A stretch of DNA of 64,000 nucleotides. It comes from Sulfurovum sp. Lineage in GTDB: Bacteria; Campylobacterota; Campylobacteria; Campylobacterales; Sulfurovaceae. The translations under genes were made by a program, and so were the position numbers. Below the pieces are notes generated by a model. That model searched no databases. It had not been told where the DNA came from and saw only the letters and a program-made list of their open reading frames with translations. Location: contig JALSJI010000033.1 in NCBI GenBank assembly GCA_026989435.1, forward strand, positions 2,560-66,559. The letters run 5' to 3'. Each line of letters opens with the position of its first letter. Within the stretch, counting starts at the first letter, position 1. Positions 1 to 64,000 of this stretch are shown piece after piece.

Positions 1-1
1 A

Positions 2-1003
2 CTAGGCCATTTTGCTGCAGCACGTTTTTTCGGTGTACATGTAGAGGTATTTAGCATAGGTTTTGGGAAAACCCTCTATTCAAAAATGCTAGGAAAAACC
101 CAATGGCGTATCTCGGCTATACCCTTGGGAGGGTATGTGAAGATGAAAGGTCAAAATGATGCGGATCCTACATATACAAACGATGACAAAGACTCCTATA
201 CCGACAAAAGACCCTGGCAGCGTATCATCATACTCCTAGCAGGTCCTTTTGCCAATTTTCTACTGGCATTCATACTCTACTTTATTATTGCCAACCTTGG
301 TATTCCCAAACTTTTACCCTATATCGGTACTGTAGGTAAAAACACACCCGCTCAGCATGCCGGTCTTCAAAAACATGACAAAATCACCAAAATTAACGGT
401 ATTGCTATTCAATACTGGGAAGAAGTAGGTGAACAAATTAATCAAAGCAATACTGAGACAACACTCCTTATACGAAGAGATCATAAAACTATCACACTGC
501 ATCTTCAACCTCAAATAATCGAGGATAAAAATATATTTGGAGAACACATCACAAGACGCATTATAGGGATAAGTCCCTCTGGAGAAAAAACAAAAGTATA
601 TCTAAATCTCCTCAGTGGACTCGATTATGCTTGGGAAGAGACTAAAAAAGCATCATTGCTTATACTCCGGTCTGTACAAAAACTCCTCACGGGCATTGTG
701 GGAGTAGATAAACTCGGTGGCGTCATTACCATTATCGACGTCACCGCAGAAGCCAGCCATGTAGGCATTGTCGCACTGCTGTTTTTTACTGCACTCATTT
801 CAGTAAACCTTGGTGTCCTAAACCTACTCCCTATTCCTGCCCTTGATGGTGGCCATATTCTCTTTAACCTTTATGAGATAATCACACGAAATAAACCAAA
901 CCAACAGACACTCTATATACTTACAATGGCAGGATGGATATTACTCTTTTCACTTATGGCATTAGGGTTGTATAATGATATTAACAGATTAATGGAGAAA
1001 TAG
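2..1003 (+). CDS. rseP: RIP metalloprotease RseP (5' end outside the window)
   Basis: Frame is open from base 2 (LGHFAAARFFGVHVEVFSIGFG, the tail of HExGH); IPLGGYVKM, AGPFANF, a PDZ domain and NLLPIPALDGGH are present. Confidence 0.95.
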   Translation, partial: LGHFAAARFFGVHVEVFSIGFGKTLYSKMLGKTQWRISAIPLGGYVKMKGQNDADPTYTNDDKDSYTDKRPWQRIIILLAGPFANFLLAFILYFIIANLGIPKLLPYIGTVGKNTPAQHAGLQKHDKITKINGIAIQYWEEVGEQINQSNTETTLLIRRDHKTITLHLQPQIIEDKNIFGEHITRRIIGISPSGEKTKVYLNLLSGLDYAWEETKKASLLILRSVQKLLTGIVGVDKLGGVITIIDVTAEASHVGIVALLFFTALISVNLGVLNLLPIPALDGGHILFNLYEIITRNKPNQQTLYILTMAGWILLFSLMALGLYNDINRLMEK

Positions 1004-1693
1004 ATGAAGATCATAAATAAAGAACAATTACGGGCAAATTTAGATAAAGTTATCTGGAATATAGAACAAGCACGTATCACGGTAAGTGAACACACAATCG
1101 TAAAACTTGTAGCCGTGGGGAAATATACCTGTATTGAAAATATTGCCACCCTCTATGAATTAGGACAACGTGCCTTTGGAGAAAATCAGGTCCAACAGCT
1201 CAAAGAGCGTTCCAAATCACTAGATACCCTCCCTCTGCAATGGCATATGATTGGCACCTTGCAAAAAAACAAAATAAACAACCTCATTGACCTGCGTCCT
1301 ACTCTGATGCACTCTCTTGATAGTTTAGATCTTGCTCAAGAACTCAATAAAAAACTCGAGACCAAAGGGAGACAAATAAACTGTCTTTTACAGATAAATA
1401 GCTCTAATGAAGAGAGTAAATCGGGTTTTTCTTTCCAGGAAGCCTATGATATGTACCAAACCATTCATGAATCCTATCCCCAAATAAAGCTCAAAGGTGT
1501 CATGAGCATTGGCGCACATACCGACAATAGACAAAAAATACAAAAAAGTTTTGAGCGTACACATCAAATCTATGAAAAGGTAAAACCACATGGCGCCCTC
1601 TACTGCTCTATGGGAATGAGCTCTGATTATGAATTGGCTATCAAATGTGGCTCAAACCTTGTTCGTATTGGCTCGGCACTCTTTAAAGACTAA
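1004..1693 (+). CDS. yggS: YggS/PLPBP pyridoxal-phosphate homeostasis protein
   Basis: LVAVGK, FGENQVQ, WHMIGTLQKNK, SMGMSSDY, VRIGSALF motifs. Confidence 0.95.
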   Translation: MKIINKEQLRANLDKVIWNIEQARITVSEHTIVKLVAVGKYTCIENIATLYELGQRAFGENQVQQLKERSKSLDTLPLQWHMIGTLQKNKINNLIDLRPTLMHSLDSLDLAQELNKKLETKGRQINCLLQINSSNEESKSGFSFQEAYDMYQTIHESYPQIKLKGVMSIGAHTDNRQKIQKSFERTHQIYEKVKPHGALYCSMGMSSDYELAIKCGSNLVRIGSALFKD

Positions 1694-1829
1694 GACTCTT
1701 CTCCTTTTTTTTATATAGGCTACACGCATCTATTTGCCGGCCTCTTCTTTGATACAATTAAGTATATTTTTATTTTTAATAACTATACTAGATATTAATC
1801 TATAAATAAATATTATTTAGGAGTATACA

Positions 1830-2324
1830 ATGTCATGTAAAAACCTATATGAATCCCTAAGTGTGGAGCTGGTACTACATGCAAAGAATAAACAAACACT
1901 CAAACAACTCCTACTTAATGGTGCAGATATAAACTATCAAGCAAAAAATGGTTGGTGTCTCCTATTTGAATTGATTACGCTTAATCAGTCACAAACACTC
2001 TCTAAATTACGTAATTATCCTCTCAATCTTTATATCAAAGATCATAAAAACCGATCTGCTCTTTTTTGGACAATCTATCATGGACATAATGATATACTGC
2101 ATACACTCATTACGATGGGGTATGCCGTCAACGAAGAAATCGGAAAAGATCCTTATGCCCTGCACTACCTGATATACAAAAATAATAGCACAATACTCCA
2201 AACACTATTAGAATCCGGATTAAAAACAAACACAAAAGATCCATATCATAATACAGTACTTGACTATGCCTACCTTTATCAACATAAAGAGATGATACAT
2301 ACCCTTTATCAACATCATACGTAG
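1830..2324 (+). CDS. Ankyrin repeat protein
   Basis: Ankyrin-like repeats LLLNGADINYQ, KDHKNRSALFW, TKDPYHNTVLDYA; AGGAG RBS. Confidence 0.8.
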   Translation: MSCKNLYESLSVELVLHAKNKQTLKQLLLNGADINYQAKNGWCLLFELITLNQSQTLSKLRNYPLNLYIKDHKNRSALFWTIYHGHNDILHTLITMGYAVNEEIGKDPYALHYLIYKNNSTILQTLLESGLKTNTKDPYHNTVLDYAYLYQHKEMIHTLYQHHT

Positions 2325-2362
2325 AGCCAGGTTAGTCTATTTTTTAGGCTAACCTGGCTCTA
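2322..2362. repeat. 18-bp inverted repeat (intercistronic hairpin) upstream of sodN
   Basis: TAGAGCCAGGTTAGTCTA-ttttt-TAGGCTAACCTGGCTCTA; one G-U pair on the + strand; no U-tract. Confidence 0.85.
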
Positions 2363-2392
2363 TATGCCGAAATTATATAAAAAGGATAATCA

Positions 2393-2848
2393 ATGTTTCA
2401 AATAAAAAAAGTCAAAGCACACTGTGATGTACCTTGCGGAATCTACGATCCAATCGTGGCACAAATTGCTGCTCTTTCCGTAGTAAGAATGGTTGATCTT
2501 ATCAATGCTTCCGAAGGAAATGGTGCAGATTACCATAATGATATGGCACGTTATGTTGCCGTAAAAGAGTCGGAAGCCGTTAAATGTAAAGAGGAGATAC
2601 GTATTATCTGGGGAGATTTTATCAAACCTCCGCAAATAGCCGAAAATCCGGAAATACACACCATCGTACACAATATTATGATGCTAGGAAGTGCAGCAAA
2701 GCAGCATACCTCACGTGAAAAAGCAATGGAACTTTTAGCAGAAGTAAATAAGTTTGCTGAGATTTTTTGGAAAATCAAAGGGGTAAAAACAAAGGTAGCC
2801 AAAGCACCTTATGCACCCAATGAAGATGTAGTATACCCGGTACTCTAA
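2393..2848 (+). CDS. sodN: Nickel superoxide dismutase precursor
   Basis: Ni-hook HCDVPCGIYDP after a 9-aa leader; IWGDF and AEIFWKIK motifs. Confidence 0.95.
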   Translation: MFQIKKVKAHCDVPCGIYDPIVAQIAALSVVRMVDLINASEGNGADYHNDMARYVAVKESEAVKCKEEIRIIWGDFIKPPQIAENPEIHTIVHNIMMLGSAAKQHTSREKAMELLAEVNKFAEIFWKIKGVKTKVAKAPYAPNEDVVYPVL

Positions 2849-3126
2849 TGCTACAAATTTTTAAAATATCTGGAGACTCCCTCTATCCCTTTTTTAAAAA
2901 TGGACAGAGGGTTTTATGTCGTAAAATTTTTACAAATACCCCTGTGAACATAAATGATACGGTTCTATTTAAAAAAGAGAACTACGGAATGATGATAAAA
3001 AGGGTAACACATATTGAAAATCATCGCTATTTTGTAGAAGGTACAGACCCCTACAGTATTGATAGTAAGGTTTTTGGAACGCTAACGCAAAAAGAGCTTC
3101 TATATAAAGTCTTATGCAAATTTTAA
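2848..3126 (+). CDS. sodX: NiSOD maturation protease (S26-like)
   Basis: GDSLYP (Ser) and MIKRV (Lys) dyad, SIDSKVFG; TAATG-coupled to sodN. Confidence 0.85.
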   Translation: MLQIFKISGDSLYPFFKNGQRVLCRKIFTNTPVNINDTVLFKKENYGMMIKRVTHIENHRYFVEGTDPYSIDSKVFGTLTQKELLYKVLCKF

Positions 3127-3128
3127 TC

Positions 3129-3551
3129 TTAAGAAGCAATAGCCTCTTTACATACTGCACACACTCCGTAAAGATTAATCTGCTGTTTAGAGAGTGAAAA
3201 GTTCTCCTCTTTTGTAAGAGAAACAAATATATCATCAGCACTTTTATGATGCGGTCTGTCCTCTACCCCGCCACACTCTGTACACACCAGGTGAATATGA
3301 TCAGCTTTAATAAGCTCATATTTTGATTTTTTACCCTCTATAGGCACTTCAACAAGCACACCGTTATTTACCATGAGTGTAATATTCTTATAAACCGTTG
3401 CCAGCGAAAGTGAAGGGTGCGTCTTTACTACCTCTTCATAAATAGCATCTATCGTCATATGACCATGAGACTCAATGCAATCTAATATATGCATGCGCTG
3501 AAATGTTGCTTTAAGCCCACTCTCTTTAAGTAGTGCTGCAAACTCATTCAT
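3129..3551 (-). CDS. perR: Fur-family peroxide regulator, PerR-like
   Basis: GLKATFQR, SLATVYKN, HIHLVCTECG, CxxC; directly downstream of ahpC. Confidence 0.8.
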   Translation of the reverse strand: MNEFAALLKESGLKATFQRMHILDCIESHGHMTIDAIYEEVVKTHPSLSLATVYKNITLMVNNGVLVEVPIEGKKSKYELIKADHIHLVCTECGGVEDRPHHKSADDIFVSLTKEENFSLSKQQINLYGVCAVCKEAIAS

Positions 3552-3572
3552 TAAGTCTCCTTTAGAAATCCG

Positions 3573-3630
3573 ATATAACTAAATCTACCGTCATAGATTT
3601 AGTTATATTCCCGCAAAAAGAGGGAATATA
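3573..3630. repeat. Two overlapping inverted repeats between ahpC and perR
   Basis: ATATAACTAAATCTA-N6-TAGATTTAGTTATAT (3573-3608) and TATATTCCC-N9-GGGAATATA (3604-3630). Confidence 0.8.
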
Positions 3631-3638
3631 ATAACCGT

Positions 3639-4235
3639 CTATAGCTTGTCGGCATTTTTATCAAGGTACTCTGCTACACCCTCTGTTGTTGCCTTCATAC
3701 CCTCATCACCTTTTTGCCAGCCGGCAGGACACACTTCACCGTGCTCATCTGTAAACAACATAGCATCTACCATTCTAAGCATCTCATCTACATTTCTACC
3801 TAAAGGAAGGTCATTAATCACTGCATGTCTAATAATACCTTTGGCATCTATAAGGAAAGAACCTCTAAGCGCTACCGATTCATCAAAAAGTACATCATAA
3901 TCTCTTGAGATCTGCTTTGAAAGGTCGGCAACCAAAGGCATATCAACCCTACCGATACCACCTTCGTTCACCGGTGTTTCTCTCCATGCAAAGTGTGAAA
4001 ATTGACTATCTACGGAGACACCGATAATGTTGATACCTCTCTCTCTAAAATCAGCTGCTCTTTTAGAAAATGCAATAATCTCTGACGGACATACAAATGT
4101 AAAATCAAGCGGATAGAAAAAAAGTACTGCACCTTTTTCCCCTAAATTATCCATAAGATTAAAATCCTCAACGATTTGACCGTCTGCAAGTACGGCTGTT
4201 GCCGTGAAATCCGGAGCTTTTTTTGTTACTAACAT
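3639..4235 (-). CDS. ahpC: 2-Cys peroxiredoxin AhpC
   Basis: FYPLDFTFVCPSE and GEVCPAGW. Confidence 0.97.
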   Translation of the reverse strand: MLVTKKAPDFTATAVLADGQIVEDFNLMDNLGEKGAVLFFYPLDFTFVCPSEIIAFSKRAADFRERGINIIGVSVDSQFSHFAWRETPVNEGGIGRVDMPLVADLSKQISRDYDVLFDESVALRGSFLIDAKGIIRHAVINDLPLGRNVDEMLRMVDAMLFTDEHGEVCPAGWQKGDEGMKATTEGVAEYLDKNADKL

Positions 4236-4339
4236 ATTCTTTCCTTTAAACGATAATTTTTATTTACAAATGAATTTTATCATAGTTTCTTTAAAGCAAA
4301 ATAAAAAATATCTATTTCGCCATTTTTCTTACAAAAGTC

Positions 4340-5815
4340 TCATTGTCCCGGCGCATCATACCCTTTTGCTACATCGTCAAGCACCAAAATCATATCTTCT
4401 TTATTTTTTGTATCAAAATGTTTGATACCGCTGCTCTCAAAAACTTCGATCTCTTCGGCATCCCCTGTTCTTGGATTAAACCACCAAGCTTTTATCTTTT
4501 GTTTTGATACCCTATCTGTATATAAACTCACACGTCCACCCTTAGGCAAGTAAATAAAGGCATACCCCACACCCCTTGTCGCTATAGCATCTCCGCTTTC
4601 TATCATACGTGGATCCGGTTCCCTGCCTAATTGTGGTCTGCTTCTCATCAATTTTCCAAGATGAACCATCTGTCGTGCACCTTCGGCATCTAAGGCATCT
4701 TTCCACTCTATCGTAGGTGTTTTCCCTGCACGAGACTCCTCACCCTCTACATATTTTTGCCATACGGAGTGGTGTCCGTAGGTATGCCCAAAAGCTCCGG
4801 AGAAGAGTTGCCTGTAGGCTATCTCACGTACATCTTCTGCATTAAACTCACGTCCACCCTCCTTATTGTCAGATGTAAAACATTCATTTATCGCTTCATA
4901 TCTTGGTTCAGCATCTAATACCGGAGCATTTACCTCTTCATATGTCCGCTTAAGCAATTCATTAGCATTCTCTTGTGAAACACAATGACCTGATTGTACC
5001 ATATGAAAATCTATCCAGGATGCATCTTTAAAGAATTTAGTTGAGCTTGTAAATCCCGGCGGATGATACGAGATAAGCTGTCCCTCTCCTACAATACGAT
5101 CTATAGTCTTTCCCAAAGCATTCCATATCGCTCTATTTTCTTCTTGCTTTGTGTCATCTCCCCCTACAACCCAGATAATATTATCTCTATTCTTATATCT
5201 CTTGGCAATAAACTCTCCATAGACTCTGGCCTCTGATTCACTTCTTAAACCGCCATTCCATGTCGGCAGCAGTGCCACATATAACTTATGCTTTTCTGCA
5301 GTCTCTATAATATAGTCTATATGTTGCCAATACTTCTCGTTTGGGGTATTAAAATTTTTAAAAGCAACTGTATCGCTAAAAGGGAAATACCCATCCTCGT
5401 TTTGGGCAAAATTCCCGGAACTATATCTTATCGGGAGTGCCGATACTTGTATCACCGAGAAGCCCTTTTCACTTCTATCTTCCATATATAGCCTAACATC
5501 TTCTTGCGTTGTATCTACCGACATCTCCCATGCCGTATCACCTTTCCAAAAAAAACTTGCATTGTCTTCATATTGAAGCATACGGCTATTGGAAGAGATT
5601 TTTAATTTCCCTACTTTCCTTTCACCGATTAAATAGGATGTTTGCTCTGTCTCTATTGTTGTTTCATCAACTAATGAATTTTCTATAGCCGGTGTATTTT
5701 GTATACTAGAACTCTCCGATCCTTCTTGAACCGTAGTCCCACAAGAGACCAACATAAAGAGCATACTTACAGCTATTAGACTCTTAAACACGACTATACT
5801 TCTATAAAAGATCAT
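4340..5815 (-). CDS. Lipoprotein with DUF4038/apiosidase (GH140)-like domain and C-terminal collagen-binding-like domain
   Basis: Lipobox LVSC; FFWKGDTAW, KGFSVIQ, IIWVVGGD, MVQSGH, DAEPRYE, GHTYGHHSVW, AWWFNPRTG. Confidence 0.8.
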   Translation of the reverse strand: MIFYRSIVVFKSLIAVSMLFMLVSCGTTVQEGSESSSIQNTPAIENSLVDETTIETEQTSYLIGERKVGKLKISSNSRMLQYEDNASFFWKGDTAWEMSVDTTQEDVRLYMEDRSEKGFSVIQVSALPIRYSSGNFAQNEDGYFPFSDTVAFKNFNTPNEKYWQHIDYIIETAEKHKLYVALLPTWNGGLRSESEARVYGEFIAKRYKNRDNIIWVVGGDDTKQEENRAIWNALGKTIDRIVGEGQLISYHPPGFTSSTKFFKDASWIDFHMVQSGHCVSQENANELLKRTYEEVNAPVLDAEPRYEAINECFTSDNKEGGREFNAEDVREIAYRQLFSGAFGHTYGHHSVWQKYVEGEESRAGKTPTIEWKDALDAEGARQMVHLGKLMRSRPQLGREPDPRMIESGDAIATRGVGYAFIYLPKGGRVSLYTDRVSKQKIKAWWFNPRTGDAEEIEVFESSGIKHFDTKNKEDMILVLDDVAKGYDAPGQ

Positions 5816-5996
5816 ATCCGACTCCTTCTATTCTTTCTATATTCTATAACATATACGATATTATCTACATTATGCATAACTTTACGTCAAGTCAACTATT
5901 CTATCTAAAAAGCACACCATAACCTTACATATGTCGGTTTCATCTCAATATTAAAAGAAAATGTTACCAAATATCACATATATACCTATTATTCTC

Positions 5997-7820
5997 TCAT
6001 TCAGGCAACAAGCCATACCTTTGAATCATCTCGTCATCCAGATCTATTAAGCCTTTCTCAAGCAAGCTATCTAAAACCTCTTTGGTACAAAAGGTATCTC
6101 CGGGCCACGTTCTTGTGTAACCATCATACCCATTTTTATTTGTAGCATCAATCGTGACAAAAGGTGTGAATATAATATCTCTTTGGGCATCGATATTGTT
6201 TGTTACTCTCCAAATAAGCATATAGGGATTGTCTATAGGATTGTTTAATGCATCTATAATAACAAGTACTTTGATATGTTGTTTTAGTATATGCAACTTG
6301 ACACTCAATATCTTCATAGAGGTTTTTTTCTCTACTGCTATAACGCATATTGGATTTTTTGTCTTTGTCATAAACTGCTTTAGTCCCACAATATTCTCAT
6401 CTATGGCTCGCATCTTTTCTAGCAGTATTTCATCCGTGAGTAGTTCTTCTACACCCTCTTGCACCTCATCACCTGTAACATCCACACCCAACTTCCCCCC
6501 GACAAACTGCTCTGAAGAGGCATGGTCGAGATGATCAACGATACCTTTAGTAACAAGAATACACTCATGGCTGAGTCGGTTAAGTATATATTCGGCAAGG
6601 GCTTCATACTCCTCTAATGCCGGAGCATCCTCACCTACAAAAAAAGCATGTTTGATAAACGACATCTGCCCTACACCCCAAAATGCATGCATAAACTGCA
6701 TCGCATGCCCTTTATAACGTGTTTTCATCTTCACAAGAATAAGGTTGTGAAATACGCCATTCTCCGGCATGTTGTAATCTATCAAATCAGGGGCCATAGG
6801 TTTGAGCATAGGTAAAAATATACGCTCGGTAGCCCAGCCCATATACTTGTCTTCCAACGGAGGTTTACCTACCACTGTAGCAACAAAAACAGGATTTTTT
6901 TTCATACTAATCGTCTCTACCTCCATAACAGGAAAAGGCTCTTTAAGCGTATAATATCCCGTATGATCCCCAAAAGGTCCTTCTATCTTTGTTACTACGG
7001 GATCTACAAACCCCTCTATTACGATATCCGCATCTCGCGGTATATAGATAGCATTGCTGAGCGACTTGACTAGTTGGGCATTTTTGTTACGTATAAAACC
7101 ATACAGCAACATCTCAAACATCCCGTGTGGCATGGGAGCCTGTCCACACCATATATAAAGAGGGTCACCGCCTATTGCCACAGTCACCGGCATTTTTTTG
7201 CCTGCTCTTTGATATTGATCAAAAAAATGGCTTGCATCTTTATGTATCTGCCAATGCATACCAAGATGATTTTTATCATACTGCTGAAGTCTATACATCC
7301 CTAGATTTTGCATCTTTCCGTCAAGACTTTGGGTGTAGACCTGTCCCATGGTAATAAACGGTCCGCCATCCTCTTCCCAAGTTTTAAGTATAGGAAGACT
7401 ATCTAAGTCAACCTCCTCTTTAGGTATGATTCTCTCTTGGCACTCCCCTCTAAACTTTAAACGTTTTGGAAATACGTTTTTAAGAGAGAAAAATTTAGGT
7501 AGCATAGCAAGTTTGGATTTGAATCCTTTAGGAGGCCTAAGTTTGAATAAGGTGTCAATCCCTTCTGCTAACATATCCGGATGTTTGCCAAATATTTTTT
7601 CCGTAAGGGCTTGATTTGCAAAGATATTCATCAATACCGGCATATCATACTCTATACCTTTAGCCCTGTTTACCGGTTTGGTAAACAGCAAAGGTCTGGA
7701 GTTGTCTTGTTTTACTTCTATATATGCAACATGAGGAATTTCCAACACCACATCCAATGCCTCATCGATAATCTTCAAATCACCGTTCTCTTTAAGCCAT
7801 GCTACTACATCTTGCATCAA
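5997..7820 (-). CDS. mqnL: UbiD-family menaquinone biosynthesis decarboxylase (futalosine pathway)
   Basis: EDGGPFIT, NLGMYRLQ, MHWQIHKD, EGPFGDHTGYY, VGKPPLEDKYMG. Confidence 0.9.
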   Translation of the reverse strand: MMQDVVAWLKENGDLKIIDEALDVVLEIPHVAYIEVKQDNSRPLLFTKPVNRAKGIEYDMPVLMNIFANQALTEKIFGKHPDMLAEGIDTLFKLRPPKGFKSKLAMLPKFFSLKNVFPKRLKFRGECQERIIPKEEVDLDSLPILKTWEEDGGPFITMGQVYTQSLDGKMQNLGMYRLQQYDKNHLGMHWQIHKDASHFFDQYQRAGKKMPVTVAIGGDPLYIWCGQAPMPHGMFEMLLYGFIRNKNAQLVKSLSNAIYIPRDADIVIEGFVDPVVTKIEGPFGDHTGYYTLKEPFPVMEVETISMKKNPVFVATVVGKPPLEDKYMGWATERIFLPMLKPMAPDLIDYNMPENGVFHNLILVKMKTRYKGHAMQFMHAFWGVGQMSFIKHAFFVGEDAPALEEYEALAEYILNRLSHECILVTKGIVDHLDHASSEQFVGGKLGVDVTGDEVQEGVEELLTDEILLEKMRAIDENIVGLKQFMTKTKNPICVIAVEKKTSMKILSVKLHILKQHIKVLVIIDALNNPIDNPYMLIWRVTNNIDAQRDIIFTPFVTIDATNKNGYDGYTRTWPGDTFCTKEVLDSLLEKGLIDLDDEMIQRYGLLPE

Positions 7821-7927
7821 TTATCCTTATCAAATACAATAGTAGATTATAACGATTTTCTTCTAACATTAGATTGATTATGGTATCATAATAAAAGGCT
7901 AGAGAAATCACTTAGACAAGAGACAAC

Positions 7928-10378
7928 ATGCGTAGATTATTCAAGTATACACTCATTCTTATTCTATCTACCCTCTTTCTTTTCTTCTATTTTTTATCTA
8001 CGCAATCAGGGCAAAAAAATCTCTATAGACTTTTAGATTTATATGCTTCATACAAACTTGACATGCCTATAGAAATCCAAGAGATAAACATCTCAAAACT
8101 ACCCTACATCAAAGCAAAAGCCCTGCTTCATCAATCCTATATCACCCATATAGAAGGAACCATAAAAAACAAAAAAATGCAGCTACGATATACACTCCAC
8201 TCAAACCGCCTCATTAACAATACCTCTACATCAAACACTACTATCATGCTACAAGGTACAATAAAAGGCTGGGGAGAAAAGATAAAAATCACCGGCAGCG
8301 GTGATGCATTTGACGGTCATGTAAATTATGATTTTAAAAAAGAGAACAAACGCTACAAAGATATACATCTAAAGATAGACGATATCAATATTTCTAAACT
8401 TGCCAGAGTTTTAGATCGAAATATCTATGCTAACAACACAATAAGTGCCCTAGTAAATTTTGATACCCTCAATGATAAAAAAGAGAGATTTGATATCACT
8501 ATACATCCTAAACACAACAAACCTTTCACAATAACAGGAACCGTACACCATGAAGATAAAAATAGACAAATAAGAGGCGATGCTACACTCTTTCAAGGCA
8601 AAGTTATTTTTAAATATAAGCGGGATAAACTCTACGTGGATTTAAAAAATATCTCCTTAAGATTACTAATGAATACTTTTGAGTTCCCTGCCATACTTGA
8701 TAGCAACATTACCGGTAAAGGTATTTATAATCTCACAAAAAAGAGCCTAGAACTCAATACGACACTACCTCGGGCAACCCTACTTCCCTCTGCATTTTTA
8801 AAGAGTCTAGAAGAAAAAACCTCCCTATCACTCCAAAAAGAGATATTTGACAACAGTACTCTATCACTAAAGCTCAACAATAATCTACTCTCCTCCAAAC
8901 TTACTCTTGCAAACAAAAAGATGCATCTAAAACTTCATGATACCGTTTTTAACAAGAACTACAATAGTCTGCGTACACATATAGATATTCAAATGCCAAA
9001 ACATTCTCTCAAAGGCACCCTCTTTATAAGAGACACCGGAATACAAACATCTCTATTTCAAGAATCCTATCTTAGCTTTAATGGTCTTATTCAACAACAT
9101 TATCATCTTAAGCTTGACGGCATTCTTTCACAATCATTTATCAACATTGCATACAATCTAGCTGCCAAACGTCTGCCGGGTCCTAGCGTTACCATTGTAG
9201 ACGATATCAATCTCTCAGGACATATCAACGGGGATTATACACAACTACATTTCTCCGGAAAAGGTATGGCGATGGAAGGCAATGTCACATTCAAAGGGAT
9301 CAAAGAGAAAGAGCATATAGAAAACCTCATGCTTGGTTTCCATCATATCCATGCTCTCAAACTCTTTACACTGCTTGGTAAACCTGATTTTCCTAACGGT
9401 AAGGCAGATCTTAATGCTTCACTCTCCTATATTGACGCAAAACAAATTCATGGTAAAATAGATTTTTTACTAAAAAACGGCCATTATAAAACCCTCCCGC
9501 TACACCTTAAAGTACAAGCCTCCGTAAACAAAGAGCAGATTACTTTTACTTCGCATGCCAAACTCGCTACGGCAGATATCAATATCAGCAACGGAATGTA
9601 TAAATTTAAAACAGGCACATACAAGTCGTTCTATACAGTTCGCACTAACAATCTAGCACCTTTAGAACCCCTTATTGGAAAATACAGAGGCAAATTTAGT
9701 GCAACAGGGAATATCTATTACAACGGTGGCGTTCAAATTCGTGGACTCAGTCCGACATTCGGAGGTATCGTAGACTTCCTCTATAAAGAGAATATGCTCT
9801 ATATTGATTTAGAAAAGGTTTCACTCAATCGGCTTATGAACCTTTTTGACTCTCCTAAGATGCTCGATGCCCAGGTAAACGGAAATATAAATTATAACTA
9901 TACAAAAGAGCAGCTTCTTTTCCGTGCGGATTTAAATAACTCTATATTTTTAAAATCAGACCTCGTAGATACAGTATTTAAAAAATCCGGTATTAATATG
10001 CTCAAAGAGGTATTCCCCAACAGTAGACTCTTCGCCATCTATCAGCACAACATCCTCGCAGGTGACCTGATACTTCAAAATAAGCAGAGCCATTTCATTA
10101 TAAAAAATACCCAAATTAATACCAAAAAAAACGATATCAATGCCCATTTTAATCTGCGAATGCAAGGACAGGCATTCTCGGGAAGGGTCTATGGAAATAT
10201 AGAAAATCCCCAAATAAAACTGGATTTAAAGAAACTCATCCGCTACCAAATGGATAAACAGGTAGACTCCGTCATAGGTAAACACAACAGAGAACTCATG
10301 GAAAGTATGCCTATGGGCGACGTGGCCAAAGATATGGCCACGGACATGGGAGCAGAATTAATGGATATGTTTTTCTAA
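7928..10378 (+). CDS. Large membrane-anchored beta-rich periplasmic protein with internal duplication (AsmA-like)
   Basis: N-terminal TM helix; alternating hydrophobic beta-strand pattern; C-terminal GRVYGNIENPQIKLD; two homologous halves. Confidence 0.6.
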   Translation: MRRLFKYTLILILSTLFLFFYFLSTQSGQKNLYRLLDLYASYKLDMPIEIQEINISKLPYIKAKALLHQSYITHIEGTIKNKKMQLRYTLHSNRLINNTSTSNTTIMLQGTIKGWGEKIKITGSGDAFDGHVNYDFKKENKRYKDIHLKIDDINISKLARVLDRNIYANNTISALVNFDTLNDKKERFDITIHPKHNKPFTITGTVHHEDKNRQIRGDATLFQGKVIFKYKRDKLYVDLKNISLRLLMNTFEFPAILDSNITGKGIYNLTKKSLELNTTLPRATLLPSAFLKSLEEKTSLSLQKEIFDNSTLSLKLNNNLLSSKLTLANKKMHLKLHDTVFNKNYNSLRTHIDIQMPKHSLKGTLFIRDTGIQTSLFQESYLSFNGLIQQHYHLKLDGILSQSFINIAYNLAAKRLPGPSVTIVDDINLSGHINGDYTQLHFSGKGMAMEGNVTFKGIKEKEHIENLMLGFHHIHALKLFTLLGKPDFPNGKADLNASLSYIDAKQIHGKIDFLLKNGHYKTLPLHLKVQASVNKEQITFTSHAKLATADINISNGMYKFKTGTYKSFYTVRTNNLAPLEPLIGKYRGKFSATGNIYYNGGVQIRGLSPTFGGIVDFLYKENMLYIDLEKVSLNRLMNLFDSPKMLDAQVNGNINYNYTKEQLLFRADLNNSIFLKSDLVDTVFKKSGINMLKEVFPNSRLFAIYQHNILAGDLILQNKQSHFIIKNTQINTKKNDINAHFNLRMQGQAFSGRVYGNIENPQIKLDLKKLIRYQMDKQVDSVIGKHNRELMESMPMGDVAKDMATDMGAELMDMFF

Positions 10379-10401
10379 ATAGATAATATACTCAAAGGTT
10401 T

Positions 10402-11355
10402 TTAAAGTCTTTGGGGCATCTCATCTTTAAAAGCAATAGACTCAGCCTTTTCTAAAATCTCCAATGCTCCCTTATCTATCATCTCTTGAGCTAATTGTCT
10501 GCCCAAAGTCTCACATGCATTTACTTTTGCCCTAAGCTCTTTTTGCATGATATGCGTACCGTCCGGGTAACCTAACATTGTTTTTATACAAATATCCTCA
10601 CCTTCTATGGTGGCATTTACTGCAACAGGAGCAGAACACCCCGCTCCAATGGCAGCAATAAAATCACGTTCAAGTTTGGTACAGAGAAATGTATCTTCAT
10701 CATTCAAACTCATGGCTATTTTTCGTACCTTCTCATCTGAACTGATTATCTCTATACCTAAAGATGCCTGTCCCATAGGCGGAATAAAGAAATCTAGTTT
10801 TTCTACATAGGGAATCTCTTGAAGCAAGTCAAGTCTATAAAGACCAATATATGCAAGAACAATCGCATCATACTCACCCTCTTTGAGCTTACGTAGTCTC
10901 GTATTGACATTGCCTCTAAGCTCTTTTATATTAAGATCCGGACGAGATTGAAGAAGTTGCATACGTCTACGTAAACTTGTCGTTCCCACCGTAGCACCCT
11001 GCGGCAAATCATCTAAATTTTTATACCAATGAGAGAGAAGTACATCACTTTGATCTTGTCGTGCGGTTATTGCACAAAGTTCCAAACCCTCAGGAATATA
11101 GGTAGGCACGTCTTTCAAAGAGTGCACTGCCATATGTGCATTGCCTGCGAGCATTTCATCCTCTAGCTCTTTAGTAAAGTGACCCTTGCCTCCTATGAGA
11201 GCTAGAGGCTTATCGAGTACCTTATCTCCCTTAGAAGTAATTCTATTTAATTCAACACCTATTTCCGCAAAAGTACTTTCAATACGATCTTTTATATGGT
11301 ACGCTTGCCAAAGGGCCAGTTCACTAGCCCTTGTAGCGATAATCAATTTTTGCAC
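10402..11355 (-). CDS. hemC: Hydroxymethylbilane synthase
   Basis: IATRASELALWQA, GGKGHFTKELE, AVHSLKDVP, GTTSLRR, GAGCSAP. Confidence 0.97.
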   Translation of the reverse strand: MQKLIIATRASELALWQAYHIKDRIESTFAEIGVELNRITSKGDKVLDKPLALIGGKGHFTKELEDEMLAGNAHMAVHSLKDVPTYIPEGLELCAITARQDQSDVLLSHWYKNLDDLPQGATVGTTSLRRRMQLLQSRPDLNIKELRGNVNTRLRKLKEGEYDAIVLAYIGLYRLDLLQEIPYVEKLDFFIPPMGQASLGIEIISSDEKVRKIAMSLNDEDTFLCTKLERDFIAAIGAGCSAPVAVNATIEGEDICIKTMLGYPDGTHIMQKELRAKVNACETLGRQLAQEMIDKGALEILEKAESIAFKDEMPQRL

Positions 11356-11390
11356 TATACTACTCTACTTTACACCTATCATAAAACCTA

Positions 11391-12224
11391 TTAAAGCTTT
11401 TTATATCCATCACGCATCTTGTCCCATACCCCATCTATATAGATAGTAGGTGTACCGTTTACCATCATTTTCCCGGCTGCTTTCTCATCTGCTTTGATTG
11501 CTTCTTTTGTCTTTTTGGCATCTATCTTTTGAATGTCTGCTTCATAACCTGTATGCTTTTTTACCGCCTCTACAATTTTTTTTGTATCTGTCTCTCTAGG
11601 ATTGATTTTAAGCGTATAGATTTTCTCTACTACATCCGCTTTACCCTCATGCTGTGCCACATGCATAATACGGGTTAAAACATCAGAGATCGGATGAATA
11701 CGTAAGAGCGGCAAATGGTAGTAGTAGAGCGCTATCTTATCAGGGTTCTTTTTGGCCGCCTTAAAGAGTTCCGGTACGACCTCCTGGCAAAAGGGACACT
11801 GAGGATCTGAAAAAACCACTATTTTATGTGCGGCATTTTTATTCCCAAAGAGCAGATGTGCCTCATCATAATAGGAGTCTGGCATGGTAGGCTTGATATT
11901 CTCTCTATAGTTAAACCCTGTTTTTAAATTGACCAAGTGGCCTGTAATCAATCCATCTTTAACAAACATTGTCTCAGGTGCATGTATCTCCTTCCCTTGA
12001 TACTCCAAATCCATCGTAGTCAAAAGTATATTCCAGCCGGGCAGATCTTTATGGCTCTTTGACTCAATAACCGTAACACCATTGACCTTGACTTGTGGAT
12101 TTTTAACCACATTTTTTTTCACATATTTTAACAGTAGTGTCTGCTCAGGTACGGCTGTAGCATTAAGCCCTATGCTCATCAGAGCCGTACTCATCAATAA
12201 TTTCGACGTCAATGACATTTTCAT
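11391..12224 (-). CDS. Periplasmic Dsb-family thiol:disulfide oxidoreductase
   Basis: Signal peptide; FSDPQCPFC; cis-Pro loop GTPT. Confidence 0.85.
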   Translation of the reverse strand: MKMSLTSKLLMSTALMSIGLNATAVPEQTLLLKYVKKNVVKNPQVKVNGVTVIESKSHKDLPGWNILLTTMDLEYQGKEIHAPETMFVKDGLITGHLVNLKTGFNYRENIKPTMPDSYYDEAHLLFGNKNAAHKIVVFSDPQCPFCQEVVPELFKAAKKNPDKIALYYYHLPLLRIHPISDVLTRIMHVAQHEGKADVVEKIYTLKINPRETDTKKIVEAVKKHTGYEADIQKIDAKKTKEAIKADEKAAGKMMVNGTPTIYIDGVWDKMRDGYKKL

Positions 12225-12588
12225 CTCCTTGTTTTTTAAAGTTTGGATATCTCTCTTTAGGCGTTATTATAGCAATAAATTGTAAATAGAACGAATACCC
12301 TAATGCCGCAAGACCCAAAAAATCAGAAAAGACCCCCGGGACAATAAGTAAAACGGCTGCAATCAAATACGCCATGCTTGCATTTTGAAACCCTCTAATA
12401 TCGACTTTCCCCTCTCTCATAGCCTTTATATTACCCATCATCGCCAAAGGGGAGCGTCGAAGCAGTACTATTCCCAAGGCAAAACTAAGCACTATCCATA
12501 TCACAGAGAAGAAAAAACCGATACTCTCTCCTACCTTTAAAGAGAAATAAAGTTCAAAAAGAAAAAAAGGAATAAGTAAAAATATCAA
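12163..12588 (-). CDS. fxsA: FxsA family membrane protein
   Basis: [13 protein letters not shown] and C-terminal VIDVEII. Confidence 0.8.
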
Positions 12589-14120
12589 GATAAAACTCTC
12601 TTTTCCACAAATAAGCTAAGATCCTCAATACCTACTTCCTCCTTTACCATACCCTCTCTTGTTATAAATTCTACTTTTCCCTCGGGCAGATTTTTGCCCA
12701 TCACTACGGCATAAGGAATACCGATAAGTTCATAGTCTCTCATTTTTGATCCAAACCTCTTTGTACGATCATCAAAGAGCACTTCAATCCCTTTTTCTCT
12801 CATCTCATAATAAAGTTTTTCTCCCCATGCCTTCTGTGCTTCATCTTTCATATTTGCTACAATAATCTGCACAATAAAAGGGGCACACTCCCGTGTCCAT
12901 ATACACCCTCTCTCATCATGGTTTTGTTCAATAATCGCTGCAAGCAAACGACTAACACCTATTCCGTAAGTACCCATAACCATAGGTACCGACTTGCCAT
13001 TTTCGTCTAAAAAATGACATCCTAAAGCCTCCGAGTATCGTGTGCCAAGTTGAAAAATATGCCCTACCTCTATACCTTTAGTATATCGTAATACGCCACC
13101 GCAATGCACACACCGGTCTCCTTCTTTGACAGAGGAAATATCCTCATAAAAGATCTCTTTGGCATCAAAGTCATGAGGATCTACTGCTGCACCAAGACTC
13201 TGCTCTATCACCACGATAGGGGCTTGTGCACTCTCATCACTTACACTCAAGTCGTTTGCACCTACTGCTTTGCATGCTTTAACTTCCTGAAGCTCTGCTC
13301 CCTCAGGTAGAACAAAAGCAATAACCTTACTTTTTCCTTCATCGTAGTGTGCTTTCATCTTCACAGATATATAGGTCACACCCTCATCATAAACTTTTGG
13401 CTCTGCTACGGCTGCTTCTATATTTGCACCATACTCACAACTCTCACATATAACAATAGTATCTTCACCCGAGTCTGCGAGTACCATAAACTCTTTGCTC
13501 CCTGTACCGCCAATTGCACCTGAGTCTGCCTCTACTACCCTAAAATCAACTCCAAGCCGTGTGAAAATTGTTTTATAGGTCTCTTCCATATGGGCAAACT
13601 CTCTTTGCATATCCTCCCTATTTACGTGAAAACTATAACCATCCTTCATCAAAAATTCTCTCCCTCTCATGAGACCGAATCTTGGTCGTATCTCATCTCT
13701 AAATTTAAGATTAATTTGATACAAATGTAAAGGAAGTTGCTTATAACTTTTAACGGTACGACGTATCAGATTTACCATCATCTCTTCATGCGTAGGACCG
13801 AGTACAAAATTATTCTCTTTTCTATCTTTAAATCGCAAAAGTTCTCTGCCGTACTTCTCTAGGCGTCCACTCTCCCTCCATAAACTCTCAGGAGTTACAA
13901 AAGAGAGTGCGACTTCTTGACATCCCGCTCTATCGAGCTCCTCTTTCACAACAAATCTTATCTTGTCAAGCACCTTTTTCCCAAGAGGCAAAAAATTGTA
14001 AAGTCCTGAATCGCCAACCGAATCGATAAACCCTCCGCGTAGCAAATAAATATGGCTTGCCAAGCTTGCATCACCGGGTGTCTCTTTGCTTGTAGGTATA
14101 AGTAGTGTTGAGAATTTCAC
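12585..14120 (-). CDS. proS: Proline--tRNA ligase with shortened insertion (editing) domain
   Basis: [53 protein letters not shown]; GTG start. Confidence 0.97.
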
Positions 14121-15424
14121 GCGCTGTATCCTTTACTGTGGTGATCATTTTTATATTGTTTGAGATCAATATGGTCTGTATCGAGATTAAACATCTCTTT
14201 AATCGACTCAATATAGTTTGCATGATGCTCCTCTTTAGAGGATTTTCGTAAGTTTTGTGTCGGATCATGTAAAAAACGATTAAACATCTGTTCTGCCATT
14301 TTACGCATATTCTGCTCATATGCACCGGGAACAAAACCTTTTTTAATGGCCCTTTTCACCTCTGTATCAATTGCCTGTGAGACCTGTTTTCTCATCTGTT
14401 TAATGACCGGCTCAACCGACAAAGTTCGAAGCCACTTATAAAACTCATCTCTATACTGTTCTACAATCTCAGCAGCCTTCACTGCCTGCTCTTCACGTAA
14501 AGCATGATTGTTTTGGGAAATAGCCCTTAAATCGTCTATCCTGTAAAGTGTAATATTTTTAAGCGCAATATCCTCTATATCACGAGGAATCGCCATATCA
14601 AACCAGAGTCTAGGTAGTGCATCATTCTCTATCATCTCCTCTTTTATGAGCACCTCTTGTGCAGAAGTTGCACTAAAGAGCAGTCGGTAACGGTTAAGGT
14701 ATTTCTTCAGTTTATCTATACTATCGGCTTTCACATTTTCACCCAATTTTGTCGCCACAGCTTCTACCTTATCCATATCCCTTCCCAACAATACCACGTC
14801 ACACCCTGAACGAAGCAGATGCTTTGCAGCCAATACACCCATCTCTCCCGCACCCACTACGACGGCTGTCATTCCTGCAATGGTCTCGCCTAAAATATCA
14901 TGTGCCTGTGCTACAGCCACTGAGGCTATAGAGATAGGTTTTTGAGAAATGCGAGTCATATTTCGTACCTCCGCCGCACACTTCATTGCATAAGATATGA
15001 TACGATTTAGTTTGTTACCTGCCGTTTCATTACGATGCGAAAGCATAAACGCCTCTTTCACCTGTCCCGTAATTTGAGATTCACCCACAACCAAAGAGTC
15101 TAAAGAAGAGACTACGGAGAATATATGTCCCACTGCCTCTTCATCATCATAACGCTTGGCTAAAGATTTAAGTTCATAAAAATTCAACTTGCTTTTTTGT
15201 GCCATCAATCCCAAAATAGCATGATAGGAGGAGAAGTTATCCCGTGTTGCGACGACAATCTCCACGCGATTACATGTAGAGACGATAAAAGCCTCATGGA
15301 TAAAATCAAAAGCACAAAGCAGATCAAGCATTTCAACCTGCTCATTATCGCTTGTAAAAGCCAGTTTTTCACGTACTTCCTGCCGGCAATTGTGATGCGA
15401 AAAGCTTACAACAAGATAATACAC
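14117..15424 (-). CDS. hemA: Glutamyl-tRNA reductase
   Basis: [38 protein letters not shown]. Confidence 0.97.
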
Positions 15425-16335
15425 TAAAAACTCCTCTCTATCATAGCTCTGGCAATATCGCTTAACTCTGCCTCACCTTTTTCATTCATAAGTAACACTG
15501 CTTCATCGATAAGCTCTTTTGCCTCTTTATAGCTTTTTTCAATAATACCATGCTTGTGCATTTGCTCCTTAATCCAATTCTGCTCCTCTTGTAAAAGATT
15601 TTTTTTATGTAAAGAGAGAAGTTTTTCTGCATCATCACTGCCTAAAACCTCATAGAGATAGATATAAGGAAGTGTCGTTTTACCCTCTTTAAAATCATGC
15701 ATTGCAGGTTTCCCAAGGGTTTTGGTATCCATCGTGATATCCAGCAAATCATCTATCATTTGAAATGCCATACCTAAATTTCTGCCATAAGTCATATAGA
15801 CTTCTTTCTCCTTACCGGCAAGCAAAGCAGCAGCTCCGGCACTCGCTTCCATCAAAGAGGCCGTTTTTTGATAAATCATCTGAAGATAGCTCTCCTTATC
15901 GGTATGAAAAGCTGCAGAGAGCGAAACATCTTTTAACTCTCCTAGACTCAACTGCACAACAGCCCCGGAGACCATTTTTGATATCTCCAAAGAGATACTG
16001 TTTAACTCTAAAAATCCTTTCGCATAGAGAATATCACCTAACATAATAGCTGTTTTATTACCGTAAAGTGCATTGAGTGAAGGTCTGGAACGACGCATAT
16101 ATGCCTCATCTATCACATCATCATGCAACAAACTTGCCGCATGTATCATCTCGATAATGGCAGCCGTTTTTATCACAGATAAAGAGTCTCCGGCTATTTT
16201 TAAAATCAGTTTTGCACGCAGTCTCTTGCCGTAAGGGAGTTTCTCGTAAAGCATTTTAACTGCCCTCTCGTCCAAATCTGCCATATATTGTTCTATTTTT
16301 CTCTCTACTGCACTCAACACAGCCTTATCCTTCAA
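15424..16335 (-). CDS. Long-chain polyprenyl diphosphate synthase (IspB-like)
   Basis: GKRLR, LLHDDVID, FQMIDDLLD, LGKP. Confidence 0.92.
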   Translation of the reverse strand: MKDKAVLSAVERKIEQYMADLDERAVKMLYEKLPYGKRLRAKLILKIAGDSLSVIKTAAIIEMIHAASLLHDDVIDEAYMRRSRPSLNALYGNKTAIMLGDILYAKGFLELNSISLEISKMVSGAVVQLSLGELKDVSLSAAFHTDKESYLQMIYQKTASLMEASAGAAALLAGKEKEVYMTYGRNLGMAFQMIDDLLDITMDTKTLGKPAMHDFKEGKTTLPYIYLYEVLGSDDAEKLLSLHKKNLLQEEQNWIKEQMHKHGIIEKSYKEAKELIDEAVLLMNEKGEAELSDIARAMIERSF

Positions 16336-16380
16336 CCACTAAAATTCACTTTAAGATGGATCATTATAACGAAATTCTTG

Positions 16381-19300
16381 TTAGCCCTTCTCTTTGATTC
16401 TGTAAATCACTGCATACATCAAAGGTACATAGTAGAGATTCAACACAGTTGCCCACGCTATGCCAAAACCAAGACTAATAGCCATAGGCTGTAAAATCAA
16501 TGCTTGACCCGATGCAAAAAACATTAAAGAGGATAATCCCAAAACCGTAGTCACAGAGGTCAATAATATAGGACGTAATCGCATTCCTGCTTTCTGCTTA
16601 ATCTCCTCGTAACTTTTGCTTCCCTTAATAAAATCCAACATAATCAAGCCGTCATTGACAACCACACCTGCTAATCCGATAAGCCCCATTATTCCTGGCA
16701 TTGTCAAATGTATTCCCATAAGATAGGTACCTAAAAGTGCACCAAACATCGATAGAGGTATAATAGAGAGAATAATCAAAGGCAGCACCAAAGAGTTAAA
16801 CATCCAAACCAACGTGACAAATATAAGAAATAACGCTATAAGCAATGCCTGAGTCATCTCTTTTTTTAATTTGGCATTCTCCTTCTCCTCCCCCTTAATC
16901 ACCAATTTTACTCCTCTCTCTTTTATTCTATCCAATAGAGGTTTTATCCGATCCATCACTTCAACCGGCGTAATGATCTTTTTATCAACCCCGGCAAACA
17001 GTGTACGTACTTTCTCTCCATCCTCTTTAAAAATTTTGACAAAACTCTTTTGATAGAAAAAATCGCATACCTCAGACAAACGTACCCTCTTCTCCCCGTC
17101 AGGCGTACTCAGTTGAAAAGCCTCTAAAGCTGAAGCATCCTGTTTATAAACATCTTCTAATTTCACTCTAAGCAGGCCTTTCTCGTTAAACATCTTTGCA
17201 TATTCGGATTTTAAATAAGCCCCTTTAAGTACGGAAACGATATACCCCTCACTCAATCCCAGCGACTGACCATACTCATTGACTCTTAGTTTGAGTTCAC
17301 GCTCCCCTTCATTGGCATTGTCACCGATATCTTCCACCCCTTCAATAGTAGAGAGATTCTGTTCAACACTTCTCATTGCCTCCAGCATCACATCTTCATT
17401 GGGATGTATAAATCCAATCTCTATATCGTTACCGACAATACCTGCTTGCTGCACATAGACATTAAACTCTTCATAAAGTTTTTTGCCCTCTACCTTCCGA
17501 TCTTTGAACTTTGCAACAATTTTTTGCTGAATCTCCTTGGCAATATCCTGAGAGAGTCTTGTACGAATCATATCTGTATCATCATACTCCAGTGAAAATA
17601 TCGGATTAATATAGGTATCAAAAAAGTTTTCAGGTGCTTTTTCATGTAAATTGATAAAGATCTGAAAAAGATTCTCTCCCAATTCAAAACTCTGATCCTT
17701 GTTAAATTTAAAGCCTATGACAGATGTTACCGAATCCATCTCATTCTCGTCTAATAGTGCTAAAAGCTCTTCTTCTATCTGTGTAACATAGCGTTCTGTG
17801 TCAGCTAATTTGTTGTTGATATTGATTTTTCCGTTTAAATAGACCTGCTGGGCATCAAACTCCGGGAAAAGCTGAAATTTTGTCAATTTGACAAGAGTAA
17901 AAGTACCAAGAAAAATAATTCCTATCAACAGGAACAAAGAGCCTTTTTTATACAGTAGAAGTTTTCCTAGAAAACTCTCGTACCATCCGATAAAACGAGG
18001 CCAAAAATTTTCACTATCTCTCTTTTTTTTAAAACTGCCTATAGTATAAAGCTCTTTGGCATGCAGAGGCAAAAAATAGAATGCCTCAAATAAAGAACTT
18101 AAAAGCAATATCGAAATCATTACAGGCAACACCTGCATAAACATGCCCATTTTACCACTCATCATCAATAACGGCAAAAATGCAAAGACCGTAGTCAATG
18201 TCGCAGTGAGTACAGCAGGAAACATCTCCCTTGCGCCGTCAATGGCTGCATCTGCCGGACTCTTACCCATCTCCATATGTCTATAGATATTCTCAGCAAC
18301 CACAATAGCCTCATCAACCAGCATCCCAAGTGCAATCAATGCACCCAACAACGTAAGCATATTAAGACTATAGCCTATCATATCGGCAGCAATCAATGTA
18401 ATCATGAAACTCGCCGGAATTCCTATAGCAACAACCAAGGCAATACGTATATTGACCGACAAAAAAAGCGCTAGAAATACCAATATTAAACCAAAGAGAA
18501 TATTTGAAGAGACGAGATTCAAGCGATTTTTGATCCATATTGAAGTATCGGTATAAGCTTTAAAACGCATATGTTTATATTTCTGATTAAAAGATACCAA
18601 TACTCTGCGCACCCCTTTGCTCAAGGCAATGGCATTTCCCTCTTTGCTTTTATTGATATTTAAAGAGATATTCTGTTTTCCGTTATAGTGTGAAATTTGT
18701 GTAGGGTCTCCCAAACCATATTGAACCTTTGCAATATCCTTAAGACGAATACGTCTTGCACCGACACCCAGAAGCGTCTCCTCTAACGCTTTGGCATCTT
18801 TCTCTCCGTTAATGGTAGAGAGATAGAGATGTTCCCCCCTGCCGTCTAAAGTTCCGGCAGGGAAAATACTTGAAATGCCCGATATTGCTTGATAGACAGA
18901 TGCCTTATCCAGACCATATGCATCAAGTTTTTTCTGATCGAACCGTATCACTACCTCTTCATCTGTATCTCCGCGGATTTCTATATCACTGAGACCTTCC
19001 ATAGAAGAGAGTTTTCTTTTAAGCGTATTGGCGGCTTCAATAAGCTCTTTTTTGCTCACATCTCCTGAAACTGCCACAAGCAACAAAGGGTAATTATGTA
19101 TTGAAATGCGTGCCGTAGGCTCTTGCATATCAGAAGGCAAGTCTCGTCTGGTTTTTGCAATAATATCTTTAATCTTCGCCAGTACCAACTGCGGATTCTC
19201 ACCGGTTTTTATATCTGCCTTAAGAGTAAAACTACCATTTTGAATCACTGTATAGATTGTATCTATCTCTGAAAGATTTTTAAGTTCATCTTCTATCGTG

Positions 19301-19497
19301 CTTACCGCCATCTTATCAAGCACATCTGCACTTGCTCCTGTATATACCCCATTGACCGATATTTGATCCAGAGTAGAAGGAGGAAAAATCTCTTTGGCAA
19401 TATTCTGATAGGCAAAAAGTGAAAGCAACAGCATAAATACCATCAAAATGTGATTGATAATAGGTTTGTCTATTGCAAAACGAATAAAACTTCGCAT
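16381..19497 (-). CDS. RND efflux transporter permease (AcrB/AcrD/AcrF family)
   Basis: 1038 aa; GMLVDEAIVVAENIYR, GVVVNDG, RLRPILLTSVTT. Confidence 0.92.
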   Translation of the reverse strand: MRSFIRFAIDKPIINHILMVFMLLLSLFAYQNIAKEIFPPSTLDQISVNGVYTGASADVLDKMAVSTIEDELKNLSEIDTIYTVIQNGSFTLKADIKTGENPQLVLAKIKDIIAKTRRDLPSDMQEPTARISIHNYPLLLVAVSGDVSKKELIEAANTLKRKLSSMEGLSDIEIRGDTDEEVVIRFDQKKLDAYGLDKASVYQAISGISSIFPAGTLDGRGEHLYLSTINGEKDAKALEETLLGVGARRIRLKDIAKVQYGLGDPTQISHYNGKQNISLNINKSKEGNAIALSKGVRRVLVSFNQKYKHMRFKAYTDTSIWIKNRLNLVSSNILFGLILVFLALFLSVNIRIALVVAIGIPASFMITLIAADMIGYSLNMLTLLGALIALGMLVDEAIVVAENIYRHMEMGKSPADAAIDGAREMFPAVLTATLTTVFAFLPLLMMSGKMGMFMQVLPVMISILLLSSLFEAFYFLPLHAKELYTIGSFKKKRDSENFWPRFIGWYESFLGKLLLYKKGSLFLLIGIIFLGTFTLVKLTKFQLFPEFDAQQVYLNGKININNKLADTERYVTQIEEELLALLDENEMDSVTSVIGFKFNKDQSFELGENLFQIFINLHEKAPENFFDTYINPIFSLEYDDTDMIRTRLSQDIAKEIQQKIVAKFKDRKVEGKKLYEEFNVYVQQAGIVGNDIEIGFIHPNEDVMLEAMRSVEQNLSTIEGVEDIGDNANEGERELKLRVNEYGQSLGLSEGYIVSVLKGAYLKSEYAKMFNEKGLLRVKLEDVYKQDASALEAFQLSTPDGEKRVRLSEVCDFFYQKSFVKIFKEDGEKVRTLFAGVDKKIITPVEVMDRIKPLLDRIKERGVKLVIKGEEKENAKLKKEMTQALLIALFLIFVTLVWMFNSLVLPLIILSIIPLSMFGALLGTYLMGIHLTMPGIMGLIGLAGVVVNDGLIMLDFIKGSKSYEEIKQKAGMRLRPILLTSVTTVLGLSSLMFFASGQALILQPMAISLGFGIAWATVLNLYYVPLMYAVIYRIKEKG

Positions 19498-19515
19498 CCA
19501 TGTCCCTTAAATAAT

Positions 19516-19788
19516 CTACTGCTCTTCTTTGATAACAAAAATAGTATCGGTTACCTGATTTTTAAACTCAAGCTCCTCAATATTTTGCCGTAACATCACA
19601 TGTTCTGCTTTTAATACCGAGACTTCTCTTTGTAAGTAATTGACCTCTTTGCTTTCATAATAGATTTGATTACTAAGATATATTTTAATCAATGCCGATA
19701 TAAGCACAATGCTCATGGCAAGCACTACTACCGAGGCCGTACCGACCCCAATGCCGTTTGCCTGTTTTATCTCTCTTCTAATTCCCAT
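19516..19788 (-). CDS. Probable cell division protein FtsL-like
   Basis: Single TM plus coiled coil, overlapping the rsmH stop (the canonical rsmH-ftsL position). Confidence 0.6.
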   Translation of the reverse strand: MGIRREIKQANGIGVGTASVVVLAMSIVLISALIKIYLSNQIYYESKEVNYLQREVSVLKAEHVMLRQNIEELEFKNQVTDTIFVIKEEQ

Positions 19789-20722
19789 CTTTAAACCTAA
19801 AACTTCTCAATTTTGCCGACCTACTACGAGGGTTTTTTTTCCTCTCTTGCTTGCTTGCCGTAACAGGTTTGCGAAACAGTGTTCTGCCCAAGTCATGACT
19901 CTTACCGCACGTACATCGCATAGCCTGTGCATCACAGATACATGCTCTTTCCCACTTTTGAAACCTCTTTTTTACCAATCTATCTTCAAGCGAATGAAAG
20001 GTGATGCATGAAACAATCTCGCCCTCATAATGTTTAGCTTCTATCGCATCGAGCAAGCCCTCAATCTCACCTAACTCATTGTTTACCTCTATACGAATGG
20101 CTTGAAACATGAGCGTGGCTGGGTGTATTTTCCCACTACTTGGAATCACTGATTCTGCTATCTCGCTTAACTGCAAAGCACTCTTTATAGGTGCTTTCAC
20201 CCTCGCCTCAACTATGGCACAAGAGAGTTTCTGATACTGCCTGATTTCACCATATGTATCAAAAATATAAGCCAGTCTCTCTTGCGAATACCCGTTGACC
20301 ACGTTATAAGCACTTAATGATGCCTCTCTATCCATGCGCATATCAAGGTTCTCAGAAATAAAAGAAAAGCCTCGCTCTTTTTGATCAAGCTGCAAAGAAG
20401 AGACACCGAAGTCTGCCAACAGTGCTGAAATAGGTGCCTCCTCCAGCTGCGGTAGCACCGAAGCAAATGTACCCTTATAGAGCCTACTGCGTTCTTGAAA
20501 GGGTTGCAGGCGTTGCCTAGAAAAAGCCAGTGCCCCCCTGTCTCTGTCGATACCGACATGTCTCAGATGCGCATATTTCTCCAGCACCGCCGTACTATGT
20601 CCAGCATAGCCTAGCGTACAATCTACAAAATACCCCTCTTTTACACCGGAAAAACTCTGAAGGACTTCATCCAAAAGTACGGGTACATGAGGTATATGCA
20701 TCTCTATCCTTCTCTTTGTCAC
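19778..20722 (-). CDS. rsmH: 16S rRNA m4C1402 methyltransferase
   Basis: HVPVLL, DCTLGYAGHS, DFGVSSLQLD, FHSLEDRLVK, NPRSRSAKLR; start may be the downstream MHIPH. Confidence 0.97.
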   Translation of the reverse strand: MTKRRIEMHIPHVPVLLDEVLQSFSGVKEGYFVDCTLGYAGHSTAVLEKYAHLRHVGIDRDRGALAFSRQRLQPFQERSRLYKGTFASVLPQLEEAPISALLADFGVSSLQLDQKERGFSFISENLDMRMDREASLSAYNVVNGYSQERLAYIFDTYGEIRQYQKLSCAIVEARVKAPIKSALQLSEIAESVIPSSGKIHPATLMFQAIRIEVNNELGEIEGLLDAIEAKHYEGEIVSCITFHSLEDRLVKKRFQKWERACICDAQAMRCTCGKSHDLGRTLFRKPVTASKQERKKNPRSRSAKLRSFRFKDGN

Positions 20723-20771
20723 ATTTTAAATAAGCATGATATAATAACGAAATAATCCTAACAAAGGTTTC

Positions 20772-21350
20772 TTGATGACGGATAAATATCTTATTGAAGA
20801 CATCAAACATATCTCACTTTCGCTCTTTCACAAAAATTTTTTTTCCGTATACCACGGTTCTATCTCGGCACGCATGAGCCAAAGTGAATTTATTATCAAT
20901 TCCAAAGAGACTATTTTAGATGAGGTCACGGAAAACTCTTTAGTAAAACTTGATTTTCAAAAACGGGATTATCGCTGGAGTCTAGCAAATACTGATGTAC
21001 ATATCCATGAATATATCTATAAAAGTATACACAATGCAAAATATATATGCTACACCATGCCCCCTTATGCTACAGCCTATTCCCTCAAACACGGAAAAGT
21101 ATCGCCTGCTGATTTTTATGGAAAACAACTCTTAGGTGAAGTTGTGGTTTATGATCCGAAAAATATTAAAGATTGGCTAGAGCGTGCCCCCTATGAAATT
21201 GCACAGTTTTTTCAAAAACATGAAACACATCTTCTTCTTATCAAAGGTTTTGGTCTAGTCTCTTATGATCGTAATATCACCGAAATGGCAAAAAAAATCT
21301 CTATTTTGGAAAACTCCTGTAGGCTTTTGGCACTCTCTTCCAATCTTTAG
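20772..21350 (+). CDS. Class II aldolase/adducin domain protein
   Basis: HGSISAR, HIHEYIY, LLLIKGFG pattern; TGATATAAT promoter at 20737-20745. Confidence 0.75.
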   Translation: MMTDKYLIEDIKHISLSLFHKNFFSVYHGSISARMSQSEFIINSKETILDEVTENSLVKLDFQKRDYRWSLANTDVHIHEYIYKSIHNAKYICYTMPPYATAYSLKHGKVSPADFYGKQLLGEVVVYDPKNIKDWLERAPYEIAQFFQKHETHLLLIKGFGLVSYDRNITEMAKKISILENSCRLLALSSNL

Positions 21351-21457
21351 TTCCAAAGCAAAAAAGAAATTTAATATTAATAACTATATGTCAATAGCTT
21401 TGTAAAGCTTACTTTTGTTATACTTGCCTAACTTATTACTTAGGATACCCAAAAAAT

Positions 21458-22684
21458 ATGAATCAAACAAAAAAACGATTGACAATCATTAATCTCGCCA
21501 TCTCCATGACAGATATTGAAACAATCCAACTTCAGATTCTAAAGTTAACTCCGCTCAAATCAGATAGTAAAATTGCAGAAATTCTCTCTATGCTCAATGC
21601 CCAAAACTATGCAAAGGCACAAGAACTGATTACGACCTATATACAAACTCCCAATGAGACTATTGTCCAGCGTACGATCGAAGACACCTCTCTTAAAGAA
21701 GAAGAACCCAAAAATACACAAAGCAATGAAAAGAAAAAATCCGATGAAGACAAAGCCCTTATAGAGGAGTTTGAACTATTCACTACAACAACATCCGAAA
21801 CAGCACAAGAGACAGAAAAAGAACTCTACGATGATCTATTTCTGGATAAAGAGGATGAACCTGAAACTTCGGAATATACCAAAGCAGATTATGACCCTCT
21901 GCTCAATATAGAAGCAGATGATATCGTAGCCGAAAATATTAATTTGGATCATTTACGCAACCCTGACAATACCCAAGATCCGACAAACAAAGAAGATACA
22001 CCTTCACACGATCAGACACCCCCCTCAAAAGAGATACAAGAGCAGGTTGCTAAAAGCAATCATTCAAATCAAACGGAACAAAGCACCCAAGATCAAACTC
22101 AAGACAACAACACTACCTCCAAAAACACCTCTCCTCCCCAAGAGAAGAACAAGGTATACTATCAGGCCATACCCCACATAGAAAACAAATTTAACAATCT
22201 ATATACACAATACCCTCCTATTATACACAGTGACGAACGCTATTACTCGGTTGAGTCATGGTTGCTTCAGATCTCTAGCAAGGGATATAGTGAAGATGAT
22301 ATAGAGACACGTATCCAAGAGGTAGAAGAGCTAAAAAAAAATAATCTAGCAGAAGCTGCACAGCTGCTCATCGCCACTGCCTCGACCGATTCACTCTATG
22401 CACTCTTTCGCTTATCTCGCGCATTATATACCGGGGACATCCTTCAAAAAAATACCTCTGAAGCAGTCAATATAATTCACTATCTAGCCACCAATGAAGA
22501 GTATCCTGAAGCACTATGCGATTTAGCACAGCTTTATGAATACGGTATTCTTCTCAAAAAAGATACAAAAAAAGCAAAAACACTCTATAAAGAAGCAATG
22601 CATGCAGGAATACAAAGGGCTCAAAAACACTACCATAGACTACAAGAAAAAAAGAGAGGTTTTTGGGGTTTGTTCAAACAATAA
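21458..22684 (+). CDS. Sel1-repeat protein with long acidic/low-complexity linker
   Basis: EALCDLAQLYEYGILLKKDTKKAKTLYKEAMHAG Sel1-like repeat. Confidence 0.7.
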   Translation: MNQTKKRLTIINLAISMTDIETIQLQILKLTPLKSDSKIAEILSMLNAQNYAKAQELITTYIQTPNETIVQRTIEDTSLKEEEPKNTQSNEKKKSDEDKALIEEFELFTTTTSETAQETEKELYDDLFLDKEDEPETSEYTKADYDPLLNIEADDIVAENINLDHLRNPDNTQDPTNKEDTPSHDQTPPSKEIQEQVAKSNHSNQTEQSTQDQTQDNNTTSKNTSPPQEKNKVYYQAIPHIENKFNNLYTQYPPIIHSDERYYSVESWLLQISSKGYSEDDIETRIQEVEELKKNNLAEAAQLLIATASTDSLYALFRLSRALYTGDILQKNTSEAVNIIHYLATNEEYPEALCDLAQLYEYGILLKKDTKKAKTLYKEAMHAGIQRAQKHYHRLQEKKRGFWGLFKQ

Positions 22685-22772
22685 AAAGAGCTATCGCAAA
22701 CACCGCTTCAAGTTACTCTTACAATTTTATTTGGTAAGATTATACAATTTTTAAACAAAGGGCGAAGAGACT

Positions 22773-24248
22773 ATGATTTCTTGGATGCAAAGACACAATA
22801 GGTACCTTGTATGGACTATATGGATAGCAACTATCGCATTTATAGGTGCAGGATTTGTAGGCTGGGGATCTTACAACCTTGCTTCCAAAGCAGGCAGTGT
22901 TGCCAAAGTCGGCGATATTGAGATCAAGCAGACAAAACTCAATATGGTCTATTCAAACCTATACAACCGATACAATCAAATGCTTGAAGGAAAATTAGAT
23001 GAGGAAAAAGCAAAAAGTATGGGTCTTGTCAAACAGGCATTCTCTACATTGGCCATACAGGCAAAAATTTTAAACTTTGCAAAAGAGATAGGTATCGTTG
23101 TCTCTGATCATGAAGTAATAGAAAAACTCCAAGAGATGCAAGCTTTTCAAAAAGAGGGCAAATTCAATGTAGAGATCTATCACAATTATCTCAAAGCACA
23201 GCGCCTTAAAGCAAAAGATTTTGAAGAGACGCTAAAAGAAGAAATGCTGATAGAAAAAACCCTTGCACTGTTTGAAACACAAGTCTTTCCTCTAGAGATC
23301 AATGTAACCCAAGCCACCCTCGCTTATGCAGACAAACTCGCCTATAAAGTATTGGCACAAAACGATATAAACTATACTAGAGACGAAAAGAGCTTATATG
23401 CATTTTGGGAGACGCAAAAAGAAAATTATCTCACGGATAAACGCTATACACTCCAACTTTTACGGACACCGAGCAGTGATGCAAATATCACGGAAGAGGA
23501 GATGAAACAATATTATAAAGCCAACAGTTTCAACTATACAGACGACTCCGGAAAACCACTCTCATTTACGGAAGCAAAAGAGGAAGTCGGCAAAGATTTA
23601 AAGCTAAAAAAAACAAAAAAAAGAGCACAGAAAGCCTATATAAAATTTAAAAAAGGTGCAATCAAAGAGAGTGAAACACTCTCACTGAATATGGGCGATC
23701 CTAAACTTACACAGACCATATGGAGAGCACTGCAAAATAAAAAAACAGGTGACATTCTCAAACCTAAAATTATGGAAGACCAATATATAACTGTTAAAAT
23801 CAAACAGATTGACAAGCCACGTATTATGACTTTTGAAGAGGCCAAAGAGAGAGTCGCAAAAGTATACGATAAACGGGAAAAAAAGAAATATCTACACGCT
23901 TTAGCAAAAAAAACACTAAACACCCTAGATGAAAACAATGCTACGCTCTCTGACTTTATCAACCTCAATCATAGTGACAACATAAAATCGTTAAATGCAC
24001 AAGAAAGTTTACAATTTTTGGAAAAACTCTTTACATCTAATAAAGAAAAAGGTATCATTAGCATATCGGATAAAGTAATTGTTTATAAGATCTTGGCGCA
24101 GAAACAATTACCCATGGATGAAAACAAAACAGCAAATGTAAAACAGACTGTAAACCGGATTAAAAAAAGGGTATTTGAGTCCAACCTCTTTGACTTTTTG
24201 GACAAAAAGTATCCTACAAAAGTATACATGGAAGGACTGACAAATTGA
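22773..24248 (+). CDS. ppiD: Membrane-anchored periplasmic chaperone, PpiD/SurA-N family
   Basis: MISWMQRHNRYLVWTIWIATIAFIGAGFVGWG; conserved position upstream of ftsA. Confidence 0.85.
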   Translation: MISWMQRHNRYLVWTIWIATIAFIGAGFVGWGSYNLASKAGSVAKVGDIEIKQTKLNMVYSNLYNRYNQMLEGKLDEEKAKSMGLVKQAFSTLAIQAKILNFAKEIGIVVSDHEVIEKLQEMQAFQKEGKFNVEIYHNYLKAQRLKAKDFEETLKEEMLIEKTLALFETQVFPLEINVTQATLAYADKLAYKVLAQNDINYTRDEKSLYAFWETQKENYLTDKRYTLQLLRTPSSDANITEEEMKQYYKANSFNYTDDSGKPLSFTEAKEEVGKDLKLKKTKKRAQKAYIKFKKGAIKESETLSLNMGDPKLTQTIWRALQNKKTGDILKPKIMEDQYITVKIKQIDKPRIMTFEEAKERVAKVYDKREKKKYLHALAKKTLNTLDENNATLSDFINLNHSDNIKSLNAQESLQFLEKLFTSNKEKGIISISDKVIVYKILAQKQLPMDENKTANVKQTVNRIKKRVFESNLFDFLDKKYPTKVYMEGLTN

Positions 24249-25636
24249 GTGAAACAATTTTAGCTATCGATATAGGGTCAACGAAAATATGTGCAATCAT
24301 AGCTGAAGTTGTAGACTCAAGAGTCAAAATACTTGGGCATGGTATCACAAAATCACAAGGTATCAAAAAAGGTGCTATCACCAATATTGAGCTTGCCTCC
24401 AAAACAATTAAAAAAGCGGTGAACGATGCCAAACGTATAGCCGGGTCTAATATTTCAACAGCTACCGTATCCATCTCGAATGCATACGCCAAATCATTAA
24501 ACTCTACCGGTGTTGTCAATATTCCGCATAAAGATATCTCTATCAAAGAGATAACCCGCGTCATGCAAACAGCACTCTACAATGCCAATGTGCCAAACGA
24601 ATACGATGTCATCCATGTACTTCCCTACAACTTCAGAGTAGACGGTCAGGACTATATTGAGGACCCTTACGGAATGAATGCTTCTAGAATGGAAGTCGAT
24701 GTCAATATTATCATGACGCAAAAATCAAATCTCTCAAACCTAAAAAAAGCCGTACATGCAGCAGGTATTGAGATAGAAGGCATTGTATTAAGCGGTTATG
24801 CCTCTGCTATTTCCAGCATTAATGAAGATGAAAAAGAGCTAGGTGTAGCTGTAATTGATCTAGGTGGGCAAACAAGTAATCTCATCATACATACAGGCAA
24901 CTCAATACGATATAATGACTTTTTGGGTGTTGGTTCAAACCATATTACCAATGATCTGTCTATGGCACTGCATACGCCGCTTCAAGTCGCAGAAGATGTC
25001 AAAGTAAATCACGGTAATCTTTCTGAGACGAGTAACGAGATAATCGAACTTCCGATTATAGGTGACGAAGAGAACAAAAATAGTGTCTCTCTCGATATCG
25101 TACACTCGGTCATCTATTCGCGTGTTGAAGAGATACTCATGATATTGGCAAACTCTTTGGAAAAATCTTCGCTTAAAGATCAAATAGGTGCAGGCATTAT
25201 CCTCACAGGCGGTATGACAAAACTCAAAGGTATACGTGAACTTGCACAATCTATTTTTTCTGCCATGCCTGTACGTATAGCCAAAACAACCACAGACATT
25301 GAAGGACTTTTTGATGAACTCAAAGATCCTTTTTATTCGACGGTGCTTGGGCTTCTTCTCTATAAGTCTGGTCAAAATACACAATATGAAATTAATTTTC
25401 AACAAGAGATTTTACACACTAAAGAAGTACATGTTGAAAATCTAAGTGATATAAAAATAGCCAATACTATCAATGAGGTGGAGGATAACCAAAAAGAGAC
25501 AAAACCACAAGACACGACACAAAACCACAAGACAGACAAGAGTGATACATTCTCTTTTGATGATTTGCCAAATATATCTGAAGAGAATCACAATCCGTTT
25601 AAAAAGTTAGCCAATTGGGCCAAGCAACTTTTTTAA
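24245..25636 (+). CDS. ftsA: Cell division protein FtsA
   Basis: AIDIGSTK, VIDLGGQT, LTGGMTKL, C-terminal amphipathic WAKQLF. Confidence 0.97.
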   Translation: MSETILAIDIGSTKICAIIAEVVDSRVKILGHGITKSQGIKKGAITNIELASKTIKKAVNDAKRIAGSNISTATVSISNAYAKSLNSTGVVNIPHKDISIKEITRVMQTALYNANVPNEYDVIHVLPYNFRVDGQDYIEDPYGMNASRMEVDVNIIMTQKSNLSNLKKAVHAAGIEIEGIVLSGYASAISSINEDEKELGVAVIDLGGQTSNLIIHTGNSIRYNDFLGVGSNHITNDLSMALHTPLQVAEDVKVNHGNLSETSNEIIELPIIGDEENKNSVSLDIVHSVIYSRVEEILMILANSLEKSSLKDQIGAGIILTGGMTKLKGIRELAQSIFSAMPVRIAKTTTDIEGLFDELKDPFYSTVLGLLLYKSGQNTQYEINFQQEILHTKEVHVENLSDIKIANTINEVEDNQKETKPQDTTQNHKTDKSDTFSFDDLPNISEENHNPFKKLANWAKQLF

Positions 25637-25658
25637 ATCAACACAAAAGGGGAAAAAG

Positions 25659-26813
25659 ATGGAAGAATTTGAAATAGATATTATCGAAACAAAATGTCAA
25701 ACAAACGGTGCAAAGATTAAAGCCATTGGTGTCGGCGGCGGCGGCGGCAATATGATTAATCACATGATTACTGAAGGCATACACACCATAGATCTCATCG
25801 TAGCCAATACTGATGCACAGGCACTCGAATCGTCTCTTGCACCGTTTAAGATGCAGCTGGGAGTCAATGCCACAAGAGGGTTGGGTGCAGGAATGATGCC
25901 GGAAAAAGGTAGAGAGGCTGCTTTAGAGAGTTTTGATGATATCAAAGAGATGCTAGATGGTGCAGATATCGTCTTTATCTCTGCAGGACTTGGAGGAGGT
26001 ACCGGTACCGGAGCTGCTCCAATTATTGCCCAAGCTGCCAAAGAGGTAGGTGCATTGACCGTGGCTATTGTCACAAGTCCTTTTAAATTTGAAGGGCGTA
26101 AACGTACCAAACTTGCAAAAGAGGGTTTAGAAGAGCTTAAACGTGAGAGTGATTCAATCATTGTAGTACCAAATGAAAAACTTCTCTCCATTGTCGAAAA
26201 AAACCTTGGAATCAAAGAGAGCTTCAGAATGGTTGATGATATTCTAGCTCAAGCAGTAGGAGGTATCTCCAAAGTTATTCTTTCGCATGGTGACAATGAT
26301 ATTAACCTTGACTTTGCCGACGTAAAAACCGTCATGTCTCATCGTGGTCTTGCACTCATGGGTGCCGGTTATGCCGTAGGAGAAAATGCCGCATATGATG
26401 CAGCAAAAGCAGCTATTGAGTCACCGCTTCTTGACAATATTTCTATCGATGGAGCAATGGGCGTACTGGTACACTTTGATATTCACCCAAATTATCCTAT
26501 TATGGAAATTGGTGAAGCAATGAATATTGTAGAAGAGAGTGCCGACGAGAATGCTTCCGTCATTTTTGGTACCACTACCAATGAAAATATGGAAGTTGAT
26601 GAAGTAAAAATCACTATTATTGCAACCGGATTTGAAGACAAAAATGCTATTGGTGATCCTACACCTGTAAAAACACAAACTACCATGATGACAGCAAACC
26701 AAAATAGCATCAATACACTCCGATCTGCAAATAAAATGGTAGTAGGCGGTTACAACGGTGAAAATGAGGATATCTTAGAGGTTCCTACTTTCCTAAGAAA
26801 ACAGATGGACTAA
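25659..26813 (+). CDS. ftsZ: Cell division protein FtsZ
   Basis: GVGGGGGN, GGGTGTG, NLDFAD, LEVPTFLRKQMD. Confidence 0.99.
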   Translation: MEEFEIDIIETKCQTNGAKIKAIGVGGGGGNMINHMITEGIHTIDLIVANTDAQALESSLAPFKMQLGVNATRGLGAGMMPEKGREAALESFDDIKEMLDGADIVFISAGLGGGTGTGAAPIIAQAAKEVGALTVAIVTSPFKFEGRKRTKLAKEGLEELKRESDSIIVVPNEKLLSIVEKNLGIKESFRMVDDILAQAVGGISKVILSHGDNDINLDFADVKTVMSHRGLALMGAGYAVGENAAYDAAKAAIESPLLDNISIDGAMGVLVHFDIHPNYPIMEIGEAMNIVEESADENASVIFGTTTNENMEVDEVKITIIATGFEDKNAIGDPTPVKTQTTMMTANQNSINTLRSANKMVVGGYNGENEDILEVPTFLRKQMD

Positions 26814-26842
26814 GCTTTCAACTTCTCTTCTTTCCTTCATCT

Positions 26843-26876
26843 GCACAAAGCTCCTTCCCCCTCTTTGTGCTATTTT
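26843..26876 (+). terminator. Intrinsic terminator after ftsZ with CU-rich loop
   Basis: GCACAAAG-CTCCTTCCCCCT-CTTTGTGC-TATTTT. Confidence 0.65.
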
Positions 26877-26939
26877 CTCTAAATATTAGCTATATTTTGC
26901 TATCATAAGTCCTACTTTTATAATTTAGGATATGAAACG

Positions 26940-27527
26940 ATGAAATATATTAAAAGACTCTCTCATATTGCAGCAGCATCCGGACTAGGAACACTCCTTA
27001 TCTCGGGTATAACAGGGTGCACAAGTAATACACAACAGCAAGAAGAACAACCCCAAGCAAAAGGCGCCTTTGTCATTATTGAAGAGACTGCACCCGGAAA
27101 ATACCGGATAAAAGATGAATTTCCTGCAGACGAAACACGTATCGTACTAAAAAAATTAGACGGAACAGAGCAAATACTTACCCAAGCAGAACTAAATGAA
27201 CTCATAAAAGAAGAAGCAGCAAAGATAGATGCAGGAACTTCTAACCTCACTAGAGAACAAGATCCTCAAATGCAACATCAAGGTATGGGGCTTGGTGAGA
27301 CTATCATGGCAAGTATGGCAGGTGCAATACTCGGAGCATGGATAGGAAACAAGCTTTTTGGAAACCAAAATTACCAAAACAACAGAAAAGCTAGCTATAA
27401 ATCCCCATCGACCTACCAAAGAAGTAAAAATACTTTTAACAAACCAAGAAAGAACTCCGGTAAAAAAAGTGGATTTTTTGGCCATAAAAAATCATCGTCA
27501 CGTTCAGGAGGATTCTTCGGTGGTTAA
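26940..27527 (+). CDS. UPF0323 family lipoprotein
   Basis: Lipobox ITGC; KGAFVIIEE, IDAGTSNLT, GAILGAWIGNKLF, SGFFG tail. Confidence 0.85.
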   Translation: MKYIKRLSHIAAASGLGTLLISGITGCTSNTQQQEEQPQAKGAFVIIEETAPGKYRIKDEFPADETRIVLKKLDGTEQILTQAELNELIKEEAAKIDAGTSNLTREQDPQMQHQGMGLGETIMASMAGAILGAWIGNKLFGNQNYQNNRKASYKSPSTYQRSKNTFNKPRKNSGKKSGFFGHKKSSSRSGGFFGG

Positions 27528-28695
27528 ACTAAAAAACGTCACACCTCTTGATACACATTACCTCGAATCACTGGGTTTTGTATGGCATACCGATGCAGAT
27601 GCAAGCCCATACATCTCAGATGCACTCGTCATACTTACAGAAGATGAAGCGCAAGCTTTCTATGAGGCTACAAATATGCTCTACGACATGTTTGTAGAAG
27701 CTGCCGAGCATGTTATTCGCCATAACCTTTTTCATGAAATAGGCATCCCGTTTAACCTCGTAGATATCATTAAAGAGTCATGGGAGAATGATGTACACTG
27801 GCACCTCTATGGACGTTTTGATTTGGCTGGAGGCATTGACGGAAAACCTATCAAGCTCTTAGAGTTTAATGCCGACACCCCTACGGCACTCTTTGAGACG
27901 GCCATTATCCAATGGGCGATACTCAAACAAAACTCTATGGAAGAATCTGCTCAATTTAATACAACCTACGAAGCCTTGCTTGAGAACTTTCAAAGACTTG
28001 TCACATTAAAAGAAGATGTAAGCGATTTTGCATCACGCTACGAAGGGTGGAAATTTCTCTTTACCCCTATTCGCGGCAATGCCGAAGAAGAAAATACAGT
28101 AAGACTGCTACAACATATCGCTACCGAAGCCGGATATAAAACACAATTTGCCTTTATGGATGAAGTAGAGTTTGACGATGATGGCATCTATTATAAGGAT
28201 GAGCGCTATGAACTCTGGTTTAAACTCATCCCCTGGGAGGATATTGCTCTAGAGGAACCTGATCTGGCGATGATTCTAAACAGCATCATCAAAAACCAAA
28301 AAGCTATTATCTTCAATCCTGCCTATACCCTTCTTTTTCAAAGTAAAGGTCTACTAAAAATCCTATGGGATCTCTATCCAAATCATCCCCTGCTCCTAGA
28401 GAGCTCTTTTGAACCCCTATTAGATCAAAAACAGGTCAAAAAACCCATATTTGGCAGAGAAGGTGGAAGTATAAGTATCTTGGATGAAGACGGAGATGTA
28501 ATCGAGCACGTAGATGACGATTACGACAACCACAAAATGCTCTACCAAGCCTATACGGAGTTACCCATAGACAAGAATGGCACTAGCTACCAAGCCGGTG
28601 TATTCTATGCCTATGAAGCCTGTGGACTCGGCTTTAGAAAAGGCGGTAAGATCCTTGATAATCACTCTAAATTTGTAGGACACGTAGTAGATTAA
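27520..28695 (+). CDS. Glutathionylspermidine synthase family ATP-grasp protein
   Basis: LYGRFDL, LLEFNADTPT, FKLIPWE, KPIFGREG; true start is probably GTG at 27520 (AGGAGG RBS) rather than 27358. Confidence 0.9.
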   Translation: MVKLKNVTPLDTHYLESLGFVWHTDADASPYISDALVILTEDEAQAFYEATNMLYDMFVEAAEHVIRHNLFHEIGIPFNLVDIIKESWENDVHWHLYGRFDLAGGIDGKPIKLLEFNADTPTALFETAIIQWAILKQNSMEESAQFNTTYEALLENFQRLVTLKEDVSDFASRYEGWKFLFTPIRGNAEEENTVRLLQHIATEAGYKTQFAFMDEVEFDDDGIYYKDERYELWFKLIPWEDIALEEPDLAMILNSIIKNQKAIIFNPAYTLLFQSKGLLKILWDLYPNHPLLLESSFEPLLDQKQVKKPIFGREGGSISILDEDGDVIEHVDDDYDNHKMLYQAYTELPIDKNGTSYQAGVFYAYEACGLGFRKGGKILDNHSKFVGHVVD

Positions 28696-28843
28696 TATCC
28701 CCGTCACTTTATATCGCTTTATATATTCTGCTTACAACATCATCTAACAATTTTATCAAGAAATAAATAATCCAGAGCTAGATGAAGTGTTGTTAGCTAC
28801 ACATTAATATTAATTCATATATTTATCCTGCTATTTTAATCTC

Positions 28844-28876
28844 TTTTGACAATTTTTGACAATTCTTATTTACACT
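28844..28876 (+). promoter_or_regulatory. Promoter with tandem TTTTGACAAT direct repeat and -10 TACACT
   Basis: TTTTGACAAT twice (28844-28863); 9 nt from the proximal TTGACA to TACACT (28871-28876). Confidence 0.6.
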
Positions 28877-28909
28877 TTCCTTATCTTTAAAATAGAATAA
28901 GGGGAAAAG

Positions 28910-29065
28910 ATGACTATGAAAAAAGATATAGATAAAAGTATAGAAGAGTTGCTCGAAGAGCTTGACGTACCGGTAGATGACAACTTTGATGATCTATTTT
29001 ATGATGACCCGTTAGAGAGTGAGGACAATGAAATATACAATGACTTAAACGCCTTGCTATCATAA
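28910..29065 (+). CDS. Unannotated 51-aa highly acidic small protein
   Basis: MTMKKDIDKSIEELLEELDVPVDDNFDDLFYDDPLESEDNEIYNDLNALLS; AAGGGG RBS, own promoter, downstream terminator-like hairpin. Confidence 0.75.
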   Translation: MTMKKDIDKSIEELLEELDVPVDDNFDDLFYDDPLESEDNEIYNDLNALLS

Positions 29066-29087
29066 AAAGAGAATACTCTCATATCAT

Positions 29088-29115
29088 AAAAAAAGGGTGC
29101 CTAAGCCCTCTTTTT
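29088..29115. terminator. Possible bidirectional terminator between convergent genes
   Basis: A-tract, imperfect GGGTGC-ctaa-GCCCT stem, T-tract. Confidence 0.45.
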
Positions 29116-29149
29116 ACTTTTTGAACCGGTACGACCTTAACAAATCCAT

Positions 29150-29721
29150 TCATGATCTATTTTTTGCTACGATTGATGACTTTTTCATTCTATATTGTTC
29201 ATAAGGCTCATTAAAAAACTCTCTATATTCTAAAATATCAAACGCTTTAAATATCTCTTTTAGCTCACCGCTTTTTAATAGATAATTTGGATTTGAATCC
29301 TGTTTTTCATTAACTTCATCCTGCATATAGGTCTCTACAATCATCACGGCACCCTGATTCAACCATCCCTTAGCCCTGTCTATTAACTCTCTATCAAGAT
29401 AATTTATCATCAAAATAAGATCGTACTTTCTAATAGGAGTAAAGTTGTCAAGATCACTCACCAATGGCGTAATATTAAAATTTTTTGCACGATTTTTGAG
29501 CATATCTATAGCAATCTTACTGATATCAACACTATCTACCACAAAGCCATTTTGAGCCAAAAAAATGGAATTCCTTCCAGCTCCGCATGCAAGATCAAGT
29601 GCCCTGTGTAATGGAATATCTGAGATATGTGCTTCTAATATCTTTGATGGAGCTCTTTTATCTAGAAGTTCTGAATTTTTTTGGTATTTATTGTCCCACT
29701 TTATTTATCTTTCTGTGACAT
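29150..29721 (-). pseudogene. TehB-like class I SAM methyltransferase with a frameshift at codon 6-7
   Basis: AAAGGAG RBS, then ATG TCA CAG AAA GAT AAA TAA; adding one A gives MSQKDKIKWDNKY...ALDLACGAGRNSIFLAQNGF in frame with ORF 29150-29560. Confidence 0.8.
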
Positions 29722-29756
29722 ATTTTTTTGGCTCCTTTCGTAAAACTTCTTAAAAC

Positions 29757-30602
29757 CTATTGACTATGTGGTTTTTCAATCTGCATTGCTGCTTCACAAG
29801 CTATCTGTACTATCTCTATATCATCACTGTCAATACGTGCTGCCGTAAGTTTACCGCCCCATACACAGCCCGTATCCAAAGCCAATACATGTTCATCATG
29901 ATAAAATCCCAATGTTGACCAATGCCCAAAAATAATTTTAAGATCTATCTCTCTCCTATTCTTACACGCAAACCAAGGTCTAAGCCCTTTTTTCTCAAAT
30001 TGCTCCTTTGGGGCACCTTTTTGCTTAAAATCTAACCTATTATCATCATAACAGTATCGCATACGTGTAAACGAAGAAATTATATATTTATCAATATTAA
30101 TATCTCTTACCTCTCTGTTTTTACCGCCGTTATCCTCTTTTATGATACACTTTAACCACCTCTGTATCCTATTAGACTGTAGTTTATTCTCTATACGTTT
30201 GGCATACTCTATAGCCATACCCAAATCAAATTCAGGAGAGATACCGGCATGTGCCATACAGTATCCCAACGAGTAATCAACATGTAAAAACTTTTGAAAT
30301 CTTAGCCAATCTATCAACTCTTTGGCCCTTGAAGATTCCAATATAGGATCAAGTGTAGGGTTTGATTTTTTAATCCCATAATAGGCTGCAATCAGCGTTA
30401 TATCATGATTTCCCAACACGATCTTAACACTTTGACGTATACGATAGAGATACTCTAATGTCTCAAGTGAACCCTCTCCCCTATTGACCAAGTCACCGGC
30501 TACCCAGAGTGTATCATCTACAGGATTAAATGCTATCTTCTCCAAAAGTGCCATAAAAGCACCATAACACCCCTGTATATCTCCTACTGCCCATACTGCC
30601 AT
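29757..30602 (-). CDS. apaH: Symmetrical bis(5'-nucleosyl)-tetraphosphatase
   Basis: VGDIQGC, GDLVNRG, LGNHD, FGHWS, LDTGCVWGG. Confidence 0.93.
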   Translation of the reverse strand: MAVWAVGDIQGCYGAFMALLEKIAFNPVDDTLWVAGDLVNRGEGSLETLEYLYRIRQSVKIVLGNHDITLIAAYYGIKKSNPTLDPILESSRAKELIDWLRFQKFLHVDYSLGYCMAHAGISPEFDLGMAIEYAKRIENKLQSNRIQRWLKCIIKEDNGGKNREVRDINIDKYIISSFTRMRYCYDDNRLDFKQKGAPKEQFEKKGLRPWFACKNRREIDLKIIFGHWSTLGFYHDEHVLALDTGCVWGGKLTAARIDSDDIEIVQIACEAAMQIEKPHSQ

Positions 30603-31094
30603 TTAGTCAAACCCCAGTGCTTGTCTATACATCTTCACCTTCTCATCAAACCTCATAGCAGCATAGGCGGGTGATGGAGAAGGCAGATATATTGTCTTTA
30701 TATCTAAATATGAAAAATGTAATGTAAAAAGTCTTTGGGCTTTTCTACCTGTAAATGCAATCTTTTTAATGCTACTATATGCTTCTAAAATATTATATAT
30801 ATTATTTAATTCCTGATCTTCCAGACAACTGTCAAGGGAGTTCTCTCGCCTGCACGCTCTTATCATATCCCAAAGCCCCAACTTACACTCTTTTAGCAGC
30901 CATAACTTCTGATCTCTATTTTTTACGGGGTACCCTGTGATTGCCTCAAGAATTTTCCAAAACTGATTCCTTGGATGGGCATAATAAAAATTATTTTCAA
31001 AAGACTTGATACTGGGAAAGGAACCCAATATTAAAATCTCCGTATCTTGAAAGACAATCGGTTCAAATGGATGTATCAAAATCTCCTCATTCAT
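30603..31094 (-). CDS. DNA-deoxyinosine glycosylase (UDG superfamily)
   Basis: ILGSFPSIKS, YYAHPRNQFW, LPSPSPAYA; likely start MNEEILIHPF. Confidence 0.85.
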   Translation of the reverse strand: MNEEILIHPFEPIVFQDTEILILGSFPSIKSFENNFYYAHPRNQFWKILEAITGYPVKNRDQKLWLLKECKLGLWDMIRACRRENSLDSCLEDQELNNIYNILEAYSSIKKIAFTGRKAQRLFTLHFSYLDIKTIYLPSPSPAYAAMRFDEKVKMYRQALGFD

Positions 31095-31233
31095 ACAAAT
31101 ATCCCCACTCCTAAGTACTGAAACCCTGCCCTGTCGTAACAAAGCCCCTTAACATAGTATCATCCCTACTAAAAATAGACAGAGTATCAACATCATTCTT
31201 GACACAAAAGTACTCAATAAGATATTCATAAGT

Positions 31234-31713
31234 CTACCTACATGCTTTTCGCATATTCTGAACGATTAATACCAAGAGTGATAGAGAAAATATCTTAGAA
31301 TTTATCTCTGAACCTTTATGCGTATTAATAAATGCTTCCGTTTTTGTCATCTCTTCACCTTGAGCTTGCATGGCTATAATATCCGGAATATAATAGTGTG
31401 CAAACAACAATGCTGTCGCTAAAACAAAAAATGTAGCAACAAGCGTTAACTTGTCACGCTCAAACTTTTTATATTTATACCCTTCATAGAGAGCCACACT
31501 AATGATCAAAACATCGACAATATAAGAGAGACGAAGAAAATTTTCAGTCATAATCTGCCCCTCTTGAAACTGCGTTAACAATTCATTCCCAAGATATAGC
31601 TCTGTATGAAAAGTAACTGATGTCACGACAATACCTGCATAAAGCATCATACCCAATACCATTGAAGTAAAGAGAAGATATGCCATTGTTACTACTCTAA
31701 AATTTTTGCTCAT
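31234..31713 (-). CDS. DUF4149-like membrane protein
   Basis: Four hydrophobic segments; F-x2-HKGSE motif. Confidence 0.65.
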   Translation of the reverse strand: MSKNFRVVTMAYLLFTSMVLGMMLYAGIVVTSVTFHTELYLGNELLTQFQEGQIMTENFLRLSYIVDVLIISVALYEGYKYKKFERDKLTLVATFFVLATALLFAHYYIPDIIAMQAQGEEMTKTEAFINTHKGSEINSKIFSLSLLVLIVQNMRKACR

Positions 31714-32543
31714 TACTGTTCTCCTTTATCAAATTCTATAACAAAACCCCTGTTCAAGCCTGCTAGATCCCTATAAAATTGTATGGATTTTACTCCAACT
31801 TCATTAACAAATGCTTGAAGTGACTCTCTTTGATCATAGCCCATTTCACAAGCAAGCCACCTGATACCTCTGGCTTTGACATCCAAAATAATCTCTTTAA
31901 GTAACTCATCACCCTGCTCGCCTCCGATGAGTGCCTCTTTGGGTTCATAATCTATAATATGAGGTTCGAGTAGATAATCCTCTGCGATATAAGGCGGATT
32001 GGAAACCACAAGTTGCACAGATTCGCTTACCTCTTCTAGCAAATGGGATTTGCGAAGTGTAATCCGCTTCCCTAATTTATATTTATTAATATTTAACTGG
32101 GCAACGGCTATCGCTTCTTCACTGATATCTGTGGCAACACACTCTAAATCAGGAAATTTTCGTGCCAAAACTATCGAGATAGCCCCACTCCCTACACCTA
32201 TCTCTGCAATATGCCTAATCTGCTCTTTTTTTATAATATCTGCCACTAGATCTATCAATATCTCCGTCTCAGGGCGAGGAATAAGTACCCCCTTTTCTAC
32301 TGACAAATGAATATCGTAAAAACTTGCCTCTCCTACGATATACTCATAAGGTTCATAGTGAGATCTTCTTTCAATCAAATTCTCATATTCTTTAATATCT
32401 ATTTCTTTGTCTGCGTGTGTAACGAGATAGACACGCTCTACTTTTAAACAATAGGCTAAAAGTAGTTCTGCTTCATATTGGGGTCTCTCACAACTCTTTT
32501 TCAATATTGAGGTCGCCCATGCCAATGCCTCCTTAATGGTCAT
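31713..32543 (-). CDS. prmC: Release factor glutamine methyltransferase
   Basis: VLIPRPETE, EIGVGSGAI, VSNPPYI; start MTIKEALAW. Confidence 0.95.
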   Translation of the reverse strand: MTIKEALAWATSILKKSCERPQYEAELLLAYCLKVERVYLVTHADKEIDIKEYENLIERRSHYEPYEYIVGEASFYDIHLSVEKGVLIPRPETEILIDLVADIIKKEQIRHIAEIGVGSGAISIVLARKFPDLECVATDISEEAIAVAQLNINKYKLGKRITLRKSHLLEEVSESVQLVVSNPPYIAEDYLLEPHIIDYEPKEALIGGEQGDELLKEIILDVKARGIRWLACEMGYDQRESLQAFVNEVGVKSIQFYRDLAGLNRGFVIEFDKGEQ

Positions 32544-33816
32544 TTTTGTCCATAAAGGCAAAAATACCGTCATTAGGAAGTGAAGGTTCTTCAATAGTTA
32601 CCTCTTGCGCAGAGGTTTTTGATACATCAAACCCTAGTTCCTTTAGACGCTCTAATACCGGCGGATGGGTGTAATAAAAAAAGATAACCAAAGGGTGAGA
32701 CTTTGGAAATGCTTTGTTTTCCGTGACAAGTTTCATAAGAGCTGCGATTAGATTCTCTTTTCCTCCTATCTGAGAACCGAATGCATCTGCAGCATATTCA
32801 TTACGTCGGCTTACGGCTGAAATAAATGGTGTAAAAATAAAGTTAAGCAAAGGGAGTAACAACATCAACATAGCTATCTTTATACCTGCATTTGAACTTA
32901 CTCCCATGTTTAAAAAGAGTGTGTCAGGCAGATGCCCAAAAAGGTAGAAAGCAATGAATAATAACAGACCCGTAAGCCCTATATTCTTCCAAATATCACC
33001 ATGGGTAAAATGTCCTAGTTCATGCCCTAGCACAGCTATAAGCTCTTTGTTATTCAACTTCTCTACAAGGGTATCAAAAAGTACCACACGTTTTGATCTA
33101 CCCAATCCACCAAAAAAAGCATTCAAACGACCATCCCGTTTGCTTGCATCCATAATGAAAATGCCGTCATTTTTTAATCCTACCTGCTCAAGGAGTTTAG
33201 AGATTTCATCTTTGAGCTTACCCTCTTGTATGGGTGTAAACTTGTTAAACAGTGCCATAAAGGTCGGCATAAGCACATTGGCTAAAAGCACAATCGTAAA
33301 TACCGTCACAAACCCCCAAATCCACCAAGAGTCAAATCTACTGATAATCCATGCTAAAAGTGCAAAAGCAACCCCACCTAGAATAATAAACAAAAGGGTT
33401 GATTTTATAATATCTGATATGAACATCTTTGCTGTCATCTTGTTAAACCCGAAATCTTCATCAATTTTGAATTTCTGATAAAGATCAAAGGGGAGTGTAA
33501 CGATAAAATTGAGAGTGACAAACCCCAGTAAAAAAAATACTGCATCACTAACAGTGTCTTGTATATCAATAACGGAGCTTAACCATGAAAATCCAAACAA
33601 TACCCACCAGATAAACATAAGATAATCAACTAGGGTTGTCAATAATCCTAATTTTCCGTTTGCTACAGCGTAATTTGCCGCTGATACATAGTCCTCTTTA
33701 GACATCAATACGGGTGCCTTTCGTTTCTCTTCATTGATATATCCTATCTGCATAACTGAGATATAGAGCTTCATCAAAGTATAAAGAGAATAAAGGATGA
33801 TTAAGGTTTCTAGCAT
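32533..33816 (-). CDS. M48 family (Ste24-like) membrane metallopeptidase
   Basis: NAFFGG, HELGH, EYAAD, THPP; start MLETLIIL. Confidence 0.9.
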   Translation of the reverse strand: MLETLIILYSLYTLMKLYISVMQIGYINEEKRKAPVLMSKEDYVSAANYAVANGKLGLLTTLVDYLMFIWWVLFGFSWLSSVIDIQDTVSDAVFFLLGFVTLNFIVTLPFDLYQKFKIDEDFGFNKMTAKMFISDIIKSTLLFIILGGVAFALLAWIISRFDSWWIWGFVTVFTIVLLANVLMPTFMALFNKFTPIQEGKLKDEISKLLEQVGLKNDGIFIMDASKRDGRLNAFFGGLGRSKRVVLFDTLVEKLNNKELIAVLGHELGHFTHGDIWKNIGLTGLLLFIAFYLFGHLPDTLFLNMGVSSNAGIKIAMLMLLLPLLNFIFTPFISAVSRRNEYAADAFGSQIGGKENLIAALMKLVTENKAFPKSHPLVIFFYYTHPPVLERLKELGFDVSKTSAQEVTIEEPSLPNDGIFAFMDKNDH

Positions 33817-33908
33817 AAATATTCCTTGTGTACTGACTTTCAATTAATATACCTAATCAAGACTTAAATCTGATATAATATTACCAATAGCGTATCCAAG
33901 GATAGATA

Positions 33909-35843
33909 TTGGCACTTATTGATCTTTTTAAAATTAAAAAACAGTATGATGTAAAGCTTCTGCTTGATGATATAGATTTTCATCTCAATACCGATGAGCG
34001 TATCGCACTAGTAGGACAAAATGGCTGCGGAAAATCTACACTGATGAAAATAGCCCTTGGGACAGAAGCCCCTACAGAAGGCAAACGTGTGGTAGATGGC
34101 TCCTTGCAAATAGAGATGCTCTCGCAGCAACCACACTTTGAAACCACACTTACCGTACGTGATGCTATTGCAAACGAACTCACCGAACTCAAAACTGCCC
34201 AAGAGGAGCATACCCGACTCAGCCTCGAAGTGGCTCAGGATTTTGAAAATAAAACTCTTTTGGCAAAACTAGAACAAATTACTGCATTTTTAGATCATCA
34301 CAATGCTTGGAACCTAGATGACAAAATAGAACGTATTTTACAAGAGTTTAAACTCAAAACATATGAAAATCGTCTAGTGGTTTCACTCTCCGGCGGAGAA
34401 CAGCGTCGTGTGGCACTGGCATCATTGATACTCAAAAAACCTGATGTACTACTCCTAGACGAACCCACCAACCACCTTGATGTTTATATGGTAACATTTT
34501 TAGAAGAGATTCTCCTCAAAGAGAAATTTACCCTACTCTTTATTTCGCATGACAGACACTTCATCGATACCATTGCTACGCGTGTTATAGAGGTGGAAAA
34601 CCAAAAACTTGTTAGCTATAAAGGCGGATACAGAGATTATCTTTTGCAAAAAGAGGAGCGAATGAAATCTCTTGCAAAGCAACATGAGAATCTTCTCAAA
34701 CTGCTCAAGCATGAAGAGGAGTGGCTCAGTAAGAGTGTACGTGCCAGAGAAAAACGAAATCAAGGACGAAAAGCCAGAGTCCTTCAACTGCGTCAGGAAG
34801 CTAAAAAAAATCCTACACTCATACGCAAGATGCAAGTAGAACTTGAACGCGAAAAAAAAAGTTGGAGAGGAGAAAAGGGACTAAACAAACGAAAAATGCT
34901 TTTTGATATCGAAAACCTTACATACTCCATAGCCGATAAACTTCTTATAAAAAACTTTACTGCACGTATACTGCAGCGTGATAAAATAGCCATCGTCGGT
35001 ATCAACGGTGCAGGAAAGTCTACACTACTCAAACTACTTCTTGGAAGAGTCGTAGCCGATACAGGCATAATTAACAAAGGGGATTTTAGTATAGGCTATT
35101 TTGATCAACACAGAGAGATGCTCAACAACGAACACACTCTCATAGAAACTTTTTGTCCCAATGGAGGAGACCATGTAAATGTACAAGACAGACATATGCA
35201 TGTCTACGCCTACCTTAAAAGCTTTTTATTTCCTCAGGAGTATATGACAAAAAAAATAGGACAACTTAGCGGAGGAGAGAAAAACAGAGTTGCCCTTGCG
35301 CTTCTTTTTACAAAAAATGTAGAGTGCCTTATACTCGATGAACCTACCAATGATTTGGATATACAGACTATTACTATTTTGGAAGAGAAACTCATCGCTT
35401 TTGAGGGTGCACTGCTTTTTGTCTCTCATGATAGATATTTTATAGATAAAATTGCCTCTAAACTCTTTATTTTTAAAGGCAATGGGATAATCGAAGAGTC
35501 TTTTGGATCTTATACTGAGTATCTGGAGATAGAAAAAGAGATTCAAGAGCTAGAAGATCTTCAAAAGGTATCCAAAATCACAGAAAAAAAAGAGCATCCC
35601 AAAGAGAAAAGAAAGACAAAACTAAGCTACAAACAGCAACTTGCCTATGAAACACTGCCTCATGAAATAGAAGTACTTGAACAAAAAATAACCAAAATAA
35701 ATGCCTGCTTAAACAATCCTCAATGCTACGAAGAAAAAGGTCTTATAAAACTTAGTGATGAGCTTAAAGAGCTTGAGAGAGTATATGAAGAAAAAACAGA
35801 TGCCTATCTTGAGATACTGGAGATTTACGAATCCTTGCAATAG
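33909..35843 (+). CDS. uup: ABC-F family ATPase (Uup-like)
   Basis: Two ABC domains (GQNGCGKST, LSGGE, DEPTN), no TM segments, C-terminal KLSYK coiled coil. Confidence 0.85.
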   Translation: MALIDLFKIKKQYDVKLLLDDIDFHLNTDERIALVGQNGCGKSTLMKIALGTEAPTEGKRVVDGSLQIEMLSQQPHFETTLTVRDAIANELTELKTAQEEHTRLSLEVAQDFENKTLLAKLEQITAFLDHHNAWNLDDKIERILQEFKLKTYENRLVVSLSGGEQRRVALASLILKKPDVLLLDEPTNHLDVYMVTFLEEILLKEKFTLLFISHDRHFIDTIATRVIEVENQKLVSYKGGYRDYLLQKEERMKSLAKQHENLLKLLKHEEEWLSKSVRAREKRNQGRKARVLQLRQEAKKNPTLIRKMQVELEREKKSWRGEKGLNKRKMLFDIENLTYSIADKLLIKNFTARILQRDKIAIVGINGAGKSTLLKLLLGRVVADTGIINKGDFSIGYFDQHREMLNNEHTLIETFCPNGGDHVNVQDRHMHVYAYLKSFLFPQEYMTKKIGQLSGGEKNRVALALLFTKNVECLILDEPTNDLDIQTITILEEKLIAFEGALLFVSHDRYFIDKIASKLFIFKGNGIIEESFGSYTEYLEIEKEIQELEDLQKVSKITEKKEHPKEKRKTKLSYKQQLAYETLPHEIEVLEQKITKINACLNNPQCYEEKGLIKLSDELKELERVYEEKTDAYLEILEIYESLQ

Positions 35844-35921
35844 ACTCTCTACTTCACTCCGTATAACCATTCTGGTTCCAACCCTACAAACGACAAGCAG
35901 TTGTCATTTACTTCACGGGTC

Positions 35922-37052
35922 TCACCAATAAATCATTACGCTTCTTCTGCCCCAACGTAATGCTTTTCTTCTATCAAGCCCCATATAAATATCTATTCTT
36001 TTCGTATAACGTTTATTCATTTTGTCACGTACCTTATAGTATCCGGGAAGTCCGCCAATACGTACTTTAGTACCATTTTTGAGACCATATTTTGTCAATA
36101 AATCTCGTGAAACCGCAATGATCTTCATTCCCGGGCGCAAACGATTATTCCATGCAGCAAGAAAAGGAGTACTATCTGTTTGACTCTTATGAGAACTATA
36201 TGCTGTTGCCGTTACACGCAACATCCTCTTTCCGAAAGAGCTTAACATCTTCATCTTTTTTCTCTTTTTTGAAACAGCTTTTTTCTTCAAAGTATGTTTT
36301 GCCAATGTCTCTTTTTTTTCTCTATTTCCAAAAGGAAGTTTTAATTTTTTACCTACCTTAATCACTGTTTTTGAATCAATATTATTTAATATAGCTAGTG
36401 TTTCTGCTTTTATTTTAAATTTTTTTGCTATTGCGTGAAGCGTATCTCCCGATACTATAGTATACTCCCCGCTAACCATAGCATCTATCATTCTCTGTTC
36501 AAAAGGAATTCGAAGTTTTTGACCAACCTTTAAAACACTCTCTTCATCTATAAGATTGACACGCATAAGTTCTTTCTTTTTCATAAAAAACTTTTTTGCT
36601 ATGGAACTTAGCGTATCCCCTTTCATAACCTTATACTTACCATATCGAACATAAATTTTTTTAGTATTCTTTTTTTTCTTTTTCGCTACACTCTCTTTTT
36701 GAGGCACTATAACCTGTTTCTGCTCCGTTTTAAAATACTCCTCTTTTGAAAGACCAAAGCGCAAAGGAGTCTCTATTTTAATATATCTGTCAATTAAATC
36801 TTGTACAGAAATCACTTTCATGTGAAACTCTTCGGGAGTGGGCATAGTTTTGGAGACAATAGGATTTTTTTTATCTCTGTCATATTCTATTTTTGTTGTT
36901 CTGATCCATCGTGTTCCATAAGGATTGCATATTTTACTGCCTCCTACAATCACCCTACAATCTACAACGCTTTTCGCCCAAGAAAGGTTATTAAATAAAA
37001 AAAGGTTATTAAATAAAAAAGAGACAAACAGAAAATATAAATATCTATTCAC
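35922..37052 (-). CDS. LysM x2 plus 3D-domain peptidoglycan hydrolase
   Basis: YKVMKGDTLSSIAKKF, YTIVSGDTLHAIAKKF, VTATAYSS, IAVSRD, RIDIYM. Confidence 0.88.
   Translation of the reverse strand: MNRYLYFLFVSFLFNNLFLFNNLSWAKSVVDCRVIVGGSKICNPYGTRWIRTTKIEYDRDKKNPIVSKTMPTPEEFHMKVISVQDLIDRYIKIETPLRFGLSKEEYFKTEQKQVIVPQKESVAKKKKKNTKKIYVRYGKYKVMKGDTLSSIAKKFFMKKKELMRVNLIDEESVLKVGQKLRIPFEQRMIDAMVSGEYTIVSGDTLHAIAKKFKIKAETLAILNNIDSKTVIKVGKKLKLPFGNREKKETLAKHTLKKKAVSKKRKKMKMLSSFGKRMLRVTATAYSSHKSQTDSTPFLAAWNNRLRPGMKIIAVSRDLLTKYGLKNGTKVRIGGLPGYYKVRDKMNKRYTKRIDIYMGLDRRKALRWGRRSVMIYW
36983..37018. repeat. 18-bp tandem duplication in the signal-peptide coding region
   Basis: AAAGGTTATTAAATAAAA twice. Confidence 0.85.
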
Positions 37053-37073
37053 GCTGCATCTACGTATGTTAAA

Positions 37074-38543
37074 CTATAGAAAGTCTAACATCTCTCCTTT
37101 AATAGACTCTTTTTCAACCACGTTATGATGAATAACCGGCTTTAAAAATAGTTCAGATATGCTATACGGTACTTTTACATTGCAGTATTCGCTGACCCAT
37201 GCAAGTGCTTCTATATCACCGGATACTCCCTCTTTTCCCAAAGCCTTTGCTACGGCAGGAGAGAACTTTGTCCATTCTGCTGTAGAGTAGATGACTGTCT
37301 TTAGCCGTTTTTCCCTTAACTCTTCGTATGCTCCCATACATGTGGCCGTATGTGTATCCATCATATAACCGCTCTTCGCATACTTCCCAATGACTCTGTA
37401 ACAGCTGTCATCATCCATAAAAGATGCATCAAAGTCCTCTCTAAGCATAGAGAGTTCACTCCGAGTAAGAACAAATTTTCCATCTCTATCCAAACTCTCC
37501 ATCAACTCTTTAGTTCGCATCTCGCCAAACTTATCAAAAAGTATACGCTCAATATTTGAACTTTTCAAAATATCCATTGCAGGAGACTCTGTCCGTATCA
37601 AGCTTCTTGTTGTTAAATCATATACCCCTGTTTGAATCCAATCAGTAAGAATATTATTGATATTAGAAGAGATCAAGATTTTTTCTATTGGAAGACCTGC
37701 TTTTTTTGCATAATATGCACCCAAAGCATTGCCAAAGTTTCCACTAGGAACCACAAGATATACCCTCTCACCCATAGCGATCTCATCTTTTCGGACTAAC
37801 TCCAAATACGCATGTATATGATAGATGATTTGAAAAATGATACGACCGAAATTCACTGAATTTGCCGCTGTTAATTTAATACCGCGCTCTCGTAGTTCTG
37901 ACGTAAAATCATCTGATGAGAGTAATCTTTTTAGCGCACTCTGTGTATCATCAAAATTTCCTTTAACACCTATTACTTTTAAATTAGGTGCATCTTCTGT
38001 AACCATCTGCAGCTCTTGTACATCTGAAGTACCCCCCTTTGGATACAAACAGACCACCCTCACATTTTTCTTATTTTTAAAGGTCTCAAGTGTTGCAGGA
38101 CCTGTATCCCCGCTTGTAGCTGCCATGACAAGATACTCTTCACCTCTCTGTTCTGCCAGTCTACTCAATATGTATCCAAAAGGCTGCAGTGCCATATCTT
38201 TAAAAGCTCGCGTTGGACCATGATAAAGCTCCGAGACAAAACAGTCATTCTCAATTTTACATAGAGGTACAGGATTAAGAGGATCATCAAATCTTTCATA
38301 TCGCTCTAATGCTTTGATAAGTATCTCTTCTTCTATATCAATCTCAAAGGTTTTCAAAAAGTCCAATGCCAATACTTTATAACTGCTCTTTAAATGCCTA
38401 TCTAAAAACGCATTGCCGATATCCGGAATACTTTCTGGTACATAGAGTCCACCAAAACTAGCACTCGGGTTTAAAATAGCATCTGAAAAAGAGACACTTT
38501 GCACCCTGCTGCCATCATTTCCACGTGTTTCAATAAATTGCAT
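37074..38543 (-). CDS. thrC: Threonine synthase
   Basis: ELYHGPTRAFKDMAL, ATSGDTG, NSVNFGR, VPSGNFGN. Confidence 0.97.
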   Translation of the reverse strand: MQFIETRGNDGSRVQSVSFSDAILNPSASFGGLYVPESIPDIGNAFLDRHLKSSYKVLALDFLKTFEIDIEEEILIKALERYERFDDPLNPVPLCKIENDCFVSELYHGPTRAFKDMALQPFGYILSRLAEQRGEEYLVMAATSGDTGPATLETFKNKKNVRVVCLYPKGGTSDVQELQMVTEDAPNLKVIGVKGNFDDTQSALKRLLSSDDFTSELRERGIKLTAANSVNFGRIIFQIIYHIHAYLELVRKDEIAMGERVYLVVPSGNFGNALGAYYAKKAGLPIEKILISSNINNILTDWIQTGVYDLTTRSLIRTESPAMDILKSSNIERILFDKFGEMRTKELMESLDRDGKFVLTRSELSMLREDFDASFMDDDSCYRVIGKYAKSGYMMDTHTATCMGAYEELREKRLKTVIYSTAEWTKFSPAVAKALGKEGVSGDIEALAWVSEYCNVKVPYSISELFLKPVIHHNVVEKESIKGEMLDFL

Positions 38544-38639
38544 TCATTTCTCCTGTACCCCTAGTATACAAATTCGTTATATTATAACCAAAAAAACTGA
38601 CAAAATTTGCTATAGCATCTTGTTGGTTATTTTGAGTTA

Positions 38640-38795
38640 GAAAAAAGGAGTAATGTGGGTATTTAGCATATTATAAGATGAAGGCAATCCATACATACCG
38701 ATAATGTATAGTTAGGGAAAAAGAATGTCAATATATACAAACTGCTTCACCTCTTAACATACTAAATACAAACCTTATACAGCAAAAAACTGCAT
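38640..38795 (-). ncRNA. Candidate long-hairpin small RNA
   Basis: Extended -10 TGCTATGAT (38802-38810); 5' 6-bp hairpin; ~40-bp G-U-rich stem across 38659-38769 with CU-rich loop; ends in CUCCUUUUUU. Confidence 0.55.
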
Positions 38796-38857
38796 GAAGT
38801 AATCATAGCAAAAGTTTCCTTAAAGTATTACTACATTATTACCAAAATATTTCTTTT

Positions 38858-39709
38858 TTATAACTCGATACAGGTTCCTACGCCTGAACTTGTTAAAATC
38901 TCTAACAAAAGAGAGTGCTCTATACGACCATCTATAATATGTGCCTTTTTAACACCGCCTCTTAAAGCCTCGATACAGGCATCTACTTTTGGCACCATAC
39001 CTCCTTGTATCGTACCGTCATTTTTAAGTGCTTCTGTTTTTTCAATACTAAGATTAGTAATAAGATTCATCTCTTTATCAAGCACACCCGGAGTATCTGT
39101 CAGAAACAACACCTTTCTTGCCTTCATCGCTACTGCAACCTTGGATGCTGTCAAATCAGCATTGATGTTAAATCCCGGATGTCCCATAGTACTGCTACTT
39201 GCAATAGGAGCAATTACGGGAATCGCACCATCTTCAATGATATTATTGACAATCTCTGGGTTAATATATTCGATATTTCCTGTATAACCAAAATGTTCAA
39301 AATCTTTTGCTACCCCCTTTAAAAACCCACCATCTTTTCCGGAAATACCTATAGCCTTGGAGCCATGATTGTCCAAAAGAGAGACTATCTCTTTATTAAT
39401 TTGACCAGAAAGCACCATCTCTACTACATGCATTATCTCTTTGGTAGTTACACGTTGACCCTTTACAAATTTTGTCTCTATACCTAACTGTGTAAGCATA
39501 TCCGTAATACGCTTGCCCCCTCCGTGCACCACGATAGGTTTCATACCGACTAGATGTAACAGTACAATATCCTGTGCAAACTGCTCTTTAAGATGATAGC
39601 TCGTCTGTGCAGAACCACCATATTTGATTACGATTTTTTCATTGCTAAAACGTTTGATAAAAGGCAGTGCCTCCAGTAGTGTCTTTACAACCGACATATT
39701 ATCACGCAT
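38858..39709 (-). CDS. argB: Acetylglutamate kinase
   Basis: VIKYGGSA, VHGGG, NINAD, GGMVPK. Confidence 0.97.
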   Translation of the reverse strand: MRDNMSVVKTLLEALPFIKRFSNEKIVIKYGGSAQTSYHLKEQFAQDIVLLHLVGMKPIVVHGGGKRITDMLTQLGIETKFVKGQRVTTKEIMHVVEMVLSGQINKEIVSLLDNHGSKAIGISGKDGGFLKGVAKDFEHFGYTGNIEYINPEIVNNIIEDGAIPVIAPIASSSTMGHPGFNINADLTASKVAVAMKARKVLFLTDTPGVLDKEMNLITNLSIEKTEALKNDGTIQGGMVPKVDACIEALRGGVKKAHIIDGRIEHSLLLEILTSSGVGTCIEL

Positions 39710-40622
39710 TCTGTTTCCCTTCAATATACTTGTCTATTTCTGTTATGAACTCTTTTTCAATCTCTAATTTTAACTTCATTTCGGAGATAGGCAACTTAAA
39801 CCCATGCATCTTCACTCTGTCTTTCGAGGTACAAAGAATTGATGTTGCACCATACGCTTTCAAAAACTGTTTTAAAACATCTTCATGAAAATAGGCATGA
39901 TCTTTATAATATACTTTATGCACTACCCCTTTTGGTAAATAGGGCTCTAGTCGCAAAGGATTTGAAATCGCTGTTACCAGTACCATCTTTGGTGTAATAT
40001 TCTCTATCTTCACCTTTCGTATGAAGGTTTCATTCTCTTTTGCAATAAAATCTGCTTTTTTTCGTGTTGAAAAAAATTCTCTAAAGGGACCGGCAGGAAA
40101 TGTAAAATAGTTTTCAACTCTGCAAGGCTCAAGCAAAATATCAAATTTTGCTATATCGACCCTGTTAAATCCATCATCGAGTATCACACACCTTGCTCCA
40201 TGATCTTTGGCAAATGCAATAGCCGTATCTCTATTTTCACTCACAACAACCGATGCATTTGGAAGAGAGAGTGCCATAAGCATCGCTTCATCCCCAGCCG
40301 TATAAACATCTGCTACTACCCTACCGTGTATACTCACTACCTCAAGTCCTCTACTTTTACGTCCATATCCGCGAGAGATCACAAAAACATCTCTATAACG
40401 CAGTGCCAATGCTATCACAAAAGGGGTCTTACCTGACCCTCCTACAATCAGATTACCTACCGAAACAATAGGAACATCATACTCTCTAAGGGATGTAAAT
40501 CTTCTACGCAAATACATGACGCTACCATAGACAAAAGAGAAAGGAAGCAAGAGAAAAATAGCAATCCAATGATACGGTTTAGGATGAAAAAACATCTCTT
40601 GTATAAAGGTTCTCATGAACAC
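39702..40622 (-). CDS. lpxK: Tetraacyldisaccharide 4'-kinase
   Basis: SVGNLIVGGSGKTP, SRGYG, GDEA, ILDDGF. Confidence 0.95.
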   Translation of the reverse strand: MFMRTFIQEMFFHPKPYHWIAIFLLLPFSFVYGSVMYLRRRFTSLREYDVPIVSVGNLIVGGSGKTPFVIALALRYRDVFVISRGYGRKSRGLEVVSIHGRVVADVYTAGDEAMLMALSLPNASVVVSENRDTAIAFAKDHGARCVILDDGFNRVDIAKFDILLEPCRVENYFTFPAGPFREFFSTRKKADFIAKENETFIRKVKIENITPKMVLVTAISNPLRLEPYLPKGVVHKVYYKDHAYFHEDVLKQFLKAYGATSILCTSKDRVKMHGFKLPISEMKLKLEIEKEFITEIDKYIEGKQNA

Positions 40623-41428
40623 TCACTTGCCCCAAGCCTTTTTATCTCTTTACATGAAAATCCTGCCTCTTTACGTCCTTGTACATTCACATGAGGTCTA
40701 TGCTTATGAAGCAGATTATATTTTTGTAAGATATCAAAATAGATCTCATCGCTTTTTTGCTCTTTTTGACAGAGATACTTAAACCATCTGTCCCCTTTTA
40801 AAACATGCACAATCTCCTCTTTATAAATAAGATGTAACATAGCAATAAGTTTGGAAACCGAAGGAATTTTACGTTTGTTGTGAAGTTTTTGAATAATATG
40901 AGGACCGACATCAAGTCCCGAGGCTTCAAAATAACGAGGTACTATTGCCATTCTCTCGAGGATATCCCCCGTAGTTTTTTGTGCAGCCTCAAACAATCCG
41001 GAGTGTACCGGAAAATCCCCATAACGATACCCAAGCTCTTTTAGTAAACCCTCCAGCATCAAAAAGTGCCGTATCTCATCGGCAGCTACCTCAAGCCAGT
41101 CCCTTTTATATTGCATTGGCATATTGGTATAACGATAGACTGCATCAAGAGCCAAATCTATAGCAGAGAACTCTATATGTGCAATAGCATGTACCAAGGT
41201 AGCCAACCCCTCTTTCGTATCAAAATCTTTACGTTGTGGCAGCTTTGAAGGGCTAACAATCGTGCACATTGAAACATAAGACGGCTCCGTAAAAAAAACT
41301 GGCACAAAACCATCCTCTTCCCTAACCTCATTTTGGTTACAATATGACAAACACTGAGCGGTCAATTTTTCCTTGATGCGTATGTCGTCACTGCAGATGG
41401 CCTGCTCTAACAATCTATACATATTCAT
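40613..41428 (-). CDS. DUF455 ferritin-like (di-iron) protein
   Basis: HAIAHIEFSAIDLALDA, DEIRHF, EASGLD, EEIVHV. Confidence 0.88.
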   Translation of the reverse strand: MNMYRLLEQAICSDDIRIKEKLTAQCLSYCNQNEVREEDGFVPVFFTEPSYVSMCTIVSPSKLPQRKDFDTKEGLATLVHAIAHIEFSAIDLALDAVYRYTNMPMQYKRDWLEVAADEIRHFLMLEGLLKELGYRYGDFPVHSGLFEAAQKTTGDILERMAIVPRYFEASGLDVGPHIIQKLHNKRKIPSVSKLIAMLHLIYKEEIVHVLKGDRWFKYLCQKEQKSDEIYFDILQKYNLLHKHRPHVNVQGRKEAGFSCKEIKRLGASECS

Positions 41429-41445
41429 AAAGGAAAGTATAACCG

Positions 41446-42051
41446 ATGGAGATTAAAATAGAGCCTATGGGTGCCACCCAAACCAACTGTTATATTGTTA
41501 CAATAGAGAATAAAGATCTCATTATAGATCCCGGTATGGGAGCAAGCCAATGGGTACTTGAGCATGTTACAAACCCTGTTGCTATACTCAATACCCACGG
41601 ACACTTTGATCATGTATGGTCCAACCAAACACTCAAAGAGAAACTCAAAATACCACTCTATTGCCCTAAAGGTGATAGTTTTATGTTAGAAAAATGTCCA
41701 TTGGGACAGGCAACCCCTCCAAGTACGCCAGATTACGAGATAAAAGGTGATGAGCGACTGAACATTGAAGATATTCAAATAGAGTACCTTCACTTTGCGG
41801 GTCACACTCCGGGGTGCAGTGTTATCCAAATCAAAGATGTATGGTTTTCAGGAGATTTTCTCTTTCGGCAATCAATAGGCAGATGGGATTTCCCTTTCTC
41901 AGACGGAAAAGAGATGATAAAAAGTTTGGAAAAAGCGATGAGAATAGAGAAAGACTATACCGTTTACCCAGGCCATGGAGCAGAAACCACACTCAAGGCA
42001 GAACAAAGAGCCATCCCCTTCTGGATAGAGCAAGTAAGGCAGACTATTTAG
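41446..42051 (+). CDS. MBL-fold metallo-hydrolase (glyoxalase II-like)
   Basis: THGHFDH, GHTPG, SGDFLF, PGHG. Confidence 0.92.
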   Translation: MEIKIEPMGATQTNCYIVTIENKDLIIDPGMGASQWVLEHVTNPVAILNTHGHFDHVWSNQTLKEKLKIPLYCPKGDSFMLEKCPLGQATPPSTPDYEIKGDERLNIEDIQIEYLHFAGHTPGCSVIQIKDVWFSGDFLFRQSIGRWDFPFSDGKEMIKSLEKAMRIEKDYTVYPGHGAETTLKAEQRAIPFWIEQVRQTI

Positions 42052-42223
42052 CTCCTGCACATTTCCCTGCAGCACACTTCCCGGACTCACACTTCATCTC
42101 AAAAGGTTTAAGTTCTGATTGTGCAGGAGATTTTTCAAAAAAACCTTCGGTATAGAGAATATAGGTAAACAGGGCACCAAGAACCAAAAGCCCAAAAAAG
42201 ATATAAAGTAAAAATTTTTTCAT
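42044..42223 (-). CDS. Unannotated 59-aa membrane-anchored Cys-repeat peptide (HvfA-like GKC repeats)
   Basis: MKKFLLYIFFGLLVLGALFTYILYTEGFFEKSPAQSELKPFEMKCESGKCAAGKCAGAK; just below the ORF track's length cutoff. Confidence 0.8.
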   Translation of the reverse strand: MKKFLLYIFFGLLVLGALFTYILYTEGFFEKSPAQSELKPFEMKCESGKCAAGKCAGAK

Positions 42224-42294
42224 AAAAGAGAACCTCTATCATAGTTAATGAAAAGAGTATAGCATAAAATAATTAGTCCTCAAAAACAAAAGCT

Positions 42295-42954
42295 TTAATA
42301 AGCAAACTTATATCCCCTGCGTCTTACAGTATGTATCACCTGAAAGCCTAGAATACTTTTCAGACGTTTTCTAATCTGATTAATCGCTACCTCTACGGTA
42401 TTGTCACTGACATACTCCGGTTCTTCCCAAAGTGCATTAATGATCTCATCTTTAGAAAAGACACGCTGTTTTCGTAATGCCAGATAAGCAAGAATATCAA
42501 ATGTTTTTCCGTTGAGTGAAACAATTTTTTCATCATACTCTATCTTTTTATTGGCTATATCAATAACCAACTTCTCAATATTCACGTGTGTTCCAAAAAG
42601 ATGTCTCATATTTGAAAGTACCCTTGCCGCTATAAGGTCAGGATGCTCAGCATGATTACTAATAACATCATCTATACCCAACTTAAAAAAAGCCTCTTGT
42701 TGTTTGAGGTTTTGAGAGAGAATAATGATTTTTGTTTCACTCTTTTTCTTTTTGACTTCATTAACATAGCGTTCAAGAGAAAACCTAACACCCTCATCAA
42801 CGATAATCACTAATTCGTAATGTCTGAAATCTGTAAAATTGGTCGCATCATATAAATCTTTTGCATTGTCTACTATACATATAAAATAGTTTTCCAACTC
42901 TTTTTCAAGCTTCTTGACATACTCATCACTAAAACCGACAGTTAATATTCTCAT
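42295..42954 (-). CDS. Atypical orphan OmpR-family response regulator, HsrA/CosR-like
   Basis: Winged helix ALWEEPEYVSDNTVEVAINQIRKRL...TVRRRGYKF; receiver lacks the acidic pair; start MRILTVG. Confidence 0.85.
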   Translation of the reverse strand: MRILTVGFSDEYVKKLEKELENYFICIVDNAKDLYDATNFTDFRHYELVIIVDEGVRFSLERYVNEVKKKKSETKIIILSQNLKQQEAFFKLGIDDVISNHAEHPDLIAARVLSNMRHLFGTHVNIEKLVIDIANKKIEYDEKIVSLNGKTFDILAYLALRKQRVFSKDEIINALWEEPEYVSDNTVEVAINQIRKRLKSILGFQVIHTVRRRGYKFAY

Positions 42955-43095
42955 CTGTATCCATTCCGTCTGTATAAAAACCAAAACTTAAAGTTTTTAT
43001 ATTTTTTTCATTTATTAATGTATTTATAACAAAATCTACCTTATTTAAAAATAAAAGTACTTTTCTAATCCATACATAACTTATTTGATCGTCAA

Positions 43096-43128
43096 AGTAT
43101 ACTCCCAATTTGTCAAATATCTGTCAAA
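43096..43128 (-). promoter_or_regulatory. Promoter with tandem TTTGACA repeat and -10 TATACT upstream of the response regulator
   Basis: Minus strand reads TTTGACAGATA-TTTGACA-AATTGGGAG-TATACT. Confidence 0.6.
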
Positions 43129-43140
43129 ATTCATCCCCCT

Positions 43141-44043
43141 TTAGGCTTTATATGCTTTAATATAAACCCGTTTGGGTGCGGGATAACCTTCAACTGTTTT
43201 TGTTGTATTATTCGGATCTAAAAAATCTTCTAAACTCTGAGTATCAATCCACTCTGTTTTTCTCTGCTCATTCATATCGGTAATCATATTTCCAAGTACT
43301 TCCACCTTTTCAAACCCTGCCCTGTAACACCAATTAATCAAAGCAGGCACGGTAGGAATGAAATAGATATTGGGTATTTTAGAGTATCTCTCTTTAGGAG
43401 TGAGACAAATGTCATCCTCTCCCTCTATCATAAAAGTATCCAAAATAAGTTCGCCACCACTATTGAGCCCTTTACACAAAGACTTCAACGTCATCACAGG
43501 ATCTGAACGGTGATAAAGCACCCCTAGACAAAATAACACATCAAACTTATGCTCATAAAACGCTACATGCTCCACCCCCAAAAGCTCATAGACAATATCA
43601 GATTTAATAAAATGATCGATAAATTGAAATTGGGAAAAATAGATAGCCGAAGGGTCAAAACCAATTAGTTTCTTAGGCAGATGCTCTTGCATTCGAAAAA
43701 GATAGTAGCCGTTGTTGCACCCTATATCTCCCACGATTTTGTTTTTAAGTGCAAAGTAGGGTTCAAGAAAATTATATTTAATATAACTTTGCCACTCAGC
43801 ATCAATCAAGAGATCGTTAATGCGAAACGGTCCCTTACGCCAAGGCTTCATCAAAAGGGCTGCTTGCCTGATTTGCATCTCATCCTCTTTGGAAGCCGGT
43901 ATGATATCAATCGTAATACAATCCCCTAAATGCACCTTAGTCTCTAAAGGTCTGGGCAAAGCGCTAATGGCATTTTGACAAGGAAGAATATTTTTCCAAG
44001 TAAGCCATTTTTGACGCTCCTGTCGAAGTAAATCTAAATTCAT
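43141..44043 (-). CDS. cmoB: tRNA U34 carboxymethyltransferase
   Basis: PWRKGPF, IDAEWQS, DIGCNNGYY, LGVLYHRSDP, TVEGYPAP. Confidence 0.95.
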   Translation of the reverse strand: MNLDLLRQERQKWLTWKNILPCQNAISALPRPLETKVHLGDCITIDIIPASKEDEMQIRQAALLMKPWRKGPFRINDLLIDAEWQSYIKYNFLEPYFALKNKIVGDIGCNNGYYLFRMQEHLPKKLIGFDPSAIYFSQFQFIDHFIKSDIVYELLGVEHVAFYEHKFDVLFCLGVLYHRSDPVMTLKSLCKGLNSGGELILDTFMIEGEDDICLTPKERYSKIPNIYFIPTVPALINWCYRAGFEKVEVLGNMITDMNEQRKTEWIDTQSLEDFLDPNNTTKTVEGYPAPKRVYIKAYKA

Positions 44044-44137
44044 ATCAATGACTTAAAAAATCGCAGCTAATATGCTTTTTCTGCTCAGAGATATCCGACA
44101 AACATAAACGCTTTTGAAATTGTTGCAAAGAGATTTC

Positions 44138-44707
44138 CTATTTGATATACAGCTTTTTCATTGTTTGAGGAAACAAAGGCCTATGGGTACCGGGAGAGAC
44201 GGAGACATTCTCTATCTTTTTAACCACATCCTTACCGGAAACAACTTCTCCAAAAATCGTATATCCTCCGTTTAAATGCGGGGTAGGAACCGTTGTAATA
44301 AAAAACTGACTTCCGTTGGTATTGATACCGCGGTTTGCCATTGCAAGCAAAAAAGGTTTATCAAATATCAAATTTGGCGAATGCTCATTTTTGAACACTT
44401 TCCCCCAAATAGACTCACCCCCTCTGCCTGTACCCGTTGGATCACCCCCTTGAATCATAAATCCCTTAATAACTCTGTGAAAAATCGTACCGTTATAATA
44501 ACCTTTCTTTACAAGTCCCAAAAAGTTTTCTACCGCTAAAGGAGATTTATCCGGATAGAGTTTTACCTCTATGGTACCTGCATTGGTCTCAATCACTACA
44601 ATGGGCGCTTTTGTTACATCTTTATGAAGACTCTTCTTGCTTGGTGTCTCTGCATGAAGGTAGAGTCCAAACACCAAAACCATAAATCCTGCAAATATCC
44701 GCTTCAT
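44138..44707 (-). CDS. Cyclophilin-type peptidyl-prolyl isomerase (exported)
   Basis: FHRVIKGFMIQGGDPTGTG, AMANRG, NGSQFFIT; signal peptide. Confidence 0.95.
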   Translation of the reverse strand: MKRIFAGFMVLVFGLYLHAETPSKKSLHKDVTKAPIVVIETNAGTIEVKLYPDKSPLAVENFLGLVKKGYYNGTIFHRVIKGFMIQGGDPTGTGRGGESIWGKVFKNEHSPNLIFDKPFLLAMANRGINTNGSQFFITTVPTPHLNGGYTIFGEVVSGKDVVKKIENVSVSPGTHRPLFPQTMKKLYIK

Positions 44708-44761
44708 TTCTTTGATCCTTTTATTAAAAATATGTCATTATAACACTATAAGCTTACTTCC

Positions 44762-46282
44762 TTATTTGGCATAACTTGTTGCTCTTAGTTCCCGTATCAC
44801 ACTTACTTTAATTGCTCCTGGATACTGTACGTTACGCTCTATCTCTTTGGCTATCTCTTTACTTACGAGTATCGTTTCATTATCTGAAAGTTTTTGTGCG
44901 TTGACTATCACACGTATCTCTCTTCCTGCATTAATAGCATATGCCTTGCGTACGGCAGGATTTGAGAGCGCTATTTGTTCTATCTCTTTGACGCGTTTTG
45001 TAAAACTCTCCAATACCTCTCTTCTAGCACCCGGTCGTGCAGCAGAGAGTGTATCGGCTGCACATACTGCTGCCGATTCTACAGAGTTTGGTGCTTCATG
45101 TCCATGGTGTGCCAATATAGCATTAATCACTGTGGGATGCTCACCATGCCTTTTACATAAATCTACACCGATTTCCACATGCGAACCACCCATCTCCTGC
45201 GTCAGTGCTTTACCTATATCATGCAATAACCCAGCACGCATAGCAAGCACTTCGTCCCCTCCCATCTCTGCTGCCATAACACGTGCTAGTTTTGCCACTT
45301 CCAAGGTATGCAGTAGTGCATTTTGTCCATAACTGGCTCTATACTTCATGCGTCCAAGAAGCATAACCAACTCTTCATCCATCGAAAAGATCCCCAAATC
45401 TATAAGAATATTCTGCCCCTCTTCATAAGTTTTCTGCTCAAATTCCGCCTCAACCTTTTTATGAGTCTTCTCTATACGTCCGGGATGTATACGTCCATCC
45501 TCCACAAGCAGCTCTATCACACGTGTAGCAATAGCCCTTCGATAAAGATTAAAAGAGCTTACCACGATCACGCCTGGTGTTTCATCAATCACGATATCCA
45601 CACCCAAAAGCATTTCAAGTGCCTTAATATTACGCCCTTCTTTACCTATAATACGTCCCTTGTGTTCATCACTGGGCAGGTTGACTACATCTATCAGACG
45701 CTCTCCTGCAAACTCTCCTGCATAACGCGTGGTGGCTTGTGCCAAGATATAATTGGCCTTCTTCTCTCCCTGAATTTTTGCTTCCTGCTCATATTTTCGT
45801 ACAATTGCAGCTACTTCGGCACGGCTTTGTGCTTCAACCTTTTCCAAAATATATGCTTTAGCCTCCTCTTTTGTAAAAGAGGCTATATCTTGCATTTTCT
45901 CTATTATTTTTTCTATCTCAAGCTGTTTTTGAGATTCAAGTTTTTCTAAAACCGCCTCTCTTTCCAATGCTCCTTGCTCTAACATTTTGAGTCTCTCTGC
46001 TTTACGCTCAAACTCCTTTTTTTGCAAAATCACACTTCTTTCTCGTTCATCTATCCGTGCAACTCTTTCTTGAAAGAGTTTTTCCTGTTCCAACTCTTTT
46101 TCTTTTATTTTTACATCTGCATTTTTTAGCGCAAGCTCTATCTCATTCTCAATCGCTTTTGCTTTGGCTTTAGCTTCAAGTTCATAATGGATAAACTTAT
46201 TTTTACAAATATTTTTTAACCATACATAGCTTATTACTCCTCCGAAAATAACGCCTCCTGCTCCTACGGCTATCTCCAACAT
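44762..46282 (-). CDS. rny: Ribonuclease Y
   Basis: TM, coiled coil, KH (KGRIIGKEGRNI), HD (LLHDIGK), SAARPGAR. Confidence 0.97.
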   Translation of the reverse strand: MLEIAVGAGGVIFGGVISYVWLKNICKNKFIHYELEAKAKAKAIENEIELALKNADVKIKEKELEQEKLFQERVARIDERERSVILQKKEFERKAERLKMLEQGALEREAVLEKLESQKQLEIEKIIEKMQDIASFTKEEAKAYILEKVEAQSRAEVAAIVRKYEQEAKIQGEKKANYILAQATTRYAGEFAGERLIDVVNLPSDEHKGRIIGKEGRNIKALEMLLGVDIVIDETPGVIVVSSFNLYRRAIATRVIELLVEDGRIHPGRIEKTHKKVEAEFEQKTYEEGQNILIDLGIFSMDEELVMLLGRMKYRASYGQNALLHTLEVAKLARVMAAEMGGDEVLAMRAGLLHDIGKALTQEMGGSHVEIGVDLCKRHGEHPTVINAILAHHGHEAPNSVESAAVCAADTLSAARPGARREVLESFTKRVKEIEQIALSNPAVRKAYAINAGREIRVIVNAQKLSDNETILVSKEIAKEIERNVQYPGAIKVSVIRELRATSYAK

Positions 46283-46847
46283 TTCCTATCCTTTGGTCTC
46301 TCTGCCGCGATAAAATCATGTCAGCTCTTACATCATGATTGTCTGTAACAAGCTCTTTAGTGTAACACAATTTACGCGTTACGAAAACTGTTTTTTTTAT
46401 ATATATACTATTTTTCTCAAAAAATCTATCATACATCCCTTTTCCAAATCCTACACGCCTTTGCGTATAATCGACTCCGACAATAGGAACAATAGCAAAA
46501 TCGATACTTTTTTTTCTATACTTTTTTGAATCGTTTGGTTCTTTAATGCCAAACTTTTTTTCGCGAAGCGGCAATCTATATTCTACCAATCTAAAACTTT
46601 TACCTTCCATAAACGGCACGTACACTTTTCGTCTTTCTCTTCGCAAACGGATAATAAGTCCATCAATATTTACCTCCGTTTTTAAGGGAATATAAAGCAT
46701 CACATCTCTTGCAAAATCTCTACGAATCAGCCGATATATTTTTTGAGAAATCTGCTTGTCAACAGTGTATGTTCCATGTTTCAAAAAAGATGCCAAACGC
46801 TTCAAACACCCATTTCTAAACTGCTTTTTCCTCTCTTCTTTTTTCAT
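46203..46847 (-). CDS. 5-formyltetrahydrofolate cyclo-ligase
   Basis: FGIKEP, RRVGFGKGMYDRF, HDVRAD. Confidence 0.92.
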   Translation of the reverse strand: MKKEERKKQFRNGCLKRLASFLKHGTYTVDKQISQKIYRLIRRDFARDVMLYIPLKTEVNIDGLIIRLRRERRKVYVPFMEGKSFRLVEYRLPLREKKFGIKEPNDSKKYRKKSIDFAIVPIVGVDYTQRRVGFGKGMYDRFFEKNSIYIKKTVFVTRKLCYTKELVTDNHDVRADMILSRQRDQRIGNVGDSRRSRRRYFRRSNKLCMVKKYL

Positions 46848-46915
46848 AATCTTCCATTTAATATTAATGCACTTTGGCTATAATCATATCTACTAATTAA
46901 AGCGAAAGGTTTTGT

Positions 46916-47536
46916 GTGCGTATTATCACTGCTCTTGTTTTCAGTACTCTTTTATCTACCTTGCCCGGATGTACAGAGACAAAAAAATCTTCAACACACA
47001 CAGCAGAAAAAAACGACACACACATCATCGCACAAAAAGAGTTAAACAAACCTGCATCATCAAACAAGCATATCCAAGATCCTCAGAGTTTTACCCTTGA
47101 AAGTACCCAAAAGAAAACCTACAGGTTGTCTCTTCTTCTAAACGGAAATATCGAATCGAAGGATTCAGACAATAAAATCGTAATACTCAACCTTGCCTAT
47201 CTTAATGATACGCTTTCTCTTGAACAGATGAAAACAGTATCAAAACTCCAAAGAAAATACCCCAAACAACTAAGAGTCGTTACTCTACTTCTTGATGAGA
47301 CAGAGAAAATAGCCACACCAACAATATTTCTCAATAGACACCATATCGACCACTTTGTCTCCCTAGGCAAAGAAAATCAAAAAATTGCAAAGATCCTCTA
47401 TAAATCACTCCATCTAAAAAAGGAAACGATACCCTTGTGTATTCTCTACAACAAATCAGAGATCTACAGCTATTTTGAAGGCATCACTCCTTTAGAGATG
47501 CTTAAAAGTGATATAGAACAGATAATAAAAAAGTAA
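46916..47536 (+). CDS. TlpA-like thioredoxin-fold lipoprotein lacking CxxC
   Basis: Lipobox LPGC; NKIVILNL...LQRKY, TIPLCILY, YFEGITPLEMLKSDI; upstream of ftsY. Confidence 0.65.
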   Translation: MRIITALVFSTLLSTLPGCTETKKSSTHTAEKNDTHIIAQKELNKPASSNKHIQDPQSFTLESTQKKTYRLSLLLNGNIESKDSDNKIVILNLAYLNDTLSLEQMKTVSKLQRKYPKQLRVVTLLLDETEKIATPTIFLNRHHIDHFVSLGKENQKIAKILYKSLHLKKETIPLCILYNKSEIYSYFEGITPLEMLKSDIEQIIKK

Positions 47537-47547
47537 AAGGACTTCTG

Positions 47548-48414
47548 ATGTTTAATCTACTCAAAAAAGTTTTAGGTAAAACAAATGATGCCATCAAAGA
47601 GGTCGTACCGCAAAAGAGAAAAAACATCACCAAAGAGGAGTTTGAAGAGCTTCTGCTTGAAGCAGATGTCAACTATACGCTTATAGAAAAACTTTTAAAA
47701 GGCCTACCCAATACCATATCGAGAATTCAAGCTTTCAATTCTCTCATCTCTATCTTTCACTATGATATTCACGACAAAGAGAGTCATCCAAAGCCCTTTG
47801 TCGAAATGATTATTGGTGTAAACGGTGCAGGCAAAACAACTACCATAGCAAAACTGGCCTATCTCTATAAAGAAGAGAACAAAAAAGTCGTTTTGGGTGC
47901 TGCAGACACCTTTAGAGCAGCTGCAATAGAGCAGCTTAGTCGGTGGGCAAAGAGACTCTCGCTTCCTATTGTCGCCACTCAACAAGGGCATGATCCCTCT
48001 GCGGTTGTCTATGATACGATTGAGTCTGCAAAAGCAAAAGGTTATGATCATGTCATCATCGATACTGCCGGCAGGCTCCATACAGAAAAAAATCTCAATG
48101 AAGAGCTCAAAAAAATGTTACGTGTAGCAAAAAAATCACTTCCAAAGGCCCCCCATAGAAAAATATTGATACTTGATGGTACCCAAGGCAGCTCTTCAAT
48201 CAACCAAGCAAAGGTATTTGACGAATATATAGGTATAGACGGTATCATCGTTACGAAGCTTGACGGGACGGCAAAAGGGGGTTCTATTTTAAGTATTGCT
48301 GATGAATTAAAGATGCCTATATTATATATCGGAACAGGAGAACAGCCTCAAGATCTCATCCCTTTCAGACCCAATGACTATATCAATACGATTTTAGATG
48401 AGATATTTCTCTAA
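47548..48414 (+). CDS. ftsY: Signal recognition particle receptor
   Basis: GVNGAGKTTT, DTFRAAA, DTAGR, TKLDGTAKGG. Confidence 0.97.
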   Translation: MFNLLKKVLGKTNDAIKEVVPQKRKNITKEEFEELLLEADVNYTLIEKLLKGLPNTISRIQAFNSLISIFHYDIHDKESHPKPFVEMIIGVNGAGKTTTIAKLAYLYKEENKKVVLGAADTFRAAAIEQLSRWAKRLSLPIVATQQGHDPSAVVYDTIESAKAKGYDHVIIDTAGRLHTEKNLNEELKKMLRVAKKSLPKAPHRKILILDGTQGSSSINQAKVFDEYIGIDGIIVTKLDGTAKGGSILSIADELKMPILYIGTGEQPQDLIPFRPNDYINTILDEIFL

Positions 48415-48715
48415 AACCATGCAGACACCGCAAGAAAAAAAAGAAAAAAAGATGATTGTGCTGATGGATAGTGCAGTAGCCTATGAAGTCTCTTTACAGA
48501 CTCTATATCAACGAAACAGAGGTGAAATTATTTACCAAAACAGACAAAAAGGATTAATCCTACTAAAAGATGGTTTCCAAGAGCTTAAAATAGACATTAC
48601 TGCACCAACAAAACATACTGCTGAAATTCTTATCTCTACGACCATGGACAACGGTATTCTAAAAAAGATTATCTCATTTATCAAACATAAAGAGCATCGA
48701 TTTTTACACTATTAA
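48398..48715 (+). CDS. Hypothetical protein
   Basis: Fills the gap between ftsY and the convergent acyltransferase; no recognised motif; start uncertain. Confidence 0.5.
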   Translation: MRYFSKTMQTPQEKKEKKMIVLMDSAVAYEVSLQTLYQRNRGEIIYQNRQKGLILLKDGFQELKIDITAPTKHTAEILISTTMDNGILKKIISFIKHKEHRFLHY

Positions 48716-49395
48716 ATACCAAAAGTTTTTCTATAGGCCTCTTCTAAATCCCCTTTTTGTCTATAATCAAGTATATCCCCTATTTCAATATCCACTTGCT
48801 GATTCAAACTTTTATCTTTTAAAGCATTTTTAAGTACCTTGTCTGCATTTGTACGAATATACAATGGCAAAATAGGCAGTCTATTTTTCATAGCGATAAT
48901 ACGAGAGCCCTCTTTAAACGTAACGAGCGGCATTTCTGTCTTATTGCGTGTTCCCTCCGGAAAGATAAATATCGAAGCACCCTGTTTGACACCGCTTTTG
49001 ATCTCTGCAAAAAAACCGGACATTTTACCTTGGTCTCTATCTAACAGTATTGAGCCTGCATTTCTTACGAACAATCCAAAAAAAAATGAGTTATAAAGCT
49101 CTTTTTTTGAGACCCAGAGACCATAGATATTCGTATCTGCCAAAGCCGTCTCAATAAGAGGCGGATCGATAACACTCCTATGGTTACAGACCAAAAGATA
49201 CTGCCCCTGCTTGGGTAATTTATGCTCATTTTCTATTTTTACGGTAATATTTAACGCTTCTAACTGCTTTGAAGAATAGACCTTGCGCAAACGTTTTTTT
49301 TCTATAGGATCTTTTGTCCTTGATAGACGCAATCCGTAACTATTGGTCAGGTATAAACCGTAAATGGCTTGTTTTACTGCATGAAATGTCACCAT
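48712..49395 (-). CDS. Lysophospholipid acyltransferase (PlsC family)
   Basis: NHRSVID, IFPEGTR. Confidence 0.9.
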   Translation of the reverse strand: MVTFHAVKQAIYGLYLTNSYGLRLSRTKDPIEKKRLRKVYSSKQLEALNITVKIENEHKLPKQGQYLLVCNHRSVIDPPLIETALADTNIYGLWVSKKELYNSFFFGLFVRNAGSILLDRDQGKMSGFFAEIKSGVKQGASIFIFPEGTRNKTEMPLVTFKEGSRIIAMKNRLPILPLYIRTNADKVLKNALKDKSLNQQVDIEIGDILDYRQKGDLEEAYRKTFGI

Positions 49396-49568
49396 ATGTC
49401 CTAAAAGTAAAGTAAAATGATTATATCAAAAACGAAATTTTCCTTTCTTTAGTGTCAGATATGAAATCCAAATGCTTCAAACTAAAAATAATTTCAATAT
49501 GTCATATTTTGACATCTCTAACGAGATTTCTTATACAATAACACTGATATACAAAAAAAGGCTAGCAA

Positions 49569-50915
49569 ATGGCAAAGAAAAAAACACTCTTTGAGTGTCA
49601 ATCATGCGGTTTTCAAAGTCCACGTTGGATGGGAAAATGTACTTCATGCAATGAATGGGAAAGCATGATAGAGTTAAGTACGGAACAGATAAGGTATCTT
49701 AAAGAGACTTCTAGATCATCTACTCATTCCACACCCAAAGCAAAACCCATTACACAAATAAAAGAAGACGACATTATACGCTTTGCATCAGGTAGTAAAG
49801 AGTTGGATTTGGTGCTTGGCGGCGGCATCGTACCCGGTTCACTTACACTGATAGGGGGAAGTCCCGGTGTGGGAAAATCAACGCTTTTACTCAAAATTGC
49901 AGGAAATTTGGCAAAAAAGGAGAAAAAGATACTCTATGTTTCGGGAGAAGAGTCATCCGGGCAGATTAAACTCCGTGCCAATAGACTAGATGCCAATCAT
50001 AACAGTCTTTACTTGCTTTCGGAAATCAATCTTTCCTCCGTACTCTCAGAAATAAATAACCAAAACTATGAGCTGATAGTCATAGATTCCATCCAGACAC
50101 TCTACTCCGAAGAGACCCCCTCTGCCCCGGGATCAGTAACACAAGTACGTACGATTACGTTTGATCTCATGCGTATTGCAAAATCTCTACATATTCCTAT
50201 TTTTATCATCGGTCATATCACAAAAGACGGTTCTATCGCAGGACCTCGCGTATTGGAGCATATGGTTGATACCGTACTCTACTTTGAGGGCGATACCAAT
50301 TCCGACTTACGCCTACTACGTGGATTTAAAAACCGATTCGGTGCCACAAACGAAGTAGGAATATTCGAAATGAATAAAGAGGGTCTTAATGATGCTAAAT
50401 CCATGGCGGGAAAATTTTTTAACAAAGAGAAACTCCAATCAGGCTCTGCACTTACAGTAATTATGGAGGGAAGCCGTCCGATTATCATAGAGGTACAAGC
50501 CTTGGTCTCCGAATCATATGGTCATGCCAAACGGAGTTCCACAGGCTTTGACAACAACCGTCTTGGCATGTTGCTTGCACTTTTAGAAAAAAAACTAGAC
50601 TTGCCTCTGGGAACATACGATGTATTTATTAACATCTCCGGGGGAATTAAAATAAATGACCCCTCAGCCGACCTTGCCGTTATTGCCGCAATACTCAGCT
50701 CTTACAAAAACCGAGAATTAAGTGCTAAAACACTCTTTTTGGGAGAAGTGAGTCTAACCGGAGAGATCCGTGAAATCTCCTCACTTGCACAACGTTTAAA
50801 AGAGATACAGACCCAAGGATTTACCAAAGCAGTCATTCCCAATAAACCTATAGAAAAAACCACTGTCAAATGTTTTATTGCCGATGAAGTCTCCAAAGTA
50901 GTAGAATGGATGTGA
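49569..50915 (+). CDS. radA: DNA repair protein RadA/Sms
   Basis: C4 zinc finger, GSPGVGKST, KNRFG, Lon-like C-terminus. Confidence 0.97.
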   Translation: MAKKKTLFECQSCGFQSPRWMGKCTSCNEWESMIELSTEQIRYLKETSRSSTHSTPKAKPITQIKEDDIIRFASGSKELDLVLGGGIVPGSLTLIGGSPGVGKSTLLLKIAGNLAKKEKKILYVSGEESSGQIKLRANRLDANHNSLYLLSEINLSSVLSEINNQNYELIVIDSIQTLYSEETPSAPGSVTQVRTITFDLMRIAKSLHIPIFIIGHITKDGSIAGPRVLEHMVDTVLYFEGDTNSDLRLLRGFKNRFGATNEVGIFEMNKEGLNDAKSMAGKFFNKEKLQSGSALTVIMEGSRPIIIEVQALVSESYGHAKRSSTGFDNNRLGMLLALLEKKLDLPLGTYDVFINISGGIKINDPSADLAVIAAILSSYKNRELSAKTLFLGEVSLTGEIREISSLAQRLKEIQTQGFTKAVIPNKPIEKTTVKCFIADEVSKVVEWM

Positions 50916-50927
50916 GAACCCTTAAGC

Positions 50928-50949
50928 AAACAACAATAGTCTGTTGTTT
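50928..50949 (+). terminator. Hairpin after radA
   Basis: AAACAACA-N6-TGTTGTTT. Confidence 0.4.
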
Positions 50950-51025
50950 ATAGATTCAATACAATCTTACAAAAAAAAGAGAAGTAATCCACCTATTTGA
51001 TACGCCATATAGGCTCAATATCCTA

Positions 51026-51034
51026 TGGTATAAT
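51026..51034 (+). promoter_or_regulatory. Extended -10 promoter placing +1 at the acpS ATG
   Basis: TGGTATAAT, 6 nt, then ATG at 51041. Confidence 0.65.
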
Positions 51035-51040
51035 TATATC

Positions 51041-51406
51041 ATGAAAATCGGAACCGACATTATTCAAGTAGAGCGTATTAGGCGATTGGTTGAGAGATAT
51101 CATGAGAGATTTAAAAAACATTTTCTCTGTGATGAGGAAATCAAATCGCTCAAAAAAATAGAAAGTATCGCAGGATACTGGGCGGCAAAAGAGGCTATCT
51201 CCAAAGCATTGGGTTGTGGCATAGGATCAAAACTCTCTTTTCATGACATTATCATCTCCAAAAATACCCTTGGTACACCTATCTTTACACTGAGTCAAAA
51301 AGCACAATCTATCCACAAAATAAAAGAGAGTTCTCTTTCTATCTCACATGATGGGGGATTTGCTATTGCAGTGGCTATCATCCTCAAAGACAATACGGAT
51401 AATTGA
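51041..51406 (+). CDS. acpS: Holo-ACP synthase
   Basis: IGTDII, WAAKEAISKALGCG, LSISHD. Confidence 0.95.
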   Translation: MKIGTDIIQVERIRRLVERYHERFKKHFLCDEEIKSLKKIESIAGYWAAKEAISKALGCGIGSKLSFHDIIISKNTLGTPIFTLSQKAQSIHKIKESSLSISHDGGFAIAVAIILKDNTDN

Positions 51407-51482
51407 TCGTAATTAATGGTATTTACTCTTGAATTATATTACAATACAACATAAAATAATATACTACTAAAAAGGATGACAA

Positions 51483-51950
51483 ATGAAATTATGGATGACT
51501 TCCGCACTTGTACTCTTATTGTTATCAGGCTGTAATAGCACTCAAAAAATGATACAACTGCAAAATAAGAATGCACAGCAAGCCCTGCTGATACAACAGC
51601 AACAGGCAAAAATTGAAGCACTTACCAAACAACTGCAAAATAAATCAAAAACAAGAAGGTTTCATAGATCTTCAACTCTACCTCCACCGCCAAAACGTAA
51701 TATTAAACTTAAAAAAGTAGAAGATACAAATTTTAATGCTGACTATATGTATCCACAAACAAAAACAAGAGTCAGCAAACCTCAATCAACAGATACGACA
51801 AAAACAGAAATTACAACAAATAGCACTATGACAAAAGAGGCATGTATTGCCATGATTGGTGAAGAGAAATTTAATAAATATACAGAGATGTTCGGGAGTG
51901 AGGCATCCTCTATTAAACGATGTAGTATGCTAAAGGCGATGAAGCATTAA
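51483..51950 (+). CDS. Hypothetical lipoprotein
   Basis: Lipobox LSGC, coiled coil, C-terminal two-Cys domain; AAGGA RBS. Confidence 0.7.
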   Translation: MKLWMTSALVLLLLSGCNSTQKMIQLQNKNAQQALLIQQQQAKIEALTKQLQNKSKTRRFHRSSTLPPPPKRNIKLKKVEDTNFNADYMYPQTKTRVSKPQSTDTTKTEITTNSTMTKEACIAMIGEEKFNKYTEMFGSEASSIKRCSMLKAMKH

Positions 51951-51952
51951 TC

Positions 51953-52945
51953 TTAACCCCCTTTTGAAAAATGTATCATCTTAAATCTATCACCCATCAT
52001 TGTGGGTGAAATCAATGTTTTTACCTTGTCTGCTTCTCTTGCATATCTTGTCTGTGTGGTCTGCTTCATAAACTCTTCAAGGATCTCAATAATACCAAAA
52101 CGTATCAAGGCTCTAGCTTGCGTTTCATAAAGTACTTCCCTAAAACCGGCACCTATAAAAGCTTCACTCACATGCCCAAAATTAACATCATACGTCATAT
52201 CATCTCTTTGATATGCCTCTGATAAAATTAATGCTTGATCAAAAAGAGGAAAAGTTTCATGATTGCGATATACCCTTATGGAGAAATCATTACGTACGTA
52301 CTTTTCTCCATAATCAAAGGTGATAAAATCACACTCCTTCGTTCCTTTAAACATTCTTTTGGCAAAAGACTCATAACCTACTGCTATCTCACCTTGATGC
52401 AAACGGTGTTTTTTTGCCCAATTGAGTATATCCTGATCTGCTTTTTCCCACCCGATGGTATGATTGTCTACCACAGCGATCTTCTCATCCTTTATCAAAT
52501 CACAGGCAAATGCATCAAAAATTTCATTGGCGACTACAAATGCATAAGATGCATTAAGATCTGAAACATCGTCAAAGTGTGTAATATCTATATCATTGCC
52601 AAAACGCTCCTGGATATAAGCCGCCTGTACCTTTCGAACTTCTGCATGAGGCTCGACTATTCCAAATTTCAAACTCTTTATCAATGCCGGATCACAGGTA
52701 TAAAGCCACTGTATCATATCGCATAAGAGATATCCTTTATGTGCACCTACCTCTATAAGCCATCCGCTTCTCTTGCGTTGATCCTCTTTTAGTAAGGTAT
52801 AAAAATAGTTGGCAATGCTTGCCCCAAAAAAAGCACTGCTGCTGACAGCAGTATAAAAATCTCCACCCTTGCCTATCTCTTTAAAATTTCTATAATATCC
52901 CTTTTTACCATAAAGCCAAGCTTGCATATAGGTACTAAATTTCAT
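51953..52945 (-). CDS. MidA/NDUFAF7-family SAM-dependent methyltransferase
   Basis: GYY...IGKGGDFYTA, EVGAHKG, ANEIFDAF, DYG, DMTYDVNF, MGDRFK. Confidence 0.85.
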   Translation of the reverse strand: MKFSTYMQAWLYGKKGYYRNFKEIGKGGDFYTAVSSSAFFGASIANYFYTLLKEDQRKRSGWLIEVGAHKGYLLCDMIQWLYTCDPALIKSLKFGIVEPHAEVRKVQAAYIQERFGNDIDITHFDDVSDLNASYAFVVANEIFDAFACDLIKDEKIAVVDNHTIGWEKADQDILNWAKKHRLHQGEIAVGYESFAKRMFKGTKECDFITFDYGEKYVRNDFSIRVYRNHETFPLFDQALILSEAYQRDDMTYDVNFGHVSEAFIGAGFREVLYETQARALIRFGIIEILEEFMKQTTQTRYAREADKVKTLISPTMMGDRFKMIHFSKGG

Positions 52946-54146
52946 TTTCTACCTTAGTGTATAATTCAAGCAAAATCATCTGTTTATCCAACGCAAATAT
53001 CTCTCTATCTAGTTTTTTTATCTCTAAAGCATTATACATAACGGCTGTATCCAAAGAGGTCTTTTCTCCTGCCTTCTCTAAATCTTTCGTACTGATATAG
53101 AGTCTTTTATAAAGTTTTTCATCCTTTTTTGCCAAAGCTATTTTTTTGTCAATAATCTGTAGTTTATTTATGATAAGATTATACTCTTTCTCTATTGCTT
53201 TTTTACGTTCAATCAGCTCTGTGTGTGATTTAAGCTCTTCTACTTTGCTTGCTTCAACATCTGTAAACATATTAATATCAAGTGGCATAGATATACTAAA
53301 CCCGTAACTATAGTACTGCTCTTTAATACCAGGTATTGTAAAAAGCGGGTTGGGATCCTCATCGGTATAGCGTGCCTGCACAGATACCGTAGGGAGATAT
53401 TTTGCCCATGTTACTTTTGTATGATATTCTTTTTCTTTTACACGAAGTTTATCACGTACCAATTCAAGATGATTCCTCTTATATCGTGCAACGGGAATTA
53501 TCTTGAGTCTTGGAAGCTTTAGACTCTTAGGGTTTTTATCGCTAAGAAGAGAAAAGTTCTGTTTGAGCGTTGCAAGGGTAGTCTCAAGTTCAAGCCGCTT
53601 AGCTTCATCCTGATTTTTTTTAATAATTGCCTGATCTAAAAAACTGCTCTCTAATAGACCCGCCTCATAGCTCTCTTGTTTTTGGCGAATATCAATAGTA
53701 TCATTTTGAATAAGCAGTATTAATCTCTTCTGCTCCAACTCTACTTTTTTGATTTCAAAAAGCAGTTTGACTGCCTGTGCAATCGCTTCTCTTTTTTTAA
53801 GCTTGATCTCTGCTTTATTTGCACCTCTGAGTGCCTGTGCATATTTAATAGCAAAATAGATACCTCCTGAACGAAAGATAGGCTGATCTATACCCACGGT
53901 AAAACTTCCTACTTCCACTGTTTTATCCGTAAACTGTTTAGAGTAGCTTTTTTTATATTGCAACATTAAGGGATTAATCCATCCATTCTCAAGCTTATCA
54001 CTTTGAGCATCGTTTGACTGAAACTGATAATCAAAAAGTCTATTTTTATTCTCAGAGAGAATGTTGCTTAACCCATCTGAAAAGCCCAGTCCCATACATA
54101 CACTATAAAGTATCAAGTACTTTTTCAAAACGTTTAAACCCTTCAT
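52935..54146 (-). CDS. TolC-family outer membrane factor
   Basis: IDQPIFRSGGI, YLPTVSV, FSISMPLD; helical repeats; start uncertain. Confidence 0.75.
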   Translation of the reverse strand: MKGLNVLKKYLILYSVCMGLGFSDGLSNILSENKNRLFDYQFQSNDAQSDKLENGWINPLMLQYKKSYSKQFTDKTVEVGSFTVGIDQPIFRSGGIYFAIKYAQALRGANKAEIKLKKREAIAQAVKLLFEIKKVELEQKRLILLIQNDTIDIRQKQESYEAGLLESSFLDQAIIKKNQDEAKRLELETTLATLKQNFSLLSDKNPKSLKLPRLKIIPVARYKRNHLELVRDKLRVKEKEYHTKVTWAKYLPTVSVQARYTDEDPNPLFTIPGIKEQYYSYGFSISMPLDINMFTDVEASKVEELKSHTELIERKKAIEKEYNLIINKLQIIDKKIALAKKDEKLYKRLYISTKDLEKAGEKTSLDTAVMYNALEIKKLDREIFALDKQMILLELYTKVENEI

Positions 54147-55299
54147 CTATTTCATCTTTGCTTATCGTAATACTCGGTAAAAAGCGGACCGTGTTACGTC
54201 CTGCCTTTAACACAACAAGCCCCTCATCCATAGATCTCTTAATGATCTCTCCTTGAATGTCCGTACTCTTCGCACGCAATCCACGCATCAAACCAATCCC
54301 TACCTCTTTTTCAAACAGCCTCTTATATCTCTGTGCAATCTCTTTTATTTTTGTAGAAAAATAGAATACTTTCTCTCTTATTTTACCCTCATCGTACAAC
54401 CCTTCCAATACCTCTAAGACTGCTAAACCTGCCGCCATACTAAGGTAATTTCCACCAAAAGTACTTCCGTGATCACCCACTCCAAGCACCTCTTTATGGC
54501 GGGTCATCACTGCACCTATAGGTACCCCGCCGCCAAGTCCTTTTGCAAGGGTAATAATATCCGGCTCTATCCCATATAAATTTGAAGCTAAAAATTCACC
54601 TGTACGATAGATACCTGTTTGTACCTCATCTACTATCAACAAAATATCTTGACTAGCAAGAAAAGATGCCAATGCCCGTATCTCCTTCTTCTCAAAAGGC
54701 TGAACACCGCCCTCGCCTTGTACCAGCTCTATAAGTACTGCCACTGTTTCATCATCGATAGCTTGATAGAGATCCTCGATCCTCTTCACATAAGAAAACC
54801 CATCCGGATAAGGTGAAAAATGGGGCGTATGAAATTTTGCTTGTCCGGTAGCTTTTACCGTAGTGATAGTGCGTCCGTGAAAAGAGTGTTCTAAAGTAAT
54901 CACTTTATAACGCTTGTAATGAAACTTTATCTCGCCATATTTACGTGCAATTTTAATTGCACCTTCATTCGCTTCTGCGCCCGAATTGGCAAAAAAGACA
55001 CCCATATCATAACCGGAGAGTTCAACGATACGCTCTGCTAATTTCGCTTGTGGTGCAATTACCTGTAAATTTGAAATATGTATGATATTTTTTGCTTGTT
55101 CACATATCGCTTTGGTTAAGATATCATTTCCGTGCCCCACTGAGTTTACCCCTATTCCTGATGCAAAATCAATATACTCTCTTCCATGCTCATCATAAAG
55201 TACAGACCCTTTCCCTCTAACAAAATGTATATAATTTCTAGCATAGGTTTGAAGTACATAGGCTTTGTCTTGTTGTTCCAACGTCATGGCTTTTTCCAT
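54103..55299 (-). CDS. argD: Acetylornithine aminotransferase
   Basis: NSGAEANE, FHGRT, VQGEGG, DEVQTG, LAKGLGGG, HGSTFGGN. Confidence 0.93.
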   Translation of the reverse strand: MEKAMTLEQQDKAYVLQTYARNYIHFVRGKGSVLYDEHGREYIDFASGIGVNSVGHGNDILTKAICEQAKNIIHISNLQVIAPQAKLAERIVELSGYDMGVFFANSGAEANEGAIKIARKYGEIKFHYKRYKVITLEHSFHGRTITTVKATGQAKFHTPHFSPYPDGFSYVKRIEDLYQAIDDETVAVLIELVQGEGGVQPFEKKEIRALASFLASQDILLIVDEVQTGIYRTGEFLASNLYGIEPDIITLAKGLGGGVPIGAVMTRHKEVLGVGDHGSTFGGNYLSMAAGLAVLEVLEGLYDEGKIREKVFYFSTKIKEIAQRYKRLFEKEVGIGLMRGLRAKSTDIQGEIIKRSMDEGLVVLKAGRNTVRFLPSITISKDEIDEGFKRFEKVLDTL

Positions 55300-56091
55300 C
55301 TATTTTATCTCTACCTTAATTAATTTTGAAAATATATCTCGCGGTGCAGGAATAATGACCTCAGCCCTATATAAAGAGATAAATTTCTCATCTGCCACCT
55401 TCCATATCTTATCTATTTTATATGTACTCTTCTTTTCATCAATATAGATACTTTTCAACGCTATATTTTCCAATTCCTCTTCTCCCAGAAACAGTACCAA
55501 CTTGGCACGACTAATATTATCTACTCTTGCCATAGGCGTACCCGGAGCTACAAAATCACCTTTTCTTACTAAAAGTTTATACAAATATCTATCTTTTAAA
55601 ACAATAGACTTTTTGGCAACAGTGTCTTCTAATTTATCTATCTTTGACTGTATATCTATCATCTGTTTTTTTAAAGAGATAATCTTTTCTCTTGTGGAAA
55701 GATACTGTGATTTTGCACTACTAAATGCACTAAATGCATTATCTTTTTGTGTTTTTGATGCCGTAGCAAGTTTAGATATTCGCTTGAAGTAACTCTCTTG
55801 TCTATGCATACTATGTTTTAATGTTGTTGCAATCTCTTCATTTAAATCAAGCATCTCTTTTAGCAAAACAAGACTCTGCTTACTCTCTTTTAGACTAGAG
55901 ATATCCAATGCATCATCAATATGTATAATTCTCTTTGATTTCACGACTTTTCCCTCTAAATCCAAATCGGCATCGATGACCAAACCGCTTACTGATGATT
56001 TTAAAGTTACTGTCTCATAAGGCTCCACCTTTGCATAATGCACTTTCGCAAAAAGAAAAAGCGGCATCACTAATACTGGAATTATTTTCAT
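55300..56091 (-). CDS. HlyD-family periplasmic adaptor (membrane fusion protein)
   Basis: Split lipoyl halves (SSVSGLVI; LVRKGDFVAPGTP) flanking a long coiled coil. Confidence 0.75.
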   Translation of the reverse strand: MKIIPVLVMPLFLFAKVHYAKVEPYETVTLKSSVSGLVIDADLDLEGKVVKSKRIIHIDDALDISSLKESKQSLVLLKEMLDLNEEIATTLKHSMHRQESYFKRISKLATASKTQKDNAFSAFSSAKSQYLSTREKIISLKKQMIDIQSKIDKLEDTVAKKSIVLKDRYLYKLLVRKGDFVAPGTPMARVDNISRAKLVLFLGEEELENIALKSIYIDEKKSTYKIDKIWKVADEKFISLYRAEVIIPAPRDIFSKLIKVEIK

Positions 56092-56159
56092 CTAAAATTT
56101 CTTTTTTGCCTGATTATAGCAGAATGTAGTTAATAATGCAGGTATCTGCATACTCACAA

Positions 56160-56580
56160 AAGGTGCAACGATAAGCCGGGTTTTGTCGTGGGTAGTTATT
56201 TATCTAGGCGTATGGTTGCCCATACGCTCAAGCGAAGTATGAATGCTGATTAAACAGCTTTGCAAAGCTTATTACCATATACTTCTTGCTGCGGGAAGGG
56301 TTTACCTAGCTAGCCATGTTACCACAGCTACTGGTGGGCTTTTACCCCACCGTTTCACCCTTTACCATAGGAAGGTCTCCTGCCAAAGAGACAAAGCCCC
56401 TTTGGCATTCCTCTCACTCAAGCTTCGCCTTAAGGCGAGAACTTAAGTTATGGTTTTCTACTCTCTGTTGCACTTGCCCTCAGATTACTCTGGCCATCTG
56501 TTAGATGGATCCCTGCTTTGCTTGCAGCCCGGACTTTCCTCTCGTAGCAAAATGCTACCAGCAACTACCTGTTGCACCTT
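56160..56580 (-). ncRNA. rnpB: RNase P RNA (type A)
   Basis: GAGGAAAGTCCGGGC and ACAAAACCCGGCTTA conserved regions; P1 AAGGTGCAAC/GTTGCACCTT; promoter TGGTATAAT at 56588-56596. Confidence 0.97.
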
Positions 56581-56598
56581 AGCGTGTATTATACCATA

Positions 56599-57528
56599 TC
56601 AAAAGATAGAGAGTCCCGTTTTTGTTGTAAATTTCTCCAATGCCAAAGTACCCGCATGTGAATTTCCATATTTATTAAGTGCAGGTGACCATACAGCTAT
56701 AGACATCTCACCCGGTACAATTGCAGCTATTCCGCCACCCACCCCACTTTTAGCAGGCAAACCTACAAAAAAGGCAAATTCTCCACTTGCATCATAGTGT
56801 CCACAGGTAAGCATCACTGCATTAATACGTTTTGCCTTGCTGCGATCAATAAACTCTCGCTTTGAAATAGGATCCTTTCCTCCAAATGCCAAAAAAAGCA
56901 TCGAACGAGATAACTCCTCGGTATTCATAGTAATCGCACAATGCTTAAAATAGGTCATCACCGTACCCTGCACATCATTTTCAAAATTACCAAAACTTTT
57001 CATGAGTCTTGCAAGTGCCAAATTCCTGTCCCCGTGTTCCATTTCAGAGTGTGCTACACGCTGGTCAAACGAGAGTTCTTTATTATTAGATATTTCACGA
57101 ATAAAGTTCATAATCACTTCGAGTGTTTTATACTCATCTTCATAATGACTAATGAGTGCATCCGTAATCGCTATTGCCCCTGCATTAATAAAGGGATTTC
57201 TAGGAATCCCGTTCTCATACTCTAGTTGTACCAAAGAGTTAAAAGGATTACCTGAAGGTTCAATCCCTACACGCCTATAAAGCTTTTTAGAATAGATATC
57301 AAGTGCCAAAACAAAAGTATATACCTTAGAAATACTCTGAATAGAGAATCTCTTCTTACTCTCTCCTACCGAATAGACAGAACCATCTTCTAAAGTAAGA
57401 CTCATAGCAAACTGACCTTTTTCTACTTCAGCCAATGCGGGGATATAGTCGGCTACCTTTCCACGTTTAAGTTCAGGTTGTATCTCATCATATATTTCAT
57501 CGAGTATTTTTTGATAATCCATCAGCAT
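56599..57528 (-). CDS. glsA: Glutaminase
   Basis: GKVADYIPAL, FSIQSISK, NPFINAGA, PAKSGVGGG. Confidence 0.95.
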   Translation of the reverse strand: MLMDYQKILDEIYDEIQPELKRGKVADYIPALAEVEKGQFAMSLTLEDGSVYSVGESKKRFSIQSISKVYTFVLALDIYSKKLYRRVGIEPSGNPFNSLVQLEYENGIPRNPFINAGAIAITDALISHYEDEYKTLEVIMNFIREISNNKELSFDQRVAHSEMEHGDRNLALARLMKSFGNFENDVQGTVMTYFKHCAITMNTEELSRSMLFLAFGGKDPISKREFIDRSKAKRINAVMLTCGHYDASGEFAFFVGLPAKSGVGGGIAAIVPGEMSIAVWSPALNKYGNSHAGTLALEKFTTKTGLSIF

Positions 57529-57656
57529 ACTTTTTTAAAAATATTATACTCTAAATTAGACAAAAGAAAAAACTATTATGTTCCTAGTAACTAATGAAAT
57601 TAACAGATATTATGAAAAAAAGATTTAGGAATGATGAGTTTGGGTGTTATCGATAT

Positions 57657-57724
57657 CTCTATTTTAATGAAGAGCATAGACAAAGTCTACACGACTAACT
57701 TCATTTTCTAAAGAAGAGAATAGA
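57657..57724 (-). terminator. Long interrupted hairpin downstream of sucD
   Basis: Minus strand CTCTATT..AATGAAG..GTGTAGAC-TTT-GTCTATGC..CTTCATT..AATAGAG. Confidence 0.45.
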
Positions 57725-57729
57725 GTACT

Positions 57730-58599
57730 CTATGAGAGGACCTCTTTAACTGCTTTACCTATTTCAGCCGGAGAGACGACAACCTTCACTCCGGCTGCTT
57801 TTAGTGCATCCATCTTCTCTTTTGCAGTTCCGGCACTTCCGCTTACGATGGCACCTGCATGCCCCATCGTTTTTCCTTTAGGTGCTGTCTGCCCTGCTAT
57901 AAATGCTACCACAGGTTTGGTAATCTTCTCTTTTATCAGTTTAGCAGCTTGTATCTCAAGATCACCGCCGATCTCACCTATCATTACAATACACTTTGTC
58001 TCAGGATCTGCCTCAAACATTGGTAAAAGCTGCTTATAAGAAAGTCCAATAATTGGATCTCCCCCAATCCCCACGGCCGTTGTAATTCCATACCCTTCAT
58101 TGCATACCTGATTTGCCCCTTCATAGGTGAGTGTCCCTGATTTAGAGATAAGTCCGACACCGCCTTTTTTGAAAATCATACCCGGCATAATACCTATTTT
58201 GCACTCTTGAGCAGTAATGATGCCCGGGCAGTTTGGCCCAAGTGTTTTCATACCGTGTTTCGTTGCATATGCTTTTGCCATTTGCATATCTTTAACCGGT
58301 GCGCCCTCCGTAATAATAACAGCCAGTTCAATACCTGCTTCCGCTGCTTCCATCACAGCATCACCTACAAATGCAGGTGGTACAAAGATCATAGATACCG
58401 TAGCACCTGTTGCTTTTACTGCCTCTGATACGGTGTTAAAAACCGGTTTTCCTAGGTGTGTTTGCCCCCCTTTGTTAGGAGTTACACCACCTACAATATT
58501 CGTACCGTACTCTATACACTGCTCTGCATGAAAAGAGCCCTCTTTCCCCGTAAAGCCTTGAACAATGACTTTTGTCTTTTTATTTACCAATATACTCAT
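57730..58599 (-). CDS. sucD: Succinyl-CoA synthetase alpha subunit
   Basis: VQGFTG, GPNCPG, MGHAGA. Confidence 0.98.
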
Positions 58600-58601
58600 A
58601 T

Positions 58602-59774
58602 TTACGCTCCCTTTGCCGCAGCCACTGATTTTGCAGCACCGTCGCCCAAATCACTGGCAACTATTAAATTTTGAATATTTGCATTTTTAAGTATCTCGGA
58701 TGCCTCCGGAGCATTCGTACCGTCAAGTCTTACCACAACAGGCACATGCACATCTGTAAGTTTTGTTGCCTCAATAATGCCGTTTGCAATTCTGTCACAG
58801 CGTACAATCCCTCCAAAAATATTGACGAAAATTGCTTTTACTTTTGGATTTTTCAGAATAATTTCAAAACCTTTTGCAACGGTTTCGGCATTGGCTGAAC
58901 CACCTACGTCTAGGAAATTTGCCGGTGTACCGCCCATATAATTAATCGTATCCATTGTACCCATTGCCAATCCTGCTCCGTTTACCATGCAACCAATTTC
59001 ACCATCAAGTGCCACATAAGAAAGCCCATATTTTGCTGCTTCTACTTCATCGGGATCCTCTTCAGACAAATCTCTCATTGCAGCAATCTCAGGCTGTCTG
59101 TAGAGTGCAGAGTTGTCAAATCCCATTTTTCCGTCTAGTGCTAAAAATTCACCTGAGCCTGTACGTACAAGAGGGTTAATCTCTATTAATTCCGCATCAT
59201 TTTCCATATAAAGCATAAAAAGTTTTTGAGCAAACGAGATGATATTTTTTTGTTCTGCTTTGTCTGTAATACCAAGACCAAATGCTAATTCACGTCCATG
59301 AAATCCCTGAAAACCGATAGCCGGATCAACAGGAACCGTAATGATTTTTTCCGGTGTTTTTTCTGCAACATCTTCAATATTCATACCCCCTTCGGTAGAA
59401 GCCATAATAAGAGGCATTTCCAATTTTCTGTCAAGTATCACGGAAAGATAAAACTCATCTTTAATATCTGCACCATCTTCGATATAAAGTTTCTGAACAA
59501 GTTTCCCTTCCGGTCCCGTTTGGTGTGTCACAAGTGTCATACCAAGAATCTCATCTGCCAATATTCTTACCTCATCAAGTGATTTGGCCAGTTTTACACC
59601 ACCGCCCAAACCACGGCCTCCTGCGTGTATTTGCGCTTTAACCACCCATATTGGCCCACCTAACTCTTTGGCGGCTTCGACTGCGGCATCTACACTCTCT
59701 ACCATAATACCTTTTGGTGTGGGTACACCATATTTTGCAAAAATCTGTTTTGCTTGATACTCATGAACGTTCAC
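58602..59774 (-). CDS. sucC: Succinyl-CoA synthetase beta subunit
   Basis: [33 protein letters not shown]. Confidence 0.98.
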
Positions 59775-59904
59775 TACCTACTCCTTGTCAATAATGCGTG
59801 GATTATACCCTTTTTGTTACTAAATAATAATTAAATAAGAGAATTTAATAGAAGTTTAGGACTAATGTGCTATGTATTTACACAGCACTAAGAAAAACAG
59901 GACA

Positions 59905-61299
59905 CTATTTAGGTGCGATCATCTCTTCAGGCTTGACATATTTATCAAACTCTTCAGCAGTCATAAATCCTAATGCCACCGCTTCTTCTTTTAATGTTGT
60001 ACCCTTTGCATGAGCACTCTTTGCAATTTTAGCTGCATTCTCATACCCAATATGCGGATTCAGTGCAGTTACAAGCATAAGCGAATCATTTAAAAAACGA
60101 TCAATATTGTCTCTAATTGGTTCTATACCTTGGGCACAGTTTTTATCAAATGAGCGCATTGCATCGCTTAGAAGCCTAATCGACTGAAGTACATTAAATG
60201 CAATCACAGGCTTATAGACATTGAGTTCAAAGTTACCTTGAGAGGCTGCAAAACCTACCGCAGTATCATTCCCCATCACCTGCACAGCAACCATAGTGAT
60301 AGCTTCAGCCTGAGTGGGATTTACTTTACCCGGCATAATAGATGAACCCGGTTCATTGGCAGGAATTTCTATCTCTCCAAGACCGCATCTAGGGCCTGAT
60401 GCTAGCCATCTAATATCATTGGCAATTTTCATAAGATTTGCAGCAAGTGCTTTGAGTGCACCTGAGAGTACTACTTCGGCATCATGACCTGTCAATGCAT
60501 GAAACTTGTTTGGTTGAGAGACAAAACCGTAATTTTTAGGCATAAATGTATTGAGTTTCTCAGAGACCTTTTGAGAAAATTCCGGATGAGAATTCAGTCC
60601 CGTACCCACCGCAGTGCCGCCAATAGCAAGCTCTTTGCAATAAACGAGTGCATCATTGATCTGTCTTAGATTCGTCTCTAACATTGCTACATACCCAGAG
60701 AGTTCTTGTCCTAGGGTAAGAGGAGTTGCATCTTGCAAATGGGTTCTACCAATTTTGACCACATCCGAAAATGCTTCGGATTTAGCTTGAAGTGTGCTTT
60801 TAAGTTGCTTAAGTGCAGGAATAAGATTGTCTGTTACGGCAATCACTTCGGCAATACGCATACCTGTAGGGAATGTATCGTTGGAACTCTGTCCTTTGTT
60901 GACATCATCATTAGGGTGAACAAGATTTTCTTTGGTAAAATCCCCGCCTAAGATCTCTGTGGCTTTATTGGCAACAACTTCATTGATATTCATATTTGAT
61001 TGTGTGCCTGATCCCGTTTGCCATACAACTAAAGGGAAGTTATCATCAAGCTCTCCGGCTAAAATAAGATCACACGCTTGCGCAATGGCACCACTCACCT
61101 CATCGGACATACGTTCTAAATCATTATTCACCAATGCACAGGCTTTTTTTAAATTAGCAAACCCATACACTACCTCTAATGGCATTGTCTCATTACCGAT
61201 TTTAAAGTTTTGTATCGACCGCTGTGTCTGCGCAGCCCAATATTTATCAGCGGGAACCTTCATCTCCCCCATGGTATCTTTTTCTATTCTATAATCCAT
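59905..61299 (-). CDS. fumC: Class II fumarate hydratase
   Basis: [27 protein letters not shown]. Confidence 0.97.
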
Positions 61300-61416
61300 T
61301 TATCTATTCCTTGTCATTATCTACAATAAGATATTCTACATCACTTCAGATTAAGTATCTATGAAGTACCTAATATATACTAAGTAATCAACCTAATATA
61401 AAGATATTAAAATAAT

Positions 61417-62373
61417 TTACTTGATATCAAAAAATTTAATTTTCTCTAATTTGTCAACCATCTCCTGTACCGCGGCAACAGAGTTTTTAAAACGTGTTAT
61501 CTGTAACGGCTTCAGCGTCATCTGAATTACCTGTTCTGCTCCGCCTGCACCTATCATAACAGGCACGCCTGATACAATATCCGAATACCCGTAATTATTC
61601 TCAAGCATCACGGCACATGAATGTATCTGATTGGTATCTCTTAAAATAGCTTCTATCATAACTAAAGTAGATTTTGCCGGAGCATAATAAGCCGATCCAT
61701 CCCCCAAAAGATTTACAATTTCTGCACCGCCGTTTCTTGTCTTTTGTACAATTTCACCAATCTCGTCTGAATCAAGCAAATCTTCAATCGGCACACCGGC
61801 AACCGTTGTAAACTTGGGAAGCGGCACCATGGTATCTCCATGTCCACCCATCACGGTGGCACGTATCTGTCCTGCACCGTACTCAAGTTTTTCAAAGATA
61901 AAATGAGCCATGCGGGCACTGTCAAGAATACCTGCCATACCTAAAACTCTCTCTCTTGGAAACCCTGTTACCTTCAGTACGACATAAGTCATTGCATCAA
62001 GCGGATTAGAGACGACAATAACAATCGAATCCGGGGCATATTTCTTGATTTCAAGAGCATATTTTTTAACTATTTCTGCATTTTTAAATAAAAGATCATC
62101 TCTACTCATACCCGGTGTTCTAGGGGCACCTGCAGTAATTACGACTACATCCGAATCTACCATAGACTCAGGACCTTTACCTGCTTTTACAACAGTATGT
62201 TGTCTGGCAGCATTGGCTGCTTGAGACATATCAAGTGCCTTTCCTTTTGCTACATTATAATTTCTGCCGCGTAGTATAATATTGTGACATACACCGTTCA
62301 TTGCCAAAAGAAATGCCACCGTTGATCCAAAATTTCCAGTGCCGATAACGGTTACTTTTTTACCCTTTGCCAT
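61417..62373 (-). CDS. mdh: LDH-like malate dehydrogenase
   Basis: GTGNFG, PRTPGMSRDDL, SNPLD, GGHGD. Confidence 0.95.
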   Translation of the reverse strand: MAKGKKVTVIGTGNFGSTVAFLLAMNGVCHNIILRGRNYNVAKGKALDMSQAANAARQHTVVKAGKGPESMVDSDVVVITAGAPRTPGMSRDDLLFKNAEIVKKYALEIKKYAPDSIVIVVSNPLDAMTYVVLKVTGFPRERVLGMAGILDSARMAHFIFEKLEYGAGQIRATVMGGHGDTMVPLPKFTTVAGVPIEDLLDSDEIGEIVQKTRNGGAEIVNLLGDGSAYYAPAKSTLVMIEAILRDTNQIHSCAVMLENNYGYSDIVSGVPVMIGAGGAEQVIQMTLKPLQITRFKNSVAAVQEMVDKLEKIKFFDIK

Positions 62374-62534
62374 ACTGATCCTTTATTAATTAATCCTTAA
62401 ATATATAATACACATAGTTTTCAACACACTTTTTTGATAGAGACAAAGACCCTTTTTAACAAGACATCACTCATAACTTCTATTATCAATGATATTTTGC
62501 AAATTCACAAAAAGTACATGCTATAACAATAAAA

Positions 62535-62570
62535 CAAAAAAAGAAGAATTATACAGGAACAATCCTGTAT
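62535..62570 (-). terminator. Hairpin/terminator after icd
   Basis: ATACAGGA-N4-TCCTGTAT followed on the minus strand by a U-rich tail. Confidence 0.5.
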
Positions 62571-62592
62571 TTGAGTAGTCTATATAATCTAT

Positions 62593-64000
62593 TTATATAG
62601 CATCTATAATAGCGTTAAGTGTAGCAGAAGGTCTCATAGCCTTAGCAGCCAACTCATCGTTTGGATGAAAATATCCTCCAATATCCTGTGCTTTACCCTC
62701 TACAGCCAAAAGTTCCTCAATAATTTTATCTTCATTCTCTTTCAGGGCTTTAGCAACCGGTGCAAACTTCTCCGCAAGTTCTGCATCCTCACCATTGGCA
62801 AGTGCCTCTGCCCAATACATAGCCAAATAGAAATGTGATGCCTTATTGTCTGGTTGTCCTACTTTTCTTCCGGGCGCTTTATTATTGTCAAGATAGCCTT
62901 CATTTGCTTTATCCAACGCTTTTGTCAGTGCTGCAAGTTTTATATCATCATGCTTTTGACCAATAAATCTAAGCGACTCGGCCAATGCCAAAAATTCACC
63001 CAATGAATCCCATCTTAAGTGCCCCTCTGCCAAAAATTGATCCACGTGTTTCGGTGCAGAACCTCCCGCACCCGTCTCATACAATCCACCGCCGGCTAAT
63101 AGAGGTACGATGGAGAGCATTTTTGCAGATGTTCCAAGCTCTAAAATTGGGTACATATCTGTTAGGTGATCTCTAAGCACGTTACCTGTTACGGCAATAG
63201 TGCTCTCACCTTTTCTAATACGTTCATTTGTGAATCGCGTTGCATCTGTAACATTCATAATTTTAATATCAAGACCATCGGTATCTAATTCAGAAAGATA
63301 TTTTTTTACTTTCTTAATCACTTGGGCATCATGTGCTCTATTCTCATCTAACCAGAATACAACGGGATAACCTTCAATTTTTCCTCTCTCAACTGCTAAT
63401 CTTACCCAGTCTTTAACAGGAATATCTTTTGTCCTACTCATTCTCCAAATATCACCTTTTTCACACTCATGCGACATCAGTACGGTACCATCTTCCGTAG
63501 TCACCGTTACCGTACCCGACTCTTCCAATTCAAAGGTTGTCGGATGAGAGCCGTACTCTTCAGCTTTTTGTGCCATAAGACCAATATTTTGCATGGTTCC
63601 CATCGTTGCAACATCGAATTGGCCATTTTTCACACAATCGGCTACCATCTCCTCATGGAACATCGCATAGGTACTATCAGGAATGACTGCCACACATTCA
63701 TCGGCCGCTCCTGTTCTATCCCATTGCTTACCGCCCTCGCGAACGACTACGGGCATAGATGCATCAATAATCACATCATTGGATGCATTAAAGTTTGTCT
63801 CTCCTTTATCTGAATCCACCATAGCAATTCTTGGAGCATCCGATTCAACAGCCGCAAGGAAGTCCGCTTTGATCTCTGCCTCTTTTGGATGACCCGCAAT
63901 TTTTTTCTCTAAGTCGGACATACCCAAATTTGGATTTACACCCAACTCTTGAAATGTCTGAGCATGTTTTTTAAAGACATCTTCAAAGAAAATTTCAAAT
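62593..64000 (-). CDS. icd: Monomeric NADP-dependent isocitrate dehydrogenase (5' part outside the window)
   Basis: [47 protein letters not shown]. Confidence 0.96.

Follow-up and report, generated by a model that had tools for sequence, protein, structure and literature searches.

The 316-nt spacer between argB and thrC in the stretch of DNA analysed here (64,000 nt, hereafter the window), which derives from a Sulfurovum MAG of a hydrothermal-vent metagenome, holds an RNA element that is best explained as an independent small non-coding RNA gene, running on the minus strand from 38795 to approximately 38636. The RNA would consist mainly of a long hairpin belonging to a family that has not been described before and is confined to Sulfurovum and its close relatives. 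In the relatives it would be a small RNA gated by a c-di-GMP-I riboswitch, in the window the same RNA would be ungated, and in both cases it would act through a CU-rich loop directed against ribosome-binding sites (RBS). By taking all these parts together as a single explanation, which draws on sequence comparison and predicted folds, we give it about an even chance of being correct.

Promoter, hairpins and loop of the window copy

The upstream neighbour of the element is argB (acetylglutamate kinase; 38858 to 39724, minus strand), the translated ORF of which has tblastn matches in the relatives' loci and the start codon of which is likely to be the ATG at 39709. The downstream neighbour, recognized from its ORF and translation, is thrC (threonine synthase; 37074 to 38543, minus strand), with relatives 61-78% identical in 80 genomes. 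A first-pass annotation of the window had described, on the minus strand of the spacer, an extended -10 box, a 5' hairpin, a long hairpin, its loop and a tail, and all of them were recovered where it had placed them.

Three direct repeats that recur every 11 nt, GGTAATAA-TGT-AGTAATAC-T-TTAAGGAAAC, occupy positions 38811 to 38843 of the minus strand, just ahead of the -10 box. In all copies, that of the window included, 2-3 repeats of this period precede the -10 box, and the same layout is present in relatives, in the form of GGTAATAC-TGT-GGTAATAC in the copy designated L029 and of TTAAGKWA units in other aligned copies, and the pattern GTAATA-N5-GTAATA has only one further occurrence in the genome to which the window belongs. 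The repeats are probably the operator of a DNA-binding regulator. The extended -10 box (TGCTATGAT; 38802 to 38810, minus strand) leads to a predicted transcription start at A38795, and in 27/27 aligned copies a TAnnnT box, often with TG before it, is found at a constant distance from the 5' hairpin. The latter, AUGCAG-UUUUUUG-CUGUAU at 38777 to 38795 of the minus strand as obtained by RNA folding, takes the form CAUACAG/CUGUAU in relatives, with a compensatory GUACAG/CUGUAC variant in the copy L086.

Between CUGUAU and the long hairpin the window has only AAGGUUU, and the alignment of 27 copies places a deletion junction at this point (38770 to 38777, minus strand). The predicted long hairpin (38659 to 38769, minus strand) has 41 pairs, including 11 G-U pairs, and two 1-nt bulges. 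Its apical loop, UUGACAUUCUUUUUCCCUAACUAUAC, which holds CAUUCUUUUUCCCU, is unpaired in the predicted folds (38706 to 38731, minus strand), and within it a core, ACAUUCUUUUUCC (38728-38716, minus strand), is invariant in the 28-sequence alignment. Three variants of the loop were distinguished; the core ACAUUCUUUU(U)CC is shared by 28/28 aligned copies while the stems diverge. A CU-rich 3' tail, CCACAUUACUCCUUUUUUCUAAC, follows at 38636 to 38658 of the minus strand and includes CAUUACUCCUUUUUU at 38655-38641; in relatives AACGAUWCUYUUCU or other CU-rich runs are found immediately 3' of the hairpin.

The stretch from 38635 to 38800 of the minus strand was calculated to fold with -52 kcal/mol, to be compared with -25.8 +/- 3.6 kcal/mol for 200 dinucleotide shuffles, none of which was as good (z -7.3). 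The plus strand reaches only -22.5 kcal/mol (z 0.02) because 11 of the 41 pairs are G-U, in agreement with the first-pass statement that the many G-U pairs work on the minus strand only. The same asymmetry is seen throughout the family: for each of the 27 distinct copies the fold on the thrC strand is the more stable one (mean, -31.9 versus -19.1 kcal/mol), and G-U pairs account for 185 of 1078 pairs on that strand versus 65 of 924 on the opposite one. No other copy is as stable or as well paired as the window hairpin, the folded stretches of which gave -41.9 to -44.2 kcal/mol.

Covariation among relatives, which had been proposed as a check, was evaluated on two alignments. With a 14-copy MAFFT alignment, which was made from sequence only and fitted to no structure, RNAalifold returned 35 pairs, 13 of which carry compensatory double changes (versus 5.9 +/- 1.5), and none of 500 column shuffles reached the observed covariation; 91.5% of the cells concerned are paired, versus 39-48% when the partners are slid by 1-3 columns. 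With 39 distinct copies aligned on the covariance model R1 (described below), an alignment that leans towards the structure of that model, double changes are found at 27 of 32 pairs and in 213 cells, versus 72 +/- 7 in shuffles. The base of the stem is conserved (GUAUUUAG/CUAAAUAC), and the middle is variable with compensating changes. From these alignments, the structure of the hairpin is under selection as RNA.

The riboswitch of the relatives and its deletion in the window

Relatives of the element were gathered by using thrC as an anchor, which yielded 80 related loci, then by means of the loop pattern, and finally with the covariance model R1, built from 14 copies, the window copy among them. 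R1 matches exactly once per genome in 41 of the 116 Sulfurovum species genomes, so that the element occurs in approximately one third of those searched, and further matches came from 16 metagenome contigs and from a single genome (L086/L110) of a neighbouring genus. For the window copy the score is 82.7 bits (E 2e-15), a match that is in part obtained by construction because this copy is among the 14 sequences of the model; copies outside the model score 27-109 bits. A covariance model, support from covariation and a constant genomic location make this a well-defined family. The element always lies on the same strand as argB and thrC and adjoins them, behind the conserved promoter and 5' hairpin, and three arrangements were found, namely argB-element-thrC, argB-element-DUF5122-thrC and argB-DUF5122-element-thrC, where DUF5122 stands for a secreted beta-propeller gene. 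The argB-thrC distance varies from 44 to 2337 nt across genomes, and it is merely 44-121 nt in the Sulfurovum genomes that carry no element. The earlier suggestion that the RNA is novel with respect to known families agrees with the database searches: at Rfam gathering scores the window gave nothing relevant, the spacer scanned permissively (E up to 10) returned only chance matches far below the cut-offs, and a description of the hairpin RNA was found neither in Rfam 15 nor by a literature search.

In the alignment of 27 copies, the relatives have approximately 125 nt more than the window between CUGUAU and the long hairpin, and this segment corresponds to a c-di-GMP-I aptamer followed by an intrinsic terminator. 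The Rfam c-di-GMP-I models (RF01051 / RF03167) match at or above the gathering score in 58 of the relatives' loci (36.8-60.7 bits), a number that includes some copies fetched twice. Every relative copy with a readable upstream flank has an aptamer above the gathering score with the exception of G166, the aptamer of which carries several substitutions and scores 30.1 bits versus the cut-off of 35, with the hairpin and loop intact (84.8 bits). In two lineages the aptamer is of the c-di-GMP-I-GGC variant. The P1 helix of the aptamer, UAUUG/CAAUA, covaries as well, L086 having UACAG/CUGUA. The aptamer ends approximately 55 nt upstream of the long hairpin, and the interval contains a short hairpin of variable sequence, then UUUUUCUUCUAUU, which was called as a terminator in both of the two relatives scanned. 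A clear antiterminator was not found; CAAUA, the 3' side of P1, shares bases with an A-rich tract able to pair with the U run of the terminator. The linkage with a riboswitch and a terminator in the relatives had been missed by the first-pass annotation.

The window spacer gave no c-di-GMP-I match at any E up to 10, and an expression platform, either a terminator or a segment sequestering the Shine-Dalgarno (SD) sequence after an aptamer, is absent from the window. The window copy keeps the promoter, the repeats, the 5' hairpin, the long hairpin and the CU-rich tail without the approximately 125 nt of aptamer and terminator, and it is the only one of about 55 copies that is wholly without an aptamer. 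As far as the aligned sequences go, it is a deletion variant of the riboswitch-terminator-hairpin unit. Over 38575-39100, an independently built Logan contig from the source run is identical to the window and bridges the junction and, therefore, the short aptamer-less form is no artefact of the window assembly. Among sequencing runs, the sequence was found only in a DNA metagenome that may be the source of the window, and in no RNA run. The sequence of the deletion junction had no match in the metagenome contig collection. Four other c-di-GMP-I aptamers are present in the same genome, ahead of genes for secreted proteins or lipoproteins.

On these grounds, the usual unit reads, from 5' to 3', promoter, 5' hairpin, c-di-GMP-I aptamer, terminator, long hairpin and CU-rich tail, the predicted long hairpin being approximately 35-42 bp in length, with the invariant CU-rich loop, and starting 10-17 nt past the terminator. 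Since the terminator precedes it, the hairpin RNA would be made only by read-through of the riboswitch-controlled terminator. In the window genome a clean deletion appears to have taken out aptamer and terminator, so that the same promoter should make the hairpin RNA without c-di-GMP control, and the RNA is probably produced in an ungated, constitutive manner. The single-stranded loop, the core of which is the complement of GGAAAAAGAAUGU, perhaps together with the tail, may pair with one or several mRNAs at the RBS and start codon, and such pairing would block their translation; RNase III might cut the long duplex. The complete circuit, namely one in which c-di-GMP acts through the riboswitch on a trans-acting small RNA, with the sensor deleted and the effector constitutive in the window and with a comEA-like gene (see below) as the best lead to a target, is put forward more tentatively, at somewhat less than an even chance.

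Transcription unit, loop partners and alternative readings

According to the first-pass annotation, the non-coding RNA is a unit by itself and is transcribed from a promoter of its own, and the conservation in relatives of the promoter, the hairpin and the CU-rich loop speaks for it. In all three arrangements the downstream gene has its own TATAAT between the hairpin and the start codon. In the window this is the extended -10 box of thrC, TGGTTATAAT (38581 to 38590, minus strand, with TATAAT at 38586-38581), which sets the downstream limit of the RNA unit and lies outside it; the separate thrC promoter, also pointed out earlier, is conserved and its box is unchanged in element-less genomes. 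Furthermore, the element precedes two unrelated genes, thrC or DUF5122, in different genomes. Downstream promoters of their own and two unrelated downstream genes thus favour a separate transcription unit, and for the same reasons they weigh against the alternative that the RNA is a cis-acting leader, or a long expression platform, for thrC or DUF5122, in which the hairpin would be a further terminator, a site of processing or a stabilizer. This alternative, to which we assign a low probability, takes its strength from the 3' side of the element, where no terminator-like site was called in 38300-39100, so that read-through into thrC is possible, and from the type of genes involved: in some relatives the element stands directly before the secreted DUF5122 gene, which is of the kind typically controlled by c-di-GMP riboswitches, as are the secreted-protein or lipoprotein genes behind the four other aptamers of the window genome. 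A precedent is also available in Bc1, a riboswitch of the c-di-GMP-I class that has a long platform with two terminators; its aptamer and first terminator are followed, a few tens of nucleotides on, by a second strong hairpin (PMC11218506). However, the role of terminator or stabilizer leaves the invariant 13-nt loop unexplained, the complementarity of the loop to thrC start regions is not specific (that of the window ranks 61st of 1511, and those of the relatives differ), and the hairpin has been retained in a copy without any aptamer.

The invariance of the loop core across about 55 copies, while the rest drifts, could also be accounted for if the RNA bound a protein or another factor by means of a loop exposed on a rigid stem, thus acting as a sponge or scaffold; the aptamer of the relatives might in this case hold c-di-GMP. 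That an equally conserved complementary site in RNA was not found is in line with this possibility: when the 19-mer of the loop was searched, with up to 2 mismatches, in 250 family genomes, the only matches were the element and the start regions of scattered, unrelated genes. A c-di-GMP riboswitch within a non-coding RNA is not without precedent, as exemplified by the merRNA of Bdellovibrio bacteriovorus, which contains a c-di-GMP-I riboswitch, has no conserved ORF behind it and has been proposed to be a c-di-GMP reservoir (PMC3627812). On the other hand, no candidate protein is known or encoded beside the element, the reservoir idea is inapplicable to the aptamer-less window copy, and the composition of loop and tail is exactly that of anti-SD plus anti-AUG segments, as in the known base-pairing RNAs of the phylum. 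We consider protein binding to be about as improbable as the leader.

Smaller still is the probability given to the window copy being a non-functional relic, disabled by the deletion and not yet decayed, for which its standing as the sole aptamer-less copy and the failure to find its junction in the metagenome contig collection could be invoked. Against decay, the window hairpin is the best paired of the family, and the loop, promoter, repeats and 5' hairpin are all intact. Similarly, the G166 copy, with its weakened aptamer and intact hairpin and loop, suggests that the hairpin is selected for by itself. We therefore regard the window copy, with moderate confidence, as a constitutive allele devoid of the sensor.

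With respect to the partners of a base-pairing loop, the complement of the loop, AGGGAAAAAGAAUG, corresponds to a generic SD-spacer-AUG arrangement. The first-pass annotation had noted a 10-nt contiguous complementarity to the ftsZ leader, and had inferred a trans-acting translational repressor, possibly processed by RNase III. The match, GGGAAAAAGA, is indeed present at 25650-25659, where it covers the SD sequence and ends on the A of the ftsZ ATG, and the predicted duplex has an energy of -16.8 kcal/mol. What did not stand is its specificity. The ftsZ start region ranks 24th of 1511; the 24 start regions that reach -16.8 kcal/mol or better with the real loop compare with 5-62 for composition-matched shuffled loops, and contiguous complementarity of at least 10 nt occurs at 91 sites in the window genome versus a mean of 109 for shuffled loops, so that the match is no better than chance and a role as dedicated ftsZ repressor appears very improbable.

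Several other partners were considered for the loop within the preferred reading of a small RNA acting through its anti-RBS loop. The argB start region pairs with -22 kcal/mol in the window and with only -4.7 to -15 kcal/mol in 16 other element-bearing loci, and argB was set aside as a conserved target because of these weaker values. The best match in the window genome, at a phosphomannomutase-like gene (-22.4 kcal/mol), is not conserved in element-bearing genomes, and pairing of the loop with the four other c-di-GMP aptamers of the genome would give weak duplexes (-9 to -11 kcal/mol). The start region of a comEA-like gene shows a 13-bp match to the invariant core, spanning SD and AUG, in 9/12 element-bearing genomes versus 5/17 element-less ones; since the complementarity is also found in the latter, this gene is only a lead. 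A target conserved above chance was not found among the candidates examined.

The view that the sequence acts at the level of DNA, as a cruciform, a miniature transposon or decayed repeat, or a recombination site, could appeal to the long inverted repeat and to the variable length of the spacer (44 to 2337 nt), but it is scarcely tenable given that the element is single-copy in every genome searched, that in 27/27 copies the pairing is good on one strand only owing to the G-U pairs, and that a conserved promoter and riboswitch lie ahead of it on that same strand. The decayed-repeat possibility, raised by the first-pass annotation as a way in which its proposal might fail, is likewise not supported, and repeats of the MITE or REP type were rejected because a search of the window genome returned the self match only, with no second copy, in addition to the single R1 match per genome in 41 genomes.

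Other identities were considered and rejected. A 6S RNA was discarded given that no RF00013 match is present in the window genome (87% complete) and that the hairpin has a terminal loop and no internal bubble. With no terminator called in 38300-39100, and with the U6 run placed 13 nt past the stem, the hairpin was not taken for the intrinsic terminator of argB, a role also disfavoured by the promoter, accompanied in relatives by the riboswitch, that lies between argB and the hairpin. A small protein or type I toxin does not fit the 1-nt indel inside the core that distinguishes loop types or the stem indels that are not multiples of three, and short frames are not kept, with 10 codons in the window versus open or different frames in L029. 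Finally, the loop was examined as a sigma-70 promoter (TTGACA-17-TACATT), a reading that was rejected because the spacer is invariant over its whole length and the match is no better than that of shuffles.

Comparison with known regulatory RNAs

In architecture, the element comes nearest to the riboswitch-gated regulatory RNAs, to merRNA and to Bc1. The logic proposed for the relatives, in which an aptamer and a terminator decide whether a downstream non-coding effector RNA is made, is the one known from EutX/Rli55, which are controlled by an AdoCbl riboswitch, EutX sequestering a protein, and from the SAM riboswitch RNAs SreA and SreB, which act in trans. The differences lie in the ligand, which here would be c-di-GMP, in the effector, which would be a long hairpin with an anti-RBS loop, and in the phylum.

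Nearest in mechanism, and from the same phylum, are RepG and NikS of H. pylori and CJnc190 of C. jejuni, small RNAs with CU-rich loops that do not depend on Hfq. The maturation of CJnc190 involves cleavage of an intramolecular duplex by RNase III, and CJnc190 acts on a G-rich RBS to repress ptmG (PMC8687705). The element described here shares with these three RNAs a C/U-rich single-stranded loop predicted to pair with purine-rich RBS regions, and with regard to the cellular setting the gene for RNase III is present in the window genome and Hfq was not found in it. The element differs from them in having no sequence or Rfam similarity to any of them, a far longer stem (approximately 41 bp), a loop whose complement is a generic SD-spacer-AUG and not a G-repeat and, in relatives, the coupling to a riboswitch.

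As for RNAs that contain c-di-GMP-I riboswitches, the full-length element of the relatives is, like merRNA, a riboswitch-containing non-coding RNA. No terminator-gated effector hairpin has been described for merRNA, whereas here the conserved, effector-like part is the downstream hairpin, which is kept without the aptamer in the window. The order of aptamer, first terminator and second strong hairpin is shared with Bc1, but the second hairpin of Bc1 is a typical terminator before the regulated gene, while the one described here has no adjoining U run, carries the invariant 13-nt core and is separated from the next gene by the promoter of the latter. The Vc2 riboswitch of Vibrio cholerae, also of the c-di-GMP-I class, is reported to control the abundance of a small RNA (bioRxiv 10.1101/617340). 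The Vc2-associated small RNA is located upstream, with its end at the riboswitch, and it is the stability of this RNA that the riboswitch affects, whereas the candidate effector of the present element lies downstream of a terminator. In none of the systems compared here is an aptamer of the c-di-GMP-I class joined to both a terminator and a conserved effector hairpin.

To our knowledge, nearly all c-di-GMP riboswitches described so far act in cis, on the protein gene that follows them. If the proposed circuit is correct, the second messenger would exert post-transcriptional control in trans by way of this RNA, and the circuit would represent both a new output mode of c-di-GMP riboswitches and a new RNA family. 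As far as we know, almost nothing has been reported on small RNAs in the deep-sea, non-pathogenic Campylobacterota, to which branch the hairpin RNA would add a regulatory RNA family. The aptamer-less window copy and the weak aptamer of G166 can be seen as natural experiments, and both suggest a function residing in the hairpin itself.

Start regions complementary to the loop

The ribosome-binding region of argB (39707-39735, minus strand; GUAUAUUGAAGGGAAACAGAAUG) is close to the complement of the loop of the RNA element, and the duplex between the loop and the argB start region is predicted at -22 kcal/mol for the window sequences, a complementarity that is not retained in relatives. A comEA-like gene in the genome from which the window comes (G000:C44:11056-11071, locus L177) has a start region, GGAAAAAGAATGT, that is perfectly complementary to the invariant loop core over 13 nt; among matches of this kind at the start codons of the genome, it is the longest.

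A second copy of the loop sequence itself, TTGACATTCTTTTTCCCTAAGTATCA, was found in a related genome, where it matches the loop of the element in 24 of 26 positions (locus L130, G206:C3, approx. 1480-1530). The normal element is present in that genome as well. The second copy is situated in an intergenic region of 760 nt, with neither the long hairpin nor the aptamer at the site, and it may correspond to a sibling RNA sharing the same seed.

Upstream repeats and c-di-GMP aptamers

Positions 38811-38843 of the minus strand, just upstream of the -10 box of the element, hold three direct repeats that recur every 11 nt. Their layout is conserved among relatives, the pattern GTAATA-N5-GTAATA is nearly absent from the rest of the genome, and the repeats look like the operator of a regulator.

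In some lineages, the orthologous aptamer was identified as the c-di-GMP-I-GGC variant (RF03167) rather than the standard c-di-GMP-I type (L030, 2121-2195; L254, 2360-2434). With both aptamer types present in the one family of the element, ligand specificity may therefore differ within it. In the genome of the window, two tandem c-di-GMP-I aptamers, 153 nt apart, precede a lipoprotein gene (G000:C8:3641-3871, loci L139/L140), and further single aptamers on contigs C4 and C72 precede genes for secreted proteins or lipoproteins.

Neighbouring genes and other features of the window

In part of the genomes, the interval from argB to thrC also contains a gene for a secreted DUF5122 beta-propeller protein of approx. 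400 residues (L047, 1242-2447; L036, 880-2082), which follows the element in some genomes and precedes it in others; the window has no such gene at this place. The sole Rfam match at gathering score within the window is the bacterial class A RNase P RNA (56156-56580, minus strand; 254 bits). Over the thrC promoter stretch (38570-38604), the summed contig depth in the source metagenome reaches 259 compared with approx. 12, and short contigs of other organisms match the stretch, which fits a thrC promoter sequence common to co-occurring Sulfurovum strains.
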